Shown here: positions 1-64,000 of the stretch, piece after piece
Layout: every line of letters starts with the position of its first letter
How positions within the stretch are numbered: position 1 is the first letter of the stretch
DNA from: an uncultured delta proteobacterium
Lineage (GTDB): Bacteria; Myxococcota_A; Polyangia; Polyangiales; Polyangiaceae
DNA length: 64,000 nt
Assembly: GCA_963716725.1 (NCBI GenBank)
Contig: CAVQUB010000012.1
Location: 256,001 to 320,000, forward strand
Direction: 5' to 3'
Notes under the pieces: generated by a model
Seen by the model: the letters and a program-made list of their open reading frames with translations, nothing else
The model's database searches: none
Told to the model about the DNA's origin: nothing
Translations under genes and position numbers: made by a program

Positions 1-2
1 AC

Positions 3-1202
3 CTGGCCAAGATCCCCGTGCGACTGAAGGACCGCGATGATGACGGCCTCGCCGCCGGCATGAAATACGTCGCAGGGATCCTCGACACAAGCGTCGAGCG
101 CAAGCGGATGACCCGTCTCGAGCGTGATCTGCGGTTGGCCCAGATCACGCCGACCGTCGACTACTCCGGGTTCCACCAGGCCCAGGTGGTGATCGAAGCG
201 GTCTTCGAAGACCTCGCGCTCAAGCACCAAATGGTGAGGGACATCGAGGCGCACGGACACGCCAAGGCGATCTTCGCCTCGAACACCTCTTCGTTGCCCA
301 TCACGCAGATCGCCGCCGGGGCCAAACACCCCGAGCGGGTGATCGGCATGCACTACTTCTCTCCGGTGCACAAAATGCCACTGCTGGAGATCATCGTGAC
401 GCCGAAGACGGCGTCTTGGGTCACGGCGACCTGCGTCGAGCTCGGCAAGAAGCAGGGCAAGACGGTGATCGTGGTGAACGACGGCGTCGGCTTCTACACC
501 TCGCGCATCTTGGCGCCTTATATGAACGAGGCCGCGTGGCTGCTCTCCGAGGGTGTCCCCGTCGAAGAGCTCGATGGCGCGCTCATGGACTGGGGTTACC
601 CCGTTGGGCCCGTGACGCTGCTCGACGAAGTCGGCATCGACGTCGGCGAGAAGGTCGGCAAGATCATGCTCGCGGCCTTCGGCGATCGCATGGTCCCGCC
701 GCCCGGCATGGACAAGCTCGTGGCCGATCAGCGCTTCGGTCGCAAGAACGGCCGGGGCTTCTACCTGTATGGCGACAAGAAGCAGACCAAGAAGAAGCTG
801 GTCGACGAGAGCGTATACGCAGTGCTGGGGGTCACGCCCGAAGCTGGGGCGACGCCGAAGCACGAGATCGCGGAGCGCCTAGCGCTCGCCATGGTGAATG
901 AAGCGGCCCTCTGTTTCGGGGAAGGCGTCTTGCGTTCGGCCCGCGACGGGGACGTCGGCGCCATCTTCGGCCTCGGCTTTCCGCCCTTCCGCGGCGGGCC
1001 CTTCCGCTACGTGGACGCCGTCGGTGCCCTCGAGGTCGTGCGTCGGCTCGAGCGCCACGAGAAGCAGCACGGCGCGCGCTTCACGCCGGCTCCGGTCCTG
1101 GTCGAGATGGCGCAGGGCGGAGGCTCGTTCCACGGCGAGCGCGCGATCCGACCCGGAACTACCGCAACCGTGCGGGAGGCGGAGCGGGTTCGCGTGCTCT
1201 GA
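3..1202 (+). CDS. fadJ: Fatty acid oxidation complex subunit alpha (3-hydroxyacyl-CoA dehydrogenase part), 5'-truncated by the window edge
   Basis: VIEAVFEDLALK, FASNTSSLPI, VIGMHYFSPVHKMPLLEII and GAIFGLGFPPFRGGPFRY are FadJ/HADHA-type motifs; frame is open from position 3. Confidence 0.88.
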   Translation: MAKIPVRLKDRDDDGLAAGMKYVAGILDTSVERKRMTRLERDLRLAQITPTVDYSGFHQAQVVIEAVFEDLALKHQMVRDIEAHGHAKAIFASNTSSLPITQIAAGAKHPERVIGMHYFSPVHKMPLLEIIVTPKTASWVTATCVELGKKQGKTVIVVNDGVGFYTSRILAPYMNEAAWLLSEGVPVEELDGALMDWGYPVGPVTLLDEVGIDVGEKVGKIMLAAFGDRMVPPPGMDKLVADQRFGRKNGRGFYLYGDKKQTKKKLVDESVYAVLGVTPEAGATPKHEIAERLALAMVNEAALCFGEGVLRSARDGDVGAIFGLGFPPFRGGPFRYVDAVGALEVVRRLERHEKQHGARFTPAPVLVEMAQGGGSFHGERAIRPGTTATVREAERVRVL

Positions 1203-1205
1203 GCC

Positions 1206-1925
1206 TCAGGGAGTCGGTCTCCCTCTTTGCATCTCGCTCTTCGCGCCGGACGCTCCCCAGGTCAGAAGCTCGGTCTTGCCGGGCTTGCCGACCTCTTCCG
1301 ATTTCACGACCCCGCTGATGGGGACAGCGGGGTGCAGCCAGACCACTTGATCGGGCGATCCCTCCGCCACGTCCGTCTTCTGCTGCCGCTTGTAGGCGCC
1401 CCGGAAGGTCGCCGCCGGCACGGTGACGTCTTCTTGCGGCGAGCCCGTGAGGCTGGGCACGAAGACGTCGGCCAGCGCCTTCTTGTAGCCGTCGGCGGTG
1501 GGCCCCAGCTTGTCCTCGCCGAGCTCGCGCATCTCGCTGTTGGGCATGCGGATGCGGGCCGCCTTGATCTCGATTCCGTTCGGATCACTCCGGCTCGTGA
1601 GTTTGACCAATAGCTGCATCACGGTGCCCGCTTCGGCCGCGCCGCGCACGATCTCGATCCAGTGCGCGCCCCGCTCTTCGCCCACGATCTTGTAGGTGAT
1701 CTCCGCAGTTGTGCCGTCGTCCATCGTGGTCCGGTACTTCGACCACTGCCCCACCGCGAAGGGCGCGAGCTCCGTCGAGGTCGGTCGGGCGACTTCTCCG
1801 CCCGGCGCCGGCGGCTCCGCGACGGTCGTGCCGGCGCCCGTGCCCGAGTTGGGGCTCTCCCCGCTGGGCTTGCTGCAACTCGCAGCCACCAGCAAAAGCC
1901 CCAGTGCCGTCCAGGAGCGACTCAT
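1206..1925 (-). CDS. Hypothetical lipoprotein
   Basis: Signal peptide with lipobox-like VAASC; Pro/Gly linker; EDVTVPAATF resembles the VTVPAGTF motif of DUF3108-like beta-rich domains. Confidence 0.7.
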   Translation of the reverse strand: MSRSWTALGLLLVAASCSKPSGESPNSGTGAGTTVAEPPAPGGEVARPTSTELAPFAVGQWSKYRTTMDDGTTAEITYKIVGEERGAHWIEIVRGAAEAGTVMQLLVKLTSRSDPNGIEIKAARIRMPNSEMRELGEDKLGPTADGYKKALADVFVPSLTGSPQEDVTVPAATFRGAYKRQQKTDVAEGSPDQVVWLHPAVPISGVVKSEEVGKPGKTELLTWGASGAKSEMQRGRPTP

Positions 1926-1993
1926 GGCCGCGTTCTAGGGCATGATGCCTCGTCGCGCCACCCTTCGAGCGCGACTCGCGTGAAAGGAGCCTC

Positions 1994-3139
1994 ATGGACC
2001 GCAACCTGTTCAGCGAGGAGCACGAGCAGTTCCGACAGTCGTTCAAGAAGTTCGTCCAGCGAGAGATCGTCCCGAACCAAGAGCGCTGGCAAGAGCGGGG
2101 CATCGTCGACCGCGAAGCCTGGCGCAGGGCGGGCGAGGGGGGCTTCTTGTGCCCTTGGCTCGAGACCGAGCACGGCGGCCCCGGTGGTGACTTTCTCTGC
2201 TCGGTGGTCGTGATCGAAGAGCTGGCGAAGGTCTACGAGTCGGGGTTCGCGATCTCGCTGCACTCGGACATCATCGTGCCGTACATGCACGAGTTCGGCA
2301 GTGCTGCCCAGCGAGCGCGCTGGCTGCCCGGGTGCGCGAGCGGCGAATTGGTCACCGCCCTCGCCATGACCGAGCCCGGCACCGGCAGTGATCTGGCAAG
2401 CATCACCACGACCGCCGTGCGTGACGGTGACGACTACGTCATCAATGGCACCAAGACCTTCATCTCGAACGGCATCCTGTGTGACCTCTGCATCGTCGCT
2501 GCCAAGACCGATCCCGACCCCAACAACGCCCATAACGGCATCTCGCTGATCGTGGTCGAGGCCGAACGCGCCGGCTTTGTCAAAGGCAAGAAGCTCCAGA
2601 AGATGGGCATGGCCTCCCAAGACACCTCGGAGCTGTCCTTCGAGGATTGCCGGGTGCCCGTGGCGAATCGCCTCAGCGAAGAAGGCGCCGGGTTCATGAT
2701 GCTGATGAAGAAGCTCGCCCAGGAGCGACTCGTCGTCGCGCTCGCGGCGCAGGGCGCCGCCGAGCAGGTCTTGACGGACACCGTCGCGTACGTGCAAGAG
2801 CGGCGAGCCTTCGGCAAGCCCATCGCGAGCTTCCAGAACACGAAGTTCAAGCTCGCCGAAGTGGCGACGAAGGTCGAGGTGGGGCGCGCCTTCGCCGACC
2901 GCCTGGTCCAAGAGCACGTGGCCGGGAAGTTCCTGGTGAAAGAGTGCTCGATGGCCAAGCTGTGGCACACCGAGATGGTCGGCCAGGTGGTGGACGAGTG
3001 CCTCCAGCTCTTCGGCGGCTACGGGTACATGCTCGAGTACCCCATCGCTCGTGCCTACATGGACGCCCGCGTGCAACGCATCTTCGCTGGCACCAACGAG
3101 ATCATGAAGGTGATCATCGCCAAGCAGATGGGGCTCTGA
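1994..3139 (+). CDS. Acyl-CoA dehydrogenase (long-chain type)
   Basis: ALAMTEPGTGSDL, INGTKTFISNG, QLFGGYGYMLEYPIARAY, IFAGTNEIMK; AAAGGAG RBS upstream. Confidence 0.95.
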   Translation: MDRNLFSEEHEQFRQSFKKFVQREIVPNQERWQERGIVDREAWRRAGEGGFLCPWLETEHGGPGGDFLCSVVVIEELAKVYESGFAISLHSDIIVPYMHEFGSAAQRARWLPGCASGELVTALAMTEPGTGSDLASITTTAVRDGDDYVINGTKTFISNGILCDLCIVAAKTDPDPNNAHNGISLIVVEAERAGFVKGKKLQKMGMASQDTSELSFEDCRVPVANRLSEEGAGFMMLMKKLAQERLVVALAAQGAAEQVLTDTVAYVQERRAFGKPIASFQNTKFKLAEVATKVEVGRAFADRLVQEHVAGKFLVKECSMAKLWHTEMVGQVVDECLQLFGGYGYMLEYPIARAYMDARVQRIFAGTNEIMKVIIAKQMGL

Positions 3140-3160
3140 GCTAGACCGCGGGGCGGCCGC

Positions 3161-3514
3161 TCAGAGGCTCACGCCGAGTCCCCGGAGTAGCAGCCCCACT
3201 CCCATCGAGAGCGCGTTGGCCAGGGCCGAGACCGCCAGCGCTCGGCGCCAGCGGAGCTGCGGAAATACCAATCGGTAGAGGAGAAGTTCCGATCCCACCG
3301 CCCACAGCTCCGCGCAGATCAGCATCGGAGCGTACGCCATGCCGAGCTCGGGGAATACGAACCACACTGCCGGATGGCTGAGCACGTTCGCCGCGAGCAC
3401 GGCCGCGAGGCGTCGCCGCAGGGGCTCGTCGCGGGGCAGGAGCCAGGGCGCCAGTGCGAACTCCGCGCCCAGGGTGAAGCCGAAGGCCTTGGCCCAGAGG
3501 GCGACGTAGGTCAC
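3161..3514 (-). CDS. Small multi-pass membrane protein
   Basis: About four hydrophobic segments, ANVLSHPAVWFVFP; GTG at 3514 is the likely start (ORF track extends to 3652). Confidence 0.6.
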   Translation of the reverse strand: MTYVALWAKAFGFTLGAEFALAPWLLPRDEPLRRRLAAVLAANVLSHPAVWFVFPELGMAYAPMLICAELWAVGSELLLYRLVFPQLRWRRALAVSALANALSMGVGLLLRGLGVSL

Positions 3515-3665
3515 GCAGGCCCACCCAAGGACCGCTGGCCTGGCCAGACGCGCAGCATGCGTTGGACGATAGTCGTGCCCATCCGCCCAAGGCCAGCGCG
3601 TCTGGTTGGTCTGACCTTGGAAGACGGGCCCTCCGACGGACGGAGCGGCCACGGGAGGCCCGACG

Positions 3666-4250
3666 ATGGCGGCACGCAGAGACGATTCGATGCTGTTCTC
3701 GCTGCAAGGGCTCTCGCCTGCCGATCGGCAGCGCGTCGAGCGAGAGCTTCGTCAACACCGGCTCGCAGCGGCCGCCGCAGCCGCTCGTGCCGAGTCGAAG
3801 CGTCAGGCCGACCTCGAACGAGGGCGTCTGGCCGGCGAAGAAGCCGAGCGGCAACGGGAGGCCGAGTTCCAAGCTCGAGCTGCGATCGAGAGAGCGCGCG
3901 CCGAGTTCGAGTCGCGGGCCAAGGTCGAGCTGCTCGAGCTGCAACACGCCCACGAGCGTCGGATGCGGGCGCTCGAGAGCCGGGGGCAGCGCGGCAATCA
4001 AGTCGCCGCTCTGGGCCTGGTCGTCGCCATGGTGTGTGTGGTGGGGTCGCTGGGGTTCTACCTGGGCAAGGTGCGGCCCGAGACCGCCCGGGTGCAACGT
4101 GCCTACGACACGTTGGTTGCGGCGGAACGTCATCGCGCCGAAGAAACCAAGCGCATGCTCGAGAAGAGCGAGAGGCGACGGGCGGAGCTGGCGACGGAAC
4201 TCCAAGTCGCGCGGCGACGCATCGACGCGCGGGAGGGCGGCTCAAAGTGA
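3666..4250 (+). CDS. Coiled-coil membrane-anchored hypothetical protein
   Basis: N-terminal DSMLFSLQGL, long E/R/A-rich coiled coil, single TM (ALGLVVAMVCVVGSLGFYL), second coiled coil. Confidence 0.65.
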   Translation: MAARRDDSMLFSLQGLSPADRQRVERELRQHRLAAAAAAARAESKRQADLERGRLAGEEAERQREAEFQARAAIERARAEFESRAKVELLELQHAHERRMRALESRGQRGNQVAALGLVVAMVCVVGSLGFYLGKVRPETARVQRAYDTLVAAERHRAEETKRMLEKSERRRAELATELQVARRRIDAREGGSK

Positions 4251-5396
4251 GAGCACGACCTCCGCTCCGAGGTCGACCTCGCAGCGCGTGACATGCTCCA
4301 GCAAGAGCTCGACGCGGGCGTCGACCGCAGCGAGTTGTGACTTGCCGAGGATGGGCGCCATGGGATCGGCCGCGAGCGTCTGCGCCAGCCTTGCCCCGAG
4401 TCGCTCGTCCACCGGGGCTGCGGGGCCGAGTGCTCGCAACGCGTCGACGGTCGCGCGGCGGAAGCGACAGAGCGGCGCGAGCCGCTTCGAGTTGTTTTCG
4501 CCCCGGCTCGACCGCCAGGGGGCGAAGGCCGACGCATTGTCGAGAAAGATGAGCGCGCCGCCGCCGAGCGAGAGCACGTTGCCACCGGACCAACGATCCG
4601 TGTTGTCGATCAAGAAGTCGAAGACCATCAAGTCGCTCCACTCGGGTAGCCGCTTGGAGAGCTCCTCTCGAAGGGGCTCCTTCGATCGCAGCCCCTCGGT
4701 CCAGTCTTTGGGCGGCTCGGCGCTGCTCAATCGGCCGGCGTGCCACGCGATCATCGCACCGCTCACGCGTCCGTCCCGCGCCGTGACCTCGTCGCGAAAG
4801 CGCTGGATGAACTTCGGGTCGGCGTTCGACGCCTCGAGGTGGTCGATCAAGTGCGGATAGCCGATGGACCGACCCGCGACGGCGGCGGTCCGTGAAAACC
4901 CCACGATCCGATCGAGGTGATAGGCGGCGATCTCTGCCCGGAAATTCGAGGCCGAGTGCTGCTGCTCCGGCTTGAACACGGCGCGGCTGCCGTCCTCGAA
5001 GCGGACGCGCAGCGTGATGGTGGCGCCACCAGGGTTTTTCACGATCTCGGTGATGGGCGCGCTCGCGAGGCGCGTGACCCAAGCCTTGTCTTTGCCCGCA
5101 TCTACCGGACCGCTGAAGCCCGCGTGGGCTGAGCTCGATGGACGGGGCAGGTGGCCGACGAGGGCCGCCGGTGCGCCGGGCGCCCGCTCCGGCGCGGGCT
5201 TCATCCGAGGCGCGCTGCTTGCGGAGGGGGCCGGCGCGGGGCCGCCCTCCGACGGCTCCGTGCGCGGCGCCGGGGCCGATGCTGTCGCTTCGGCGCCCCG
5301 AGCGCGCAGCGTCGTCGCCTCGGGATCGGCTGTAGGTGGCTCGCGGCGCTCGCACCCGAGCACGAGACCCAGGAGCAGGACCGGCCGCCAGCGCAT
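4242..5396 (-). CDS. Fam20C/Four-jointed-like secreted atypical kinase, lipoprotein
   Basis: Lipobox LVLGC; PGGATITLRVRFEDGSRAVFKP, AEIAAYHLDRIVGF, DLMVFDFLIDNTDR, FLDNASAF match Fam20C-family kinase motifs. Confidence 0.75.
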   Translation of the reverse strand: MRWRPVLLLGLVLGCERREPPTADPEATTLRARGAEATASAPAPRTEPSEGGPAPAPSASSAPRMKPAPERAPGAPAALVGHLPRPSSSAHAGFSGPVDAGKDKAWVTRLASAPITEIVKNPGGATITLRVRFEDGSRAVFKPEQQHSASNFRAEIAAYHLDRIVGFSRTAAVAGRSIGYPHLIDHLEASNADPKFIQRFRDEVTARDGRVSGAMIAWHAGRLSSAEPPKDWTEGLRSKEPLREELSKRLPEWSDLMVFDFLIDNTDRWSGGNVLSLGGGALIFLDNASAFAPWRSSRGENNSKRLAPLCRFRRATVDALRALGPAAPVDERLGARLAQTLAADPMAPILGKSQLAAVDARVELLLEHVTRCEVDLGAEVVLSL

Positions 5397-5447
5397 GCGC
5401 GCATATTTTCACATTTGGGCGCGTCGAGAGCGGATAGTCTCTGCCGG

Positions 5448-6548
5448 GTGCGAAGACTGGCTCGCGCGCTCGCTCTGGTGGCCGTGGCAGCGGCACTGCC
5501 GCAGGCCAGCGCGCGCACCGAGCCTCTGCCGCACGCGCCGCGACCCGTGGCCGAGGCGTCCGCCTACAGCGGGCCGGCTGCGACGGTGACGGATGCGCCG
5601 CCACCCAGGGTCGTCGAGGTCGAACCGGTCGGCGAACGTGTCTCCCTCGACGCGCCCTTGGTCGTGCGCTTCGAGGCGGACATGGTACCCGGTAAGATCG
5701 TCGAGCTAACGCCGGACGTTCCCGGCGAGGGTCGCTGGCTGAACGCCAGGACGTGGTCGTTTGCTCCGAAGCGCTGGCGCCCCGGTCGGCCGCAGCGCGT
5801 CCGCGTCGCTCCGCCCGGGGGCGAACCGGTCGAGTGGTCGTTCCGCGCCCGCGTGCCGATGCCCATCGCTCCCGCACCCGGTGAGGGCGCGCGTTTGATC
5901 CTGAGCTTCGATGACGGGCCCAACGATCGCCGTCAGGCCGATCGGCTGCTCGACCGTCTGAAGGAGCTCGGGATCCGGGCGCTCTTCTTCCCCTCCGGGC
6001 GTTGGGCCAAGGCGCGTCCCGATTGGGTGCTGCGCGCGCACGACGAAGGCCACCGGGTGTGCAACCACACCTTCAGCCACCCGAACCTCACGGCCCCCTG
6101 GATGACCGAGGCGAGGATCACCGACGAGATCGCCCGCGGCGCCGGGGACGGTGAGTGCAAGCTCTTCCGGCCGCCCCTGATGGGAGTGGACGGCCGGGTC
6201 GAGCGCATCGCAAAGTCCCTCGGCCTCGAGGTGTACCTCTGGGACATCGACAGCCGAGACTGGGAGGGCGGGCCCGCCGAGGACCTGCTCGCCACGGTAC
6301 TCGGACGCGCGCACCCCGAAGCCGTCGTGCTCTTCCATATCCACGCCGCCGCGACCTTCGAGATCCTGCCCGCCCTGGCCGAATCACTGCGCAAGGCGGG
6401 CTACGTCCTGTCGTGGGACCCCAAAGACGCTCCCGGAAGCCATGTAGGCGCGGGTGGGAGAACTGAATGGGGCGCCCTTCGAGACCGTCCCACAGATGCG
6501 GAAACCCCTTCAGCTGACCAGGATCTGCCCGGGCTTGGCCCACCCTGA
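5448..6548 (+). CDS. Secreted polysaccharide deacetylase (CE4/NodB) with N-terminal Ig-like domain
   Basis: LSFDDGP, NHTFSHP, FRPP, WDIDSRDW and LFH NodB motifs; signal peptide from GTG 5448; Big_5-like VVRF..GEGRWL..WSF segment. Confidence 0.85.
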   Translation: MRRLARALALVAVAAALPQASARTEPLPHAPRPVAEASAYSGPAATVTDAPPPRVVEVEPVGERVSLDAPLVVRFEADMVPGKIVELTPDVPGEGRWLNARTWSFAPKRWRPGRPQRVRVAPPGGEPVEWSFRARVPMPIAPAPGEGARLILSFDDGPNDRRQADRLLDRLKELGIRALFFPSGRWAKARPDWVLRAHDEGHRVCNHTFSHPNLTAPWMTEARITDEIARGAGDGECKLFRPPLMGVDGRVERIAKSLGLEVYLWDIDSRDWEGGPAEDLLATVLGRAHPEAVVLFHIHAAATFEILPALAESLRKAGYVLSWDPKDAPGSHVGAGGRTEWGALRDRPTDAETPSADQDLPGLGPP

Positions 6549-6669
6549 CGGCTGGCTGCTAGAGTTCGAGTCCCGAGAATCGATGGAAGATTCCGGGAAG
6601 TTCTTCGTAGCAGTAGATGGGGCGCCCGCCGCCTGCTTCATTGCTTAGGGAACAAGGAGAGACCGGATC

Positions 6670-7590
6670 ATGCACAAACTCATCGCACCCTTCTTGATCG
6701 GCGCGGCCGCCTTCGCGGTGCCCATGCTCGTTCCGTCCACCGCTCACGCCGGGCTCGAGGCGTGCGGCGATATCGAGGTCAGCGCCAAAGGCGAGTGCAA
6801 AGCGGAAGTGTCCGGCGGCTGCACCGCCAAGTGCACGCCCATATCGTTCAAAGCACAGTGCGCAGCCGAAGGCTACGTGACGTGTGATGGCGGTGAGTGC
6901 AAGCTCGAGGCCAGTGCGGAGTGCACCGCAAAGTGCGACCTGAGCGCTTGCGAGGCCAAGTGCAAGGTGACGCCAGCCGAGTTCGACTGCGAAGCAAACT
7001 GCAGCGCCGGTTGCGATGTCGACTGTTCGGGGAACTGCGACGCGAAGTGCGGCACCGACTCCGAGTGCAAGTCGAGCTGCCAAGCGTCCTGCAAGGCGAC
7101 GTGTTCTGGCGAGTGCAAGGGCAGTTGCACGGGCACGCCGGCGACCGCAGATTGCAGCGCCAAGTGCCAGGGAAGCTGCAAAGGTCAGTGCTCGGCAAAG
7201 ACGAACTTCCATTGCCAAGTGGACTGTCAGTCGAAACTGGAAGCGAGCTGCTCGTCCAGCCTCAAGGGCGGCTGCGAGGCGCAATGCCAGAAGCCCGAGG
7301 GTGCGCTGTACTGCGACGGGCAGTACGTCGACAAGGACGGCAACTTTCAGGATTGCTTCGACGCTCTGACCCAGTGGAAGGCGCGTATCGACGCCAGCGC
7401 CACCGGTAGTGCGACCTCGGAGTTCAAGTGCGACTCGAGCGGCTGTTCGTTCTCAGCCGAGGCCGAAGCCGAAGCCGAAGCCTCCTGCGCCACCGCTCCC
7501 GGTCCGCGCGCCGGCGGCGCTGCCTTCGCGTTCGGCGCGTTCGGCTTGCTCGCCGCCTGGGCCCTCGGCCGCCGTCGCCGCAGCGAGTAA
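6670..7590 (+). CDS. Cys-rich secreted protein with MYXO-CTERM-like sorting signal
   Basis: Signal peptide ending AHA; about 37 Cys, mostly in CxxxC runs; C-terminal SC..GGAAFAFGAFGLLAAWALGRRRR; AAGGAG RBS. Confidence 0.8.
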   Translation: MHKLIAPFLIGAAAFAVPMLVPSTAHAGLEACGDIEVSAKGECKAEVSGGCTAKCTPISFKAQCAAEGYVTCDGGECKLEASAECTAKCDLSACEAKCKVTPAEFDCEANCSAGCDVDCSGNCDAKCGTDSECKSSCQASCKATCSGECKGSCTGTPATADCSAKCQGSCKGQCSAKTNFHCQVDCQSKLEASCSSSLKGGCEAQCQKPEGALYCDGQYVDKDGNFQDCFDALTQWKARIDASATGSATSEFKCDSSGCSFSAEAEAEAEASCATAPGPRAGGAAFAFGAFGLLAAWALGRRRRSE

Positions 7591-7610
7591 TCCAACCCTT
7601 CGTTCGATGC

Positions 7611-7645
7611 CCGAAGGCGCCGTGACCCGGCGCCTTCGGCGTTTG
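7611..7645. terminator. Hairpin terminator between convergent genes
   Basis: Perfect 12-bp stem CCGAAGGCGCCG (7611-7622) / CGGCGCCTTCGG (7628-7639), 5-nt loop, followed by GTTTGT; lies between stops at 7590 and 7654. Confidence 0.7.
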
Positions 7646-7653
7646 TGGGGCTG

Positions 7654-8385
7654 TCAGCCCTCCTTCTTCTTCTCGGGCTTGTCGCAGCGAATCGAGCCCT
7701 CGGCGTTGCAGGTCGTTCCGGTCTTGCACTCTTCGTCGATGACGAACTTGCCGCCCTTGCAGACCACAATGCTGCTCTTGTCGAGGTTGCAGGCGTGTTT
7801 GCCTTCCATCTCGGCGGTGCACGGATCCTTGTCGCGGGCCACGGACATGTCACAGCCGAGCTTCCCGCCTTCCGACTTGCAGCCACCTGGGCCCAGGCAG
7901 TGAAACTCGAGCGTCATCTTGCCGTCTTTGCAGGCTAGGTACTGCTTGCCGTCCACGCTGCACGCCTTGGTCTTGTCCGCCTCGCGACATGCGTCGCCCG
8001 GTTCGGCGACGGACAGGTCACAGAGCGGACGGCCGTCTTCGGTCTCGCAGCCCTTCGGCCCGCGGCAGGTGGTGGCGACGAACTTCCCCGACGTGCACAC
8101 CAGCTTGGTCTTGGCGTCCGTGCAGGCCGATGCGCCCTCCTCGTCGGTGGAGCAAGCGTCGCCTGCTGCGTTGCCCGTGATGTCGCACGACACCCCCGTC
8201 GGCGAGAGCCCACAGCCTCGTGGACCCTTGCAGGGGGCCTGGATGTAGCTCCCTTTCTGGCAGATGAGTTGGCTCAGTTTGTCGACGCAGCGCGCCTCGC
8301 CCTTGTCGCAGGAGCTGCCCGGACTGGGCTTGCAGGCGGACAGGAGGGCGACGACGAAGACCGAGGCGAAGGTGGTGATGCGCAT
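7654..8385 (-). CDS. Cys-rich repeat lipoprotein
   Basis: Lipobox LLSAC; three CxGPxGC-containing repeats of about 55 aa plus a degenerate fourth. Confidence 0.8.
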   Translation of the reverse strand: MRITTFASVFVVALLSACKPSPGSSCDKGEARCVDKLSQLICQKGSYIQAPCKGPRGCGLSPTGVSCDITGNAAGDACSTDEEGASACTDAKTKLVCTSGKFVATTCRGPKGCETEDGRPLCDLSVAEPGDACREADKTKACSVDGKQYLACKDGKMTLEFHCLGPGGCKSEGGKLGCDMSVARDKDPCTAEMEGKHACNLDKSSIVVCKGGKFVIDEECKTGTTCNAEGSIRCDKPEKKKEG

Positions 8386-8444
8386 GGGGAGGGCGCGCAG
8401 TCTAGCGCGCTCTCACGCCCGATGGGCAGCAGTGAATCGTGGCT

Positions 8445-8861
8445 TCAGCGGCGGATCACGCGCACCGCGACGGTGCGCGCCGAGTCGCAGCGGCGCGCGG
8501 CTTGGGTCAAATCGCGCGCGTTCGCGTGGGCGGCCTCGAGCAGGTAGCGGTGGTGGCGCAGATCTTTGGCGTCGGTCGGGTGGGTCAAGCGCTGGGACTC
8601 CCGTCGCGCGACTCGGAGCTGAGCGTGGATCTGACTGAGCTTGCCGCTGACGCAACGTACTCGTTCCGGATCATTCGTTGATCGAGCGGCCCGAAGCTCC
8701 ACACGCACGCTGATGGCCGCCTGTTCGACCTCGCGTGCCAGGGCAGGTGCCCCGGGTTGGTTTTTGGCCGCCGCAGGTGCTGCCAGGAGCCCGGCCAGGC
8801 ATGCCGCCCAGAGGCCCCTGCGCACAAAGCCAAACCGGACGACTTCCGTAGATCTCGACAT
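8445..8861 (-). CDS. Small secreted helical hypothetical protein
   Basis: Signal-like WAACLAGLLAAPAAA, helical body with two Cys; fills the gap between genes; start uncertain. Confidence 0.5.
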   Translation of the reverse strand: MSRSTEVVRFGFVRRGLWAACLAGLLAAPAAAKNQPGAPALAREVEQAAISVRVELRAARSTNDPERVRCVSGKLSQIHAQLRVARRESQRLTHPTDAKDLRHHRYLLEAAHANARDLTQAARRCDSARTVAVRVIRR

Positions 8862-8907
8862 CTCTGGGCCCTTGCGATGCCGCCGGCGACACCGGCATTC
8901 AACCGCC

Positions 8908-9930
8908 TCAGCTCTGGGCGGCGATGTCGATGCAGACTTTTCCGAAGTGGCTGCCGGAGGCCAGGTGCTCGAGCGCGGCCCCCACCTGGTTGAACCCGAA
9001 GACGCGATCGACGACCGGGCGAAGCTTGGTCTGTTCGACCGCGCGGACCAGCGCCTCGAACGACTCTCGATGACCGACGATCACGCCCTGCAATCGGATG
9101 TTCTGCATCAGCACACTCAGCAGGTTGATCTCCGTCGCGCCGCCGCCCAGGTTGCCAATGATGCTGATGGTGCCGCCGGGTCGAACTGCCTTCAGTGAGT
9201 GAGCGAAGGTCGACGCGCCACCGACCTCGAGTATGTGATCCACGCCGCGCCCGCGGGCCGCGTCCCGAGCCGCCTTGCCCCACTCGGGGTTCCGTCGATA
9301 GTTGATCAGTACGTCTGCCCCGAGATCCTTCGCGCGTTCCAGCTTGTCGTCGCTCGAGCTCGTGATGATGACGCGGGCTCCCAGGGCTTTGGCCAGCTGG
9401 AGGCCGAAGATCGAGACGCCGCCGGTGCCGAGCGTCAGTAGGGTGTCACCTGCCGCGAGATTGCCGTGGGTGACCAGCGCGCTCCAAGCCGTGACTCCCG
9501 CGCAGGGCAAGCACGCCGCCTCCTCGTCGGACAAGAAGGCTGGGACGCGGACCACGGCCTCGGCGTTGACCTTCATCAGCTCACACAAGGTCCCGTCGAA
9601 GGGACCGCCGAGCGTGGTCTTGAGTTTGTCGCGCGCAGGCTCTCCCGCGAGCCATGCGGTCGCGAAGATCGGGCAGACGCGGTCCCCGACGCCCACCCGG
9701 GAGACCTCCGAGCCGACCGAGACGACGGTCCCGACGCCATCCGAGGCGGGGATCAGCGGGAGCGCCTGCTTTGGATTGTAGGAGCCGCGCACCATGAGCA
9801 GATCGCGGTAGTTGAGCGAGACCGCGTTCATTCGGAGCACCACGTCGTGGGGCCCCGGCTCGGGATCGGGGCGCTCTTCCGTGAGCAAATTCTCGAGCCC
9901 GAACCCCCCGGAGAGGACCACCGCTTTCAT
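8908..9930 (-). CDS. NAD(P)-dependent alcohol dehydrogenase (MDR/zinc-binding family)
   Basis: MKAVVL start, VSLNYRDL, PASDGVG, LPCAGVTAW, GTGGVS, HFGKVCI; true start at 9930, not 11190. Confidence 0.92.
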   Translation of the reverse strand: MKAVVLSGGFGLENLLTEERPDPEPGPHDVVLRMNAVSLNYRDLLMVRGSYNPKQALPLIPASDGVGTVVSVGSEVSRVGVGDRVCPIFATAWLAGEPARDKLKTTLGGPFDGTLCELMKVNAEAVVRVPAFLSDEEAACLPCAGVTAWSALVTHGNLAAGDTLLTLGTGGVSIFGLQLAKALGARVIITSSSDDKLERAKDLGADVLINYRRNPEWGKAARDAARGRGVDHILEVGGASTFAHSLKAVRPGGTISIIGNLGGGATEINLLSVLMQNIRLQGVIVGHRESFEALVRAVEQTKLRPVVDRVFGFNQVGAALEHLASGSHFGKVCIDIAAQS

Positions 9931-9984
9931 CGCTGCTGAACTTACGACAGGCGGGCGGCGCGGGTCACCGGCTAAGCTCGAGCA

Positions 9985-12456
9985 ATGCCAGCTTCTGCGG
10001 CGACAGCCTGGGTTCGAGCGCCCGCGTTCGTCGTCGCGCTGTTGGGGCTGGGAGCGACGACCTTCAGCGCCTGTCCCCGAGGCCAGCGCCCGCCCTTTGC
10101 GTCGGACGAGCGCGGTGGCGTGCGGCTCGAGGCGCTGACCGCATCGAACCTGCCGACTGGTCCCCGCGCTCAGGGCCGGCCCGGCGACTTCTTGCTGTCC
10201 ACTCCCTTGCTGCGCTTGGTCATCGGTCGTGCGGACGGCGCCGGACCCCGGAGCCTGTCCGGGGTCATCCTGGACGCGGCAGCGGATGCGTGGGTCGACG
10301 ATCCGCTGAGCGCTCTCGGGCTCGTTTTGCAGGCAGACGGCACGGAGGTCCCCACCCTCGTGCGCAGCGTCGAGCCGGAGCTTTCGGGAGCGGCGCCAGC
10401 CGTGCGGATCGTGCACGAGAGCGCCGACCGAACGCTGATGGTCGTGACCCAGATCTCGGTCACGCCTGGAGAGCGCTGGGCGTCGATCACCTCGCGAGTC
10501 GAGAACAAGTCTTCGACGTCTCGCCGAGTGCGGATGGGCGATCGTCTGGAGTGGCACGGCGGAGAGTCCTTCGTATCTGGCTCCGGTTTCAGCGCCGACC
10601 ACACGGAGGTCGCGGCTCCGTGGCTCGCGCACTCCGGACGTCGACTGTCCGCGGCGCTCGCGTTTCCTGGGACCGACGCCCGAGTGCGCTCCCGTGAGCG
10701 CGAGATGGGGGCCCGCGAGCAGACAGCGTTCGGTCCCGAGCTCCGGCTCGCCCCGGGACAGAGCGCCCGGCACGGTCGTCGGTTGGTGGTGGCGCCCGGC
10801 TCTCTGGACGTCGCCTCCGAGCACGTGTGGCGCGCCGCAGGCGTCGAGCCTGGGTTGGTCGAAGTCTCGCTCGCCTCGGAGGTGCCGTGGGCCGTGATCG
10901 AAGCGCGTGACGCAGCGGGGCGCCCGGTCGTCTCCGCCCGCGTCCGCGGCTCGAAGGCCGTCTTGTTCGTTCCGTCTGGGAGCTACCAGATCGTGCTGAA
11001 TAGCCCCGGCGGCACCGACCGGGCTCGAGTGAAGGTGAGCTCTCGCGGGACCGCACGCGTCGAGCTCATACCCCCACGGCCCGCGCGCATTTCGTACCAG
11101 ATCTCGGACGACCACGGCGCTCCCATGCCCGCACGTCTGATCGTCTCTGGTCTCCCACCGACCATCAACCCTGATCTGGGACCGCACCACTCGGCTGCTG
11201 GAGCGGCCAACGTCGCGTGCACCGCGACCGGGACGGGTTCGCTCGAGCTCCCGCCGGGTCGCTACTCAGTGCTCGCGACGCGCGGCCCCGAGTACGAGCT
11301 CGACGAGCACGTCGTCGAGGTTTCGGCGACCCAAGGCGCGACCATTCGACCGCGGCTCGCGCGGGTCGTGGACACGAAGGGCTGGCTCGCAGCGGACCTC
11401 CATCTGCATGCAGATCCGAGCGGCGACTCGGAGGTGTCGCTTGCTGACCGCGTGACTTCGCTGGTCGCGGAGGGCGTCGAGCTCGCCGTGGCGACGGATC
11501 ACAACCACGTCACCGACTATGCGCCGGCCGTTCGACAGCTCGGGATGGAACGGCGAGTGTCGACCCGACCCGGCGTCGAGGTCACGACCAGCAAATGGGG
11601 CCACTTCAACGTGTACCCCTATCCGACGACCGCGGCGTTGCCCGCGCTGGCGGGCGCCTCGCCGGCCGCGTTCCTATCGTGGTTGAGGGGCGCGGTCCCG
11701 GAGGCGCTGATCCAGGTCAATCACCCCCGCATGGGCGACATCGGCTACTTCAACCAAATCCGGCTCGACGCGCAGGGCGCGTCGGCAACGCCCGGCGCTT
11801 CCCTCGATTTCGATTTGATCGAAGTGTGGAATGGCTTTGATCTCGCGAAGCCATCGGTGCTGGACGAAGGTCTCGCGGAGTGGATGCGACTCATCTTGGC
11901 GGGTCGTCGCTACACCGCGGTGGGCAACTCGGACTCTCATCGAATCGCGTATCAGTGGGCCGGCTACCCACGGACCTATGTGCGCGTCGAGGACGAAAGC
12001 CCGGAGGGCCCCGACTGGAGCCAGGTGGTCGCGTCGCTCCGGGCGGGCAGAGTGGTGGTGACCAGCGGGCCATTCATCGATCTTCGCGTCGACGGCGAAT
12101 CACCGGGAGCGTTGGTCAAAACGGAGCAAGGCACGGTCGGTGTCGAGCTCGAAGTGCGAGCTCCAGCCTGGATCGGCGTCGAACGCGCGGAGCTGTTCCT
12201 CGACGGCAAGCTGGCCATGCAAGTGGACGCCAGCTCCCCCGAACGTGAGGTAACCTCGAGTCCACGCGCCCGGCTGCGTTTCGTCGGAGGGGTACCCGTT
12301 GCGGCAGATGGGTTCCTGGTCGTCGTGGTGCGCGGCACGACCTCGCTGGGGCGGGTGCTTCCTGGAACCAACGTGGTCCCCGTCGCCTTCACCAATCCGG
12401 TCTTCATCGATGCGGACGGAGACGGGCGCTACACGCCGCCAGGGGCGGCGAAGTGA
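9985..12456 (+). CDS. Secreted CehA/McbA-family (PHP-like) metallohydrolase
   Basis: ADLHLHADPSGDS, ATDHNH, GHFN, QVNHP, GNSDSH, AFTNPVFIDADGDG; N-terminal signal/lipobox and carboxypeptidase-regulatory-like domains. Confidence 0.85.
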   Translation: MPASAATAWVRAPAFVVALLGLGATTFSACPRGQRPPFASDERGGVRLEALTASNLPTGPRAQGRPGDFLLSTPLLRLVIGRADGAGPRSLSGVILDAAADAWVDDPLSALGLVLQADGTEVPTLVRSVEPELSGAAPAVRIVHESADRTLMVVTQISVTPGERWASITSRVENKSSTSRRVRMGDRLEWHGGESFVSGSGFSADHTEVAAPWLAHSGRRLSAALAFPGTDARVRSREREMGAREQTAFGPELRLAPGQSARHGRRLVVAPGSLDVASEHVWRAAGVEPGLVEVSLASEVPWAVIEARDAAGRPVVSARVRGSKAVLFVPSGSYQIVLNSPGGTDRARVKVSSRGTARVELIPPRPARISYQISDDHGAPMPARLIVSGLPPTINPDLGPHHSAAGAANVACTATGTGSLELPPGRYSVLATRGPEYELDEHVVEVSATQGATIRPRLARVVDTKGWLAADLHLHADPSGDSEVSLADRVTSLVAEGVELAVATDHNHVTDYAPAVRQLGMERRVSTRPGVEVTTSKWGHFNVYPYPTTAALPALAGASPAAFLSWLRGAVPEALIQVNHPRMGDIGYFNQIRLDAQGASATPGASLDFDLIEVWNGFDLAKPSVLDEGLAEWMRLILAGRRYTAVGNSDSHRIAYQWAGYPRTYVRVEDESPEGPDWSQVVASLRAGRVVVTSGPFIDLRVDGESPGALVKTEQGTVGVELEVRAPAWIGVERAELFLDGKLAMQVDASSPEREVTSSPRARLRFVGGVPVAADGFLVVVVRGTTSLGRVLPGTNVVPVAFTNPVFIDADGDGRYTPPGAAK

Positions 12457-12461
12457 GGTGT

Positions 12462-14975
12462 TCAAGCGCTCTCGAGCCTCGCCAGGAGTGAGTACGCCGC
12501 GCGCCAGCTCGGGCGACGCGCGCTGATCTGCTCGTGGAGCCAGAGCCTGAGCGAGTCACGTTCGTGAGCTGGCAGCTGTCCGGCGTCGTGAAGGCTCGTC
12601 AGGGCGTCCAGCGCGCCCTCGACGGCGGTTGCCGGCGCGCCTACGGCCAACGCTGCGACGCTCATCGCATCTCCGTCACGGGAGGCCCGCGATAGGCGCT
12701 CTTCGGCCTGCGCTGCGTGACGGCGCCAAACCCAACTTCGAAGCTCGGGCTGGTCGAGCCAGCGTCTGACGGCGCTCTCGGGCAGGGCGTCTGCCAGCGC
12801 TTCGAGCAACTCGGGATCACTTGGCGGAGTTTCGCAGAGCGCCTCCCAAGCGTCGCTGGCGAGGAGCGGAACGAGCTGACGTGCATGCGTCGGCGACTGA
12901 CTCAGAACACGAAGCGCCAGTTTTGCTGGGGCACTGGCGAAGAACGTGCGTCCGGCGTCGCCCACTGGATCGAGGACCGTGCCTGCCACCTCTGGGCAGT
13001 CGGCCCGCTCCCAGACCCGATAGAGCCATTCCGCGAGCGGCGCCGGGTCGACCTGGCCACGCGCGTGCCAGATGGCGCGTAGGATCTCGCCATCACGCGT
13101 GCTCAGCGCTACGTCGGGCCACTTCGCGTGGCCGGTGCCGACGAGATCGAGAACGCGGCAGGGTGCGTCACTGAGGGCGAGCCCGAGTGCGCTCGGGTCC
13201 GCCGAACGCAGCCGATCGAGCAGGGCGTAGGCGCCCCGGAACCAAGGCGTTTGGGGGTCGATACTGCTCAAGGTGTCGGCAATGGCAGCGTTCACGCGTT
13301 CGTGCGCGTCGTCGTGGAGCCACTGTTGTTCGATGGATTCCGCCATGGCCATGGCCGCGAGGAAGAACGCCCCGCGTTCGCAGGCCGGCTCGAGCCCAAC
13401 TGGGTGTTCGACTCGGGGGAGCGGGGGCATGCCCGGGAGCCTCAGGCTCAAATCGAAGGTCGCGTCCCACAGATCGGTCAGCGCATCGACGCTGAGATCC
13501 GCACCCGAGAGCAACGCCAAACCCGCGCAGCGAAATGCCGTCTCCACGGCGACGGCGTAGGCTGGGCTCTCGCTGGCCTCGAGTTCCACCGCATCGCTCA
13601 AGAGCTCCGCGTCGCCGCTGCAAATGCGAGCCAAGATCCGTCGAACGAGCCGGGGCGCCGAGTGGGGCCGGAGCAACGCCTCTCCCCACTCGAACGCCGA
13701 AGCATCGAGCAACTGCCGCTCGGCCTCCAGCTCGACGGCGCGGCTCAAGTAGCGCGGTGCAGGCACCAGCCGCTGGTGGTCAGCCGGCGAAAGCAGCCCG
13801 ACCTGGGAAAAGGTCCGCACGATGCGAAAGGCGCCGGGTGACAGACTGCGCGCGGCCCGTTCGACGTCACTCGGTCGAATGGACGAATTTACTCGCGCCA
13901 TTGAAACACGCAGCCACTCGACGTCGATGCTGGACTTGTGCTCGTCGGGGACCAACGCGGTCCATTCTTCGACGGTGCGAGGAGTCGCGAAGGGAAGACT
14001 GGAGTCCGTCAACGCTCGCCGAGCCATCGCGATCATTACGTCGACACCGTTGCGACGTTGCCACGCGACCGAGCCTGCTTCGTCGCCGAATGCTTCGTCG
14101 AAGCGTTGCTTCACGTCTTGCCGAGCCAGGTCGAGCACGCTCTTGCTGCGCCCCCGCGCGAAGCCGACGCGATCGAGGACACCAGCCAGACCGAGCACGC
14201 TGCCGAAGCAGTCGGCCTCTGCCCGGGCGAGCGGTCCGCTCCGCAGCCACTCGAGCAACGAGCGTTCGTCGAGCGCGGTGTCACTGGGGAATCGCGACAA
14301 GATCCAGCGCACGAGCTCGGGTAGGCGGGAATCGAGCTCCGGGGAAGGGAGGACGCTCCAGCCTTGGCGCGGCGCGGGAGGCAGGGCGCCGGCGACACAC
14401 AGGCGCCGGCGCGGGGCCGCAGCGGTGACGACTTCGTCGGAGCGAAGCTCGATGAAGACCGGAGCGCCGTCGTCGACCAAAGCGTCGATCTCCGAGGCAC
14501 GATCGACGGAGTGGAACCGCGCCAGCCCCCGCGCGGCCAGCCACTGGCCCACCAGCGTGCGACCCGATCCCGGGGGAGCCACCCAGAACGTGCGGTCCCA
14601 GCGCGCCGGGTCGAAGGCCACCGCCGGGATGGTCGGCGGCAGCTCGTCCCTCGCCAGGTCGAAGGAGCGGGCGTAGGGCAGGTCGTTCCAGCGGAGCACC
14701 CGAGAAGCCGACGCCGCTTCTCTCGCCGGCTGAACAACCAGCTCGGTCACGGAGCATTTGAGCAGCCTCGCCAAGGTTGCCTGGATGTCTGGCCGGTCTG
14801 AGAGCCAAGTGAGATCGTGCCCCCGGTCGAGCTTGCTGAGAAGCGTGCCCAGCGAACGCTCCTGGATCTTCATGTCTTCTGGCCAGCTCGGGTCCGAGAG
14901 TAGCGCCCGGGAGAGCTGACCAAAACTTCGGTACCGTTCTGGCGGCGCCAGCATCAAGTCGCGGATCCAGCCCAA
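12462..14975 (-). CDS. Large hypothetical protein: XRE-like HTH, P-loop-like motif, alpha-helical C-terminus
   Basis: 837-aa ORF, TTG start with AAAGG upstream; LARLLKCSVTEL resembles the end of a Cro/C1 HTH; FWVAPPGSGRT is a Walker-A-like motif. Confidence 0.7.
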   Translation of the reverse strand: MGWIRDLMLAPPERYRSFGQLSRALLSDPSWPEDMKIQERSLGTLLSKLDRGHDLTWLSDRPDIQATLARLLKCSVTELVVQPAREAASASRVLRWNDLPYARSFDLARDELPPTIPAVAFDPARWDRTFWVAPPGSGRTLVGQWLAARGLARFHSVDRASEIDALVDDGAPVFIELRSDEVVTAAAPRRRLCVAGALPPAPRQGWSVLPSPELDSRLPELVRWILSRFPSDTALDERSLLEWLRSGPLARAEADCFGSVLGLAGVLDRVGFARGRSKSVLDLARQDVKQRFDEAFGDEAGSVAWQRRNGVDVMIAMARRALTDSSLPFATPRTVEEWTALVPDEHKSSIDVEWLRVSMARVNSSIRPSDVERAARSLSPGAFRIVRTFSQVGLLSPADHQRLVPAPRYLSRAVELEAERQLLDASAFEWGEALLRPHSAPRLVRRILARICSGDAELLSDAVELEASESPAYAVAVETAFRCAGLALLSGADLSVDALTDLWDATFDLSLRLPGMPPLPRVEHPVGLEPACERGAFFLAAMAMAESIEQQWLHDDAHERVNAAIADTLSSIDPQTPWFRGAYALLDRLRSADPSALGLALSDAPCRVLDLVGTGHAKWPDVALSTRDGEILRAIWHARGQVDPAPLAEWLYRVWERADCPEVAGTVLDPVGDAGRTFFASAPAKLALRVLSQSPTHARQLVPLLASDAWEALCETPPSDPELLEALADALPESAVRRWLDQPELRSWVWRRHAAQAEERLSRASRDGDAMSVAALAVGAPATAVEGALDALTSLHDAGQLPAHERDSLRLWLHEQISARRPSWRAAYSLLARLESA

Positions 14976-15015
14976 GTTGTGATCGCCTTTGTTGAACTAC
15001 AGAATGCATCAGATA

Positions 15016-15047
15016 CGCAGGATGGGCCAAGGATGCAAAATCCTGCG
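15016..15047. promoter_or_regulatory. Putative operator (8-bp inverted repeat) upstream of the 837-aa gene
   Basis: CGCAGGAT (15016-15023) - N16 - ATCCTGCG (15040-15047) in a low-GC intergenic region. Confidence 0.4.
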
Positions 15048-15169
15048 ATTGACGCTTGCGAAATAGCCAAGCACTGGCAGCAAGAAACACCTGATTGCGA
15101 CCAATAACGGAGTGCAGGCTCGACGATGGGAGCGTCGTTAGTGTCCACTGGCGCTTAAGCATGGCTGTT

Positions 15170-15257
15170 GGAGCAGAGTTGTTCGATCTGCACACTAGTT
15201 AATTCACATCGAACACCAACTCGCTCCGGGCCGGGCGCGGCGTTACTTGGTGTTCGA
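15170..15257. other. Overlapping inverted repeats / alternative hairpins
   Basis: GGAGC-A-GAGTT-GTTCGAT (15170-15187) pairs with ATCGAAC-ACC-AACTC-GCTCC (15208-15227); TCGAACACCAA (15209-15219) also pairs with TTGGTGTTCGA (15247-15257). Confidence 0.55.
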
Positions 15258-15263
15258 ATAGAA

Positions 15264-15692
15264 TTATCTAGGGGCCCGCCAGCCGCCCTCTTCGAGTTCG
15301 AGGGTGTATCGACCGCCAGCCATGAGCCGTAGCCCGGCGACGTGCTGCTCCCGGCCGTTCCGGTCGACGACCCGAACGTCGTATCGGCCCGCCGCGGGGA
15401 CGGGCACTCGCAACTGGCCGCCCACTTCCAACCCCGACCTGAGCAAATCGTGGCCCCAAAGCCCGCTCTGCTCGGGAGCCCCCGGCAGCAGCGCTTCTCG
15501 AGGGGCCGCCGCGACCCGGGAGCTCGCCACGAGGTAGAGGTTGTTCACCACGGACGCGGAGCGGTTTTCGACGCGAAAGTCAATCTCGCCCCGGCCGCTG
15601 GGTGTGCCGAGCGTGACAAGCCGCGAAGGCGCACCCCCGGCGCAACCGGCGCCGGTCAGGGCGAGGATCAACAGAAGCGAGCGACGGCGCAT
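15264..15692 (-). CDS. Small lipoprotein, beta-sandwich-like
   Basis: MRRRSLLLILALTGAGC lipobox; VENRSASVVNNLY..WGHDLL..GRYDVRVVD. Confidence 0.7.
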   Translation of the reverse strand: MRRRSLLLILALTGAGCAGGAPSRLVTLGTPSGRGEIDFRVENRSASVVNNLYLVASSRVAAAPREALLPGAPEQSGLWGHDLLRSGLEVGGQLRVPVPAAGRYDVRVVDRNGREQHVAGLRLMAGGRYTLELEEGGWRAPR

Positions 15693-15802
15693 GTTCCGAG
15701 GCTAGCTCACGGCTGGCCGGTGCGCGCCGTGTTACACCTCGCCGGACGCGCGGCCGCCGCCGGGAAGCCCGGTGATGCGATGGCGTAGGAAGGTGCTCCC
15801 CA

Positions 15803-18262
15803 ATGCTTCAGGTTGACACTTGGCGCTCCCGGTCGGTTCGGCTGGCGCTCGTCTGGGCCGTCTCGGCGGCTTCGGCTTGTGGCGGGCCCGCGTCGCCCGC
15901 TGGTGCCGGCGCCCGAGGGCCAAGCGGAGGCGACAAGGCGGTAGCCACGTCGGACACCAAGGCCGACAAGGGCGGTCGCCACGTGATCCCGAAGGGGCAA
16001 CGCGTTCCCAGCGAGAAGCTCGTCGATCGACGGACCCGCGGCGCGTTGGCGGCGGATACCTTGGGTGTCGTCAGCAACAAACGCTCGAAGCCGCCGAAGT
16101 CGTCGGCCGAAGTCTACAAGGCCGCGGCACCGGCGACGGTGATCATTCGCGCCGGAGGCGGGCTCGGTAGCGGCGTGATCATCGACTCTGCGGGGTGGGT
16201 GCTGACCAATCATCACGTCATCGCCGGCGGCGACAAGGAAGAGTTCAAGACCAAGGTCACGGTTGTACTGGGCAAGCTCGGCGATGCGGGCGGCATGGTG
16301 CGCGTGAAGAAGGAGTACGACGCCTTGGTCTACAAGGCAGACAAGCTCCGCGACATGGCGCTGCTGAAGATCGTCGACCCGCCTGCGAAGCTTCCAACGG
16401 TCGCGATGGCCAAAGAGGCCCCCCAGCCGGGACAGCAGGTGATCGCGTTGGGTCACGCCGGTGCGGGCATGCTCTGGGCGCTCAAGGCCGGCGAGATCTC
16501 GGCGATGGGCAAGCTCAGCGAGCAACTCGCGACGCTCGCTCAGTTCAAGGACGACAAGGCCGGGCACGAGGCCGAAGACAAGTTCAAGAAGTACCTGGAC
16601 GATCGCAACCTCGGGCTGGTCATCCAGTCCACTTGCAACATCTTGCCGGGCGACAGCGGCGGTCCGCTGCTCACACTTGCGGGTGAGCTGATCGGACTCA
16701 ACGCCTTCAGCAACCAAGACCCGCGCACCGGCGGTTTGCTGAGCTTTCACGTGCACAAGAACGAGCTCGCCGACTTCGTCAAAGACCGCCCCTCCCGCCC
16801 GGCGAGGCTGGTGCCCGACCCTTGGAAGGACGGCGGCGGCGACGCGAGCTACGAGGACGTTGACCTCGACGGCCGCGTCGACGCGTTGGTCCTCGAAGGA
16901 CGACGAGCCTGCAGCTTCTGCCCGCGCCAGAGCGTCGCGGTGTTCTTCGACATCGATCAGGACACCTACCGGGGCACGACGACGTTGCCGCCGCTGACCG
17001 AGACTTACGAGAAGCGAAAGTTCGACGCTGAGCTCGTGTACCTGCAGGTCGAGAGCGACACCTTCGTCTGGTACGACACTGACAACGACGGCACCTTCGA
17101 CTTCTTGGTCCACGACCCCAAGTCCACGGGGCGAGCGGCGGGTGCCTTCCGAATCAAGAAGGATGGGGACTACGAGAAGGACGCTGGCTTCGGCAATGGT
17201 CGCGACGTGAGCGTGTCGCTGCTCAAGGACTCCGCGCTCCAGACTCGGATGCAGCGCATGGCCACCGCGGCATTCCCAAAGCACTACGTCGAGGCGGCGT
17301 CTGCCGCCAACGACACGCTTCCCGAACCCGTGGGACGGACCGGCAAGGCCGTGCTCAGCGATCTGGACGGTGACGGGGTGACCGAGTCGGTGCGCGTGGA
17401 CTCGGCCTTCAGCTACCGGCTGCTCGTCGACGTGGACCGAAGCAGCGTCGGCTCGTTGCCGAAGTCCTTCAATCTCTCCACCCACGGCGCTCAGATCGAT
17501 GCCGAACTCGCCGTCGTGTCCCAGGGGAGCCACATGTGGTTCTGGTACGACACCGACGATGACGGGCGATTCGATCTCGTGCTGCACTCGCCCGAGCCGC
17601 GACTCTACGTCGCCAAAGACGCTTGGCGCGTCGATGCCAGCGGCAACAAGACGGCCGCGCCCGAGCATGTCGGGCGCAAGCTCGTCCGTGCGGATTTGCT
17701 CTCGTCGACGTCACAGTCCGCGCAGCTCAAGACCCTCGCGACCAAGGGATTCCTGTCGATCTTGAGCGCGCCATCGGACAGCGGCATCGGCTCGTTCCCG
17801 GAGCCCGTCGCCGACCACCGCGGTTCCAGCTACGAGGTCATGGACATCAAGGGCGCGCAGAAGTCGGTCGTGCTCGTCTCTGCCCAAGGCAGCGACGGCT
17901 ACTTGGTCGACGTTGACAGCAACAGCCTGCGGGACAAGCCCGCGAAGCCCAAGGACCTCTCCAAGCTCGTCGAGACGGGCAAGCTCGATTTCGAGTTTGC
18001 GTACTTCCAGCGCAATGGCCTGGCGTGGGCGTACTACGACATCGACGCCAAGAAGGGCTACGACATGGTGCTCTACTCGTCGCAGCCGCGCGGTGGCAAA
18101 GCCGACCTCGGATACCGCATCGACGCCAGCGGGAAGGTCACTCTGGACCAGTCGCTGAAGGGCACGCCGCTAGCGAGTCACAGCTTGTTCACCAAGGCAG
18201 GCGACAAGAAGCGATTCGAGAAGATCGCGAAGGAACTCTTCGGCAAGGGCGCCGTCGAGTAG
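15803..18262 (+). CDS. Trypsin-like (S1) serine protease lipoprotein with three C-terminal repeats
   Basis: GLGSGVII, LTNHHVI (His), RDMALL (Asp), PGDSGGPL (Ser); repeats containing DxDxDG-type motifs. Confidence 0.88.
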   Translation: MLQVDTWRSRSVRLALVWAVSAASACGGPASPAGAGARGPSGGDKAVATSDTKADKGGRHVIPKGQRVPSEKLVDRRTRGALAADTLGVVSNKRSKPPKSSAEVYKAAAPATVIIRAGGGLGSGVIIDSAGWVLTNHHVIAGGDKEEFKTKVTVVLGKLGDAGGMVRVKKEYDALVYKADKLRDMALLKIVDPPAKLPTVAMAKEAPQPGQQVIALGHAGAGMLWALKAGEISAMGKLSEQLATLAQFKDDKAGHEAEDKFKKYLDDRNLGLVIQSTCNILPGDSGGPLLTLAGELIGLNAFSNQDPRTGGLLSFHVHKNELADFVKDRPSRPARLVPDPWKDGGGDASYEDVDLDGRVDALVLEGRRACSFCPRQSVAVFFDIDQDTYRGTTTLPPLTETYEKRKFDAELVYLQVESDTFVWYDTDNDGTFDFLVHDPKSTGRAAGAFRIKKDGDYEKDAGFGNGRDVSVSLLKDSALQTRMQRMATAAFPKHYVEAASAANDTLPEPVGRTGKAVLSDLDGDGVTESVRVDSAFSYRLLVDVDRSSVGSLPKSFNLSTHGAQIDAELAVVSQGSHMWFWYDTDDDGRFDLVLHSPEPRLYVAKDAWRVDASGNKTAAPEHVGRKLVRADLLSSTSQSAQLKTLATKGFLSILSAPSDSGIGSFPEPVADHRGSSYEVMDIKGAQKSVVLVSAQGSDGYLVDVDSNSLRDKPAKPKDLSKLVETGKLDFEFAYFQRNGLAWAYYDIDAKKGYDMVLYSSQPRGGKADLGYRIDASGKVTLDQSLKGTPLASHSLFTKAGDKKRFEKIAKELFGKGAVE

Positions 18263-18310
18263 TCGTCCGCCGGAGCGCCGTCACCGGCGCAGGGGGGTGG
18301 CAGGACCTCT

Positions 18311-18511
18311 TCAGAGGTTGCTGGCTTGCAAGATGGTCTGGATGGCGAGCAGCGCTCCGATGGGAAACAGAATCCAGAGGTAGCGCACCTGCTGGTCCTT
18401 CAGTTCGGTCAGCGCCGATCGCATCTGCGTCAGTTCGCTCAACATGCGTGCGCTCTCCGACGCAGGCTCGTTTCCGCCCGACTTGCCGGTGTCGTCGTCC
18501 TTGTCTGCCAC
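18311..18511 (-). CDS. Small membrane protein (66 aa)
   Basis: GAAGGAG RBS before GTG; short coiled coil then TM YLWILFPIGALLAIQTIL. Confidence 0.6.
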   Translation of the reverse strand: MADKDDDTGKSGGNEPASESARMLSELTQMRSALTELKDQQVRYLWILFPIGALLAIQTILQASNL

Positions 18512-18657
18512 GTTCCGTCTCCTTCGTTCACTCCCGGGCGCCGCCCCAGAGTCGAGCGATTGTGGCTGGTTTGAGGGATCACCGGAAGCACGGATTTGTC
18601 CCGCTCGGGCCCGTTCGGCTTTTCGGATTGGCTGGCTCGTGCTGAGATCCCGGCGCC

Positions 18658-19236
18658 ATGAGCGAGCTCGGCCGCCGGCGGCTGATTCAGGTCGGAATCG
18701 CGGGGGCAGCGCTGCTCACGGTCGGCGGCGGGGCCCTGAGTTGGATCACGCGCGGCTACGCGCTCCGCGCCGGCGAGGTGGCCATTGGGCTCAGCGTGAA
18801 GCAGATGTGCGTGGCGCGAGCCGTGGTCGAGGCCCTCACGCCGGGCGGAGACGGATTGCCCTCGGGGCTCGAGCTGGAGGTCCATCAGCGCGTCGACGAG
18901 CAAGTCTGGGCGGCTGACCCAGGCATGGCCGACGATCTGCGGGCTGCGCTCGAGCTGATCGAGCACGTGCCCCCGCTCTTGGGCGGCTTTGGGCGATTCA
19001 CGGCCCTCGACCTTGCGTCGCGCCAAGCTGTCTTCGATCGCCTGTTGCGATCGCGGCGAGACCTCTTCGTGCAAATCGCGATGGCGTTCAAGCAGCTGGT
19101 GCAACTTTGCTACTACGCCGACGAGCGGGTGTGGCCCGCCATCGGCTACGACGGTCCTTGGATCCCTGAGCCGAAGCCTGCGGCGAGCGCGCTCCTCTAC
19201 GCGAAGCTCTTGGCCGAGCGCGGAGCACGCCCGTGA
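18658..19236 (+). CDS. Gluconate 2-dehydrogenase subunit 3-like protein (Tat-exported)
   Basis: GRRRLIQVG twin-arginine signal; FTALD..RQAVF, YYADERVWPAIGYDGP; coupled to a GMC oxidoreductase. Confidence 0.8.
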   Translation: MSELGRRRLIQVGIAGAALLTVGGGALSWITRGYALRAGEVAIGLSVKQMCVARAVVEALTPGGDGLPSGLELEVHQRVDEQVWAADPGMADDLRAALELIEHVPPLLGGFGRFTALDLASRQAVFDRLLRSRRDLFVQIAMAFKQLVQLCYYADERVWPAIGYDGPWIPEPKPAASALLYAKLLAERGARP

Positions 19237-20810
19237 TTCGCCAAGGCTATGAACTGGTGCGCGAGGGGCGTGACGTGGTGGAGCAGGCCGACGTGTGTGT
19301 GGTCGGCTCTGGCTGTGGAGGCGCGTCGCTCGCGGCGTGGCTGTCGGAGCGGGGGCGTTCCGTGGTCGTGGTGGAGCAGGGCGGCTACTACACCAAGGAC
19401 GATTTCGATCAGCGCGAGCTGAACATGTTGGCGAAGATCGACGGGGGTCGGGGCCTTCACGCCAGCGACGACGTGTCGATCTCACTCACTTATGGCAACA
19501 ACGTCGGCGGCGCGAGCGTGCACTATTGGGCCGACAGCTACCGCACGCCGCGGGACCGCTTGCTGGAGTGGCGCGAGGTGTTCGGAATCCTGGGTCACAG
19601 TGAGGAGGCTCTCGCCCCCCACTTTGCCGAGATCGAGCGCGATCTGAACGTTCACCCCGCCAGCGACGTGTACGCCAACAAGATGAACGTGCTGGTCGAG
19701 CGCGGCGCGCGGGCCCTCGGTTGGCACGTGGCCCGGGTGCCCCAGGCGCGAAACGCCTGTCGCGCCAGCGGGCACTGCATGCAGGGCTGCTCCTACGACG
19801 CCAAGCAAAGCCAGCTGGTCACCTACCTGCCCCGGGCCCTGGCCGCGGGGGCGCGGCTCTATTCCGACCTGCGCGCCGAGCGCATGGAGACCGCTGGGCG
19901 CCGCGTCGAAGCGCTGGTGGGTCGGGTGCTCGATCGCGCGACCGGGCGTCCCGCGGGGCCGACGGTGCGGGTGCAAGCCCGGGCCTTCGTGATCGCGGCG
20001 GGTGGCTACGGGACGCCGGAGTTTTTGCTGCGCCAAGGGCTCGGCGACGGGCTGCCCGCGCTCGGTCAGCATCTGTTCGTGAACCCCTGCCCGATGGTGC
20101 ACGCGCTCTTCGACGAAGACATCATCCAGTGGCGCAACATCCCCGCGGCCTGGGGCGTCGAGGAGTTCCGGCTCGCGCGCTACCAAGGTGAGCGTCGCGT
20201 GTTCGGGCGACCGTCGCGGAGTCGCTACCTCGAGGGCGGCTATCTGTTCATGCCCAATCAGCTGCAGCCGGGCATGCTCGGCGCCGTACTGCCGGGGTTT
20301 GGCCGTTCCCACGCCGAGCTGATGAAGCAGCTCTCGAGGCTCGGCGGCACGATCTGCTGGATAGACGACGTCGAGCCCGGCCAGATCCGCGTCGACGGCG
20401 GACGCCGTCGCATCGAGATGCCGCTGGGCGGGGGCAACGGAGAGCGCTTGCGCGACGCGTGGAAGAAGCAGGCTCAGCTCCTGTTCCAGGTGGGAGCGAA
20501 GCAGGTGTTGTTCGGCGATGCGGAGGACACGCGGATCGAGAGCGCAGCTCAGATTGACGAAGCGGTCCGAAAGCTGGTGATTCGTCCCGGCCGAAACGTG
20601 CTGGCGGCTCCCCACCCCGGCGGGGGCGCGCGCATGGGCGCGAGCGCGCGGGACTCGGTCGTCGGCGACGATCACCGCGTGCACGGCGTAGACAACCTGT
20701 TCGTCGCGGACCCCAGCGTATTCCCCAGCCCGCCCAGCGTGGATCCGAGCCTGACCATCATGGCCTTCAGCCGGGTGGCGGCCGCGGCCGTGAACGCGGC
20801 GGTTTCGTGA
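19233..20810 (+). CDS. GMC family oxidoreductase
   Basis: DVCVVGSGCGG FAD motif, CxxxGxCxxGC, HPGGGARMG, NLFVADPSVFP, PSLTIMA. Confidence 0.9.
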   Translation: MIRQGYELVREGRDVVEQADVCVVGSGCGGASLAAWLSERGRSVVVVEQGGYYTKDDFDQRELNMLAKIDGGRGLHASDDVSISLTYGNNVGGASVHYWADSYRTPRDRLLEWREVFGILGHSEEALAPHFAEIERDLNVHPASDVYANKMNVLVERGARALGWHVARVPQARNACRASGHCMQGCSYDAKQSQLVTYLPRALAAGARLYSDLRAERMETAGRRVEALVGRVLDRATGRPAGPTVRVQARAFVIAAGGYGTPEFLLRQGLGDGLPALGQHLFVNPCPMVHALFDEDIIQWRNIPAAWGVEEFRLARYQGERRVFGRPSRSRYLEGGYLFMPNQLQPGMLGAVLPGFGRSHAELMKQLSRLGGTICWIDDVEPGQIRVDGGRRRIEMPLGGGNGERLRDAWKKQAQLLFQVGAKQVLFGDAEDTRIESAAQIDEAVRKLVIRPGRNVLAAPHPGGGARMGASARDSVVGDDHRVHGVDNLFVADPSVFPSPPSVDPSLTIMAFSRVAAAAVNAAVS

Positions 20811-21127
20811 GCGGGAAGAAGCGCCCGCGAACGGAGCGGAGAGAGCGAGAGCGGGCGGCGCAGAAGCTCGGCGAAGCACGCGAGAAGTTGGCGCGGCTCG
20901 AGGCCGGAGGGGCGCCGGAACGCCCGCTCGACGTTGCGTCCGCATCGGTCATCGAACCTCGCGTCCGCTCGGAGCCTTGCCTGCGCTGCAATGCCGCCGT
21001 GCGCGTCGATGATCACCGCGCCGCTGTTGTCGGCCAGCGCCGACTGCGTGTCGTCCGCGGCAAGTGCTCGCACTGCGGCGCCGTGCGCGACTGGTACTTC
21101 CGGCTGACGAGCGAACTCGCGAGCTGA
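20807..21127 (+). CDS. Small putative zinc-ribbon protein
   Basis: CLRC...CSHC; GTGA overlap with the GMC gene. Confidence 0.7.
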   Translation: MSGKKRPRTERRERERAAQKLGEAREKLARLEAGGAPERPLDVASASVIEPRVRSEPCLRCNAAVRVDDHRAAVVGQRRLRVVRGKCSHCGAVRDWYFRLTSELAS

Positions 21128-21151
21128 GTTTTCCCGTCTGCCCGCACCGGG

Positions 21152-23116
21152 TTAGAACGCGTTCTCCAGTTGCTCGATGTCCTTCTTGAGGTCGTACATC
21201 CTGGGCGCGGGGCGAGGGGCAGCGCCGCTCGGTTTAGCGGCTGCCGGGCTGCCGTCGCGCGCCTGGTTGCGCTTCATCTCCAGCATCAGGGTCGGCGGAT
21301 ACTCGATTGAATACTGGATCTCGAACTTCCGCTTTTCCTTCGGCTTTAGGCTGAGAGGCCAGCGGAGGATGCCTTTGGAATCTGGCTTGGCGTCGGGGCT
21401 GATTTTGACGCCGCTGATCACGATATCTCTGTCTTCGGACACAGGGATGCGATCGGCCAACTGCAACGTCACCGGCTTGCTGGAGAGGTTCTCGACGGTG
21501 ACGATGAACGCCAGCTGCATCTGGGTGCGCTGCTTTCGAACCAGCGCACTGCGCTTCTTGTCGAGCGCTCTCGAGAGCTTGAGCTGATCGGCTACGCTCA
21601 GGAACAGCGCGAAGGGCTCTCCGTCGGCGACGAAGTCGAGGTTGGTCATGCCGAGGAAGGCGCCGGCCTGGTACAGGGCGACGTTGCCTGGCAAGAGCGG
21701 CTGCCCGCTCTCGTTGTGCATCTCGAGGGTTTGGGCGGCGTTGAGGGACTGCTCGGGAGCAGCGACGACAGCCTTCTTCGCCTTCAGGTTCACGCGGCCG
21801 ATGGGCACCCTCACCGAGCGGCCGTTGGCCCGCACCTTGGTCGTGCTCATCGCCTTGAACTGGGCCGTGGTCCCGCGCTGCTGGAGGCTCTGGAAGATCT
21901 CGACCGTCTTGCTCTGCACCACCTGCAGGTACTCGAAGTTCGTCTTGTAGCTCTGCTCGAAGTCGCTGCTGAGGTCGACGCTCTGCACCCGCTTGTTCCA
22001 AAGGTGATTTTGACCCTTGAAGGCCGCTTCGGCTCGCCTGAACGACGCTGACCGCCTCTCGATGCTTTGGGTCGCGGCCCGGGTGTCGCCGAGCGTGAGC
22101 GCCTCGAGCTCGGGAATGCGGACCGCCGCGGTGGAGGACTGGGTCGAGAAGCTCAGTTCCGCGTTGTCCCAATCCTCCCCGCTGGCCTGGGTCACGACCG
22201 CGAAGGAGGTGACCTCGACCGACGTCGGATCGGCGTCGGCCGCACGAAGCTCGTGCACGGTCTCCCACGTCGCGCCCGGAAGCATGTACTCCAGCACCAA
22301 CTGACCCTCGGTCGGCGTAGCGCCCTGCACGGTTACGAAGACCCGCGTCTCTTCGAGCTGGGTCAGACCGCGCAGCTCGTCGAGCCGCTTCTTGGCGGCT
22401 TTGAGCTCGGGACCGAGCTTCTCGCGTTCGGCCTGGACGGCGCGCCGGGCCTTGGCCGTCTCGCGCAGTGTCTTGGCGATGAACTCGACTACCGCCGCAT
22501 AGGTCGCGACGCCGATTCTTCCGCCGACTGCGGCGTGGCGGCCGCTCCCGACTTCGCCGGCGACCACGTCCTTGTCGAGCTTGTCGAGGGAGAATGTCTT
22601 GATGTCCTCGACCTGCTTGTTCTTCGCGTCCAGCACCTTCAGCTCGTCATCGAGCGCGCCTGTTCGATGGGCCAGCGCCCGAGCGTGCGCCTCGGCCTTG
22701 CGGTGGTTCCGCTCGGTCGCTCGGGCCAGGTAGCTCCTGCTGACCCTCACGTCCAAGATGCGGCCGGCGGTCGAGGAGACACGCACCGAGCCATCGTCCA
22801 CCCAGCCCGGGAGCTGCTTGAAGGCGTAGACCGTTGGTCCAGTGGTGATCTTGGCCTTGGCCTCGCGTGTCACGAGCGCCCGGTCCGAATAGACGGTCAC
22901 CTTTCGGATCGAGGACGAGAGCGAGACCGCGTGGGGATCGTCCGGCCCCGGGTCCACCAGACCCGCCCTTGGCGTGGACGGATCGAGCCCGCCGGCCCCG
23001 CCGCTGGGCGTCTTGGCCGAGGAGGGGGCCGTGGCAGTCGTCGCCGCACATCCCATGAGCAGCCACGCCCCGAGGCAAATCCAAGTCAAGCGCCCGAAGG
23101 CTCGCGTCTCCGACAT
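21152..23116 (-). CDS. DUF4140/DUF4139 (MuiA-like) lipoprotein
   Basis: VTVYSDRALVTR, coiled coil, VTQASGEDW..LSFST, PLLPG, DRIPVS. Confidence 0.85.
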   Translation of the reverse strand: MSETRAFGRLTWICLGAWLLMGCAATTATAPSSAKTPSGGAGGLDPSTPRAGLVDPGPDDPHAVSLSSSIRKVTVYSDRALVTREAKAKITTGPTVYAFKQLPGWVDDGSVRVSSTAGRILDVRVSRSYLARATERNHRKAEAHARALAHRTGALDDELKVLDAKNKQVEDIKTFSLDKLDKDVVAGEVGSGRHAAVGGRIGVATYAAVVEFIAKTLRETAKARRAVQAEREKLGPELKAAKKRLDELRGLTQLEETRVFVTVQGATPTEGQLVLEYMLPGATWETVHELRAADADPTSVEVTSFAVVTQASGEDWDNAELSFSTQSSTAAVRIPELEALTLGDTRAATQSIERRSASFRRAEAAFKGQNHLWNKRVQSVDLSSDFEQSYKTNFEYLQVVQSKTVEIFQSLQQRGTTAQFKAMSTTKVRANGRSVRVPIGRVNLKAKKAVVAAPEQSLNAAQTLEMHNESGQPLLPGNVALYQAGAFLGMTNLDFVADGEPFALFLSVADQLKLSRALDKKRSALVRKQRTQMQLAFIVTVENLSSKPVTLQLADRIPVSEDRDIVISGVKISPDAKPDSKGILRWPLSLKPKEKRKFEIQYSIEYPPTLMLEMKRNQARDGSPAAAKPSGAAPRPAPRMYDLKKDIEQLENAF

Positions 23117-23246
23117 CAGTTCCCCTGCATACGCTCGTCGGCGCCCTCCGATCTGAAATTAGGTAGATTCCGCCTCGCCACCCTGCGAGGCCTCGGGCTC
23201 CCGAGCCGACTTCTCGGCTCCAGCCGCGCGTGCGAGGCTCGTCGTC

Positions 23247-24902
23247 ATGACGATCCTGACGGAGACCCCGGCCTGGCGCGCCCTGGCGCTGCATCAGCAG
23301 GACCTCGCCGGCACCTCGATGCGGCAGCTCTTCGCGGCGGATCCGGAGCGCTTTCAGCGATTCACGCTGCAATTGCCCGGAATGCTGCTGGACTTCTCCA
23401 AGCATCGAGTGACCGGGGAGACGATCGCGCTCCTGGTGAAGCTCGCCGAGGTGGCCGGGGTGCAGCCTCGCATCGAGCAGATGTTCGCCGGGGAGGCCAT
23501 CAACACCACGGAGCAACGGCCCGTCTTTCACGTGGCGCTCCGGAATCGCTCGGGCGCATCCATGACGACCCTGGGCAAAGACGTGATGCCGGACGTGCTG
23601 GCGGTGCTCGCCAAGATGCGCCGCCTCGTCGCCGCGCTCGAGAGCGGAGCGTGGCGCGGCCACACTGGCAAGAAGATCCACGACATCGTCAACATCGGGA
23701 TTGGCGGCTCGGATCTGGGGCCGGTCATGGCGACCGAGGCGCTGCGGCCATTTTGGAGAGCGGACATCGATGTGCATTTCGTCTCCAACATCGACGGCAC
23801 CCACCTCTCGGAGACCCTGCGGCGCCTCGACCCTGAAACAACCCTGTTTTCCGTCGCATCCAAGACCTTCACCACTCAGGAGACGCTGACCAACGCGCGA
23901 TCGGCCCGCGACTGGTTGGTGCGACGGCTGGGGGACGAGTCGGCGGTGAGAAAGCACTTCGTCGCGCTCTCGACCAACACCAAGGCCGTCAGCGAGTTCG
24001 GCATCGATCCGGAGAACATGTTCGAGTTCTGGGATTGGGTCGGCGGGCGCTACTCGCTGTGGTCCGCCATCGGCTTGCCCATCGCCTGCGCGATCGGCAT
24101 GGATCGATTCGAAGAGATGCTCGCGGGGGCTCACGAAGTCGACCAGCACTTCCAAAGCGCGCCGCTGGCCACGAACGCCCCGGTGTTGATGGCGCTGCTC
24201 GGTGTTTGGTACTCCGGATTTTTCGGCGCGGCCTCCCACGCTATCCTGCCCTACGACCAGTACCTGCACCGCTTCGCGGCCTACCTGCAGCAGGCGGATA
24301 TGGAGAGCAACGGCAAGGGGGTCGACCGGAGCGGGCGACCCATCACGGGCTACGACACCGGCCCCATCGTGTTCGGCGAGCCGGGCACCAACGGCCAGCA
24401 CGCGTTCTACCAGCTGATTCATCAAGGCACGCGGCTCGTTCCCGCGGACTTCATCGCGCCCGTGAAGTCGCAGAACCCTCTGGGGCAGCACCACGACATC
24501 TTGCTCGCGAACTTCTTCGCTCAGACCGAGGCGCTGATGCGCGGCAAGACCCTCGACGAGGTGGACGCGGAGCTCGAGCGCAGCGGAGCGAGCACCGAGC
24601 GCATCGCCGCGCTGCGCCAGCACAAGGTGTTCACCGGCAATCGGCCCACGACCTCCATTGTGCTCGATGAGCTCGATCCACGGACCCTGGGCCGATTGGT
24701 CGCGCTCTACGAGCACAAGATCTTCGTGCAAGGCGTGATCTGGGACGTCAACAGCTTCGACCAGTGGGGTGTCGAGTTGGGCAAGCAGCTGGCCAACGCC
24801 ATCTTGCCCGAGCTGAGCGACGATCGTCCGGTGGCCGGCCACGACGGATCCACCAACGGGCTCATCAACCACATGAAGCGCGTCCGGTCGCGATTCGATT
24901 GA
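23247..24902 (+). CDS. pgi: Glucose-6-phosphate isomerase
   Basis: [60 protein letters not shown]. Confidence 0.98.
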
Positions 24903-24935
24903 CGCAGGGTACTGCCTTCGGGCAATAGCTAGGAG

Positions 24936-25316
24936 ATGGACATGGGAGCGGGGATCGGGATCATCGTCACTGTCGTCAGCCTGCTCTTCACGCTGGTGGT
25001 GATGGCGGGCGTGGGCTTCGTGATGTGGAAGGTGTTCGGCGGGCTGATGAAGCAGTCCCAGGAACGCCAGCGCCTGCTGACGACTGGCATGCCGGCCACT
25101 GGACGCGTGCTTCAACTCGCGGACACCGGCATGCTGGTGAACCACAACCCGCAGGTGCGCATCATCGTCGAGGTGCAGATGCCCGGTCGCCCGCCCTATC
25201 AGGCGGACACGACCATGGTCCTGTCGATGTTGGCGGTGCCTCGCGTGCAGCCCGGGTGCACGGTCAACCTGCGCGTCGATCCGATGAATCCGGCCAGCAT
25301 CGCGATCTTGATTTGA
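24936..25316 (+). CDS. Membrane-anchored small OB-fold-like protein
   Basis: N-terminal TM, GxPAxGRV..DTG..VNHNP, VRVDP-like end; AGGAG RBS. Confidence 0.7.
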   Translation: MDMGAGIGIIVTVVSLLFTLVVMAGVGFVMWKVFGGLMKQSQERQRLLTTGMPATGRVLQLADTGMLVNHNPQVRIIVEVQMPGRPPYQADTTMVLSMLAVPRVQPGCTVNLRVDPMNPASIAILI

Positions 25317-25343
25317 CGCCGCACGGCCCGCGTCGGGCCGCGC

Positions 25344-26717
25344 CTACCCCGCCCGCAGGTGGTACGCCTTGGGCTTCGTGAACGCCTCGATGCCGTAGCT
25401 CGAGAGCGTGCAGCCGATGCCGGAGTGACCGCGGCCCGACCAGGGCAGGCGCGGGCTCACTCGGTCGCAACAGTTCCAATACGCGGTGCCGACGTCGAGT
25501 TCGCTCAGGATGGCCTCGGCTCGCGTACGGCTCGCGGAGTAGACCGCCGCGGTGAGTCCGTATTCGGTGTCCGCCATCAGCTCTCGGGCGGCCACGTCCG
25601 AGGGGACCTTCATCAGGCCGATGACGGGGCCAAAGGACTCGTCGCGCATGACAAGCATGTCGTGGGTGACGTCGACCAGCACCGTCGGCTCGAAGAAGAA
25701 GCCGGGTCGGTCGGCCTTGCGCCCTCCCGTGAGCAGCTTGGCCCCGCGGCGCAGCGCATCGGCGATCTGGTCTTCGAGGGTAGCCAGGGCGAGCTCGCGC
25801 CGGGCGAGTGGTCCGATGTAGGTGTCGGGATCGGTCGGATCGCCGAGCACGAAGGCCTTCACCACCGCAGTAAACTCCCGCACGAAGGGATCCCAGATGG
25901 ATTCGTGGACGTAGACGCGCTCGACGGCGCAGCAGCTCTGCCCGGTGTTGTAGAAGGCGCCGTCGGCGGTGGCCGCGGCGGCTTGCTTCGGATCCACGTC
26001 GTCGCACACATAGGCCGGATCCTTGCCGCCGAGCTCGAGCTGAAGCCGAATCATGCGGTGCGCGAGCGCCTGCGCGATGCGAGCGCCGGTGGCGTGCGAG
26101 CCCGTGAAGAAGGCGCCATCGACCCGCTGCTCGATCAGCGCGGCCCCCACACTGCCGCCGCCGATGACGCTCACGAAGGCGTCGTGGGGGACCCCCGAGT
26201 CGTGCAAAGCCTGCTCGATGCCGAGCCCCGTGAGCGTCGCGTATTCACTCGGCTTGTACAGCACCGAGTTCCCGGTCAGCAGCGCCGGCACGAACACGTT
26301 GGCGCCGACGAAGAAGGGGTAGTTCCAGGCGCTGACGTTGGCGACGACGCCCAGCGGTTCGTGGCGGATGCGCTCCTCGGTGCCGCCGGCGTCGGCCGTG
26401 GCCACGATCTCGTCCTCGATCTCGGGCCCGGTGTGGTCCAGGAAGAAGTCGATGCGAGCGCCGAGCGCGCCGAGCTCGTTTCGTGACTGCGCGAGCGGCT
26501 TACCCACTTCGCTCGTGAGCGTGAGCGCGAGGGCTTCGCGCCGCTCGGCGATCGTGTCGCGGAAGCGTCTCAGATGGTCGGCTCGGATCGGAAACGGTGT
26601 CTGGGCCCACGCTCGCTGCCCGCGCCGTGCTCGGGCCACCTTTTCGGCCACCGAGTCCCGCGTATCCTCGCCGATCTCCTCCAGCGTTTGCCCAGTCGCA
26701 GGGTTGACGATGCGCAT
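25344..26717 (-). CDS. Aldehyde dehydrogenase
   Basis: AWNYP, FTGS, LELGGKDP, GQSCCAVER, ESFGP. Confidence 0.95.
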   Translation of the reverse strand: MRIVNPATGQTLEEIGEDTRDSVAEKVARARRGQRAWAQTPFPIRADHLRRFRDTIAERREALALTLTSEVGKPLAQSRNELGALGARIDFFLDHTGPEIEDEIVATADAGGTEERIRHEPLGVVANVSAWNYPFFVGANVFVPALLTGNSVLYKPSEYATLTGLGIEQALHDSGVPHDAFVSVIGGGSVGAALIEQRVDGAFFTGSHATGARIAQALAHRMIRLQLELGGKDPAYVCDDVDPKQAAAATADGAFYNTGQSCCAVERVYVHESIWDPFVREFTAVVKAFVLGDPTDPDTYIGPLARRELALATLEDQIADALRRGAKLLTGGRKADRPGFFFEPTVLVDVTHDMLVMRDESFGPVIGLMKVPSDVAARELMADTEYGLTAAVYSASRTRAEAILSELDVGTAYWNCCDRVSPRLPWSGRGHSGIGCTLSSYGIEAFTKPKAYHLRAG

Positions 26718-26762
26718 GGCGGGTTCATATCACGCCGCTGACCACCGGTCGCGAGCCGGAGT

Positions 26763-27236
26763 ATGCTGTGCGTCGTGCCGCCAACCTTCGACCAAGTCTG
26801 CCGGGCGACGCGAGCGGAACTCGAAACGCTCTACGCCGAGCAATGCCCGGTCGCGATTCCGACGGGTGTGTGGAGGGGCCGGCACCTGATGTGGCTCGAC
26901 ACCGAGGCCGCGCGCCATCCCATCTTGCGCCCGCTGGAGGAGCTCGTGTTCGCGCGCCTGCCCTGGAGTATCGACTTCGATCGCCGGCGCTGGTTCTGGC
27001 TGGGCATGCCGATCGGGGTCGGACACTTCAGTCCGAGCGCCGGGCCCTCGCGCTGGCGAGACGCTGAGACGCTTCGCCTTTTGTACGACGACCGAGCGCT
27101 GCCGGGGTTCGTGAATCAGTTCTTGTACGACGAGGTCAAGCCGCTCTCGGACGATCTCTGCCTGGGACTCGGCGGGATCTCCGCGGGGCGCGGCAAGGGC
27201 GAGCAGTTCTTCTTCGCGCTCACCCGCAGCGACTGA
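26763..27236 (+). CDS. Hypothetical protein
   Basis: Plausible globular ORF (LYDEVKPLSDDLCLGLG..FFFAL) filling the intergenic gap. Confidence 0.6.
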   Translation: MLCVVPPTFDQVCRATRAELETLYAEQCPVAIPTGVWRGRHLMWLDTEAARHPILRPLEELVFARLPWSIDFDRRRWFWLGMPIGVGHFSPSAGPSRWRDAETLRLLYDDRALPGFVNQFLYDEVKPLSDDLCLGLGGISAGRGKGEQFFFALTRSD

Positions 27237-27253
27237 ACTTCGGCGGAAGGGGC

Positions 27254-28006
27254 TCAACGCTGGGCGCGCGCCGCGAGCACGGCGTCCGCGACGATTCGAC
27301 CGAGCACGGCGATGGTCGCGCGTCCTTCTTCCGCGGTCGCGCCCGACGGCGAGCCGAAGTAGGCGCGATCGCCGCCCGCCGCTTCGAAGCTGGTCAGCCC
27401 CTCGCGGATGGCTCGCGACAAGCTGGCGGGGTTGTCCGGGAGCGACCGCGCGAGGTCCTGGTTCACCAGGTCGGGGCGCTCGGCCAACACCATCGAACCC
27501 TCGTACTGGCCCGCATGACACGCGCCGCTCTTGAACTCGTCTGTGAGGCGGAGCGCCCACGGCTTGCGAGTGACGTCGGGGAACACGACCTGGGTCTTTC
27601 CCGCGAGCGCTTCGACGGCAGCGCAGAGCGAGCCGATGTGGTTGGGCTCGAGGTGCGCGTTGGCGAGAACGAGCCGCGAGAGGCCGTGGCTGGCCAGGGC
27701 CTCGGCGATGTCGACGACCAGCGCTGTGACCGTCTCGGGGCGGACCGAAATCGTGCCCGCGAAGCCCGCGGCGTAGCCCGCCGAGGTGTAGGCCAGCGGC
27801 GGCGCCACCAGCGCGCGCACGCCGTGGACAGCGAGCTCCTCGCATCCAGCGAAGGCCATGGACTCGGCGATGATCACGTCGGTGGAGAGCGGGAGGTGCG
27901 GGCCGTGCGCCTCCGTGGCGCCCACCGGGAGGATCACCCAAAGCTCGTGTTTGTCCAGATCGCGCAGCGTCTCCCAAGTGAGATCCGCCAGGCGCGACAC
28001 GCTCAC
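27254..28006 (-). CDS. Creatininase family protein
   Basis: LPVGATEAHGPHLPLSTD, NAH, HAGQYEGS; GTG start overlaps the upstream TGA (GTGA). Confidence 0.88.
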   Translation of the reverse strand: MSVSRLADLTWETLRDLDKHELWVILPVGATEAHGPHLPLSTDVIIAESMAFAGCEELAVHGVRALVAPPLAYTSAGYAAGFAGTISVRPETVTALVVDIAEALASHGLSRLVLANAHLEPNHIGSLCAAVEALAGKTQVVFPDVTRKPWALRLTDEFKSGACHAGQYEGSMVLAERPDLVNQDLARSLPDNPASLSRAIREGLTSFEAAGGDRAYFGSPSGATAEEGRATIAVLGRIVADAVLAARAQR

Positions 28007-28794
28007 GACACCTTGCCGACGCGCTCGGCGAACTCGGCGATCTGCTCGACCAAGAGATCGAAGTCGTGGTCGAGGGTCGCGACGTGATACGAGCGCGGCA
28101 GCACGAGTTCGGTGGCGAAGCCGCTCGGCAGCATCTCGATCAGCGCGCGGGAATTCTGGGGCGGGACGCTGTGATCCTCGGGCGAGTAGGCCACCAGCAC
28201 CGGCAGCTTCAGCGCTTCGACGCCGCGGCGGATCCGCGGAAGCTGCTTCAAGAACGAGTTGCCGGATTTCGTCGGCAGCGTGTCGTAGGCTTTCTCGTCG
28301 CCACCTTTGGCGATGTCGTTCTTGATCAGACCCCCGAGCGATGCCGGCACGACCGGCAGCAAGTGCTCGAGCACGGGCGCCGCCTTGGCCAACGCGCCCT
28401 CCCGGTCGAGGACGGTGCAGTTGATGGGGACCACACCGGCGACTCTGTCCGGGCGCGCGCAGGCGACGTCGAGCGCAATCGTTCCACCCATGCTCAGGCC
28501 CGAGAGCACGACCCGCTTGCCGCGCTGCAACAGGTCGCTGAGCGCGCGGTCCATCTCCCAGCGCCAATCGCCGTAGCGCGTGGCGGCCATGTCGCGCCAG
28601 TGCGTGCCGTGGCCCGGCAGGCGGATCACCTCGACGGCAAAGCCTCGGGCGGCCAGCGCTTCGCCCAGGGGACGAGTGGCCGTCGGGTTGCCGGTGAAGC
28701 CGTGGCTCACGACGATGCCGATGTCGGATCGCGCGCCGGAGCCCGGCGACGACCAGGCCTCGGCTCCAGGCAGGACGGGAAATCGTTCGGACAT
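28003..28794 (-). CDS. Carboxylesterase / monoacylglycerol lipase (alpha/beta hydrolase)
   Basis: HGFTG, LPGHGT, GLSMGG nucleophile elbow, DHSVP, SYHVATLD. Confidence 0.88.
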   Translation of the reverse strand: MSERFPVLPGAEAWSSPGSGARSDIGIVVSHGFTGNPTATRPLGEALAARGFAVEVIRLPGHGTHWRDMAATRYGDWRWEMDRALSDLLQRGKRVVLSGLSMGGTIALDVACARPDRVAGVVPINCTVLDREGALAKAAPVLEHLLPVVPASLGGLIKNDIAKGGDEKAYDTLPTKSGNSFLKQLPRIRRGVEALKLPVLVAYSPEDHSVPPQNSRALIEMLPSGFATELVLPRSYHVATLDHDFDLLVEQIAEFAERVGKVS

Positions 28795-28871
28795 GCGCGC
28801 AGCATAGTGGGCAACGGGCGCGTCGGTCCACGCACTTGACCGCGCGCGCCGTCGGTCGTTTCGTGGCCCGC

Positions 28872-30416
28872 ATGAACGTCGAGCTGCCCGAGAAGCTCAA
28901 CATCGCTGACCGCTTCCTGTTCGAGCGGGTCCGGGAAGGCCGCGGCGACAAGATTGCGCTGATCGCCGGCGACCGGCGGCTGACCTACGCGGAGGTAGAG
29001 CAGGGCGCGAATCGCTTTGCCAATCTGCTGAAGGAGCTCGGCGTCGACCCCGAGCAGCGCGTCTTGATCGCGCTGCCGGATATCCCGGAGTTCGTTCTCG
29101 CGCTTTTCGGCACCCTGGCCAACGGCTCCGCCGTGGTGATGGTGAACTCGCTGCTCAAGGCCGACGAGATCGCCTACTTCTACGAGTACACCCGGGCGAA
29201 GGTCGCGGTGGTGCACGCCGATCACGCCGAAGCGTTCCTCGCAGCCGGCGTCGGCGCCCGCGACCTGAGGCAGGTGCTCGTGGTGGGCGGCGCTCCGGGC
29301 TCCGGCAAGGCGCGTTCGTTCGAGGAGCTGCTCGCGGCCAGCAGCGATCGCCACGAGACCTACCCGACCCACCGCGACGATCCGGCCATCTGGTTGTTCT
29401 CGGGGGGAACCACCGGGCGCCCGAAGGCCGTGCTCCAGACCCACGGGTCATTCGCAAATACCACGGAACTCTACGCCAAGGGCGTGCTGGGCTACTCCGC
29501 GAGCGACATCACCCTCAGCGTGCCCAAGCTCTATTTTGGCTACGCGACCGGCTCGAACCTGCTGTTCCCGTTCTCGGTCGGCGGGGCGAGCATCCTGTTT
29601 CCGGAACGCTGTACCGCGGACCTGCTCTTCGAACAGATCCGCCGCCATCGGCCGACGATTCTGATCAACGTGCCGACCATGGTGAACAGCATGGTGAGCC
29701 ACGCGGCGGCCAGCGCGCAGGATCTGTCTTGCCTGCGCATCGCGACGTCGGCCGGAGAGGCGCTGCCGGTCGACCTGTACGATCGTTGGAAGAGCACCTT
29801 CGGCGTCGAGTTGCTGGACGGGCTCGGTACCGCGGAGATGTGGCACGTGTTTCTGACGAACCGGCCGGGTGACGTCGCCCCGGGCACCCTTGGCAAGGTC
29901 GTGCCGGGCTTCGATGTGCGCGTGCGCGACGACGACGGTCGCGACCTGCCCGATGGCGAGGTCGGTTGGCTGTGGGTGCGCGGCGGGTCGCGCGCCATTG
30001 CGTACTGGCAGAACATGGAGAAGACGCAGTCTGCCTTCCGCGGCGAGTGGTACGTCTCCGGCGACATGGTCCGCCGCGATGCTCGAGGGAACTTCGTCTA
30101 CTGCGGGCGCGGCGACGACATGCTGAAGGTGGGCGGCAAGTGGCTCTCTCCGGGCGAGGTCGAGAACTGCCTGTCGGCGCATCCGGCGGTCAAGGAGGTC
30201 GCGGTCGTGGGCGTCCCCGACGAGAACGGCTTGGTCAAGCCCCACGCCTACGTCACGGTGCACGAACAGAGCGGAGGCCTCGGCGACGAGTTGCGGGCCT
30301 GGGTGCGCGGGAAGCTCGAGCCGTACAAGGCGCCGCGCGAGATCATCTTCGTCGAGTCGATGCCGCGCACGCACCTCGGCAAAATCGATCGCGGGCTCTT
30401 GCGCCGCGGGAGTTGA
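28872..30416 (+). CDS. Benzoate-CoA ligase family protein
   Basis: FSGGTTGRPK, KLYFGYATG, SAGEALP, DGLGTAE, GRGDDMLKVGG. Confidence 0.88.
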   Translation: MNVELPEKLNIADRFLFERVREGRGDKIALIAGDRRLTYAEVEQGANRFANLLKELGVDPEQRVLIALPDIPEFVLALFGTLANGSAVVMVNSLLKADEIAYFYEYTRAKVAVVHADHAEAFLAAGVGARDLRQVLVVGGAPGSGKARSFEELLAASSDRHETYPTHRDDPAIWLFSGGTTGRPKAVLQTHGSFANTTELYAKGVLGYSASDITLSVPKLYFGYATGSNLLFPFSVGGASILFPERCTADLLFEQIRRHRPTILINVPTMVNSMVSHAAASAQDLSCLRIATSAGEALPVDLYDRWKSTFGVELLDGLGTAEMWHVFLTNRPGDVAPGTLGKVVPGFDVRVRDDDGRDLPDGEVGWLWVRGGSRAIAYWQNMEKTQSAFRGEWYVSGDMVRRDARGNFVYCGRGDDMLKVGGKWLSPGEVENCLSAHPAVKEVAVVGVPDENGLVKPHAYVTVHEQSGGLGDELRAWVRGKLEPYKAPREIIFVESMPRTHLGKIDRGLLRRGS

Positions 30417-30419
30417 GCC

Positions 30420-30794
30420 ATGCCCCGGCTGATTCATCACATCGCGATCGGTGTTCGTGACGTCGAGAGGGTGGCGCGTTTTTACCGTGAGGCATTCGGA
30501 CTCCCGGAGGTCGCGCGACACTTCACCCAGACTGGCGCCCTACGTTCCATCTGGCTCGACAGCGGTCAGACTATCGTGATGGTCGAACGGACCGAAGAGC
30601 CGGCGCGCGAGGTGGCTGGCGTAGGGGTCGGGCCGTTCTTGCTCGCGTTCAGCGTCGAGGCTTCCGAGCGCGAGGCGCTCGAACGCGCACTGGAGCGCGC
30701 GGGTGCCGTCGTCGAACAACGCACCGAGCACAGCTCTTACGCGCGGGATCCCGAAGGCAACCGCGTCGCGATCAGCCACTATCCGAGGCCCTGA
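30420..30794 (+). CDS. VOC/glyoxalase family protein
   Basis: IHHIAIGVRDV..FY, YARDPEGN. Confidence 0.85.
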   Translation: MPRLIHHIAIGVRDVERVARFYREAFGLPEVARHFTQTGALRSIWLDSGQTIVMVERTEEPAREVAGVGVGPFLLAFSVEASEREALERALERAGAVVEQRTEHSSYARDPEGNRVAISHYPRP

Positions 30795-31201
30795 TGGAAA
30801 AGGATCTCAGCGAACTCAACCTGCTCTCGATCTTCTTCTTCGTGATGGCCGCGCTGGCTGCGCTGGCGGGATCGATTCCGGTGGTGCACCTGACCATCGG
30901 ACTGAAGATGGTCTACGACCCGGCGTTCTTGGGGGGTGGGGGCGCCGCGCCGCCCTTCAATCCCGGTTGGGTCTTCGTGGGGGTAGGCGCGCTGATGATC
31001 GTGGTCGGCTGGAGCATGGCGTTCTTGATGGTCTTCACCGGGCTCTCGCTGCGTTCGCAACGCCGGTACTGGCTGTGCTTCGTGGTGGCCTGCATGATTT
31101 GTTTGAACGTGCCCCTGGGCACGGCGCTCGGCGTCTTCACGATCTTGGTGCTCAACCGCGCGTCCGTGAAGGCGCGCTTCGGAGTGGGGCAAGTCGGATA
31201 G
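30794..31201 (+). CDS. Membrane protein
   Basis: Three to four TM segments; CLNVPLGTALGVFTILVL. Confidence 0.75.
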   Translation: MEKDLSELNLLSIFFFVMAALAALAGSIPVVHLTIGLKMVYDPAFLGGGGAAPPFNPGWVFVGVGALMIVVGWSMAFLMVFTGLSLRSQRRYWLCFVVACMICLNVPLGTALGVFTILVLNRASVKARFGVGQVG

Positions 31202-31209
31202 CAGTCTGG

Positions 31210-32223
31210 CTACTTCGAGCCGAAATCCGGGTTCGGCGGCGCCTTTGTCTTCTTCTGTGGCATCGGCTCCTTCTGCTGCTCGAAGTCGATGGAGGAACCC
31301 TTCTCGGGCGCCAGCTTCTTGATCTCGGGCGGCGGGGGCTTCGGTGGGGAGATTGGCTCGAAGCTGTTGCCCTTCATGGGCGCTGTATTTTGCGGCGCAG
31401 GTGCGGGCGGCGCGGCGCTCGACGATGGTTCTGACGGTGGCACGGCGCTGGGCGCCGGCGCGAGGCCGCGTGCCGCGGCGGCGCGGGCTTCTTGGATCGC
31501 CGTCGCCTGGTCGCCCACGGGATCGATGGCCTTCGCTCGGTCCAGCCCTTCGATGCACTTCACGAATTCTCCGGATTGGCAGCCCTCGAGGGCGACGCGG
31601 CGAAGTTCGCGGACCTTTTCGTCAGGCGGAACCTCCCGCGCGATCTCTTCGGGGATCGCCTGGTCGCGAGTCTGGAGCCACGCCCAAATCGCCAGGCCGG
31701 CCAACGTGATCGTGGCGGCCGCAGCCAACTGCGCGGCCCAGCGCGAGCGGAAGTATTTGCGCATGCGCGACACACGCTGCCGTACCCGCGGCGCGGGCAG
31801 CTCGGCTTCCTCGGCGATGTGCTCGAGCTTCTCGCCGTCGCCTTCACGCAACATCCACTCCAACGTGCTCTTGGCGTCGTCGGCCTCGGGCAGCTCTTCT
31901 TCTGCCCAGCGCAACAGATCGCGCGCGCTCATCGGTGCGCTCTCCGCGGCTGCCTCGTCGGCGACTCGTTCTCGGGGCAGCTCCCTGCCGCCGCGCCGGT
32001 GAACGTCGACGACTTTGTGCTTCGCGATGCCAAATACCCAACGTCGGAGCTCCTCGGCCTCTTCGGGGGCATCGCGAGCGGCGAAGGCGTCGGCGAGCGT
32101 GGCTTGAACCACGTCCTCCACGTCGGACTCGGCGACGCGACCTCGAATGAAACGCACGAGGCCCGATCGGAGCTCGGGCGCGGACAGAAGGGCTCCACGG
32201 GCGGGGGTCGCGGGCATGGCCAT
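31210..32223 (-). CDS. ECF sigma factor fused to a TM helix and an extracytoplasmic domain
   Basis: Sigma2 DVEDVVQATL..WVFGIAKHKVVD; sigma4 LEHIAEE..RVRQRVSRMR; then TM and Cys/Pro-rich tail; start likely 32223 or 32217. Confidence 0.75.
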   Translation of the reverse strand: MAMPATPARGALLSAPELRSGLVRFIRGRVAESDVEDVVQATLADAFAARDAPEEAEELRRWVFGIAKHKVVDVHRRGGRELPRERVADEAAAESAPMSARDLLRWAEEELPEADDAKSTLEWMLREGDGEKLEHIAEEAELPAPRVRQRVSRMRKYFRSRWAAQLAAAATITLAGLAIWAWLQTRDQAIPEEIAREVPPDEKVRELRRVALEGCQSGEFVKCIEGLDRAKAIDPVGDQATAIQEARAAAARGLAPAPSAVPPSEPSSSAAPPAPAPQNTAPMKGNSFEPISPPKPPPPEIKKLAPEKGSSIDFEQQKEPMPQKKTKAPPNPDFGSK

Positions 32224-32317
32224 CGGTGATGATCCTGGGCTGGCATCGCCGGTGGAAGGATTTCTGTGACGGCTAGCGGCGGCGGTGGCGTAAGCTATGG
32301 AGGTCCCGAGGGATTTC

Positions 32318-33025
32318 ATGCCTCGCCGCTCCGCGCCGCCCCTCGCCGCTGCCCTCCGTCGGGCCCTCCGTCGGGTCGCCGACCCCGAGCGGGCCCTCGC
32401 CATGCAGGCCTACATGAAGTCGGCGATGCCTTTCCTCGGGGTGGGCAGCCCGCCGCGCCGCGCCGCGGTCCGAACCTGCCTCGCCAATCATCCCGTGCAC
32501 GATGCTGCCGAGCTTCAGCGCGTGGTCATCGACCTGTGGGACAGGGCGCGCTTCCGCGAGCAGCGCTACGCGGCCATCGACGTCCTGCTGCACGCGCGTC
32601 ATCGGCGGTTCGTGTCCTACCGGAGCCTGCCCTTGATCGAGAAGCTCGTTACCGAAGGAGCGTGGTGGGACTTCGTGGACGGACTCGCGGCGCACGGCCT
32701 GGGCGGCTTGTTGCGCGATGAGCCCGCGAAGATGAAACGGGTGCTGCACCGCTGGTCCCGCGCCAGAGGTCTTTGGAAGCGGCGCGCGGCTCTGTTGGCT
32801 CAGCTTCGCTTCGGCGCCGACATCGATCTCGATCTCTTGTACTCGTGCATCGATGATAACCTCCAGCACCACGACTTCTTCATCCAGAAGGCCATTGGGT
32901 GGGCCCTGCGAAGCCACGCTTGGACGGATCCGAAGGCAGTGCGTCGTCACGTCGCAAGTCTCGGTGCGAGACTGTCCCCGCTCGCTCGGCGCGAGGCGCT
33001 GAAGAACGTCGGAGACAAACCATGA
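32318..33025 (+). CDS. DNA alkylation repair protein (AlkD-like)
   Basis: AMQAYMKS.MPFLGV, WWDFVD, LWKRR, FFIQKAIGWALR, REALK. Confidence 0.88.
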   Translation: MPRRSAPPLAAALRRALRRVADPERALAMQAYMKSAMPFLGVGSPPRRAAVRTCLANHPVHDAAELQRVVIDLWDRARFREQRYAAIDVLLHARHRRFVSYRSLPLIEKLVTEGAWWDFVDGLAAHGLGGLLRDEPAKMKRVLHRWSRARGLWKRRAALLAQLRFGADIDLDLLYSCIDDNLQHHDFFIQKAIGWALRSHAWTDPKAVRRHVASLGARLSPLARREALKNVGDKP

Positions 33026-34287
33026 CCTCTGCCCCGAAGGACGAGTGGCTGGTCGAGCAACTGGTCGTTGGCGGCGACGGCATGGCGCGTCTCGTTGACG
33101 GTCGCGTGGGCTTCGCGACGGGGGCGTTTCCAGGCGACCGCCTGCGCGCCGAGCGCGTCACGAATCACAAGACCTGGGTACGCGCCGACGAGTGGACCTT
33201 GCTCGCGCCGTCGCCCGACCGGGTGGCTCCGCCCTGTCCTGTGGCCAATGAGTGTGGCGGTTGCGACTGGATGGCGCTGTCTCGGTCGGCCCAGTTGCTG
33301 GGCAAGGCGTCCCTGGTTCGCCAAGCGTTGCGCCGCGCGGGTGGGCTCCAGGACCTGCCCGAGGAGGTGCCCGTTCGCAGCGAGGGGCCGGACCTCGGCT
33401 ATCGGAATCGACTTCGCCTGCACGTCGATCGCGGCGGGCGCGTCGGCATGTTCGCCCGCGCGTCCCACGACTTGGTGGAGATCCCCAGTTGCGCCGTGAG
33501 CGATCCCAGCGCCAGCCGAGCGCTACAACGGATCCGCGAGCTCGCCCCGCCGGGTGCCCTCGCGCGCTGGAAGGAGATCGAGATCCGGGTCGCGCCGATC
33601 GGTCCTCCGGTGTCTGTGTGGCTCATGCCGCGCGAGCAACGCGCAGCGACGGCGCACGAGCGAGAATTGCTCGCCTCGTTCAACGGCGAGTGGCTCGCAG
33701 TGGAAGCTGGCACCGCAGGCGAGGACCAGCGCTGGCCGTTGCCGGGCGAGGTGGAGCTCCGGGTGCCACCGGGCGGATTCGTGCAGGTCAACTCCGCGGT
33801 CAACTTCGACCTCGTGTCGGAGCTCTTGGTCGGCGTGAAGCAACGCGGCATCTCCACCTTCATCGAGCTGTACGCCGGCGCCGGAAATTTCACCCTGCCG
33901 CTGCTGCGCGCTGGGCTTCGTGGGGTCGCCATCGAGCGAGCCGGAGCCAGCATTCGCGCAGCCCGACGTGCGGCCCGAGCCCAAGACCTGAGCGACGATG
34001 CGTTCGTCGCAGGTGATGGGCCCCGCGAACTCCTGCGTCGAGGCAAGCCTGCGCCCGATCTCGTGCTGCTCGATCCGCCGCGCACGGGCGCGCGGGATGC
34101 CGTCGATCCGCTGCTTCGGGCGGCGCCCCGCTTCATCGCGTTCTGCGCCTGCGATCCGGCCACGTTGGCCCGCGACGTGAAGGCCCTTTCCACCGGTTAT
34201 TCGCTGGAGTCCGTCACGGCCTTCGACATGTTCCCCCACACGCACCACGTCGAAACGCTGCTCTGGCTTCGACGGAACGAACCCTAG
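33022..34287 (+). CDS. rlmD: 23S rRNA (uracil-C5)-methyltransferase, RlmD/TrmA family
   Basis: TRAM-like N-terminus, CPVANECGGC Fe-S motif, YRNR, FVQVN, ELYAGAGNF, LDPPRTG, DMFPHTHHVE; ATGA overlap. Confidence 0.85.
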   Translation: MTSAPKDEWLVEQLVVGGDGMARLVDGRVGFATGAFPGDRLRAERVTNHKTWVRADEWTLLAPSPDRVAPPCPVANECGGCDWMALSRSAQLLGKASLVRQALRRAGGLQDLPEEVPVRSEGPDLGYRNRLRLHVDRGGRVGMFARASHDLVEIPSCAVSDPSASRALQRIRELAPPGALARWKEIEIRVAPIGPPVSVWLMPREQRAATAHERELLASFNGEWLAVEAGTAGEDQRWPLPGEVELRVPPGGFVQVNSAVNFDLVSELLVGVKQRGISTFIELYAGAGNFTLPLLRAGLRGVAIERAGASIRAARRAARAQDLSDDAFVAGDGPRELLRRGKPAPDLVLLDPPRTGARDAVDPLLRAAPRFIAFCACDPATLARDVKALSTGYSLESVTAFDMFPHTHHVETLLWLRRNEP

Positions 34288-34336
34288 CCTCCGAGCGGTC
34301 GACGAAGCGCGTCGTCTCGGGCACTATGCGCCCCCC

Positions 34337-36001
34337 ATGTCCACCTGGCGTACGCATCCGGACCACGAGAACAAAGGCTGGCCGCCTGGAGTTCCGTTCA
34401 TCATCGGCAACGAAGGTTGCGAGCGCTTCAGCTTCTACGGCATGCGCTCGATCCTGACCTTGTACATGGCGGACGTCCTGTACAAGAGCCACCCGATGTT
34501 CGAGTCCGCGCCGAAGGACTTCGCCAAGGCGCACTATCACCTCTTCGTCGCCGCCGTGTACGCCTTCCCGATGATCGGGGCGATCTTGGCCGATCGCCTG
34601 ATCGGCAAATACCGGACGATTTTCTGGCTCTCGCTGGTCTACACCGCGGGCCACGGCGTCTTGGCCGTCGGCGAAGGATCGGTGTGGGGGCTCTGGCTCG
34701 GACTCGGCCTCATCGCCGTGGGATCCGGCGGCATCAAGCCTTGTGTCTCGGCGAACGTCGGTGACCAGTTCGGTCGCGGCAATTGGCATCGAGTGCGCAC
34801 CGTCTACCAGGCGTTCTACTTCATCATCAATTTCGGAAGCTTCTTCGCCACTTTGATGATCCCCTGGCTGTGGAAGCGTTGGGGCATCAGTGTCGCCTTC
34901 GGTGTTCCCGGGATCTTGATGGCGATTGCCACATTCGTGTTCTGGCTCGGCCGCGCCAAGTTCGTTCACATTCCAGCCAAGCCCGCCGGCAAGCTCGGCC
35001 TGCTCGATACCTTGAGCTCGACGGCTCTGTTCATGGGCGTCGGTCACTTGTTCTTCACGGCGGCGCAGCCGGGGTGGGTGCAGGTCACGACCAGCATCGT
35101 CATGGTGGGGATCGGCCTGGCGCTCTTCGAAATCCGCCAGAAAATCGAGCCCGACGACGGCTTTTTGGCCGTGCTGTGGTTCTCCGTGAAGCGCTACTTC
35201 GGGGGCGGCGGCGCCACGAAAGCGGCGAGCTCCGAGGAGCCCGTCGCGGACGCGCCCGAGGTGACCGACGAGGTGCGCGCACGGCGGAAGAAGCTGACCG
35301 CGAGCCGGTTTTTCGGGCCGGCGGTCAAACACTTCGGAATGTCCACCGTGGAGGGCCCCGTCGCGGTGCTGGGCATCATGACGGTGTTCTTCTTGGTCAG
35401 CATCTTCTGGGCGCTCTTCGACCAGCACGGATCGTCCTGGGTGATCCAGGCGAAGGCCATGGACCTCCATGTTCCGCTCTTTGGCGCCGATCCCATCGAT
35501 CCGCAGCAGGTGGCCGCATTGAACCCGCTGATGGTGATGGCGCTGATCCCCTTCGTGAACTACGCGCTCTATCCCGGCGTCGAGAAGCTCGGCTTCAAGG
35601 CGACTCCGCTCCGGCGCATGACCGCTGGCATGCTGGTGGCGGCGGGGTCGTTCGTCGCGGTGGCGTTGATCCAGCAGCGCATCGACGTCTTGGGGCCCGG
35701 CAAGGTCGCCATCGAGTGGCAGTTGGTTCCGTACCTGATCATCACCTTGGCCGAGGTCATGGTCTCCATCACCGGCCTCGAGTTCGCCTACACGCAGGCG
35801 CCAAAGCGCATGAAGAGCACTATCATGGGCTTCTGGCTCTTGACCGTGGCAGCGGGCAACGTGCTGGTGTCGGTGATCGCGAAGATCAAGCTGCCCGAAG
35901 CGCAGTTCTTCTGGGTGTTCGCCGGGCTGATGGCGGGCGCCGGCTTGCTGTTCGGGATCCGCGCCTACTTCTTCAAGCAGCAGGACTTCATCCAGGACTG
36001 A
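34337..36001 (+). CDS. POT/PTR2 proton-dependent oligopeptide transporter
   Basis: GNEGCERFSFYGMR, GGIKPCVSANVGDQF, FYFIINFGS, GLEFAYTQAPKRMKS. Confidence 0.92.
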   Translation: MSTWRTHPDHENKGWPPGVPFIIGNEGCERFSFYGMRSILTLYMADVLYKSHPMFESAPKDFAKAHYHLFVAAVYAFPMIGAILADRLIGKYRTIFWLSLVYTAGHGVLAVGEGSVWGLWLGLGLIAVGSGGIKPCVSANVGDQFGRGNWHRVRTVYQAFYFIINFGSFFATLMIPWLWKRWGISVAFGVPGILMAIATFVFWLGRAKFVHIPAKPAGKLGLLDTLSSTALFMGVGHLFFTAAQPGWVQVTTSIVMVGIGLALFEIRQKIEPDDGFLAVLWFSVKRYFGGGGATKAASSEEPVADAPEVTDEVRARRKKLTASRFFGPAVKHFGMSTVEGPVAVLGIMTVFFLVSIFWALFDQHGSSWVIQAKAMDLHVPLFGADPIDPQQVAALNPLMVMALIPFVNYALYPGVEKLGFKATPLRRMTAGMLVAAGSFVAVALIQQRIDVLGPGKVAIEWQLVPYLIITLAEVMVSITGLEFAYTQAPKRMKSTIMGFWLLTVAAGNVLVSVIAKIKLPEAQFFWVFAGLMAGAGLLFGIRAYFFKQQDFIQD

Positions 36002-36031
36002 GGCGCGTTGGCGCGGCTGCTCGCGGTCTCG

Positions 36032-36973
36032 TCAGGGCGTCCGCACTCGGCGAGGATCCGCGAGCAAGGACTCCGCGAAGGCCCAGATCAAGTCGACTGC
36101 CGGGTGTCCCGCGTCGGGCGCCAACGCAGCCCGGGCGTCGGCGACGTCGCGCAGCACGGCCTCGAGCGTGCGATCCACGGCGGTCGTGTCGAGCACGGCC
36201 TCGCCGAGCAAGCGCGCGCTGTCGGCGGTCACCGGCAAATTGCTCCAGGTTTCGGCGAAGCGCGCTGCGAGCGCGGGCTGCTGTTCGCAGGCCAAGAGCA
36301 CCGGTAGGGACGGGTTCCGTTCCTTGATGTCGCCGTAGCGGTCCTGATTCTGATCGACGAGATCCCCGAGGTCGTCTTGCATCTGGAAGGCCATGCCCAG
36401 GCTGCGCGACGCAGACTCGAAGCGACGCGCCCGCGGCAGGTCACCCGAGAGGATGCCGGCTGCGAAGCCGCACAAACCGAACAGAGCAGCGGTCTTGCCC
36501 ATGGCGACCTCGCGCCAGCCGCTGGCCGACAGGGAGGCGTCGCCGCGCACCTCGACCTCACGCACCGCGGCCCGGGACATCTCGGCCACGACCTCGGCGG
36601 CGCGTGTGCTCAGGGCCTGCGGGTAGCGCGCCAGTCGCACGAGAGATCGCGACAGCAGGTGATCGCCCGCGAGTACCGCGACCACGTTTCCGTGACGGGC
36701 GTTGACGGTCGGCAAGCCACGACGGAGCTCACCCTCGTCCACGACGTCGTCGTGCAAGAGACTCGCCGAGTGGATCAACTCGACCGCCACGGCCGCATCG
36801 ACCAGAGCGTCGTGGGGTGAACCCGCGACCTGCCCCAAGAGCAGCACCAGTTGCGGACGCGCGCGCTTGGCACCGTGAGTGATGCAGAGGTGTCGCTCCG
36901 CTGCTTTGAGCAAGCCCGTCGACGGCCCGTCGAGCTCCCGATCGAGCTCGCGCTCGATCTCCCCCAAGTCCAC
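36032..36973 (-). CDS. Polyprenyl diphosphate synthase
   Basis: AKRARP, ELIHSASLLHDDVVD..RRG (FARM), KTA, FQMQDDLGD (SARM). Confidence 0.9.
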   Translation of the reverse strand: MDLGEIERELDRELDGPSTGLLKAAERHLCITHGAKRARPQLVLLLGQVAGSPHDALVDAAVAVELIHSASLLHDDVVDEGELRRGLPTVNARHGNVVAVLAGDHLLSRSLVRLARYPQALSTRAAEVVAEMSRAAVREVEVRGDASLSASGWREVAMGKTAALFGLCGFAAGILSGDLPRARRFESASRSLGMAFQMQDDLGDLVDQNQDRYGDIKERNPSLPVLLACEQQPALAARFAETWSNLPVTADSARLLGEAVLDTTAVDRTLEAVLRDVADARAALAPDAGHPAVDLIWAFAESLLADPRRVRTP

Positions 36974-37098
36974 CCGCTCGCGAGCGGCGGCCCGTAGCCG
37001 TATCGACGGCGCCCATGCTCATTTTCGGCGGTTTAGTTCAAGATTGGTTGAACTGCAAGGAACGCCTGGTCGCGGACGCCCGAGCGCGGCGCCGCCGA

Positions 37099-37578
37099 TC
37101 AGTCCGGGCCGCGCTGCCGTCGGCCGAGCTTCTTCCGAAGTCGTTCCAGAGCGGCAAAAAGCTTGGCCTGCTCTTTGGGACTGATGAGCCTCGCGATTTC
37201 GTCCATCTCTTGGTCACGTAGCGCGTTGAGCTTCTTCTGAGTCGAGCGAAAGCCGTCGACGCCCTTCTTGTACCGGGCTTCGTCACTGCTGTCGCTCTGC
37301 AGGAGGTCCCTCAGGTCCCGGCGGTACTGGCGGTGCTGTGTCTGCAGCTTGCTGCGCTCGGTTTGATGCTTGGCGAGGACCTTCATCACCGCCTCGGACT
37401 TCTTCTCGTCCAGCCCCACCTCTTGTCGCAGGACCTTGGACACCACCTGCTTCTGACGCTGCTCGACCTTCGCGCGCTTGTCGTCGCCCTTCTTGCCTTC
37501 GGCCTGGGCGGGCAAGACGAACAGCACCAACGAAAGCGCGATCAGACCGCTGACCAGAGATACGAGCCTCGGTTTCAT
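37099..37578 (-). CDS. Spy/CpxP-like periplasmic helical protein
   Basis: Signal peptide ending AQA; all-helical and basic; LISPKEQAK resembles the LTPEQ motif. Confidence 0.7.
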   Translation of the reverse strand: MKPRLVSLVSGLIALSLVLFVLPAQAEGKKGDDKRAKVEQRQKQVVSKVLRQEVGLDEKKSEAVMKVLAKHQTERSKLQTQHRQYRRDLRDLLQSDSSDEARYKKGVDGFRSTQKKLNALRDQEMDEIARLISPKEQAKLFAALERLRKKLGRRQRGPD

Positions 37579-38043
37579 CCTTCCTCCAGGTAGGAGTCCG
37601 CTGCGGCCAGCCAGCGGTCGAGATCCTGATCGTCGGCGTCATCCAGGGGAGCGGCGAGCACGTCCATGCTCGGACCATCGTCCGCCCCAGCCAAGTCCGG
37701 CACGACGATCTCCGCGTCGTCGGGCGCGGGCTCGATGGCTGGTGCCGGGCTCGGCGCTACGTTGGCCACGGACGGTGCGGTCAGCGATGCGTTGGCGGTG
37801 CTGGGCAGCAAGGCCGAGCCGCCGTCGCTCTTGTCACCGCGGAGGACAACCACCGCGAAGAAGCCGGCCGCGATGGCCAAAAATGGAGCCCAGATGAGCC
37901 ACACGGAGCGGCGACGGCGAGCGGGCACGTCTGCGGATCGAGCGCGCAGCTTGGTGAGCTGAGCGCCGGTGGGCGCTTCGCTGGTGGCGTCGAAGAGCGC
38001 TCTGAGGTCGCTCTCGGTTGCGATCGTGATCGAAGTCGGTCAT
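37575..38043 (-). pseudogene. Putative anti-sigma factor (single TM), apparent +1 frameshift near 38022
   Basis: ATG 38043 (ATGA overlap, GGAGG RBS) gives MTDFDHD, then the sensible continuation ATESDLRALFDAT..TM (VWLIWAPFLAIAAGFFAVVVL) lies one base out of frame. Confidence 0.55.
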
Positions 38044-38669
38044 GCCTCCTCCAAAGTCTTCTCTTCCGTCACGAGATCGGCAAGCTGTTCGCGGAGCTCT
38101 TTCAGGGCCATGTGCACCAGCACGCGGGCCGAGCCTTCCGTGGTCCCGACGGCTTGGGCGATCTCAGCGTACGAAAGCTCGGCGTCGAGTCGGAGCATGG
38201 CTACCGCGCGACGCTTGTCCGGCAGCCCAGCCAGCGCCCGGCGCACTCGTTGGGCAGCCTGGTGCGCGCGCGCCAAGTCGGCTGGATCGGGCTGACCGTT
38301 CGGCGCTTCGGAGCCGTCTTCGCGCGTCCGCCGGCGGCGTTCGCCACGGATCAGCGTCTGCGCCCGGCGGACCGCGTAGGCGGCGAGGAAGGCCCGAAAC
38401 GAGGTGCCAGGCTCGTAGCCGGAGAGCCGCTCGAAGGCCAACGTCAACGCTTCCTGCACGGCGTCTTCGGCGAGCGTTCGGTCCCCGCAAGCGCGGGCGG
38501 CGATGCGGTACAGCACCGCCAGATGAGGCTCGACCAAGCTGGCGAAGGCTCTCCCGTCGCCGGAGAGCGCGCGGGTGATGAGCTCGTGCTCGAGCGACAC
38601 GGCTCGGAGCTTTTCATCGGTCGGGGTCGCGCCGGTCACGAAAACGCTGGGGCAGAAGGATTGGGCCAC
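38040..38669 (-). CDS. ECF (sigma-24) RNA polymerase sigma factor
   Basis: GDGRAFASLV, AEDAVQEAL, LPDKRRAV..LSYAEIA..GSARVLVHMA; start could be GTG 38639 or 38600. Confidence 0.9.
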   Translation of the reverse strand: MAQSFCPSVFVTGATPTDEKLRAVSLEHELITRALSGDGRAFASLVEPHLAVLYRIAARACGDRTLAEDAVQEALTLAFERLSGYEPGTSFRAFLAAYAVRRAQTLIRGERRRRTREDGSEAPNGQPDPADLARAHQAAQRVRRALAGLPDKRRAVAMLRLDAELSYAEIAQAVGTTEGSARVLVHMALKELREQLADLVTEEKTLEEA

Positions 38670-38745
38670 TCGACCTGGAGAATGCCGCTGGCTGGGGTCC
38701 CGTTAGAGCTGCCTCGCCAAGGGCTTGGAACTACGGGAGATTCTC

Positions 38746-39546
38746 TCAGCGTCCCAGGAACTTCGCCGGCCGTTTCTCCAGGAACGACCCCAAGGCTTCG
38801 CCCAGGTCCTCCGAGGCCAAGAAGGCCGAGTTCCAGGCCGCGACGTAGTCGAGACCATCCGCGACCCGGCGGCCCGTCCCGAAATCGAGCACGCGCTTCA
38901 CTCCGCGCACGGTGAGCGGCGCGTTGCCGGCGATCTCGGCCGCGAGCGCCGCCGCGCCTGCCGCTAGCGCCGTGGCGTCCGTGAAGACCTCGTTCACCAG
39001 GCCCATGCGCTCCGCGCGTTCGGCGCTCAGATCTTTGCCGGTGAAGGCGAGCTCGCGGGCGTGACCCTGCCCGACAATGAGCGGCAGGCGTTGCAGCGTG
39101 CCAAGGTCAGCCACGATGGCGATCTTGGTCTCCCGGACCGAGAACCGAGCGTCGCTGGCCGCGAGGCGGATGTCGCAGGCGGTGATCAGATCGACGCCGC
39201 CGCCGATGCACCAGCCGTGAACGGCGGCGATGACCGGAACTGGGCAGCTCGCGACTTTGGTGATCTGAGACTGCATGCGCAGGATGGTCTGGTGGAGTCC
39301 CATGCGCACGGCGGCAGTGCCGCCCTGCAGCCCGGGCCCGAGCTCGGCGAAGGCCGCGGGCAAATCCAAGCCGTAGGTGAAGTGCTTGGCGTCCGATCGC
39401 AGGACGACCGCGCGCACCTCGGGATCGGCGCTGATCTCGTCGAAGGCAGCGCCGAGCTCCTCGAAGAAGAGCGGGGGCATGGTGGGCTTCTGCAGCACGA
39501 CGCTGATCACGTGGTCGTTTCGTTCGAGTCGGAGGGTCTCGGGCAT
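38746..39546 (-). CDS. Enoyl-CoA hydratase/isomerase (crotonase, dienoyl-CoA isomerase-like)
   Basis: FTYGLDL, PVIAAVHGWCIGGGVDLITACDIR, ADLGTLQRLP. Confidence 0.92.
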   Translation of the reverse strand: MPETLRLERNDHVISVVLQKPTMPPLFFEELGAAFDEISADPEVRAVVLRSDAKHFTYGLDLPAAFAELGPGLQGGTAAVRMGLHQTILRMQSQITKVASCPVPVIAAVHGWCIGGGVDLITACDIRLAASDARFSVRETKIAIVADLGTLQRLPLIVGQGHARELAFTGKDLSAERAERMGLVNEVFTDATALAAGAAALAAEIAGNAPLTVRGVKRVLDFGTGRRVADGLDYVAAWNSAFLASEDLGEALGSFLEKRPAKFLGR

Positions 39547-39566
39547 GGCAGGATGGCGCATACCTC

Positions 39567-40832
39567 ATGCAAGCGGATCTGGCCATCGTCGGTGCAGGGA
39601 CTGCGGGAGCCGCGCTGGCGTTCATGGCTCGAGAGCGCGGGCTGTCGGTGCTGTGCTTGGAGCGACGCGCGGCGCGCGACGCCGGCGCGCGATGGGTGAA
39701 CGGTGTGCCTGGGTGGGCTTTCGACCGCGCCGGCATCGATCGGCCGCGCGGCGACGAGCTGTTCGGCGCAGGCCACGAGCTGAGTCTGCTGGCGGGGTTC
39801 GGCCCGCGCCGCGTGACCATCCGTGGTCACGACGTGCTCGAGGTGGACATGCGCGCGCTGGTCGAGCGGTTGCAGAGCGCGGCTCGTGAGCAAGGCGCGA
39901 AGATCCTGGACGGGGTGCGGGTCTTCGGCTTCGACGGCAGGTCGCTCGACACCAGCGCGGGCAGGGTTTCGGCGCGCTGGTTCGTGGACGCCTCCGGGCT
40001 CGCCGGGGCGCGGCTGCTGGATCAGACTCGGGTCGATCAAGCCGATCTCTGCGCGGCGGCCCAAGAGGTGCGGGCCGTGTCCGACATGGCCGCGGCGCGC
40101 GCCTTCTTCGATCGGCATCAGGTCGCCGCCGGACACACGCTCTGCTTCACCGGCGTGGCCGGAGGGTTCTCGGTGATCAACCTGAGGCTCGCCGGAGATC
40201 GCGTCGGCATCTTGACCGGGAGCATCCCCGGAGACGGTCACGCTTCCGGTCAGGAGATCCTGGACCGCTTCGTGGCTGATCAGCGCTGGATCGGCGCGAC
40301 GCTGTTCGGCGGAGCGCGCGCGATCCCCCTCCGGCGTCCCCTCGACGTGATCGCCCGCGGCAACGTAGCGCTGATCGGAGACGCGGCCTGCCAGGTGTTC
40401 TCTGCGCACGGATCCGGCATCGGCGCTGGGCTCATTGCGGCGCGCATCTTGGCCGACGTCTTGGCATCGGGCCGCAAGTTGCACGCTTACGCCGTTGAGT
40501 GGCACCGTCAGTACGGAGGCTTGTTCGCCACCTTCGATTGCTTCCGACGATTCTCTCAGCGCTTGTCGGAAGCGGATCTCGGTCGGATGATGGCCGTCGG
40601 CCTCTTGGACGAGGTTTCGGCGCGCGCTGGCCTCGAACAGCGGCTGCCGCGCCCGAGCCCCGGCGTGGTCGTGGGGGCGCTGCGCGGGGTCGCGACCGAG
40701 CGCCGGCTCGCCCGTGGATTGATCCCGGCGCTCGCCCGGGGAGCCGCAGCGTCGGCGCACTACGCCCGCTATCCCGAGGATCCGGGCGAGCTGCCCGGCT
40801 GGTCAGCCCGCGTGGCCCGCATCCTGGGCTGA
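39567..40832 (+). CDS. FAD-dependent oxidoreductase (geranylgeranyl reductase-like)
   Basis: DLAIVGAGTAG, VDASG, LIGDAACQV..HGSGIGAG. Confidence 0.82.
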   Translation: MQADLAIVGAGTAGAALAFMARERGLSVLCLERRAARDAGARWVNGVPGWAFDRAGIDRPRGDELFGAGHELSLLAGFGPRRVTIRGHDVLEVDMRALVERLQSAAREQGAKILDGVRVFGFDGRSLDTSAGRVSARWFVDASGLAGARLLDQTRVDQADLCAAAQEVRAVSDMAAARAFFDRHQVAAGHTLCFTGVAGGFSVINLRLAGDRVGILTGSIPGDGHASGQEILDRFVADQRWIGATLFGGARAIPLRRPLDVIARGNVALIGDAACQVFSAHGSGIGAGLIAARILADVLASGRKLHAYAVEWHRQYGGLFATFDCFRRFSQRLSEADLGRMMAVGLLDEVSARAGLEQRLPRPSPGVVVGALRGVATERRLARGLIPALARGAAASAHYARYPEDPGELPGWSARVARILG

Positions 40833-41414
40833 TACGAAGCGAGCGATGACGCCCAGCACTTCGGCGTCCACGTCGCTCTGCGCGCGGTCTGCTTGTTTGA
40901 GCCAGGTCTTGGTGCACAAGAGCGAGTGATCTCCGCTCTCGACCACGTGGATCTCGCTCGGGGCGGTCATCTTGGCGCGGGCGCGGTCCAGTAGATCGAG
41001 CGGGCAGAGCTTGTCGCGGTCACCCTGCAAGAAAAGGATGGGTGTTCGGAGCGCGAGCAGGACTGCGTCACGAACCTTGCCGTTTTGGCCGAGCAAGGGA
41101 TAGCCAAAGCAGACCAGCGCACGCGCTGCGACGTCCGTGTGCTCGGCCGCCACGTGACAAGCCACGCGGGACCCCATGCTCTTGCCGGCAAGGACCAGCG
41201 GGCGCTCGCGACCGGCCGTGGCCTGCGTGATCGCGTCCCGGTGAGCGAGGATCAGCGAGGGCAGCGGATCGGGGCGCTTCGAGCCACGAGCCATGTACGG
41301 GTAGTCGAAGGCGTGGACCTCGCCGAGCGTCTCCAGCCGCGCGCGCCAGGCTCGCATCCAGGCGGAGGAGGACGGGGCGCCGGCGCCATGCGCCAAGACG
41401 ATCAGCGGTTGCAC
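40803..41414 (-). CDS. Alpha/beta hydrolase (KANL3/Tex30-like)
   Basis: LAHGAGA, FDYPYM, GKSMGSR, GYPL, QGDRD, GDHS; GTG start at 41414. Confidence 0.85.
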   Translation of the reverse strand: MQPLIVLAHGAGAPSSSAWMRAWRARLETLGEVHAFDYPYMARGSKRPDPLPSLILAHRDAITQATAGRERPLVLAGKSMGSRVACHVAAEHTDVAARALVCFGYPLLGQNGKVRDAVLLALRTPILFLQGDRDKLCPLDLLDRARAKMTAPSEIHVVESGDHSLLCTKTWLKQADRAQSDVDAEVLGVIARFVSAQDAGHAG

Positions 41415-41481
41415 TCGGGCAGCATGGCCACGCCCAGAAAAAGCACGCAACTGCCCGCGAACCCGGACCGAAGAGGGCGCC

Positions 41482-41763
41482 ATGGCGAAGACAGCGCTGA
41501 AAATCGTGGGTTTCTTTTCATTGGCGTGCGCCGCAGCGGGCTGCTTTCCAGCGACCCCGGCCGCGCAGGTGGTCAGCCGCAACGTCACCGCGGTGGCGGC
41601 GGGGGGGCCATCGGAAGTCTGGGTCGTGATGGGCGAGACCGGCGCGCAGGTCGAGAAGGACGGCGTCTGGATCAACAAGGACGCCTACGCCCTCTATCAC
41701 TGCCTTCCACAGGGCTGCAAACGTGTGAGTGAGCTCGAGGGCACTCGGATCACGAAGCGCTGA
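41482..41763 (+). CDS. Small lipoprotein
   Basis: Lipobox AAAGC; GAGGG upstream; Cys pair near the C-terminus. Confidence 0.6.
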   Translation: MAKTALKIVGFFSLACAAAGCFPATPAAQVVSRNVTAVAAGGPSEVWVVMGETGAQVEKDGVWINKDAYALYHCLPQGCKRVSELEGTRITKR

Positions 41764-41773
41764 GGAGGATGTG

Positions 41774-42550
41774 ATGAAGACCCTGAGCTTCGCAGCGTGT
41801 GTGATTCTGTGTTCGTCTCGAGCCTTGGCGCAGGCCTCGCCGCCGCCGTCGCCCGAGGGCTACAGTTACACCCCCAGCGTGGGTGAGGCGCCGCCGGTGG
41901 TGGAGCACGAAGAGGAGCACCGCCGCACCGGTTCGGTTTGGGTGCTGCGAGGCGCCAGCTTTGCGGGTTCGGGGACGGCGGCGCAGGAGTGTGATGGCGA
42001 CATGTGTTCCGACTCGCTCGAGACGACGAAGTACGGAGAGGTTGCATCCTACGCGCTGGGCATGGACTGGCTGTACAGCTCCTCGCGCAACTTCCGGATC
42101 GGCCTTGGCCTCGGGCTGATCCCCGACCTCGCGGTCGAGGAGTCCGGTGAGCGCTTCGAGCTCGGCACTGTGGTCTCGGCCGACCTCGTGCTCGAAGGCG
42201 TGTTCGACCTCTCGAAGAAGACCGCGCTCACCTTGCGCGGCCACGTTGGCATGAGCGTGCTGGTTCCGAGTGGTGATTTGGAATCCGCCGCGTCGGCGCA
42301 GTCGGATGCATGCTTCAACCTCGAACAGAACTCCGGCTGGACCTGCGAATCCAAGTCTGGGCCTTACCTCGGCGGTCAGGCCGGGGTGGGTCCAGGTCTC
42401 TTGGTGGACCTCGGGAAGCTCGGGCTCCGGCTGGACCTCGAGCTTCAGGTCTACTCGTTCCGAACCCTCGAGTTCAAGGTTGCGGATACCGAGTCCGCCC
42501 TCAGGTTCACCGGCGTGCGCCCCATGCTGCTTGCGGGCATCGAGCTCTGA
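41774..42550 (+). CDS. Secreted protein, probable outer-membrane beta-barrel
   Basis: GAGGAGG RBS, signal peptide ending ALA, alternating beta-strand pattern, terminal GIEL. Confidence 0.65.
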   Translation: MKTLSFAACVILCSSRALAQASPPPSPEGYSYTPSVGEAPPVVEHEEEHRRTGSVWVLRGASFAGSGTAAQECDGDMCSDSLETTKYGEVASYALGMDWLYSSSRNFRIGLGLGLIPDLAVEESGERFELGTVVSADLVLEGVFDLSKKTALTLRGHVGMSVLVPSGDLESAASAQSDACFNLEQNSGWTCESKSGPYLGGQAGVGPGLLVDLGKLGLRLDLELQVYSFRTLEFKVADTESALRFTGVRPMLLAGIEL

Positions 42551-42611
42551 GCAGCCGCGGAATCGTCCGCACCCCCCCGAGCGTTGAAGCGTCGAACGGG
42601 CGCAGCGAACG

Positions 42612-44012
42612 GTGCACGATCTCCCAGTCATTTCCCAAAGCAAGTCGCTGCTCCGGGCAGGCGCCCCCTTGGCGCTGGCGAGCCTCGCGCAGACCTTGGC
42701 AGGTACGATCGCCGTGGCTGTGGCAGGGCACTTCGGCTGGCGCGAGCTTTGCGCTGTCGGGCTCGGTGCCTCCATCTTCTTCACTGTCACCGCGTTCGGC
42801 GTCGGCGTGCTGCTGGGCATCGAGCCCATCGCCAGCCGCGCTGCGGGTCGAGGGGACGTCGACGGCGTGCGCCGCGCGTTGGGACAGGGACTGCTGCTCG
42901 CGGCGGGGCTGGCGCTGGTGCTCGGGCTCGCGCTGTTCGCAGTGAGTACAGGTGTTCGTCACGCGGGTGTCGCCCCAGAGCCGGCTGACGACCTGAAGCT
43001 CTACCTGTGGGGACGCCTGCCCGGGCTGGCTCCACACCTCGCCTTCGTCGTGCTCCGGAGCGCCGCCGCTGCGGAGAATCGAACGCGAAGCGTGCTCGCG
43101 GCGGCCCTCGCGGCGAATCTGTGCGTGTTGGCGACGGCGCCTCCGCTCGCCTCGGCCCTCGGCGTGCTCGGCGTCGGGCTTGCCGAGAGCGCGGGAGCGG
43201 TGGTGCAAACGCTCGTGCTCGCGTCGCTGGTACCGAGGCCGCGCTTCGCCGGCAGCCTCTCCTTGGAAGCGTTGATGCCCCTGCTGCGGGTCGGGGTGCC
43301 CGCCGGCCTCGCGCTCGTCGCCGAGTACGCGGTGTTTGCCGGTTTGGGGCTGGTGGTGGCGGTGATCGAACCCGATGCGCTTGGTGCTCACCAAGTGGCG
43401 ATGACCTGGGTCGGAACGCTTTTCATGTTGCCGGTGGGATTCGGCAGCGGTGTGGCGGCGCAGATCGGGCGCGCGCTCGGTCGCGGTGACGCAGCCGGGG
43501 CGCGGCGGGTCGCGGGACTGTCGTCGGGGCTCGCGCTTGCGCTGGGAACGCTGCTCGCTGCGCCATTTGTATTGGTGCCGGGCAAGCTCGCGGCGTGGGT
43601 CACCGTTGATGCCTCAGCGCTGGCTGGCGCATCGAACCTGATGTCTCTCGCCGCAGCCGTCCTGATCGTGGACTCGGTTCAGGTGGTGCTGGTGGGCGCA
43701 GTGCGCGGCGCCGGCGACACCCGCTTCGCCCTTCTCGCGAGCCTCCTGGGGCACTACGCGGTCGGCCTACCACTCGGCATCGCGCTGGCGACGCGGGGCG
43801 GGCTCGGCGTAGCTGGGCTCTGGATCGGGCTGGGTGCGGGGCTCACGACGATTGCAGTCCTGCTGGCGTTGCGCTTGAGTCGCCACCGTGAGTTCGAGAG
43901 TGATCCATGTCTGAGCCGCTCACGCGAGAGCTCCTCGTTCGCGCCGTGGAGGGCCCCGCCATATTCCCCACACCGCCGCGCTTTCCCGGCGTCTCCGCCG
44001 CTGCGGCCGTAG
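42612..44012 (+). CDS. MATE family efflux transporter
   Basis: About 12 TMs; ALGAHQVA, LFMLPVG, GRALGRGD, DSVQVV..GAVRGAGDT, GLWIGL. Confidence 0.88.
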   Translation: MHDLPVISQSKSLLRAGAPLALASLAQTLAGTIAVAVAGHFGWRELCAVGLGASIFFTVTAFGVGVLLGIEPIASRAAGRGDVDGVRRALGQGLLLAAGLALVLGLALFAVSTGVRHAGVAPEPADDLKLYLWGRLPGLAPHLAFVVLRSAAAAENRTRSVLAAALAANLCVLATAPPLASALGVLGVGLAESAGAVVQTLVLASLVPRPRFAGSLSLEALMPLLRVGVPAGLALVAEYAVFAGLGLVVAVIEPDALGAHQVAMTWVGTLFMLPVGFGSGVAAQIGRALGRGDAAGARRVAGLSSGLALALGTLLAAPFVLVPGKLAAWVTVDASALAGASNLMSLAAAVLIVDSVQVVLVGAVRGAGDTRFALLASLLGHYAVGLPLGIALATRGGLGVAGLWIGLGAGLTTIAVLLALRLSRHREFESDPCLSRSRESSSFAPWRAPPYSPHRRAFPASPPLRP

Positions 44013-44554
44013 TCGTTCCAGTGCGGATTTACCCTCAGCCGAGCGCGCTCGTCGTCGTGCGCGCGGCCACGCTGGCGGACCACGCGGGAGAGCTCGGCTT
44101 CCCAGGTGGCAAGCCTCACGTTGGCGAGCCGCTCCGAGCGGCGGCTAGTCGCGAGCTCGAGGAGGAGCTTGCGGTCGTCGCGGACGAGGTGGACGTGCTC
44201 GGTGAGCTCACACCTATCCCCGTGGTGACGGGCAAGTACCTGATCACGCCCTTCGTGGGCCTGCTGAGCCAGCGGGCGAGTCCTCGCATCGCGTCGCCGG
44301 AGCTCGCGGAGGTCATCGACGTGCCGCTCGAGCCGCTCCTGTCGGGACGTCAGCGCATCTTCGGTTTCTACACCGACCATGGTGGGGTGCCCTTCCTCCT
44401 GCCGCACTTTCGCCTGGGCGAGCACGTGCTCTTCGGCGCCAGTGCGGTGATCTTTTTCGAGCTCGTGGCACGCCTCGCGCGCGAGCTGTCCATGACGCTT
44501 CCGGAGCTGGTGGTCGAAGACGAGCGACCCTGGGGCACGCGTTATCCCGGCTGA
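43907..44554 (+). CDS. Nudix hydrolase, CoA pyrophosphatase-like
   Basis: HAGELGFPGG..AASRELEEEL Nudix box, ITPFVG, LFGASA. Confidence 0.85.
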   Translation: MSEPLTRELLVRAVEGPAIFPTPPRFPGVSAAAAVVVPVRIYPQPSALVVVRAATLADHAGELGFPGGKPHVGEPLRAAASRELEEELAVVADEVDVLGELTPIPVVTGKYLITPFVGLLSQRASPRIASPELAEVIDVPLEPLLSGRQRIFGFYTDHGGVPFLLPHFRLGEHVLFGASAVIFFELVARLARELSMTLPELVVEDERPWGTRYPG

Positions 44555-44556
44555 GA

Positions 44557-45342
44557 TCAGGGGCTCTGGAGCGCGGCCTTCAGGATTGCGAAGTAGCGCG
44601 CGCGCATCGGAGCGGGGATGCCGTGCCCCACGCCGGGGAAGGTCTCGAGCCGGGCGTCGAAGCCCCGAGTCGCGAGCGCGCCCACGCTCATTCGGGTTGG
44701 CCCGACCGGGACCAGAGCGTCACTTTCGCCATGCAGCGCCACGATGCGCACGCTGTTCGAGCCGGCGTCGAGGCTTGGCCAGAGTGGCTGGGGTAACGCA
44801 CCGCCAATGGGGATCGCGGCGCGTATCCGCTCCGGGTAGCGCGCGGCGACGGCGAAGCTGAGCATGCCGCCCTGGGAGAACCCAGTGACGACGGGCTTGC
44901 CGAGTGTGGCGTAGCGCTTTCCGAGCGCAGTGAGCGTCGTCACGACGCGCTCAGCTGCAGCGGCGATGCCCGGCGCGCGCAGAGCGTCGTCATCGCTCGC
45001 GCGGAATGGGAACCAAGAGAAGCCGTCACCCCAGGGGTCGGGCGCGCGCAAGAGTACGAAGCGAGCTTTGGCGTCGAATCCCGTGTAGAGTTCACCGAAC
45101 GACTCGGGACGGTCCCCGAGGCCGTGCATTGCGACGACCATCGGCAGCGCATCGCTGGACTTCGCACCGCCGGTGAGCCGTTCGATCCATTCTAGCGTCG
45201 CGGGCGGTGGTGACTCGACGCGGGCGTTGCTCGCCTCGCGGGCGTCGCTCGGGGCCGACGGCGGCGTGCCCGGCGCCGCGGGCGTCGAGTTGCACGCGGC
45301 CACCAGCCCGACGGCCCAGACCGAGAACCTTCGCGTGGCCAT
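44557..45342 (-). CDS. Phospholipase/carboxylesterase lipoprotein
   Basis: Lipobox LVAAC; MHGLGD, GFSQGG, HGESDALVP, GVGH. Confidence 0.85.
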   Translation of the reverse strand: MATRRFSVWAVGLVAACNSTPAAPGTPPSAPSDAREASNARVESPPPATLEWIERLTGGAKSSDALPMVVAMHGLGDRPESFGELYTGFDAKARFVLLRAPDPWGDGFSWFPFRASDDDALRAPGIAAAAERVVTTLTALGKRYATLGKPVVTGFSQGGMLSFAVAARYPERIRAAIPIGGALPQPLWPSLDAGSNSVRIVALHGESDALVPVGPTRMSVGALATRGFDARLETFPGVGHGIPAPMRARYFAILKAALQSP

Positions 45343-45398
45343 GCGCCGGAACCTAGCACCGCTGGTCTTGGGACCTGCCGCGCGGTAGTCTAGCGTCG

Positions 45399-46601
45399 AT
45401 GGCACTGAGCCGCTCGTTCACTTGGCTGTCGTTCGCCATCATCTCCGCGACGCTCGCTTGCTCGGCGGAGTCCGACCAGCCTGGCTACAACGGCGGTGGC
45501 GGCGGAGTGGGCGCCACGTCGGGCGGAGGTGGCAGTGGCGGCGCGCCGATGGGCGGCGGTGCAGGCGGCGTGCCCAGCGGCGGCAGCGGTGGACTGAGCA
45601 GCGGCGGCGCGGCGGGCAGTGGTGGCACCGTGGTCGGCGGCGGCGGTTCCGCCAGCGTGAGTTGCTTCCCGATGCCCGCGTGCGACGCCCCGCTGCCCAC
45701 CTTCACCAAGCGCCCGTGGAAGCACTCGGTGGCGAGCCCCGTGATCGTGGCCACCGGATTCGCCAATCACCGCGGCCGCGATCTCATTCTTCCGCCGGGC
45801 ATGGATCAGTGGGTGCTCGGAAAAACTGCCTACGGCGTCACGGACAAGGATCTCAAGGACGAAGAGGTCGACATTTGGCTCAACCGCGGGTGCGGGGCGA
45901 CCTGGGACAAGCTCGGGACCGTGCTCACGACCAACGACGGCCAGCACCCGACCGTCGAGGGGGCCGAAGACACCGGCGGCCGCGTCTACTTCAAGATCCC
46001 CTCATCGAGCGCCCTCGGCATCGGTCGGCATCGCATCCACATGGTCGTGGCGGGGGATCTCTCCGGGACCGACCAGTACATCGAGATCGCGCCGCCGGGC
46101 ACCACCTACTTCATCACGGACGTGGACGGCACGCTCACCAGCAAAGAGACCGAAGAGTACGGCGCGTTGCTCACCGGTGCGGTCTCCGACCCCAACCCGG
46201 ACGCGGGCAAGGCGCTCAGCCTGCTGGCACAGAAGGCGTTTCGCCCCTTCTATCTGACGGCGCGCCCGGAGTTCTTGGTGGGACGGACCCGGGAGTTCGT
46301 CGACGTCAAGGGCTTCCCTCTCGGTCCGGTCCACACCACCTTTGCCTTCGGCGCGACCGGCGGCGCCGCGGTCGCCTTCAAGAAGGGCGAGATCGACGAG
46401 CTCCAGGGGCGCGGATTCAAGGTCGCCTACGCGTTCGGCAATACCGACTCCGACGCGGACTCGTTCTTCTTGGCGGGCATCAAGCCCGACGACCACCGCA
46501 TCTTCTTCCAGTACACCGACACCGCGAACGGGGGCCGCCGCATCGAGGCCTACACGGAGCTCTTGGGCGAGTTTGGTGCCCTGAGCAAGCCCTGCCAGTA
46601 G
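45399..46601 (+). CDS. Lipoprotein with LNS2/PITP (Nir2/RdgB C-terminal-like) HAD domain
   Basis: Lipobox TLAC, Gly-rich linker; NHRGRD, LGIGRHRIHMVVAGD, TDVDGTLT, YLTARP, AFGNTDSD. Confidence 0.75.
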   Translation: MALSRSFTWLSFAIISATLACSAESDQPGYNGGGGGVGATSGGGGSGGAPMGGGAGGVPSGGSGGLSSGGAAGSGGTVVGGGGSASVSCFPMPACDAPLPTFTKRPWKHSVASPVIVATGFANHRGRDLILPPGMDQWVLGKTAYGVTDKDLKDEEVDIWLNRGCGATWDKLGTVLTTNDGQHPTVEGAEDTGGRVYFKIPSSSALGIGRHRIHMVVAGDLSGTDQYIEIAPPGTTYFITDVDGTLTSKETEEYGALLTGAVSDPNPDAGKALSLLAQKAFRPFYLTARPEFLVGRTREFVDVKGFPLGPVHTTFAFGATGGAAVAFKKGEIDELQGRGFKVAYAFGNTDSDADSFFLAGIKPDDHRIFFQYTDTANGGRRIEAYTELLGEFGALSKPCQ

Positions 46602-46652
46602 CCCCTTGCCTCGCCAAGTCGGGGCACTGGCATTACGTTGGCCGCACCTCTG

Positions 46653-47780
46653 ATGAAGCTGTCTTGGCGGATCGTCACCGTGCGGGGGATCCCGATCCGC
46701 GTCCACGCCACGTTTCTGTTCGTGGTGGTGCTCGGAGCAGTGGAGTGGGGGATGTCGCACGGAACGAAGGGAGCGCTATTCGGAGCGCTCCTGGTGTGCT
46801 TGCTCTTCGCGTGCGTTGCGCTGCACGAGCTCGGACACAGCCTGGTCGCGCAGCGCTTCGGGGTTTCGGTTCGAGAGATCTTGCTGTTGCCCATTGGCGG
46901 GGTCGCCCGCCTGGGCCGGGAGCCAAAGACCGCGCTGCACGAGCTGTTGATCGCGGTGGCCGGACCGCTGGTGAACGTGGTCTTGGCCGTGCTCTTGGTT
47001 CTCGGGGCACTCGTGGTCGCGGGGCCGGTCTGGGTGTCAGAGGGCGGGATGATGAGAGCGCTGATGGCTCCGCCGGCGCTCGCGACCCTGGTGGCGGTGC
47101 TGACCGCGGCCAACATAGCTCTGGCTGTCTTCAACATGATCCCGGCGCTGCCCATGGACGGCGGCCGCGTGCTGCGCGCCGTCCTGAGCTTCTTTCTCGG
47201 CCGCCTCCGCGCGACGAGTATCGCCGCCACCGTGGGACAGCTCTTGTCGGCGACGCTCGCGGCCATCGGACTCTTGAGCGCGAACATCATCTTGGTCCTG
47301 ATCGGAGTCTTCGTGTTCATGGGTGCCGCGCAAGAGCGAACGACAGCGAAGATCTTGGCTTCGCTCGCCGGGCTCAACGCCGCGGATGCAGTGGACCCGC
47401 ACGCGCACCGCCTCGAGCCCGGTGAGATGCTCGCGGGCGCCATGCAGTACGCGCTGCGCTCGTCTCAGCCGCACTACGCGGTGGTCTTGGGCGAGCGCTT
47501 GGTGGGCACCCTCGGACGCGACGAGATTTTGGAAGCGGTCCGCCGCCAGGGTCCCATGACCTTCGTGGCGGGCGTGATGAGTCGGGACGTCGACGAGGTC
47601 GCGGCGACCGAGCCGCTCGCCGAGGTCCGGACGCGCCTGATTGAGCGCGGTGGCCGGCCCCTGGTGGTGCGATCGTCCGACGGAATCGTGGGACTGATCG
47701 CGCTGGAAGACGTGGCGAGAGCGGCAGGGATGGCCGACTTGCTCCACCACTTCGCTGGACCCCGGGAAACCATGCGTTGA
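46653..47780 (+). CDS. Site-2 protease (M50) with CBS domains
   Basis: LHELGHS, IAVAGPLVN, FNMIPALPMDGGR; C-terminal CBS pair. Confidence 0.92.
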   Translation: MKLSWRIVTVRGIPIRVHATFLFVVVLGAVEWGMSHGTKGALFGALLVCLLFACVALHELGHSLVAQRFGVSVREILLLPIGGVARLGREPKTALHELLIAVAGPLVNVVLAVLLVLGALVVAGPVWVSEGGMMRALMAPPALATLVAVLTAANIALAVFNMIPALPMDGGRVLRAVLSFFLGRLRATSIAATVGQLLSATLAAIGLLSANIILVLIGVFVFMGAAQERTTAKILASLAGLNAADAVDPHAHRLEPGEMLAGAMQYALRSSQPHYAVVLGERLVGTLGRDEILEAVRRQGPMTFVAGVMSRDVDEVAATEPLAEVRTRLIERGGRPLVVRSSDGIVGLIALEDVARAAGMADLLHHFAGPRETMR

Positions 47781-47836
47781 AACGCCCGAGGCCCTCGTTC
47801 TAAGGTCCCGGCCGGCCAGGGAGGGCCGTCCGACTC

Positions 47837-49384
47837 ATGAGCGAGAACTCGGAAGCGAAGCAGAGTGCGGCGTCAGACACGGCGGCGCTCGACGACGTCA
47901 AGCAGTTGGGGCTCGGGGCAGCCATCATCTCGCTGGGCTACGTGTTCTGGGTCGTCGGCGCCATGGAGATGGTCGAACGCTTCGCCTACTACGGCGTCAA
48001 GGCGGTGGCGACGCTCTACGCCAAGGCGCCCATGAGCAAGGGCGGGCTCGGCGTCACGATGTCGCAGTTTGGGATCATCCTCGGAACTTGGGCCTGGGTG
48101 CAGTCGTTGGTGCCGGTCTTCACCGGCGGCCTCTCCGACCGCTACGGCTACAAGGAGACCATCTTTGCGTCCACCGTGATCAAGATCTCAGGCTACCTCG
48201 TGATGGCCTTCTTCCCGACCTTCGCTGGCTTCTTCGTCGGTGCCATGTTGCTGGCGACGGGTACAGCGGTGTTCAAGCCCGGTATCCAGGGCACGCTGGT
48301 CAAGGCCACCAAGCGCGAGAACAGCTCGATGGCTTGGGGCATCTTCTACCAGACCGTCAACATTGGTGGGTTCATGGGGCCGCTCCTGGCCGGCTACATG
48401 CGCAAGATGGAGTGGCGCTACGTGTTCTTGTCCTGCGCTGCTCTGATCTCGCTGAACTTCCTGCTCTTGCTGGTCTACAAGGAGCCGGGCAAAGCGGAGC
48501 GACTGGAGCGGGCGAAGCTCGCGAAAGAGGGCAAGCTGAAGCAGGAGGCGCTCTGGAAGGAGTCGCTGCGCGAGCTCGTCAAGAAGCACGTCTGGCTGTA
48601 TCTGCTGATCTTCTCCGGCTTCTGGTACATGTTCAACGCGCTCTTCGACGTGCTGCCCGCGCACATCGACGATTGGGTCGATACGCGTGACATCGTGAAG
48701 ACCCTGTTCGGAACCGGCGGCACGGACTCCGCGTTCGTGAAGTTTTTCGTGGTGATGAACAAGGAGGGCACGGAAATCCTCCCCGAGGGCATGCTCAACC
48801 TCAACGCGGGCTTGATCATGACGACCTGCTTCTTGTTCGCGTGGCTCAGCGGGCGGATGCGCGCCACCACCAGCATGGTGATCGGCACGCTGCTGGCCTG
48901 CGTGTCCATGTTTCTGTCGGGTTACTCGACCCTGGGCTGGCTCTCGGTGGGCGCGATCCTGATCTTCAGCGTCGGCGAGATGCTCTCGAGCCCGAAGTTC
49001 AGCGAGTTCATCGGTAACTTCGCGCCCGCGGACAAGAAGGCGATGTACCTCGGGTTTTCGCAGATCCCGCTGGCCATCGGCTGGGGCATCGAGGGCTTCA
49101 CGGCCCCGGTCCTGTACGACCACTTCGCCTCGAAGGATCGCTTCGCGCGCGAATTGCTCCTCGAGCGAGGCATGGGCGCCGCGCAGGTCGAGGCCATCAA
49201 GCAAGGCGAGGCCTTCGCCGAGCTGATGAAATTCACCGGCGAATCCCGGGAAGCGCTCACGCATCTCCTGTACACGTCCCACAACGTCGGCGTGGTGTGG
49301 ATTTTCATGGGGGCGATAGGTGTCGCCACGGCCATGGGGATCTACGCTTACGGCAAGTGGATCCGAACCATCGTCAAGAGCTGA
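47837..49384 (+). CDS. MFS transporter, POT-like
   Basis: EMVERFAYYG, GGLSDRYGYK, FKPGIQG, IFYQTVNIGG; multiple TMs. Confidence 0.88.
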   Translation: MSENSEAKQSAASDTAALDDVKQLGLGAAIISLGYVFWVVGAMEMVERFAYYGVKAVATLYAKAPMSKGGLGVTMSQFGIILGTWAWVQSLVPVFTGGLSDRYGYKETIFASTVIKISGYLVMAFFPTFAGFFVGAMLLATGTAVFKPGIQGTLVKATKRENSSMAWGIFYQTVNIGGFMGPLLAGYMRKMEWRYVFLSCAALISLNFLLLLVYKEPGKAERLERAKLAKEGKLKQEALWKESLRELVKKHVWLYLLIFSGFWYMFNALFDVLPAHIDDWVDTRDIVKTLFGTGGTDSAFVKFFVVMNKEGTEILPEGMLNLNAGLIMTTCFLFAWLSGRMRATTSMVIGTLLACVSMFLSGYSTLGWLSVGAILIFSVGEMLSSPKFSEFIGNFAPADKKAMYLGFSQIPLAIGWGIEGFTAPVLYDHFASKDRFARELLLERGMGAAQVEAIKQGEAFAELMKFTGESREALTHLLYTSHNVGVVWIFMGAIGVATAMGIYAYGKWIRTIVKS

Positions 49385-50214
49385 AGCCGCGCCTCGGCCG
49401 CCGTCGCCTGCTGGCTGGCGCGGGAGCAGTCGCGGGAGCGGTTGCGTTGGATGCGTTTGCGATCGAGCCCGCGTGGCTGGACGTCACTCGGCACGATCTC
49501 GCCATCGAGCGTCTCCCCTTGGCTCTCGATGGCTTCTCGATCGCTCATGTCACCGACGCCCACCTGCGAAGCATGGGCCGGGTCGAGCTGGGCATTGTCG
49601 AGGCGGTGCGACAGTCGCAGATCCAGCTCGTGGTGCTGACCGGAGACATCGTGGATCGTCCCGAGTCACTCGCGGTGCTGGCGGAGCTGTGCAGCGGTCT
49701 CCGCGCTGCTGGCGCTGCCGTCGTGGCGACCTTGGGCAACTGGGAGCACTGGGGTGGATTCACGGCCCTGGGCCTGGCGCATGAGTACGCCCGCACGGGG
49801 GCGAGCCTGCTGGTCAACGAGTGTGCGGACGTGGGTGGCGTCGTCGTGGCCGCGACCGATGACGGCTACGCCGGTGCTCCGCGCTGGGATCAGACGCTGG
49901 CGTCTCTCGCCAAGCTCGACACGAAGGGCGCGCCCAGGCTCCTGCTCACCCACAGTCCTGCGATGTTCGAGCAACTGCCCTTCGAGGCGCCACGCTTCGA
50001 TTTGTCCCTGGCCGGACACACTCACGGTGGTCAGATCCGCTTCGGACCCGTTGCTCCGCTGGTGCCGCCCGGCAGCGGACGCTTCGTCAAGGGTTTCTAC
50101 GACACCCGCGCCGGTCGCGCCTACGTCAGTCGGGGCACGGGAACCAGCCTGGTTCCGGCGCGCTTTCTCTGTCGGCCGGAGCTGCCCGTGTTCCGGCTCA
50201 GAGCACGTCGTTGA
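49381..50214 (+). CDS. Tat-exported metallophosphoesterase (YkuE-like)
   Basis: GRRRLLAG signal; TDAH, TGDIVD, LGNWEH, LTHSP, GHTHGGQ, SRGTG; start uncertain (CTG at 49381 proposed). Confidence 0.85.
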   Translation: MKPRLGRRRLLAGAGAVAGAVALDAFAIEPAWLDVTRHDLAIERLPLALDGFSIAHVTDAHLRSMGRVELGIVEAVRQSQIQLVVLTGDIVDRPESLAVLAELCSGLRAAGAAVVATLGNWEHWGGFTALGLAHEYARTGASLLVNECADVGGVVVAATDDGYAGAPRWDQTLASLAKLDTKGAPRLLLTHSPAMFEQLPFEAPRFDLSLAGHTHGGQIRFGPVAPLVPPGSGRFVKGFYDTRAGRAYVSRGTGTSLVPARFLCRPELPVFRLRARR

Positions 50215-50911
50215 TCGAGAAGACGTAGGCTGCGCCGACGCCCGCGCTGTAGATCGGATCGCCCCCGGCCTGCACGCCGGAGAACAACACGCCGTCGCCG
50301 CTTCGTCCGACCCAGACGCCGACGGGCAGCTCACGCCGCGCGCTGAACACGAGTTCGAGGTGTCCGTCGATCCGGCGGGACACGGCGCCCGCGCGCCAGC
50401 GCAGTCCTGCGTCGAGCCCGACGCCCACCAGCTCGAGGTGCGCGGATCCGAGCGGTGACGCGGCGGTGAGGCGCTTCCAGTCCCCGGCGGGACCGATCAG
50501 GAGTCGCAGATCGGAGCTCAGGCGCGGCGCGTAGCGCAGGCTGCCTCCGGTGCCGACCGTCAACGAGGACCCAACCAGCTCGGGGCCGCCGCCGAAGTAC
50601 CTCTCTTCGACGTGGGCGAGCGCCAGGCCGCCCACCCCGATCCAGGCGCTCGCGCGCAGCTCGAGGGCAGCAGCGAAGGCCATGCCGGCCCCGACCTCGA
50701 ACGACAGCGAGCCGGGGCTCTGATCGTGGTCCGCGCCGAAGTCCTCGGAGCCGCCGATGGCGGCGAGGTCCAGGTCGGTCACATGCCGATAGCTCGCGCC
50801 CGCGGCGATGAGCAGGTCTCCCGTCGAGCTCGGATCGGCTGAGGCCGGGGCGGCGACGAGGCCGAGGGCGAAGGCGAGGGTCAGCGCAGCGACCGAGATT
50901 GGCGAGGTCAT
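50198..50911 (-). CDS. Secreted protein, probable outer-membrane beta-barrel
   Basis: Signal peptide ending ASA; amphipathic beta strands; terminal GAAYVF. Confidence 0.6.
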   Translation of the reverse strand: MTSPISVAALTLAFALGLVAAPASADPSSTGDLLIAAGASYRHVTDLDLAAIGGSEDFGADHDQSPGSLSFEVGAGMAFAAALELRASAWIGVGGLALAHVEERYFGGGPELVGSSLTVGTGGSLRYAPRLSSDLRLLIGPAGDWKRLTAASPLGSAHLELVGVGLDAGLRWRAGAVSRRIDGHLELVFSARRELPVGVWVGRSGDGVLFSGVQAGGDPIYSAGVGAAYVFSINDVL

Positions 50912-51053
50912 TCGTCGGAGCGCAGAGCATGGCTCATGCCAGGCAGCCCGACCGAAAGTTCCGGCCCGCGTTCGTCGCCCATCGTCCGCGGTTCACGCGA
51001 CCGGGACACGGAGATCAGGCTCCCGGCGCGAAATCGCGCTAGACACTCGGCCG

Positions 51054-51659
51054 ATGCCCGCTGACCCGCGCCCCGCCGAACGCTTCTTGCAGAGCCAGTC
51101 GCTCGCCAATTGGGCCGAGGTCGCGGCCAACGATCTCACGCTGACCTTGGCGGACCACGCCCATTGCGAGAAGAAGGCGAGTGCCAGCGCGTTGGCCCTC
51201 ATCAACGACTATCCCGAGGACGCAGAGCTGGTCTCCGCAATGGCGCGGATCGCCGAGGAGGAGATCGGGCACTTCCGCGAGGTCCACGAGCTGCTTCTGG
51301 AGCGCGGCGCCGAGCTATCGCGGGACCGCGGTGATCCCTACGCCAAGGCCCTGAAGGGCCTGCTTCGCCAGCCCCAGGAGCAACGCAAACTCGACCGGCT
51401 GCTCGTCGGTGCGCTGATCGAGGCCCGATCCTGTGAGCGCTTCCGGTTGCTGAGGACCGAGCTCGAGCGGCGGGGGGAGGCGCGTCTCGCAGCCATCTTC
51501 CGCCGACTCGAGTCGAGTGAAACCGGGCACGCGACGCTGTTCGTGAGCCTCGCCGAGTCCAGATTCGGAGCGGACACCACCCGCGCACGACTCGACGAGC
51601 TGGCGCGGGCTGAAGCCAAGATCGTCGCCGAGTTGCCGATCGTGCCGCGCATCCACTGA
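51054..51659 (+). CDS. miaE: tRNA-(ms2io6A37) hydroxylase
   Basis: DHAHCEKKA, EEIGHF, DPYA, DRLLVGALIEARSCERF, SETGH, terminal RIH. Confidence 0.92.
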   Translation: MPADPRPAERFLQSQSLANWAEVAANDLTLTLADHAHCEKKASASALALINDYPEDAELVSAMARIAEEEIGHFREVHELLLERGAELSRDRGDPYAKALKGLLRQPQEQRKLDRLLVGALIEARSCERFRLLRTELERRGEARLAAIFRRLESSETGHATLFVSLAESRFGADTTRARLDELARAEAKIVAELPIVPRIH

Positions 51660-51660
51660 G

Positions 51661-52332
51661 CTATTTGCTCTTGGGCTTCGGCCAGGGGATGTCGCCGCTT
51701 GCCAGCGCAACGCCTCGCTCGAGCAGCGAGCGGCGGCTGTCGTAGCAGAGGTCGTACTCGCGATCCGTCGTGAGCACGCTGCCACCGCCGTCTTCCATCA
51801 GGCAGCCGCGGTTCGGGCAATGATCCAAGCCGAAGGTATGCCCAATCTCGTGGACCGCGACTTTCGCAAAACGAACGCGCGCGTGCTCGGCATTCTTGGC
51901 CTGACGTTTACAGCGGAACGACGACAGCACACACGCCGCTCCGTCGATTGTGGCGAGCCCCAAAATCCCCCAGTCTTCGACCTTTCCCTTGGTCGTGCTG
52001 ATGTCGACGCTGGTGAGTCCGAGGATTCGATTGCCGTCCTTGGGCAGGCGCGGGGCGAGAAAGGCGAGCAGCTTCTCTGCCCGGTAGCGCGCGCGCTTGG
52101 GGTAGTACGCTGATTTTGGAAGGTCGACGCGTCCCAGGCTCTTGACCTCCACCGCGTAGAACGCGCGCAGCGCTCGCATCACCAGTTCCAGATCTGCCTG
52201 GGGCAATGCCTTCCCGAGCGGCTGCACGTACAAGATGCGCGGCTCGTCCGCCGCCCAGAGCGGCGGTGCCGCGAGGGAACCTGCCGCCAGGGCGGACAGC
52301 GCCAGAAATCGGCGTCGTGGGTGCGGCGTCAT
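51661..52332 (-). CDS. Archaemetzincin (M54) zinc metalloprotease, Tat signal
   Basis: PRRRFL signal; HEIGHTFGLDHC...CLM...LC. Confidence 0.88.
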   Translation of the reverse strand: MTPHPRRRFLALSALAAGSLAAPPLWAADEPRILYVQPLGKALPQADLELVMRALRAFYAVEVKSLGRVDLPKSAYYPKRARYRAEKLLAFLAPRLPKDGNRILGLTSVDISTTKGKVEDWGILGLATIDGAACVLSSFRCKRQAKNAEHARVRFAKVAVHEIGHTFGLDHCPNRGCLMEDGGGSVLTTDREYDLCYDSRRSLLERGVALASGDIPWPKPKSK

Positions 52333-53285
52333 TTGCTGCTCATGAGCATAGCAAGATCGTCAGCACTGAGCCGCACCTGCGTCCGCGGCAGCCGCTCGAG
52401 GGTGAAGGCCGGCAGCACCGCGCGGGCGGTGGGGCGCTTCGGAACCTCGAGCCCAGCCGAGCGCGCTGCCCAGCTCACGATGGCGCGTGGGTCGACGCCA
52501 CGCGCTCGCAGCTCCGCCAAGCTCAGATCGTCCGCCCGCTTCGCGAAGCGTCGCCCGCTCCCGTCGACCACGAGTGGAACATGCACGAAGGTGGGGTGAT
52601 CCAGGCCGAGCGCGTGTTGGAGGTGCCACTGCCGGGCTGCACTCGGGAGGAGATCGTCGCCTCGGAGCACCTCCGTCACGCCTTGGTGCGCGTCATCCAC
52701 CACGACGGCGAGCTGATAGGCGGGCGTCCCGTCCCGGCGTGCGACCATGAAATCGCCCACCTCGGCCTGCACGTCGAAGCTCGCTGCTTCGGCGAAGCCA
52801 TCGTTGATGGTGACAGCCCCGGTCGGGACTCGGAAGCGCAGGCTCGCGTCGCGCCCGCTCTCGGCGCGGGCGGCATCGAGCGATTCGAAGCGACCCAGGC
52901 AGGTGCCGGGGTAGCGCAGCTCGACATCGCCCTGCTGCGGCGCGCTGAGCTGCGCTCGCAGATCGCCGCGAGAGCACACACAGGGATAGAGCGCCCCGCT
53001 GTCTGTGAGCCGATCCACGGCCGCTCGGAGCCGCTCCAAACCGGACGACTGCAGGAGCCAAGGGCCGTCCCAATCGAGGCCGAGCCAGTCGAGATCGCGC
53101 AAGGCAGCGTCGATCATCGCCGGCTTCACTCGCGGACCGTCCAAGTCCTCCATGCGCAGCACCATGCCGCCGCCGCGCGAGCGCGCGCTCCACCACGCGA
53201 GAAGAAACGATCGCGCGTGGCCCAGGTGAAGCAAGCCCGTCGGGCTCGGCGCCAGCCGTCCGATGAGGGGTCGCGTTGCGGTCAT
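52329..53285 (-). CDS. gluQ: Glutamyl-Q tRNA(Asp) synthetase
   Basis: GRLAPSPTGLLHLGH, YPCVCSR..YPGTC, YQLAVVVDD, RGDDLL; no anticodon domain. Confidence 0.92.
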   Translation of the reverse strand: MTATRPLIGRLAPSPTGLLHLGHARSFLLAWWSARSRGGGMVLRMEDLDGPRVKPAMIDAALRDLDWLGLDWDGPWLLQSSGLERLRAAVDRLTDSGALYPCVCSRGDLRAQLSAPQQGDVELRYPGTCLGRFESLDAARAESGRDASLRFRVPTGAVTINDGFAEAASFDVQAEVGDFMVARRDGTPAYQLAVVVDDAHQGVTEVLRGDDLLPSAARQWHLQHALGLDHPTFVHVPLVVDGSGRRFAKRADDLSLAELRARGVDPRAIVSWAARSAGLEVPKRPTARAVLPAFTLERLPRTQVRLSADDLAMLMSSK

Positions 53286-53325
53286 CGAGCTTCGGCAGCC
53301 ATGCTGCTCGAAGGGCCCTCGCGTG

Positions 53326-53589
53326 TCACATCTTCTCGACGGACTTGAACATCTCGCGCACGAACGAAGTGCGAGGCCGGATCAGGAGCACTCTGCCGGC
53401 AAGGGGACGGACCTGAATGCGCGCTCCGGCGGGAAAACCCACGTCGGAGTTCAAGAGCTCGTCGTCGAAGATGTAGCGGTTGCCGTCCTCGGTGCGCTCC
53501 GCGCTGGTCACGTCGGCGCGTGCCGTACCCGAGACGCTCAGAAACCCCAGCAGAGCCGCCGCACAAATCCCGTATCGAATCATCGTCAT
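53326..53589 (-). CDS. CglF/GltF-like small secreted protein
   Basis: 87 aa, GGAGG RBS, signal peptide, YIFDDE, C-terminal LIRPRTSFVREMFKSVEKM similar to the CglF C-terminus as I recall it. Confidence 0.6.
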   Translation of the reverse strand: MTMIRYGICAAALLGFLSVSGTARADVTSAERTEDGNRYIFDDELLNSDVGFPAGARIQVRPLAGRVLLIRPRTSFVREMFKSVEKM

Positions 53590-53633
53590 GGACCTCCCGA
53601 AGGGTTGAACCCGCAGCGGGCGCGCGCCTTGGG

Positions 53634-54152
53634 TCAGTCCTTGTCAGGGTCGCATTTGCAGGCCGCTAAGCGGAGCTGGCTGTCCTTGACGATGGTCTTC
53701 GCGCGCGAGCAGCGCTCGGTGGCGTCTCCCGCGAGCCGGCAGACGGCGGCGGCGGCTCGGCGCAGCGAGCCCATGGCCTTACAGGCCTCGGGGCAGCGCG
53801 TGTCGCCCGCGCTCAGCCGCGTCGCGTCTCCGGCTGCGCCCTTGCTGCCCAGCAGTTGGTTCAGGGTGGTCGCAGCTTCGTCGAGCGCCTTCTCCGCCTC
53901 CGGCAGGGACAAGTCCTCGGCCTTGCGCTTCTGGGGCAAGTCGTCTGATGTCGGCGTGTCGGTGCTTTCTGAACCCAGGGTAGGCATCGGCGATGGCCGC
54001 GACGCCCCCGGCTGCATCGGAGCGCTGACGGGCGTCTGCTGACTCTCGGCGGGAGACTGAGCTGGCGCAGGCGCCGCTTCTTGCTGCTTGCAGCCAGCCG
54101 CCAGCAGCGTCGTGAGCGCAAGCCACGCAAATCCGAGTCGCATATCGATCAC
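53634..54152 (-). CDS. Cys-containing helical lipoprotein (paralog 2)
   Basis: Lipobox LAAGC; CPEACKAMGSLRRAAAAVCRLAG..RC..AK..V..ACKC; GTGA overlap start (alternative ATG 54143). Confidence 0.75.
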   Translation of the reverse strand: MIDMRLGFAWLALTTLLAAGCKQQEAAPAPAQSPAESQQTPVSAPMQPGASRPSPMPTLGSESTDTPTSDDLPQKRKAEDLSLPEAEKALDEAATTLNQLLGSKGAAGDATRLSAGDTRCPEACKAMGSLRRAAAAVCRLAGDATERCSRAKTIVKDSQLRLAACKCDPDKD

Positions 54153-54685
54153 TCTCCGTTCGCCGCGCATTTGCAGGCAGTCATGCGGGCCTCGTTCTTG
54201 CTCACGATGCTCTGAGCACGCTTGCAGCGCGCGTCGGCCTCGCCCGCGAGTCGGCACACGGCGACGGCAGCGCGCTTGAGCGACGCGAAGGCCTTGCAGG
54301 CGTTCACGCAGGGGTCTGGGGCCTCGCGTTGCGGCGTGGCGGTCGGCCGTGGCGCGGTGGAGTCCTTGGGTCTTGCGGGGCCATCCTGGGCGGTCTTGCC
54401 GGCCTTGTCGGCCGCGGGCTTCGGGTTCAGCTCCGCCTGCGCGCGGTCGAGGGCCGCTTCGGCCTCGGCGATGCTCGCGAAGGCGTTCTCGTCGGTGCTG
54501 GACGCACCCCCCAGGGGCTCAGGCGGCGGGGGGCTGGGTGGCTCCTCCGTCGAACCCGGCTGCTGGACGTAGCCAGGGAGCGGGCTGGGCGATTCGGGTT
54601 CGGCAGCGGGAGCCTTTGACGGCGTGGCGCAGCCCGGAGCGCAGGTGAAAACCAAGCCAACCAGGACGACGTGACGGGTGCGCAT
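54149..54685 (-). CDS. Cys-containing helical lipoprotein (paralog 1)
   Basis: Lipobox APGC; CVNACKAFASLKRAAVAVCRLAG..RC..AQ..V..ACKC. Confidence 0.75.
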   Translation of the reverse strand: MRTRHVVLVGLVFTCAPGCATPSKAPAAEPESPSPLPGYVQQPGSTEEPPSPPPPEPLGGASSTDENAFASIAEAEAALDRAQAELNPKPAADKAGKTAQDGPARPKDSTAPRPTATPQREAPDPCVNACKAFASLKRAAVAVCRLAGEADARCKRAQSIVSKNEARMTACKCAANGE

Positions 54686-54830
54686 GCCTTCGGTCTCGAG
54701 CGTACAATCGGTGAGACGGTTCAGGGGCGGAATCGATGGGTGTTTTCTTCACCCTGCGCGAGAGCAGGCCCGCGCGGACACACGACCGAGGTACAACGGT
54801 TGGAGTCCGGCGGGCCTTGCACCGCATCGG

Positions 54831-56030
54831 TCAGTTGATCGCGTCGGGTCGGCGGTAGATGGTGACGACGGCCGCGCCACCGAGACCGAGGTTGTGCTGG
54901 AGCGCGACTTTGGCGCCGTCGACCTGGCGTTTTTCGGACAGGCCGCGGAGCTGCCAGTTGAGCTCTGCGCACTGCGCGAGGCCCGTCGCGCCCAGGGGAT
55001 GGCCCTTCGAGATCAGTCCGCCGGAGGGGTTGACGACGACCTTGCCACCGTAGGTCACGGCGCCGGAGTCGATCAGCTCGCCACCCTTGCCGATGGGGCA
55101 CAGGCCGAGGGCCTCGTAGGTGATGAGCTCGTTGGTGCTGAAGCAGTCGTGCAGCTCGACGACATTCAGGTTCTCCGGGCCTAGCCCCGATTGCTCGTAG
55201 GCCGTTTGGGCTGCCTTTCGGCTCATGTCCCAGCCCACGATCTTGAGGCAGCTCCGTTCGTCGAAGGAGCTTCCGAGGTCGGTCACCATCGACATGCCCG
55301 CGATCTCGACGGCCTTGTTCTCGAGCTTGTGCTGCTTCACGAACTCGGCGCTGGCCAAGATGGCAGCTCCGGCGCCGTCCGAGGTCGGGCAGCATTGGAG
55401 CTTGGTGAGCGGCGCGTAGACCTCTTTGGCGTTCAGGATGTCCTCGAGCGAGTATTCGTCTTGGAACTGCGAGTAGGGGTTGTTCACCGAGTGCTTGTGG
55501 TTCTTCCAGCCGACTTTGGCGAACTGCTCGGCGGTGGTCCCGTACTTCTCCATGTGCTCGCGCCCAGCGTTTCCGAACAGCTGCGGGGCCGGCGGCGCCG
55601 GAGCGAACTCCCGGAGCTCCATCATCAGCATCATGTGCTTGTCCAGGGGGTTCACGCGATCCATGAACTTGGCGCCCAGGGAGCCCTTTTCCATCTTCTC
55701 GAACCCGACGGCCATCACACAGTCGGCCAGGCCGCCTTCGACCAGCTGCTTGGCCAAGAACAGCGCCGTCGACCCGGTCGAGCAGTTGTTGTTGACGTTG
55801 TAGATGGGGATGCCGGTCAGCCCGAGCTGGTACAGCGCGCGCTCACCGCTCGTGCTCTCGCCGTAGACGTAGCCGGCCGCGGCCTGTTGGATCTTGGTGT
55901 ACGGGATGCCCGCGTCGGCGAGGGCTTTCTCGCCGGCTTCTTTCACCATGTCCGGGTAGTCCCACTCCTTGGAGCCCGGCTTCTCGAACTTCGTCATCCC
56001 GACGCCGACTACGTAGACTTTCCTGCCCAT
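54831..56030 (-). CDS. SCP2-type thiolase (lipid-transfer protein, SCP-x-like)
   Basis: [62 protein letters not shown]. Confidence 0.95.
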
Positions 56031-56141
56031 CGGTCTCTCCCTGGTTCTCGAGCGGGTGGCGCCCCGGAGGGGTGCGCTCCAGTGCTCGCGCTTGTGTTCG
56101 GATACGCCATCGACCGAGGGCAGGCAAGTCCGTCCAGGTCG

Positions 56142-57521
56142 TCACTGCACGCCGCAGCCGCACCATGGATCTTCCTTCGCCTCTTTGGCGCAAATGAAGT
56201 CCCACTTGCCCGAGGTGCAGCAGTAGGCGTCGCGCTTGCAGACGTGAGCCGCGCACTCCGAGCAGTTCGCAGCGAGCGCGGGACCGGCCTCGCACTCGCT
56301 GTGGCCGCAGGACGACGGACCACCCGCACACACACCCCGGCAGGCGCCGATGGACTCGCCCGCGAGGTCCACGCACGAGGCGTCCCACTTGCCTTTGACG
56401 GGATCGCAACACGACGGCTTGACCAGACAGACCTGGTCCGCGCAAGGGCTGCAGTCTTTGGTGAGCGCGGCGCCCGTTTGGCATTCGCCGTGGCCACAGG
56501 CCTTGGGGGGGCCATCGGCCTTGTTCGTCGGAGGCAACCCGCAGGTCACGCTGCGTGGAGCCCCGGTCAGCAGCTTGGCTGCCTTGCCCTTGTCGTCGAC
56601 GGCGTAGGCGTAGATGGTGTGTTTCTTGCCGTCTTTGAGCGTTGCGGGGACTGGCGTCGAGAATCCGTGCTTCGAAGAACCAAGTTTCTTCGCGAGGTCG
56701 CCGCGCTCGGCGTCCGCCTTCAGCGTGAGCTTTTTGGCGTTGGCGTTGGTGATGGGAGCGTCGAAGGTGAGCACGACGTCGATGGAGGCTTTGCCCGCGT
56801 CCGGGTCGTGGGCCCAACCCTCGAGCCCATCGTTGCAACTGGATTTCTCGAGCTGGCCCTTGGGTGGCGCGTTCTTCGACTCTTCTTCCACGCCCTTGCG
56901 ACGGATTGCGATGTACGAGCTGCCGAAGCTCCGCGCTTTGTGGATGCAACCGGTCTTGCAGCCAGCGCACTCGTAGGCCATGGCCTTGCCGCCGCCGGTC
57001 CAGCTCTCGAAGATGACGATGTGGCCCTTGCCACCCGAGTTGTAGACCAGCGCGTCTCCGGCCCTCAGCTCGCTTTTCTTGATCGGGTACCAGTGGGTCT
57101 TCTCGTAGCGGAAGTTGTAGGTGGAGTAGGGGTGGCGATCGATCTTGGGCGACCCCTCATTCGGTACCTGCCAGGCCTGGGCGACGAACCCCGAGCAGTC
57201 GGCGCCGTACTCCACGCCGCCCTTGGGAGACGCCGAGTGGCTGCACTTGCCGCAGGAGCCGGTGCACTTGCCGGGGTGACTCTTGCCGTTCGGGTCCCAG
57301 CGTCCGTGACCCCACCAATACGAGTAGCCAACTCCACTCGCGGCGAGGGCGATGATCTCGCCGGAGCTCATGGCCGCGGTGACGGCTTCTTGCGCGGTGG
57401 CGAGGTCCTCCTCTTCACCGGACTCCGCGACCTGAATGGCGCAACCCGCGGAGATCAGGGTCAGAGCGACCAGGGCGGCGGCGAGTCCGAACAGCCGGCG
57501 CCGATCAAAAGCAGCGGTCAT
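56142..57521 (-). CDS. Secreted NlpC/P60-like peptidoglycan hydrolase with Ig-like and Cys-rich C-terminal domains
   Basis: Lipobox ISAGC; GYSYWWG, ADCSGFV, GDALVY..GHIVIF, YEC; GWAHDPD domain; two CGHxECxxGxAL repeats. Confidence 0.75.
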   Translation of the reverse strand: MTAAFDRRRLFGLAAALVALTLISAGCAIQVAESGEEEDLATAQEAVTAAMSSGEIIALAASGVGYSYWWGHGRWDPNGKSHPGKCTGSCGKCSHSASPKGGVEYGADCSGFVAQAWQVPNEGSPKIDRHPYSTYNFRYEKTHWYPIKKSELRAGDALVYNSGGKGHIVIFESWTGGGKAMAYECAGCKTGCIHKARSFGSSYIAIRRKGVEEESKNAPPKGQLEKSSCNDGLEGWAHDPDAGKASIDVVLTFDAPITNANAKKLTLKADAERGDLAKKLGSSKHGFSTPVPATLKDGKKHTIYAYAVDDKGKAAKLLTGAPRSVTCGLPPTNKADGPPKACGHGECQTGAALTKDCSPCADQVCLVKPSCCDPVKGKWDASCVDLAGESIGACRGVCAGGPSSCGHSECEAGPALAANCSECAAHVCKRDAYCCTSGKWDFICAKEAKEDPWCGCGVQ

Positions 57522-58513
57522 GGCGTCACCTTCACGAAGCTGACGCTGCTCGCCGACAGCTTCATCACGTAGACGTTGCCGTCGTGTCCGCGCTTCACGC
57601 TACGAAAGACGTCTTCGACACTCTCCGAATGGGGCAAGACCAGGCGGTGTTTCTCGTGTCCGCTCGAGTCGATGATGACCAAACTCGCGCTCTCCAGGGG
57701 AGGCACCTCAGGATTGATCTGCTCTGATTCGGTGACGACGCCCAGCAACGCGCCGCCGCCCTTGCGGCTGGCGAGCAACGACCGACGCGCAACGCGCTCC
57801 CCGAAGGCGACTTCGCCGAGCACGCTTGGATCGCCCTCGGGCAACGCGATTCGGAACAACGCGACGCGCTGGGGCTCCGCGAGCTCCGCCTTGAGGGCGT
57901 TCTTGCCGTCCAACGCTTGACCGGGCACGACGCTCGCGGTGACGGCAGCGCCGTTGGCGCTCGCGACGTGAACCATGTAGTCGTCGCCGATCTCGACGTA
58001 GAATCCGTCGTCGTGCTTCGCGAGCGCGGTGATCGCCGACGGCTGGGGGATCTCGCTGCTCTCGAGCGGCAGCTCGCTCTGCACCTGTCCGCCGGCGCTG
58101 ATGAAGACGATGGCGCTCGGTGTGTGCACGTCCAAGAGCGCGTAGCCGTCGCTCCCGAACAGCTCGATGTCATCGAAGGCGCGAGGCGGGATCGCAACGC
58201 TGCCGGTGAGCTTGCCTCCCGCGAACTTCTGAATGCGCTCGTTCTCTTGATCGAGGACGTGGATGGCGCCGCTCGCGTCGACCACGAAGCTCTTGGGCCC
58301 TTCGGGCAGCCCCTCCTCGGGGATGTTCTGACCGAGTTGGCCATCCGCTTTGCCGCGGCCTGCTTCCAGCACAGGTGAAATCGACGGTGGCGCGTCGACT
58401 TCCGTGCTCGAAGGAAGCTCCTTCTTCGAACAGCTCACCACGGCAACCAGCGCGAGCACGATGCTCGCTCGTCGTGTCCCCCGGGACTCGAATCGTTGGT
58501 GGAACGGCCTCAT
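57518..58513 (-). CDS. NHL/beta-propeller-like lipoprotein
   Basis: Lipobox VVSC; PEGPKSFVVDASGAIHVLDQENERIQKF; DGNVYVM; ATGA overlap with the hydrolase gene. Confidence 0.7.
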   Translation of the reverse strand: MRPFHQRFESRGTRRASIVLALVAVVSCSKKELPSSTEVDAPPSISPVLEAGRGKADGQLGQNIPEEGLPEGPKSFVVDASGAIHVLDQENERIQKFAGGKLTGSVAIPPRAFDDIELFGSDGYALLDVHTPSAIVFISAGGQVQSELPLESSEIPQPSAITALAKHDDGFYVEIGDDYMVHVASANGAAVTASVVPGQALDGKNALKAELAEPQRVALFRIALPEGDPSVLGEVAFGERVARRSLLASRKGGGALLGVVTESEQINPEVPPLESASLVIIDSSGHEKHRLVLPHSESVEDVFRSVKRGHDGNVYVMKLSASSVSFVKVTP

Positions 58514-58659
58514 TGGTACCTCGTTTCGGGACCGTCGGCACAACGGCCCCTACATCGATCTACCATCGCTCACAGACAACCACCTAGGTCTACAATTTTC
58601 TCGTGGTGACGGATCGATGCTGGGCTCGCGTCGAGCGAGCTATCCTCGTCGGTTGGCAG

Positions 58660-59718
58660 ATGACGGCGACACCCACGCGACCACCACGCTCCGGGGGCGG
58701 AGCCAGCATCGTGCTTGCGTGCGTGGTGGCGGTGACCGGTGCGGCGGCGATTCAGCTGCTGTGGGTGTTGCAGGTCCCGCTCACGCCCTTGGTATTCGCT
58801 GTGCCGGTCGCGTTGGGCGCCGCCTTTGGCGTGTTGATCGTGAGGATCCGCCGTGCGGTCCAGCGAGAGCGGCAACTTGCAGCCTTGCTCGCCGATCGCG
58901 AGGCGGCCCTCGCCGAGCTCAACCGTGAGCTGGAGGCCAAGGTCCTCCAGCGCACCCGAGACCTCGAGCAAGCCCACACTCAGCTCGTCCACGCGCAGAA
59001 GCTGGAGTGCCTAGGGAGCGTCGCCGGCAGCGTCGCTCACGACTTCAACAACATGCTGACGATCATGGTCGGATGCACGGCGGAGCTCGAGCTGCGTGTT
59101 GCAGGAGAACCCACCGCAGAGTCCACGCTCGCCGAGCTGAGTGGCGCGTGCGATCGCGCTCGGCAGATCACTCGTCAGCTCTTGCTCTTCAGTCGCAGAG
59201 AGCAAGCGCAGACGACCGTGGTGAAGCTGAGCGCGATGCTCGAAGCTCTACACCCGATGCTGACCCGGCTGGCGGGACCGGAGTTGGACGTGCGGGTGGT
59301 GACGGAGACCGACCAGGCCGTGGTTTGCGATCAGAGCCAGCTCGAACAAGTGGTCGTCAATCTCGTGGTCAACGCCCGCGACGTTGGCGCTCGGAATGTC
59401 GAGCTGACGGTGGGCCAGTGCGGCGCGTCCGAGTCGGAGGGCCCCATGGCGCGACTGTCAGTCCGCGACGATGGGCCGGGAATGAGTCCGGAGATCTTGC
59501 GCCGAGCCCGCGAGCCCTTCTTCACGACCAAGGCGCCCGGCAAGGGCACGGGCTTGGGGCTGTCGGTGGCGGACGGCGTCTTGCGCGCATTTGGCGGCAA
59601 CTTGGAACTCGCGAGCACCCTTGGCGCTGGCACTACGGTGATCTTGCGCATGCCCGCGGTTGCGGGTGGTGCCGAGGTCGCCGTTTCGCCGCGAAGTCAG
59701 CGGCGCGCGACGATGTAG
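58660..59718 (+). CDS. Membrane-bound sensor histidine kinase (no receiver domain)
   Basis: Two TMs, VAHDFNNMLT H-box, NLVVNARD, DDGPGM, PFFTTK, GTGLGL. Confidence 0.92.
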   Translation: MTATPTRPPRSGGGASIVLACVVAVTGAAAIQLLWVLQVPLTPLVFAVPVALGAAFGVLIVRIRRAVQRERQLAALLADREAALAELNRELEAKVLQRTRDLEQAHTQLVHAQKLECLGSVAGSVAHDFNNMLTIMVGCTAELELRVAGEPTAESTLAELSGACDRARQITRQLLLFSRREQAQTTVVKLSAMLEALHPMLTRLAGPELDVRVVTETDQAVVCDQSQLEQVVVNLVVNARDVGARNVELTVGQCGASESEGPMARLSVRDDGPGMSPEILRRAREPFFTTKAPGKGTGLGLSVADGVLRAFGGNLELASTLGAGTTVILRMPAVAGGAEVAVSPRSQRRATM

Positions 59719-60518
59719 GCCAGCCAACCGGGCTGGTTCTTCGCGCGCAGGCGCGGGCGGAAGAGCTCGTCGTCGTCTTCGCCCTTCGAGCAGTCCCAGT
59801 ACACGTTCACATCGGAGAAGCCCGCCTCGGACAGCAGCTCTTGCAGCTCCGGCAGCGTCCAGAAGCGCCAGTGATAGCTGAACGCCTTCTGCAGCTTGGA
59901 GCCGTTCTTGAACTCGAAGTGGATGTAGTTCACGACCTCGTGAGTGATCGGATCGAACTGGTTCTGATCCCACACGTAGGTGAACCCGCCCTTGATACGG
60001 CGCCGCTCCTCCATTGGTTGCTGGGATTCCCAGCCGCCGTAGGCGTCGAGCACGAAGAACGAGTCCTTGCCGAGCAACCTGCGCACGTGGGCGAAGTAGG
60101 CACGGATCTCGTCGCGGGTGCGGAACACCCAGTAGCTGAAGTTGAAGGCGCAGATGACGTCGAACTTGCTCCGCACTGGATCGCGGACGTCCTGTCGCAG
60201 AAGGTCGACGCGATCGCTGGCGTCGCCCAGAGGAGCCACGTTGTGGCGCTTGCCCCAAGCCAGCACCTTGGAGTCGATGTCGACACCGGTGGCGGTCCGG
60301 CTCTCGTCTCTGTTCACCCACTCCGAGCAGATCAGCGCCGAGCCGCAGAAGTCCTCGAGGAGGGTGGTGGGACGTCGGCGATAAATCGAGCGGTAGACGT
60401 GGTCGATGAAGTCGACCTCGACCTTCGCGTCCTGCACGCTGAGCTGATAGAGCACGTGCTTGTCCGCGTTCTTGGCGGTGATCGCGGGCTTCTTCTTGCT
60501 TCGGGTCTTTTTTGCCAC
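59697..60518 (-). CDS. Class I SAM-dependent methyltransferase
   Basis: DKHVLYQLSVQ, EDFCGS, GVDID, AFNFSY, FSYHWRFWTLPE; GTG start at 60518. Confidence 0.85.
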   Translation of the reverse strand: MAKKTRSKKKPAITAKNADKHVLYQLSVQDAKVEVDFIDHVYRSIYRRRPTTLLEDFCGSALICSEWVNRDESRTATGVDIDSKVLAWGKRHNVAPLGDASDRVDLLRQDVRDPVRSKFDVICAFNFSYWVFRTRDEIRAYFAHVRRLLGKDSFFVLDAYGGWESQQPMEERRRIKGGFTYVWDQNQFDPITHEVVNYIHFEFKNGSKLQKAFSYHWRFWTLPELQELLSEAGFSDVNVYWDCSKGEDDDELFRPRLRAKNQPGWLAYIVARR

Positions 60519-60641
60519 GTTGGTTTCACTCGGTGTGAAGGCGCGGGCTTCGTACAGCCAGTGCCGTGCCGACGCAAACATCTTCTCGGGCCACGCGGCG
60601 CTCGGCTCGACGCCCTGCGCCGTCGGCTGCCTCGTCGGCGA

Positions 60642-62585
60642 CTACTTGTCCATCACGACGATGCCGAATTCAGGATCGTCGTAGAGCTTGTCGAAGGTTG
60701 CGGCGAACTTCTTCTCGACGTTCTTCCGCTTGACCTTGAGCGTCGGGGTGATCTCGTCCTCGTCGATGGAGAACTCTCGGTCGAGTAGGTACACACGCTT
60801 GACCTGCTCCACGCGCGAGAGCCTCTGATTGCCTTGATGCACCGCCTCGGCGATCCGCTGGCGCAGCTCGGGGTGTGCGGTGACCTTCGCCATCAGCGCT
60901 TCGAGCCCGTCGGGACGAGCCAGCGGGTTTTCCATCAACGCCCGCTTCATGCGCGTCGCCTCGGCTTCGTCGGGGCCAATGCCCTTTTGCACGGCCCAAT
61001 CGATGGACTCGATGGGGCTCACCGAGACGATGGCGGTCACGTAGGCCCGGGTATCGCCGTGGGCGTGCACGTGGCTGATGAGCGGGTCGTGGTGCTTGAT
61101 CTCGTTCTCGATGTTGGCCGGGGTCAGGTTCTTGCCGCCGGCGGTGATGATGATGTGCTTCTTGCGATCGACGATGTAGAGGAACCCGTCGGCGTCCCGC
61201 TTGCCGACGTCGCCGGTGTGCAGCCAGCCGTCGGCGTCGATGGTCTCGGCGGTGGCCTCCGGGGCCTTGTAGTAGCCCTGGAACACCGTCTTGCCGCGGA
61301 TCAAGATCTCGCCGTCCTCGGCTAGCTTGTCTTCGACGAAGCTCAGAGGTTTGCCCACCGAGCCCAGGCGGATGGCGCCCGGGCGATTGGCGTGCGTCAC
61401 CACCGTCGCTTCGGTCATGCCGTAGACCTCGAAAATGGGGAAGCCCGCGGCCCAGAAGAACTCGATGATCTTGCGCGGGATGGGCGCGGCGCCAGTGACG
61501 AAGTAGCGGACCCTCCCGCCGAACACCGCTCGCAGCTTGGAGAACACGAGCTTGTCGGCCAGGGCGTGCTTCAGCTTGAGCCCCAGTGGGATGGGCTTGC
61601 CGGCCTGCCACAAGCCCACCACCTCGTGCCCCACGCTCTCTGCCCAGCGGAAGGCCTTCTGCTTGCCGGGCGGCGCTTTCTGCACCTCGGCCTGGATGCG
61701 TGCGTAGGCCTTCTCGAAGATGCGCGGCACGCTGCCGAAGATCGTGGGCTGGACCTCCTTCACCTCCTCGAGCACGGCCGGAACGCTGGTGGCGAACGCG
61801 GTGGCGGTGCCGAAGTTGATCCGTCCGTAGAAGGCGAGCACTCGCTCGGCGACGTGGGCCATGGGCAAGAAGCTGAGCCCGCAATCGTTCTCGTCGAACT
61901 CGATGACCGTGGCGCTGCTCAGCAGCGTGAGGATGTTTTCGTGGGAGATCATCGCGCCCTTTGGCGGTCCCGTGGTCCCGCTGGTGTAGACGATGATCGC
62001 CGTGGCCTGAGAGTCCACCTTGGCGACCTGCTCGTCGAGACGCCCTCGGTCGGGCTTTGCCTGTAAGGCGGCGGAGAAGGGCTCCACCCAGGTTTCGCGT
62101 TTCAGGACCTGCTCGAGCCCGCGGGACTCCCAAATCAAAGCGCGCTCGAGCTTGGGCAGCTGCGCCTTGTGCTCGATCAGCTTCGCGAGCTGTTCTTCGT
62201 CTTCGACGATCACGAAGCGCGAGTCCGAGTGCTCGACGATGTAGGCGAGCTGCTCCGATGTCAGCGTCGGATAGGCGCCTACGGTGACTGCGCCCGCCAG
62301 CAGCCCGCCAATGTCGGCGATGCACCACTCGGGGCGCGTGCTGCCGACGATGGTGATCTTGTCTCCGGGCCTGAGCCCCGCATCCATCAGCCAGCACGCC
62401 AGCGAGGCGGCGGCTTCGTAGAAGTCGCGCCAGGTGGACTCGACCCACTTCCCGTCGAGCTTGCGCTTGTACGCCATGGCGTGCGGCGAGCGATCGACGC
62501 GACCGAGAAACAGCTCCGGCAGCGTCTTGCAGCTCGGGGTCACTGGCCTCGAGGGATGAACGGGAGGGCGAACGCGGTCGAGCAT
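60642..62585 (-). CDS. Long-chain-fatty-acid--CoA ligase
   Basis: YTSGTTGPPKG, FLPMAHVAER, YGMTE, GWLHTGD, DRKK, TPTLKVKR. Confidence 0.95.
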   Translation of the reverse strand: MLDRVRPPVHPSRPVTPSCKTLPELFLGRVDRSPHAMAYKRKLDGKWVESTWRDFYEAAASLACWLMDAGLRPGDKITIVGSTRPEWCIADIGGLLAGAVTVGAYPTLTSEQLAYIVEHSDSRFVIVEDEEQLAKLIEHKAQLPKLERALIWESRGLEQVLKRETWVEPFSAALQAKPDRGRLDEQVAKVDSQATAIIVYTSGTTGPPKGAMISHENILTLLSSATVIEFDENDCGLSFLPMAHVAERVLAFYGRINFGTATAFATSVPAVLEEVKEVQPTIFGSVPRIFEKAYARIQAEVQKAPPGKQKAFRWAESVGHEVVGLWQAGKPIPLGLKLKHALADKLVFSKLRAVFGGRVRYFVTGAAPIPRKIIEFFWAAGFPIFEVYGMTEATVVTHANRPGAIRLGSVGKPLSFVEDKLAEDGEILIRGKTVFQGYYKAPEATAETIDADGWLHTGDVGKRDADGFLYIVDRKKHIIITAGGKNLTPANIENEIKHHDPLISHVHAHGDTRAYVTAIVSVSPIESIDWAVQKGIGPDEAEATRMKRALMENPLARPDGLEALMAKVTAHPELRQRIAEAVHQGNQRLSRVEQVKRVYLLDREFSIDEDEITPTLKVKRKNVEKKFAATFDKLYDDPEFGIVVMDK

Positions 62586-62594
62586 GGGGGGAGC

Positions 62595-63830
62595 CTAGTG
62601 CGTCTTCGATCCAGAAGGAGCAGCGAGATTGCAGCGGATCCGCGCCGCCCAGGTGCGATGGTCGGCCGTGAAGGCCAACAAGATGCCTTCGCCGGCCGCA
62701 GACAGGGAGGCGTTGGCAAAGGCCTTCGAGCGCGCGATCACCCTCGAAGGCCCGAGTCCCCCGGCCCCGATGGCTGCGAGGTGGAGCTCTTGGGTCGATC
62801 CAGGTTTCGCGTCGGCAGGCCTGGCGTACGCGAGCCAGCTCTCGCCACAGGCGTGCGCCGTCGTGACCGGCGCGGGGTCGAGGCCATTCGGGTACATGCG
62901 CCACGTCACAGGCGCTCCCATCATCGGGCGCTCGCCGACTTGGATGGCAGCGAGGCCGAAGCCCGTCACGTCGCGCTCGATGGCGGCAAAGCCCCAAACC
63001 TCTCCGCTCGGGCTCGGGGCGCCGACCACCTCGGTGAGGGACTGGGCCGAGCCGCCGATCCAGACCACGACGTCCGGATCGAGCGCGACCTTGCCGCCCG
63101 GATCAATCACCCGACGCGCATGCACCGGGCTCATACCGCTGCGGCCTTCCAGCGTCAGGGCCATGGTGCCGGCGGGCGTGTCGACCAGAGCGACGCTGCT
63201 GGCGGCAGCGCCCTCCGGCGAGAGTCGAAGTGTCGCGCCGCTCGTGGTCCACAGCCTCGCTGTCGCGTCGGCGTCTGCGCTGGCAGGGCGGGCAATGTAC
63301 GCGACGAGGGGCTGGCCGTTCATGAGGCCGGCGGCGACTCGGGTTCCATCCCGAGCGTCTTCGGTGAGCACTTCTTCGCGGCTGCCCGTGAGCGGCTTTC
63401 TGATCAGCCGCCCCTTGGAAATCCAGTACGCGAAGTCCCCGGCGACGGCCGGTCCGCGTGCGAAGGGCGAGAACGACCCGGCGTCGAGCGGCACGGGCTC
63501 GAGGGGGACCTTTGGCTTCTTTTGCAGCGCCACCAGCCGCACTTCGCCGTCCCGAGTGATCATCACGACACCGCGCGCGGTGGCGGTGGCAGGCCCGGCA
63601 GGCCCGATGTCGTCGAGTTCCACGTTTTCGCTAGCGCTGGCGTCTCGGGAGGCTCCCGCGTCGAGCGGCTCGTCCCTTTCGACGCTCGCTGCGCTCGGGG
63701 CGGGCCGCGGCGCGCTGGCCTGGGGTTTCGCCGTGGCGCTCTCGGCCGGCGGCACCGGCTTCGGTCGCTCGCGCTGGCAGGCGACGAGCCCGATCAAAAC
63801 CAGACTCCACCCCGCGAAGTTCGATCGCAT
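62595..63830 (-). CDS. Hypothetical lipoprotein, beta-propeller-like
   Basis: Lipobox LVAC, Pro/Ala linker, beta-rich body. Confidence 0.65.
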   Translation of the reverse strand: MRSNFAGWSLVLIGLVACQRERPKPVPPAESATAKPQASAPRPAPSAASVERDEPLDAGASRDASASENVELDDIGPAGPATATARGVVMITRDGEVRLVALQKKPKVPLEPVPLDAGSFSPFARGPAVAGDFAYWISKGRLIRKPLTGSREEVLTEDARDGTRVAAGLMNGQPLVAYIARPASADADATARLWTTSGATLRLSPEGAAASSVALVDTPAGTMALTLEGRSGMSPVHARRVIDPGGKVALDPDVVVWIGGSAQSLTEVVGAPSPSGEVWGFAAIERDVTGFGLAAIQVGERPMMGAPVTWRMYPNGLDPAPVTTAHACGESWLAYARPADAKPGSTQELHLAAIGAGGLGPSRVIARSKAFANASLSAAGEGILLAFTADHRTWAARIRCNLAAPSGSKTH

Positions 63831-64000
63831 GGCCCTGTTTGCCACACTTCGCCGTCGCGGTCAGAGCAACCAGAGCGGGGCGAGGATTCCGAGTCTTTTT
63901 CTGCGGCCTGTGCGTTTCGCTTTGCAGCCGGGCGCGCCGGCGCTATCGCCGACCCATGCTCGATGCGCGCTTGGGTTCACTCGGTCTTGTCATCGCGAGT

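Follow-up and report, generated by a model that had tools for sequence, protein, structure and literature searches.

In the papers searched, Fam20 kinases are treated as enzymes of animals or of eukaryotes at large. One overview calls FAM20 eukaryote- or Metazoa-specific (PMC9758233), a 2021 review of these kinases leaves bacteria out of its text save for one cited title (PMC7948968), and the Fam20 search in PMC5865150, where the basal animal Fam20 enzymes are glycan kinases, was confined to animal genomes. The bacterial relative of Fam20C that the literature does describe is the spore-coat kinase CotH (PMC7821199, PMC12189002). In one sentence, a 2026 preprint names up to five contributions that Myxococcota may have made to eukaryotic endomembrane functions; FAM20B is one of these, and its phylogenetic signal is equivocal. 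This sentence is the only printed trace of the bacterial clade that our literature search found.

Here we describe a bacterial member of the family. The window, a 64,000-nucleotide stretch of a contig from an uncultured Polyangia bacterium, carries on its minus strand a gene for a 384-residue Fam20-like protein and predicted lipoprotein (4242..5396, stop codon 4242-4244), identified from the list of open reading frames and the Pfam profile PF06702. The gene belongs to a large and as yet unstudied family found in one myxobacterial class. Its product is probably an active extracytoplasmic Fam20-type kinase, a lipid-anchored and stripped-down bacterial form, for which we tentatively propose a glycan substrate.

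Family membership by profile, sequence and fold

Profile, sequence and fold all identify the protein as a true homolog of the Fam20 family. The Pfam Fam20C profile (PF06702) matches residues 229-376 with 59.1 bits (E 6.2e-16), well above its gathering cut-off of 26.8 bits, and in a whole-genome profile scan the protein, at 60.4 bits, was the sole PF06702 match in its own genome. The only other Pfam match at E<=10 was a weak one to FAM198; neither CotH nor HipA appeared at that threshold, and an NCBIfam search matched no family, with no HipA at E<=10. Among PDB sequences, phmmer found Fam20C (E 3.4e-17, 65.9 bits), Fam20A (4.4e-17) and Hydra Fam20 (5.8e-16). Significant matches were to Fam20C, Fam20A and Fam20B only, the best other being PI4KII at E 0.12. 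A profile built from the bacterial family (A1) matched Fam20C in one stretch with 138 bits (E 4.2e-39) and Hydra Fam20B with 109 bits.

Structure comparison gave the same answer. The AlphaFold2 model (pLDDT 91.2, pTM 0.84) contains a Fam20-type kinase domain at approximately residues 86-384 (4245..5141, minus strand), as delimited by structural alignment of the model and the family profile. With the model as the Foldseek query, ranks 1-28 were Fam20 chains throughout, with E values down to 4.6e-15. VIA-align superposed residues 86..384 on DrFam20C with Z 27.7 and an rmsd of 2.6 Å over 284 residues, and across the Fam20C, Fam20A and Fam20B structures the values were Z 26.0-27.7 and 2.6-3.0 Å over 274-284 residues. 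The best non-Fam20 fold reached Z 16.6, or 15.4 in a search not leaning on Foldseek. CotH was absent from the best 50 entries of the Foldseek-based comparison and scored Z 11.5 (5jda_A) in a wide search.

These results sharpen a preliminary description of the locus, which had likened the protein to Fam20C. Membership in the Fam20 family holds, with a profile score far over the cut-off and a model that matches both Fam20C and Fam20B at Z of about 27, but the protein is no nearer Fam20C than Fam20B (Z 27.7 vs 27.6). The families it had named as competing assignments (CotH, HipA and PI3/4-kinases) are not the best matches; Fam20 is. Every motif it quoted occurs, in the order given, in the 384-residue reading frame, and the human Fam20C motifs it listed agree with a residue-by-residue HMMER alignment to chain 5yh3_C.

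Export signal, active site and cysteines

The protein begins with a predicted lipoprotein signal. An in-frame TGA lies four codons upstream of the ATG at 5396 and the intervening codons hold no alternative start, so this ATG is the earliest possible start of the gene, whose GC3 of 0.84 is similar to that of its neighbors. We judged export signals by pattern rules. Our lipoprotein test looks for a basic n-region and a signal peptide with a [LVI][ASTVI][GAS]C lipobox in the first 15 to 35 residues, and the N-terminus M-R-W-R-PVLLLGLVLG-C15 passes it. Residues 5-15 also satisfy a PROSITE-style lipobox rule (PS51257), with Arg residues R2 and R4 within the first 7. The predicted signal peptide thus spans residues 1-15 (5352..5396, minus strand; pattern match PVLLLGLVLGC), with lipobox LVLG-C15 and the Cys codon at 5352-5354. 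An Ala/Pro-rich tether at residues 16-85 (5142..5351, minus strand), called from composition and model confidence, follows it. Residues 16-100 hold 20 Ala and 17 Pro, and AlphaFold2 pLDDT values of 50-74 across residues 1-60 predict a tether that is disordered until about residue 64. The lipobox (LVLGC, residues 11-15) and the Pro/Ala linker (Ala/Pro-rich over 16-100) reported earlier are therefore both present.

To judge by its residues, the active site has all it would need for metal-dependent phosphotransfer. The domain motifs run from GGATITLRVRFEDGSRAVFKP (residues 123-143), RAEIAAYHLDRIVGFSRTAAVAGR (153-176) and DLMVFDFLIDNTDR (255-268) through IFLDNASAF (283-291) and CRFRRAT (310-316) to LAADPMAPIL (341-350), LAAVDARV (355-362) and HVTRC (368-372). 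We counted conservation over 300 full-domain bacterial homologs; the residue coordinates that follow are all on the minus strand. Lys142 (4971..4973), the predicted ATP-binding ion-pair Lys, aligns with the FKP Lys of Fam20C and is Lys in 294 of the 300. Glu155 (4932..4934), the alpha-C Glu of AEIAAYHLDR, aligns with the Glu of NAEIAAFHLDR in Fam20C and is Glu in 292 homologs and Asp in 7. The catalytic loop D267-R268-W269-S-G-G-N273 (4578..4598) aligns with Fam20C MDRHHYE, with D267 kept in 297/300, R268 in 300/300 and N273 in 298/300. Asp286 of LDN (4539..4541), the likely metal-binding Asp and DFG equivalent, aligns with Fam20C HLDNG and is Asp in all 300. The earlier statement that the ion-pair Lys and Glu, the catalytic Asp and the metal-binding Asp are conserved thus holds across the family: each of K142, E155, D267 and D286, like N273, is kept in 292-300 of 300 homologs, a pattern that suggests selection on catalysis.

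One Fam20-specific residue may depart from this pattern. In Fam20 enzymes the Lys has a second acidic partner, Glu213 in ceFam20 and Asp152 in hmFam20; the pseudokinase Fam20A has Gln there (PMC5865150). This position aligns with Ser150, in a column that is acid-free in the 300 homologs. Because the Kbeta3-Kalpha3 loop of the bacterial protein is shorter by 9 to 13 residues, the equivalence of Ser150 to Glu213(ce) is uncertain.

A predicted disulfide would link Cys310 (4467..4469) to Cys372 (4281..4283). In the alignment Cys310 corresponds to the latter Cys of 'CC' in Fam20C, which is hmFam20 Cys341 (PMC5865150), and Cys372 to the C-terminal VRDC Cys of Fam20C. The hmFam20 disulfides are C207-C222, C212-C215, C267-C340 and C341-C400 (PMC5865150), so the two late cysteines of the preliminary description align with one of the four, C341-C400, and the other three have no counterparts. 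In the mature protein Cys310 and Cys372 are the only paired-Cys candidates, the insertion that bears the other Fam20 disulfides being missing. Among the 300 homologs, 74 have counterparts of both, 223 of neither and 3 of a single one.

The bacterial family and its gene neighborhoods

The protein belongs to a broad bacterial family of 781 representative clusters. Of 401 genomes that sample the query's class, 136 carry it, and it spans many families of that class. We distinguish a Cys-pair clade of 75 members, a sister group of 140 and a distant group of 85, alongside relatives in Acidobacteriota. More than 150 bacterial 50%-identity clusters outscore 65.9 bits, the best score of a solved eukaryotic Fam20 protein against the query; the best 150 representative matches all have at least 75 bits. 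Searches with the whole protein, with the kinase domain and with an alignment of Fam20C-like bacterial members returned proteins that were bacterial-named or nameless, and the nearest clusters in the ESM Atlas were all bacterial entries named "hypothetical protein". One homolog (P0251) comes from a cultured strain whose record is named Sandaracinus amylolyticus, so genetics is conceivable.

Export signals recur throughout the family. Under the strict rule, 131 of the 258 homologs whose N-terminus is long enough carry a lipobox and another 73 a hydrophobic N-terminus (204/258 together); several others visibly carry one. Both the lipobox and its C-E/D-R-R-x-P-P continuation recur among homologs. 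Two relatives are fusions to an MFS transporter with an additional hydrophobic segment ahead of the kinase domain, and in one of them the 13 hydrophobic segments would leave the domain outside. These patterns predict delivery of the Fam20-like protein to an extracytoplasmic compartment. We disregarded two longer forms of 665-671 aa (P0018, P0021), which are probably artefacts of gene calling: at the N-terminus they resemble the antisense frame of the deacetylase gene.

That deacetylase gene is the divergent neighbor of the Fam20-like gene. It lies on the plus strand (5448..6548) and encodes a secreted polysaccharide deacetylase of the CE4 (NodB-type) family that has a signal peptide and, in its N-terminal part, a beta-rich region (Pfam PF01522, 75.3 bits); its NCBIfam matches, to PdaB, PdaA, NodB and PgdA, are sub-threshold. 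The two genes are separated by a 51-bp intergenic region (5397..5447) with an AT-rich stretch immediately upstream of the Fam20 ATG, and a consensus scan of this region found no sigma-70-type promoter. A look for RNA data over window positions 3600-6600 found none. Among 15 distinct loci of the query's clade, 10 have the deacetylase next to the Fam20-like gene or close by, and the other 5 have none within the flanking DNA covered; the deacetylase co-occurs in four of five Fam20-positive genomes among 41 sampled from the query's taxonomic family.

Further neighbors are shared within the clade or replaced outside it. A convergent gene on the plus strand (3666..4250, from the list of open reading frames) overlaps the Fam20 3' end by 9 bp and encodes a coiled-coil protein of 194 aa that has a hydrophobic segment at its C-terminus. 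It has no Pfam or NCBIfam family, and tblastn finds it adjoining the Fam20-like gene in loci L021, L005, L006, L022 and L025/L007. Synteny with acyl-CoA dehydrogenase genes is also conserved across relatives. A sister clade has an NAGPA phosphodiester glycosidase as divergent neighbor in 7 loci; we considered it as a special "eukaryote-like" neighbor and rejected the idea because the enzyme is common in bacteria, with matches in 8 of 14 control genomes. In a large sister group the downstream genes are, instead, those of agmatine deiminase and of an N-carbamoylputrescine amidase-like enzyme.

Proposed function and comparison with known kinases

We propose that the protein acts as a tethered kinase outside the cytoplasm. 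Signal-peptidase II cleavage would leave an acylated Cys15, holding the kinase domain on a flexible Ala/Pro tether of ~70 residues in the periplasm or at the cell surface, with the Cys310-Cys372 disulfide as a stabilizer. Metal-dependent phosphotransfer from ATP would use the Lys142-Glu155 ion pair, Asp267 as catalytic base and Asn273 and Asp286 as metal ligands. The substrate, tentatively, would be a GlcNAc-type envelope or secreted glycan that the co-inherited, divergent CE4 deacetylase also processes. In favor of a glycan we count the deacetylase gene 51 bp away, its recurrence in clade loci and in the sampled genomes, the NAGPA neighbor of a sister clade and the glycan kinases among basal animal Fam20 enzymes (PMC5865150); the mixed neighborhoods and the lost Fam20B sugar-pocket residues weigh against it. 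To our knowledge, the periplasm is generally held to be without ATP, and an extracytoplasmic kinase is puzzling because bacteria are thought to have none outside the cytoplasm. A clade that is catalytically intact by its residues and exported by its sequence raises the question of where the phosphoryl donor comes from.

The same enzyme at the same location might instead be a Fam20C-type protein kinase that modifies Ser/Thr of its own envelope or secreted proteins, or proteins of lysed prey or neighbors, with lysis supplying the ATP; we regard this as possible, if on the doubtful side. Many relatives belong to predatory or lytic myxobacterial lineages, which speaks for it, as does a bacterial-family profile that peaks on Fam20C. 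The general kinase residues are all kept and the Fam20B sugar-binding residues (PMC5865150) are not. Yet the loop and the Cys-rich insertion of Fam20C are missing along with its defining motifs and dimer elements, fold scores do not tell B from C, and the genes that travel with the Fam20-like gene encode carbohydrate enzymes. The ATP problem would be sidestepped if the protein were not an ATP-dependent kinase in vivo, being a pseudokinase or binding module or having another chemistry or donor (AMPylation-type, for example), and the unexplained extracytoplasmic ATP supply favors such a reading. SelO and SidJ are kinase folds with non-kinase chemistry; the alternatives so named, however, consume ATP too. 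The Fam20-specific acid whose loss contributes to the Fam20A pseudokinase state (PMC5865150) has no acidic counterpart in the alignment, but the Lys-Glu pair, catalytic Asp, and Asn and Asp ligands, each kept at 292-300/300, are unlike those of degenerate pseudokinases, and we consider this reading distinctly unlikely.

Location and origin could also have been misjudged. The protein would be cytoplasmic if the export signal were misread, its start being mis-called or its N-terminus being a cytoplasmic membrane anchor. The export call does rest on pattern rules, and the sister-group gene lies directly upstream of cytoplasmic polyamine-pathway genes. A cytoplasmic protein is nonetheless very improbable, given that the ATG at 5396 is the sole possible start upstream of the domain, that the lipobox and its continuation recur in homologs, that the Cys pair co-varies as expected of a disulfide in an oxidizing compartment, and that the 13-segment MFS fusion would place the domain outside. 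A eukaryotic source of the gene, by recent transfer or by contamination of the assembly, would agree with overviews that treat Fam20 as animal- or eukaryote-specific (PMC9758233) and with a survey that covered animal genomes only (PMC5865150). We reject it as having next to no chance of being right: it is contradicted by a native base composition, by bacterial flanking genes that are syntenic among relatives, by the bacterial lipobox, by the more than 150 bacterial clusters above 65.9 bits and by the spread of the family over many families of the class.

An exported kinase, tentatively of a glycan, is the reading we prefer. It invites a larger proposal: that these Polyangia lipoproteins are working periplasmic or surface ATP-dependent kinases, that the clade with the Cys pair, to which this gene belongs, is more closely related to eukaryotic Fam20 than any other prokaryotic lineage and may have been its donor, and that the ancestral activity was glycan phosphorylation. 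Taken whole, this is speculative and rather unlikely. If true, it would provide a bacterial counterpart of Golgi-lumen phosphorylation and imply an unrecognized supply of ATP, or of another donor, outside the cytoplasm. The bacterial clade makes the origin of secretory-pathway kinases testable, and it offers a minimal Fam20 domain, with one predicted disulfide and no insertion, for mechanistic work.

Kinases outside the Fam20 family resemble the protein in fold only distantly. CotH, likewise an atypical kinase of bacteria, belongs to the same broad group of folds, but the protein has no Pfam CotH match at E<=10 and its Z of 11.5 to CotH compares with 27 to Fam20. The targets of CotH are coat proteins in the cytoplasm of the mother cell, and it does not work behind a Sec or lipoprotein signal. 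PI4K type II is the next-best fold (Z 15.4-16.6), its best sequence match at E 0.12 not being significant. H. pylori CtkA (Z 13.0-14.4), which its PDB title gives as a secreted bacterial kinase too, and HipA/HipT (Z 10.5-11.2; HipA 10.8) have no significant sequence match. Within the family, the pseudokinase Fam20A shares the fold (Z 26.8), whereas the bacterial family retains the canonical catalytic set; we found nothing pointing to a Fam20A-like partner-activator role for the bacterial family.

Judged by its residues, the protein is neither Fam20B-like nor Fam20C-like, as the substrate-determining loops of both are missing. Fam20C (human 5yh3, zebrafish 5yh0, C. elegans 4kqa) is the best sequence match, at 65.9 bits or 138 by profile, with Z 26-27.7 and the collinear elements GG...FKP, AEIAA(F/Y)HLDR, FDFL..N.DR, LDN, C(R)xR and a C-terminal Cys. 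Its defining features are D/N-F/H-F-Y-F-S/T-D in the Kbeta3-Kalpha3 loop, C-D/S-Y-Y-C, an Arg after DN and dimer interface elements (PMC5865150). In the query KPEQQHSASNFRAEIAAY stands in place of that loop, DNASAF is Arg-free, and the Cys-rich insertion, C-D/S-Y-Y-C and dimer elements are absent, so it does not fall into this subfamily. It is also ~55 residues shorter between the lobes, has Ser at the Glu213(ce) position (where alignment is uncertain), and is bacterial and, by its lipobox, predicted to be lipidated.

The Fam20B xylosylkinase (Hydra Fam20, PDB 5xom/5xoo) differs at its substrate site. Its Gal-Xyl pocket comprises T114, Q115, Y148-E149-G150-Y151, Y214, Y253, H301 and K321 (PMC5865150), and our test for this pocket in the bacterial protein came out negative. 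The protein has no Y-E-G-Y loop, and Trp269 (W in 249/300 homologs) takes the place of His301 after DR. The critical Lys after DN is replaced by Ser289, with no Lys or Arg, in a column that is mostly Ala. The substrate would accordingly be neither the Fam20B Gal-Xyl disaccharide nor one recognized in Fam20C fashion. Three of the four disulfides and their insertion are missing too, and a predicted lipoprotein anchor takes the place of the Golgi signal anchor. The protein's own genome (84% complete) has no match to the linker-type glycosyltransferases GT43 and GT7C, the GT43 part of that search being uninformative because no control genome matched either. What the two share is a fold that superposes over 275 residues with an rmsd of 2.7 Å and 27% identity (Z 27.2-27.6), the catalytic Lys, Glu, Asp, Asn and Asp, a simple monomer-type architecture, the Cys341-Cys400 position, a predicted place of work outside the cytosol and, as tentatively proposed for the bacterial protein, a glycan substrate.

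A Fam20-family protein with an export signal

The gene at 4242..5396 on the reverse strand encodes a predicted lipoprotein of 384 residues. Its ATG is the earliest possible start, as a TGA lies four codons upstream with no other start codon between. A GC3 of 0.84, against 0.76–0.89 in its neighbours, shows that the gene is compositionally native. Bacterial lipoproteins follow a lipobox pattern rule, which residues 5–15 (PVLLLGLVLGC), preceded by two Arg, match; residues 16–100 are rich in Ala and Pro. The preliminary description had proposed such an N-terminus, a lipobox (LVLGC) followed by a Pro/Ala linker. All nine peptide strings it quoted are present, at residues 11–15, 123–143, 153–176, 255–268, 283–291, 310–316, 341–350, 355–362 and 368–372, and the human Fam20C motifs it listed match the HMMER alignment of the protein to chain 5yh3_C.

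Sequence searches placed the protein in the Fam20 family. It scored 59.1 bits against Pfam Fam20C (PF06702; cut-off 26.8); the sole other Pfam family at E ≤ 10 was FAM198, below threshold, and NCBIfam gave no match above noise. The only PDB sequences at E < 1 were Fam20C (3.4e-17), Fam20A, Hydra Fam20 (5.8e-16), zebrafish Fam20C and C. elegans Fam20. A profile built from 98 bacterial homologs (A1) reached human Fam20C at 4.2e-39 in one continuous stretch over both lobes, while the best non-Fam20 chains had E values of at least 0.02 (PI4KII, 0.12).

Structural comparison gave the same answer. An AlphaFold2 model computed with the A1 alignment (pLDDT 91.2, pTM 0.84) confined its uncertainty to residues 1 to about 64, and Foldseek ranks 1–28 were Fam20 chains throughout (E from 4.6e-15). 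VIA-align superposed the model on zebrafish Fam20C with a Z of 27.7 (rmsd 2.6 Å, 284 residues), followed by Hydra Fam20 (27.6), human Fam20C (27.0), Fam20A (26.8) and C. elegans Fam20 (26.1), against 16.6 for PI4KII, 14.4 for CtkA and 11.2 for HipT. A structure search independent of Foldseek concurred, scoring CotH 11.5 and HipA 10.8. The preliminary description had named CotH, HipA and PI3/4-kinases as the families whose better scores would count against Fam20 kinship; the best profile and structure matches are instead Fam20, and the protein belongs to the Fam20 family.

Distribution and conservation among bacteria

Fam20-like genes are patchily spread across families of the class. The source genome (7.89 Mb, 35 contigs, 84% complete) carries a single copy. 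Matches at E ≤ 0.001 occurred in 46 of 401 genomes sampled phylum-wide (42 above cut-off) and in none of 14 control genomes. A class-wide sample, which takes in one unpublished genome (G687), gave matches in 136 of 401 (85 above cut-off), distributed unevenly across families: 51/67 in f11, 23/25 in f2, 11/23 in f12, 15/71 in f76, 0/71 in f13 and 8/33 in the gene's own family. Loci of relatives come from records titled Polyangiaceae, Sandaracinaceae and other Myxococcota MAGs, and one homolog, under the name Sandaracinus amylolyticus, lies on a 10.3-Mb contig. An exhaustive search returned 781 representative clusters at E ≤ 0.001, of which 304 reach E ≤ 1e-10 and 40 reach E ≤ 1e-30. The best 150 of the 781 all score at least 75 bits, carry a lipobox or hydrophobic segment at the N-terminus, and contain few Cys.

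The superfamily extends outside Myxococcota, since relatives were found in four Acidobacteriota-titled loci (L042–L045, about 5600–6700 in each). These are compact proteins of about 270–317 aa with hydrophobic signal-like N-termini, scoring 79–89 bits on the A1 profile and bearing AEIAAYHLDR and FDQLIANIDRN motifs, with DH replacing DN. Two database proteins of about twice the normal length (P0018 and P0021, 665–671 aa) are probably not real fusions; they look like over-extended gene calls that seem to begin in an antisense frame (5706–6344, reverse strand) of the neighbouring deacetylase gene and continue into the Fam20-like gene.

Active-site positions are nearly invariant. Across 300 full-domain homologs, K142 is kept in 294, E155 in 292 (with Asp in 7 more), D267 in 297, N273 in 298 and D286 in 300, alongside D260 (300), N265 (298), R268 (300) and R361 (300). 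A strict rule classed their N-termini as lipobox (131), hydrophobic (73), neither (54) or too short to judge (42); in several of the 54 a signal peptide can be seen. The positions of Cys310 and Cys372 co-occur: both are Cys in 74 homologs, neither in 223 and only one in 3. In a FastTree phylogeny the protein belongs to a 75-member clade (support 0.996), 74 members having the pair, and this clade holds the top Pfam Fam20C scores in both samples. Family membership, the export signal and an active site under selection are well supported, and the protein likely catalyses with ATP.

Genomic neighbourhoods

The gene sits amid fatty-acid oxidation genes in a synteny kept in relatives. A secreted CE4 NodB-type polysaccharide deacetylase (5448..6548, forward strand) starts 51 bp upstream on the opposite strand. 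Of 15 distinct loci from the protein's clade, 10 contained it by tblastn, mostly directly adjacent; in L023 and L022 it lies 2.5–5.3 kb away, with a transporter and methylase gene, or an IS integrase gene, between. The L022 integrase (rve; 3550–4407, reverse strand) seems to have split the gene pair secondarily. No deacetylase was found by tblastn in L002, L024, L027, L028 or L029, flanking DNA being scant in L002 and L028. In a sample of 41 genomes from the family, five have Fam20 above cut-off, five a deacetylase ortholog (E ≤ 1e-20) and four both; the two exceptions are genomes 75% and 59% complete. We treat this co-occurrence as a lead, not a statistic, because related genomes are non-independent.

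There are other notable neighbours. A coiled-coil protein of no known family with a C-terminal hydrophobic segment (3666–4250, forward strand) converges on the Fam20-like gene with a 9-bp overlap, a position kept in several relatives. A Cys-rich protein of 306 aa that has a signal peptide (6670–7590, forward strand), without a Pfam or NCBIfam match, adjoins the deacetylase in L021, L023 and L025 too; its tail runs from a Cys through a Gly/Ala-rich hydrophobic stretch to RRRR, resembling the MYXO-CTERM sorting signal. The C-terminal part of a 243-aa protein (7654–8385, reverse strand) matches Pfam 'Bubble protein' (PF09227; 24.3 bits, cut-off 23), and homologs with a lipobox-like N-terminus occur in the same three loci. 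In L029, a Myxococcota MAG locus, a eukaryote-type protein-arginine deiminase (PF03068, 281 bits; 2801–4786, forward strand) lies upstream of the Fam20-like gene with one opposite-strand ORF between.

Other clades have other partners. In seven Sandaracinaceae-type loci (L030, L032, L033, L034, L031, L038 and L009) the divergent neighbour is a NAGPA phosphodiester glycosidase (PF09992), an enzyme common in bacteria and present in 8 of 14 control genomes; such loci often have an IgGFc_binding-domain protein (PF17517) downstream and Hsp33 upstream. In 16 distinct loci the Fam20-like gene precedes agmatine deiminase-like and CN-hydrolase genes, some gaps being just 28 to 70 bp. The deiminase (PAD_porph; NCBIfam aguA, sub-threshold) and aguB-like CN_hydrolase share its strand, an arrangement seen in L008–L017, L019, L020, L030, L036, L038, L039 and L041. 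Two homologs, P0199 (759 aa) and P0207 (693 aa), fuse an N-terminal MFS_1 domain (81.5 and 34.4 bits) to a C-terminal kinase domain through an additional hydrophobic segment, P0207 having 13 such segments in total. These fusions are compatible with a kinase domain facing outside, hint at coupling to export, and may bear on the way the kinase receives its substrate or donor.

Relation to animal Fam20B and Fam20C

FAM20 is termed eukaryote- or Metazoa-specific in a passage of PMC9758233, and passages of PMC7821199 and PMC12189002 name CotH as its distant bacterial relative. In a term search of a 2021 review on Fam20 (PMC7948968), bacteria appeared in one cited title and nowhere in the text. The literature searched contained no occurrence of "PF06702", no characterisation of the bacterial Fam20-like clade, and, for Fam20 with myxobacterial names, a 2026 preprint alone. 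That preprint names FAM20B as one of up to five possible contributions of Myxococcota to endomembrane functions of eukaryotes, and grades the phylogenetic signal as not always unequivocal.

The protein departs from both animal subfamilies. Of the four conserved animal disulfides, as outlined in PMC5865150, only the last (hmFam20 Cys341–Cys400) has aligned counterparts, Cys310 and Cys372; the inter-lobe segment of about 55 residues that bears the remaining Cys is missing in the profile alignment. According to the same paper, the Kbeta3-Kalpha3 loop carries a D/N-F/H-F-Y-F-S/T-D motif in Fam20C, and Y-E-G-Y sugar-binding residues plus the acidic partner of Lys in Fam20B; the present protein has a shorter loop, KPEQQHSASNFRAE. 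In the profile alignment Ser150 falls opposite Glu213(ce), a tentative equivalence given the difference in loop length, and the column has an acid in 0 of 300 homologs. Trp, not His, follows DR, and neither the Lys of Fam20B nor the Arg of Fam20C follows DN. By loops and by post-DR and post-DN residues, the protein fails Fam20B and Fam20C tests alike, and fold scores from the predicted model cannot tell the two apart. The proposed likeness to Fam20C thus holds for the family and lapses for the subfamily. Its substrate is not readable from either subfamily. We tentatively favour a glycan over a protein, because the co-inherited genes include carbohydrate enzymes and the basal animal Fam20 enzymes are, according to PMC5865150, glycan kinases.
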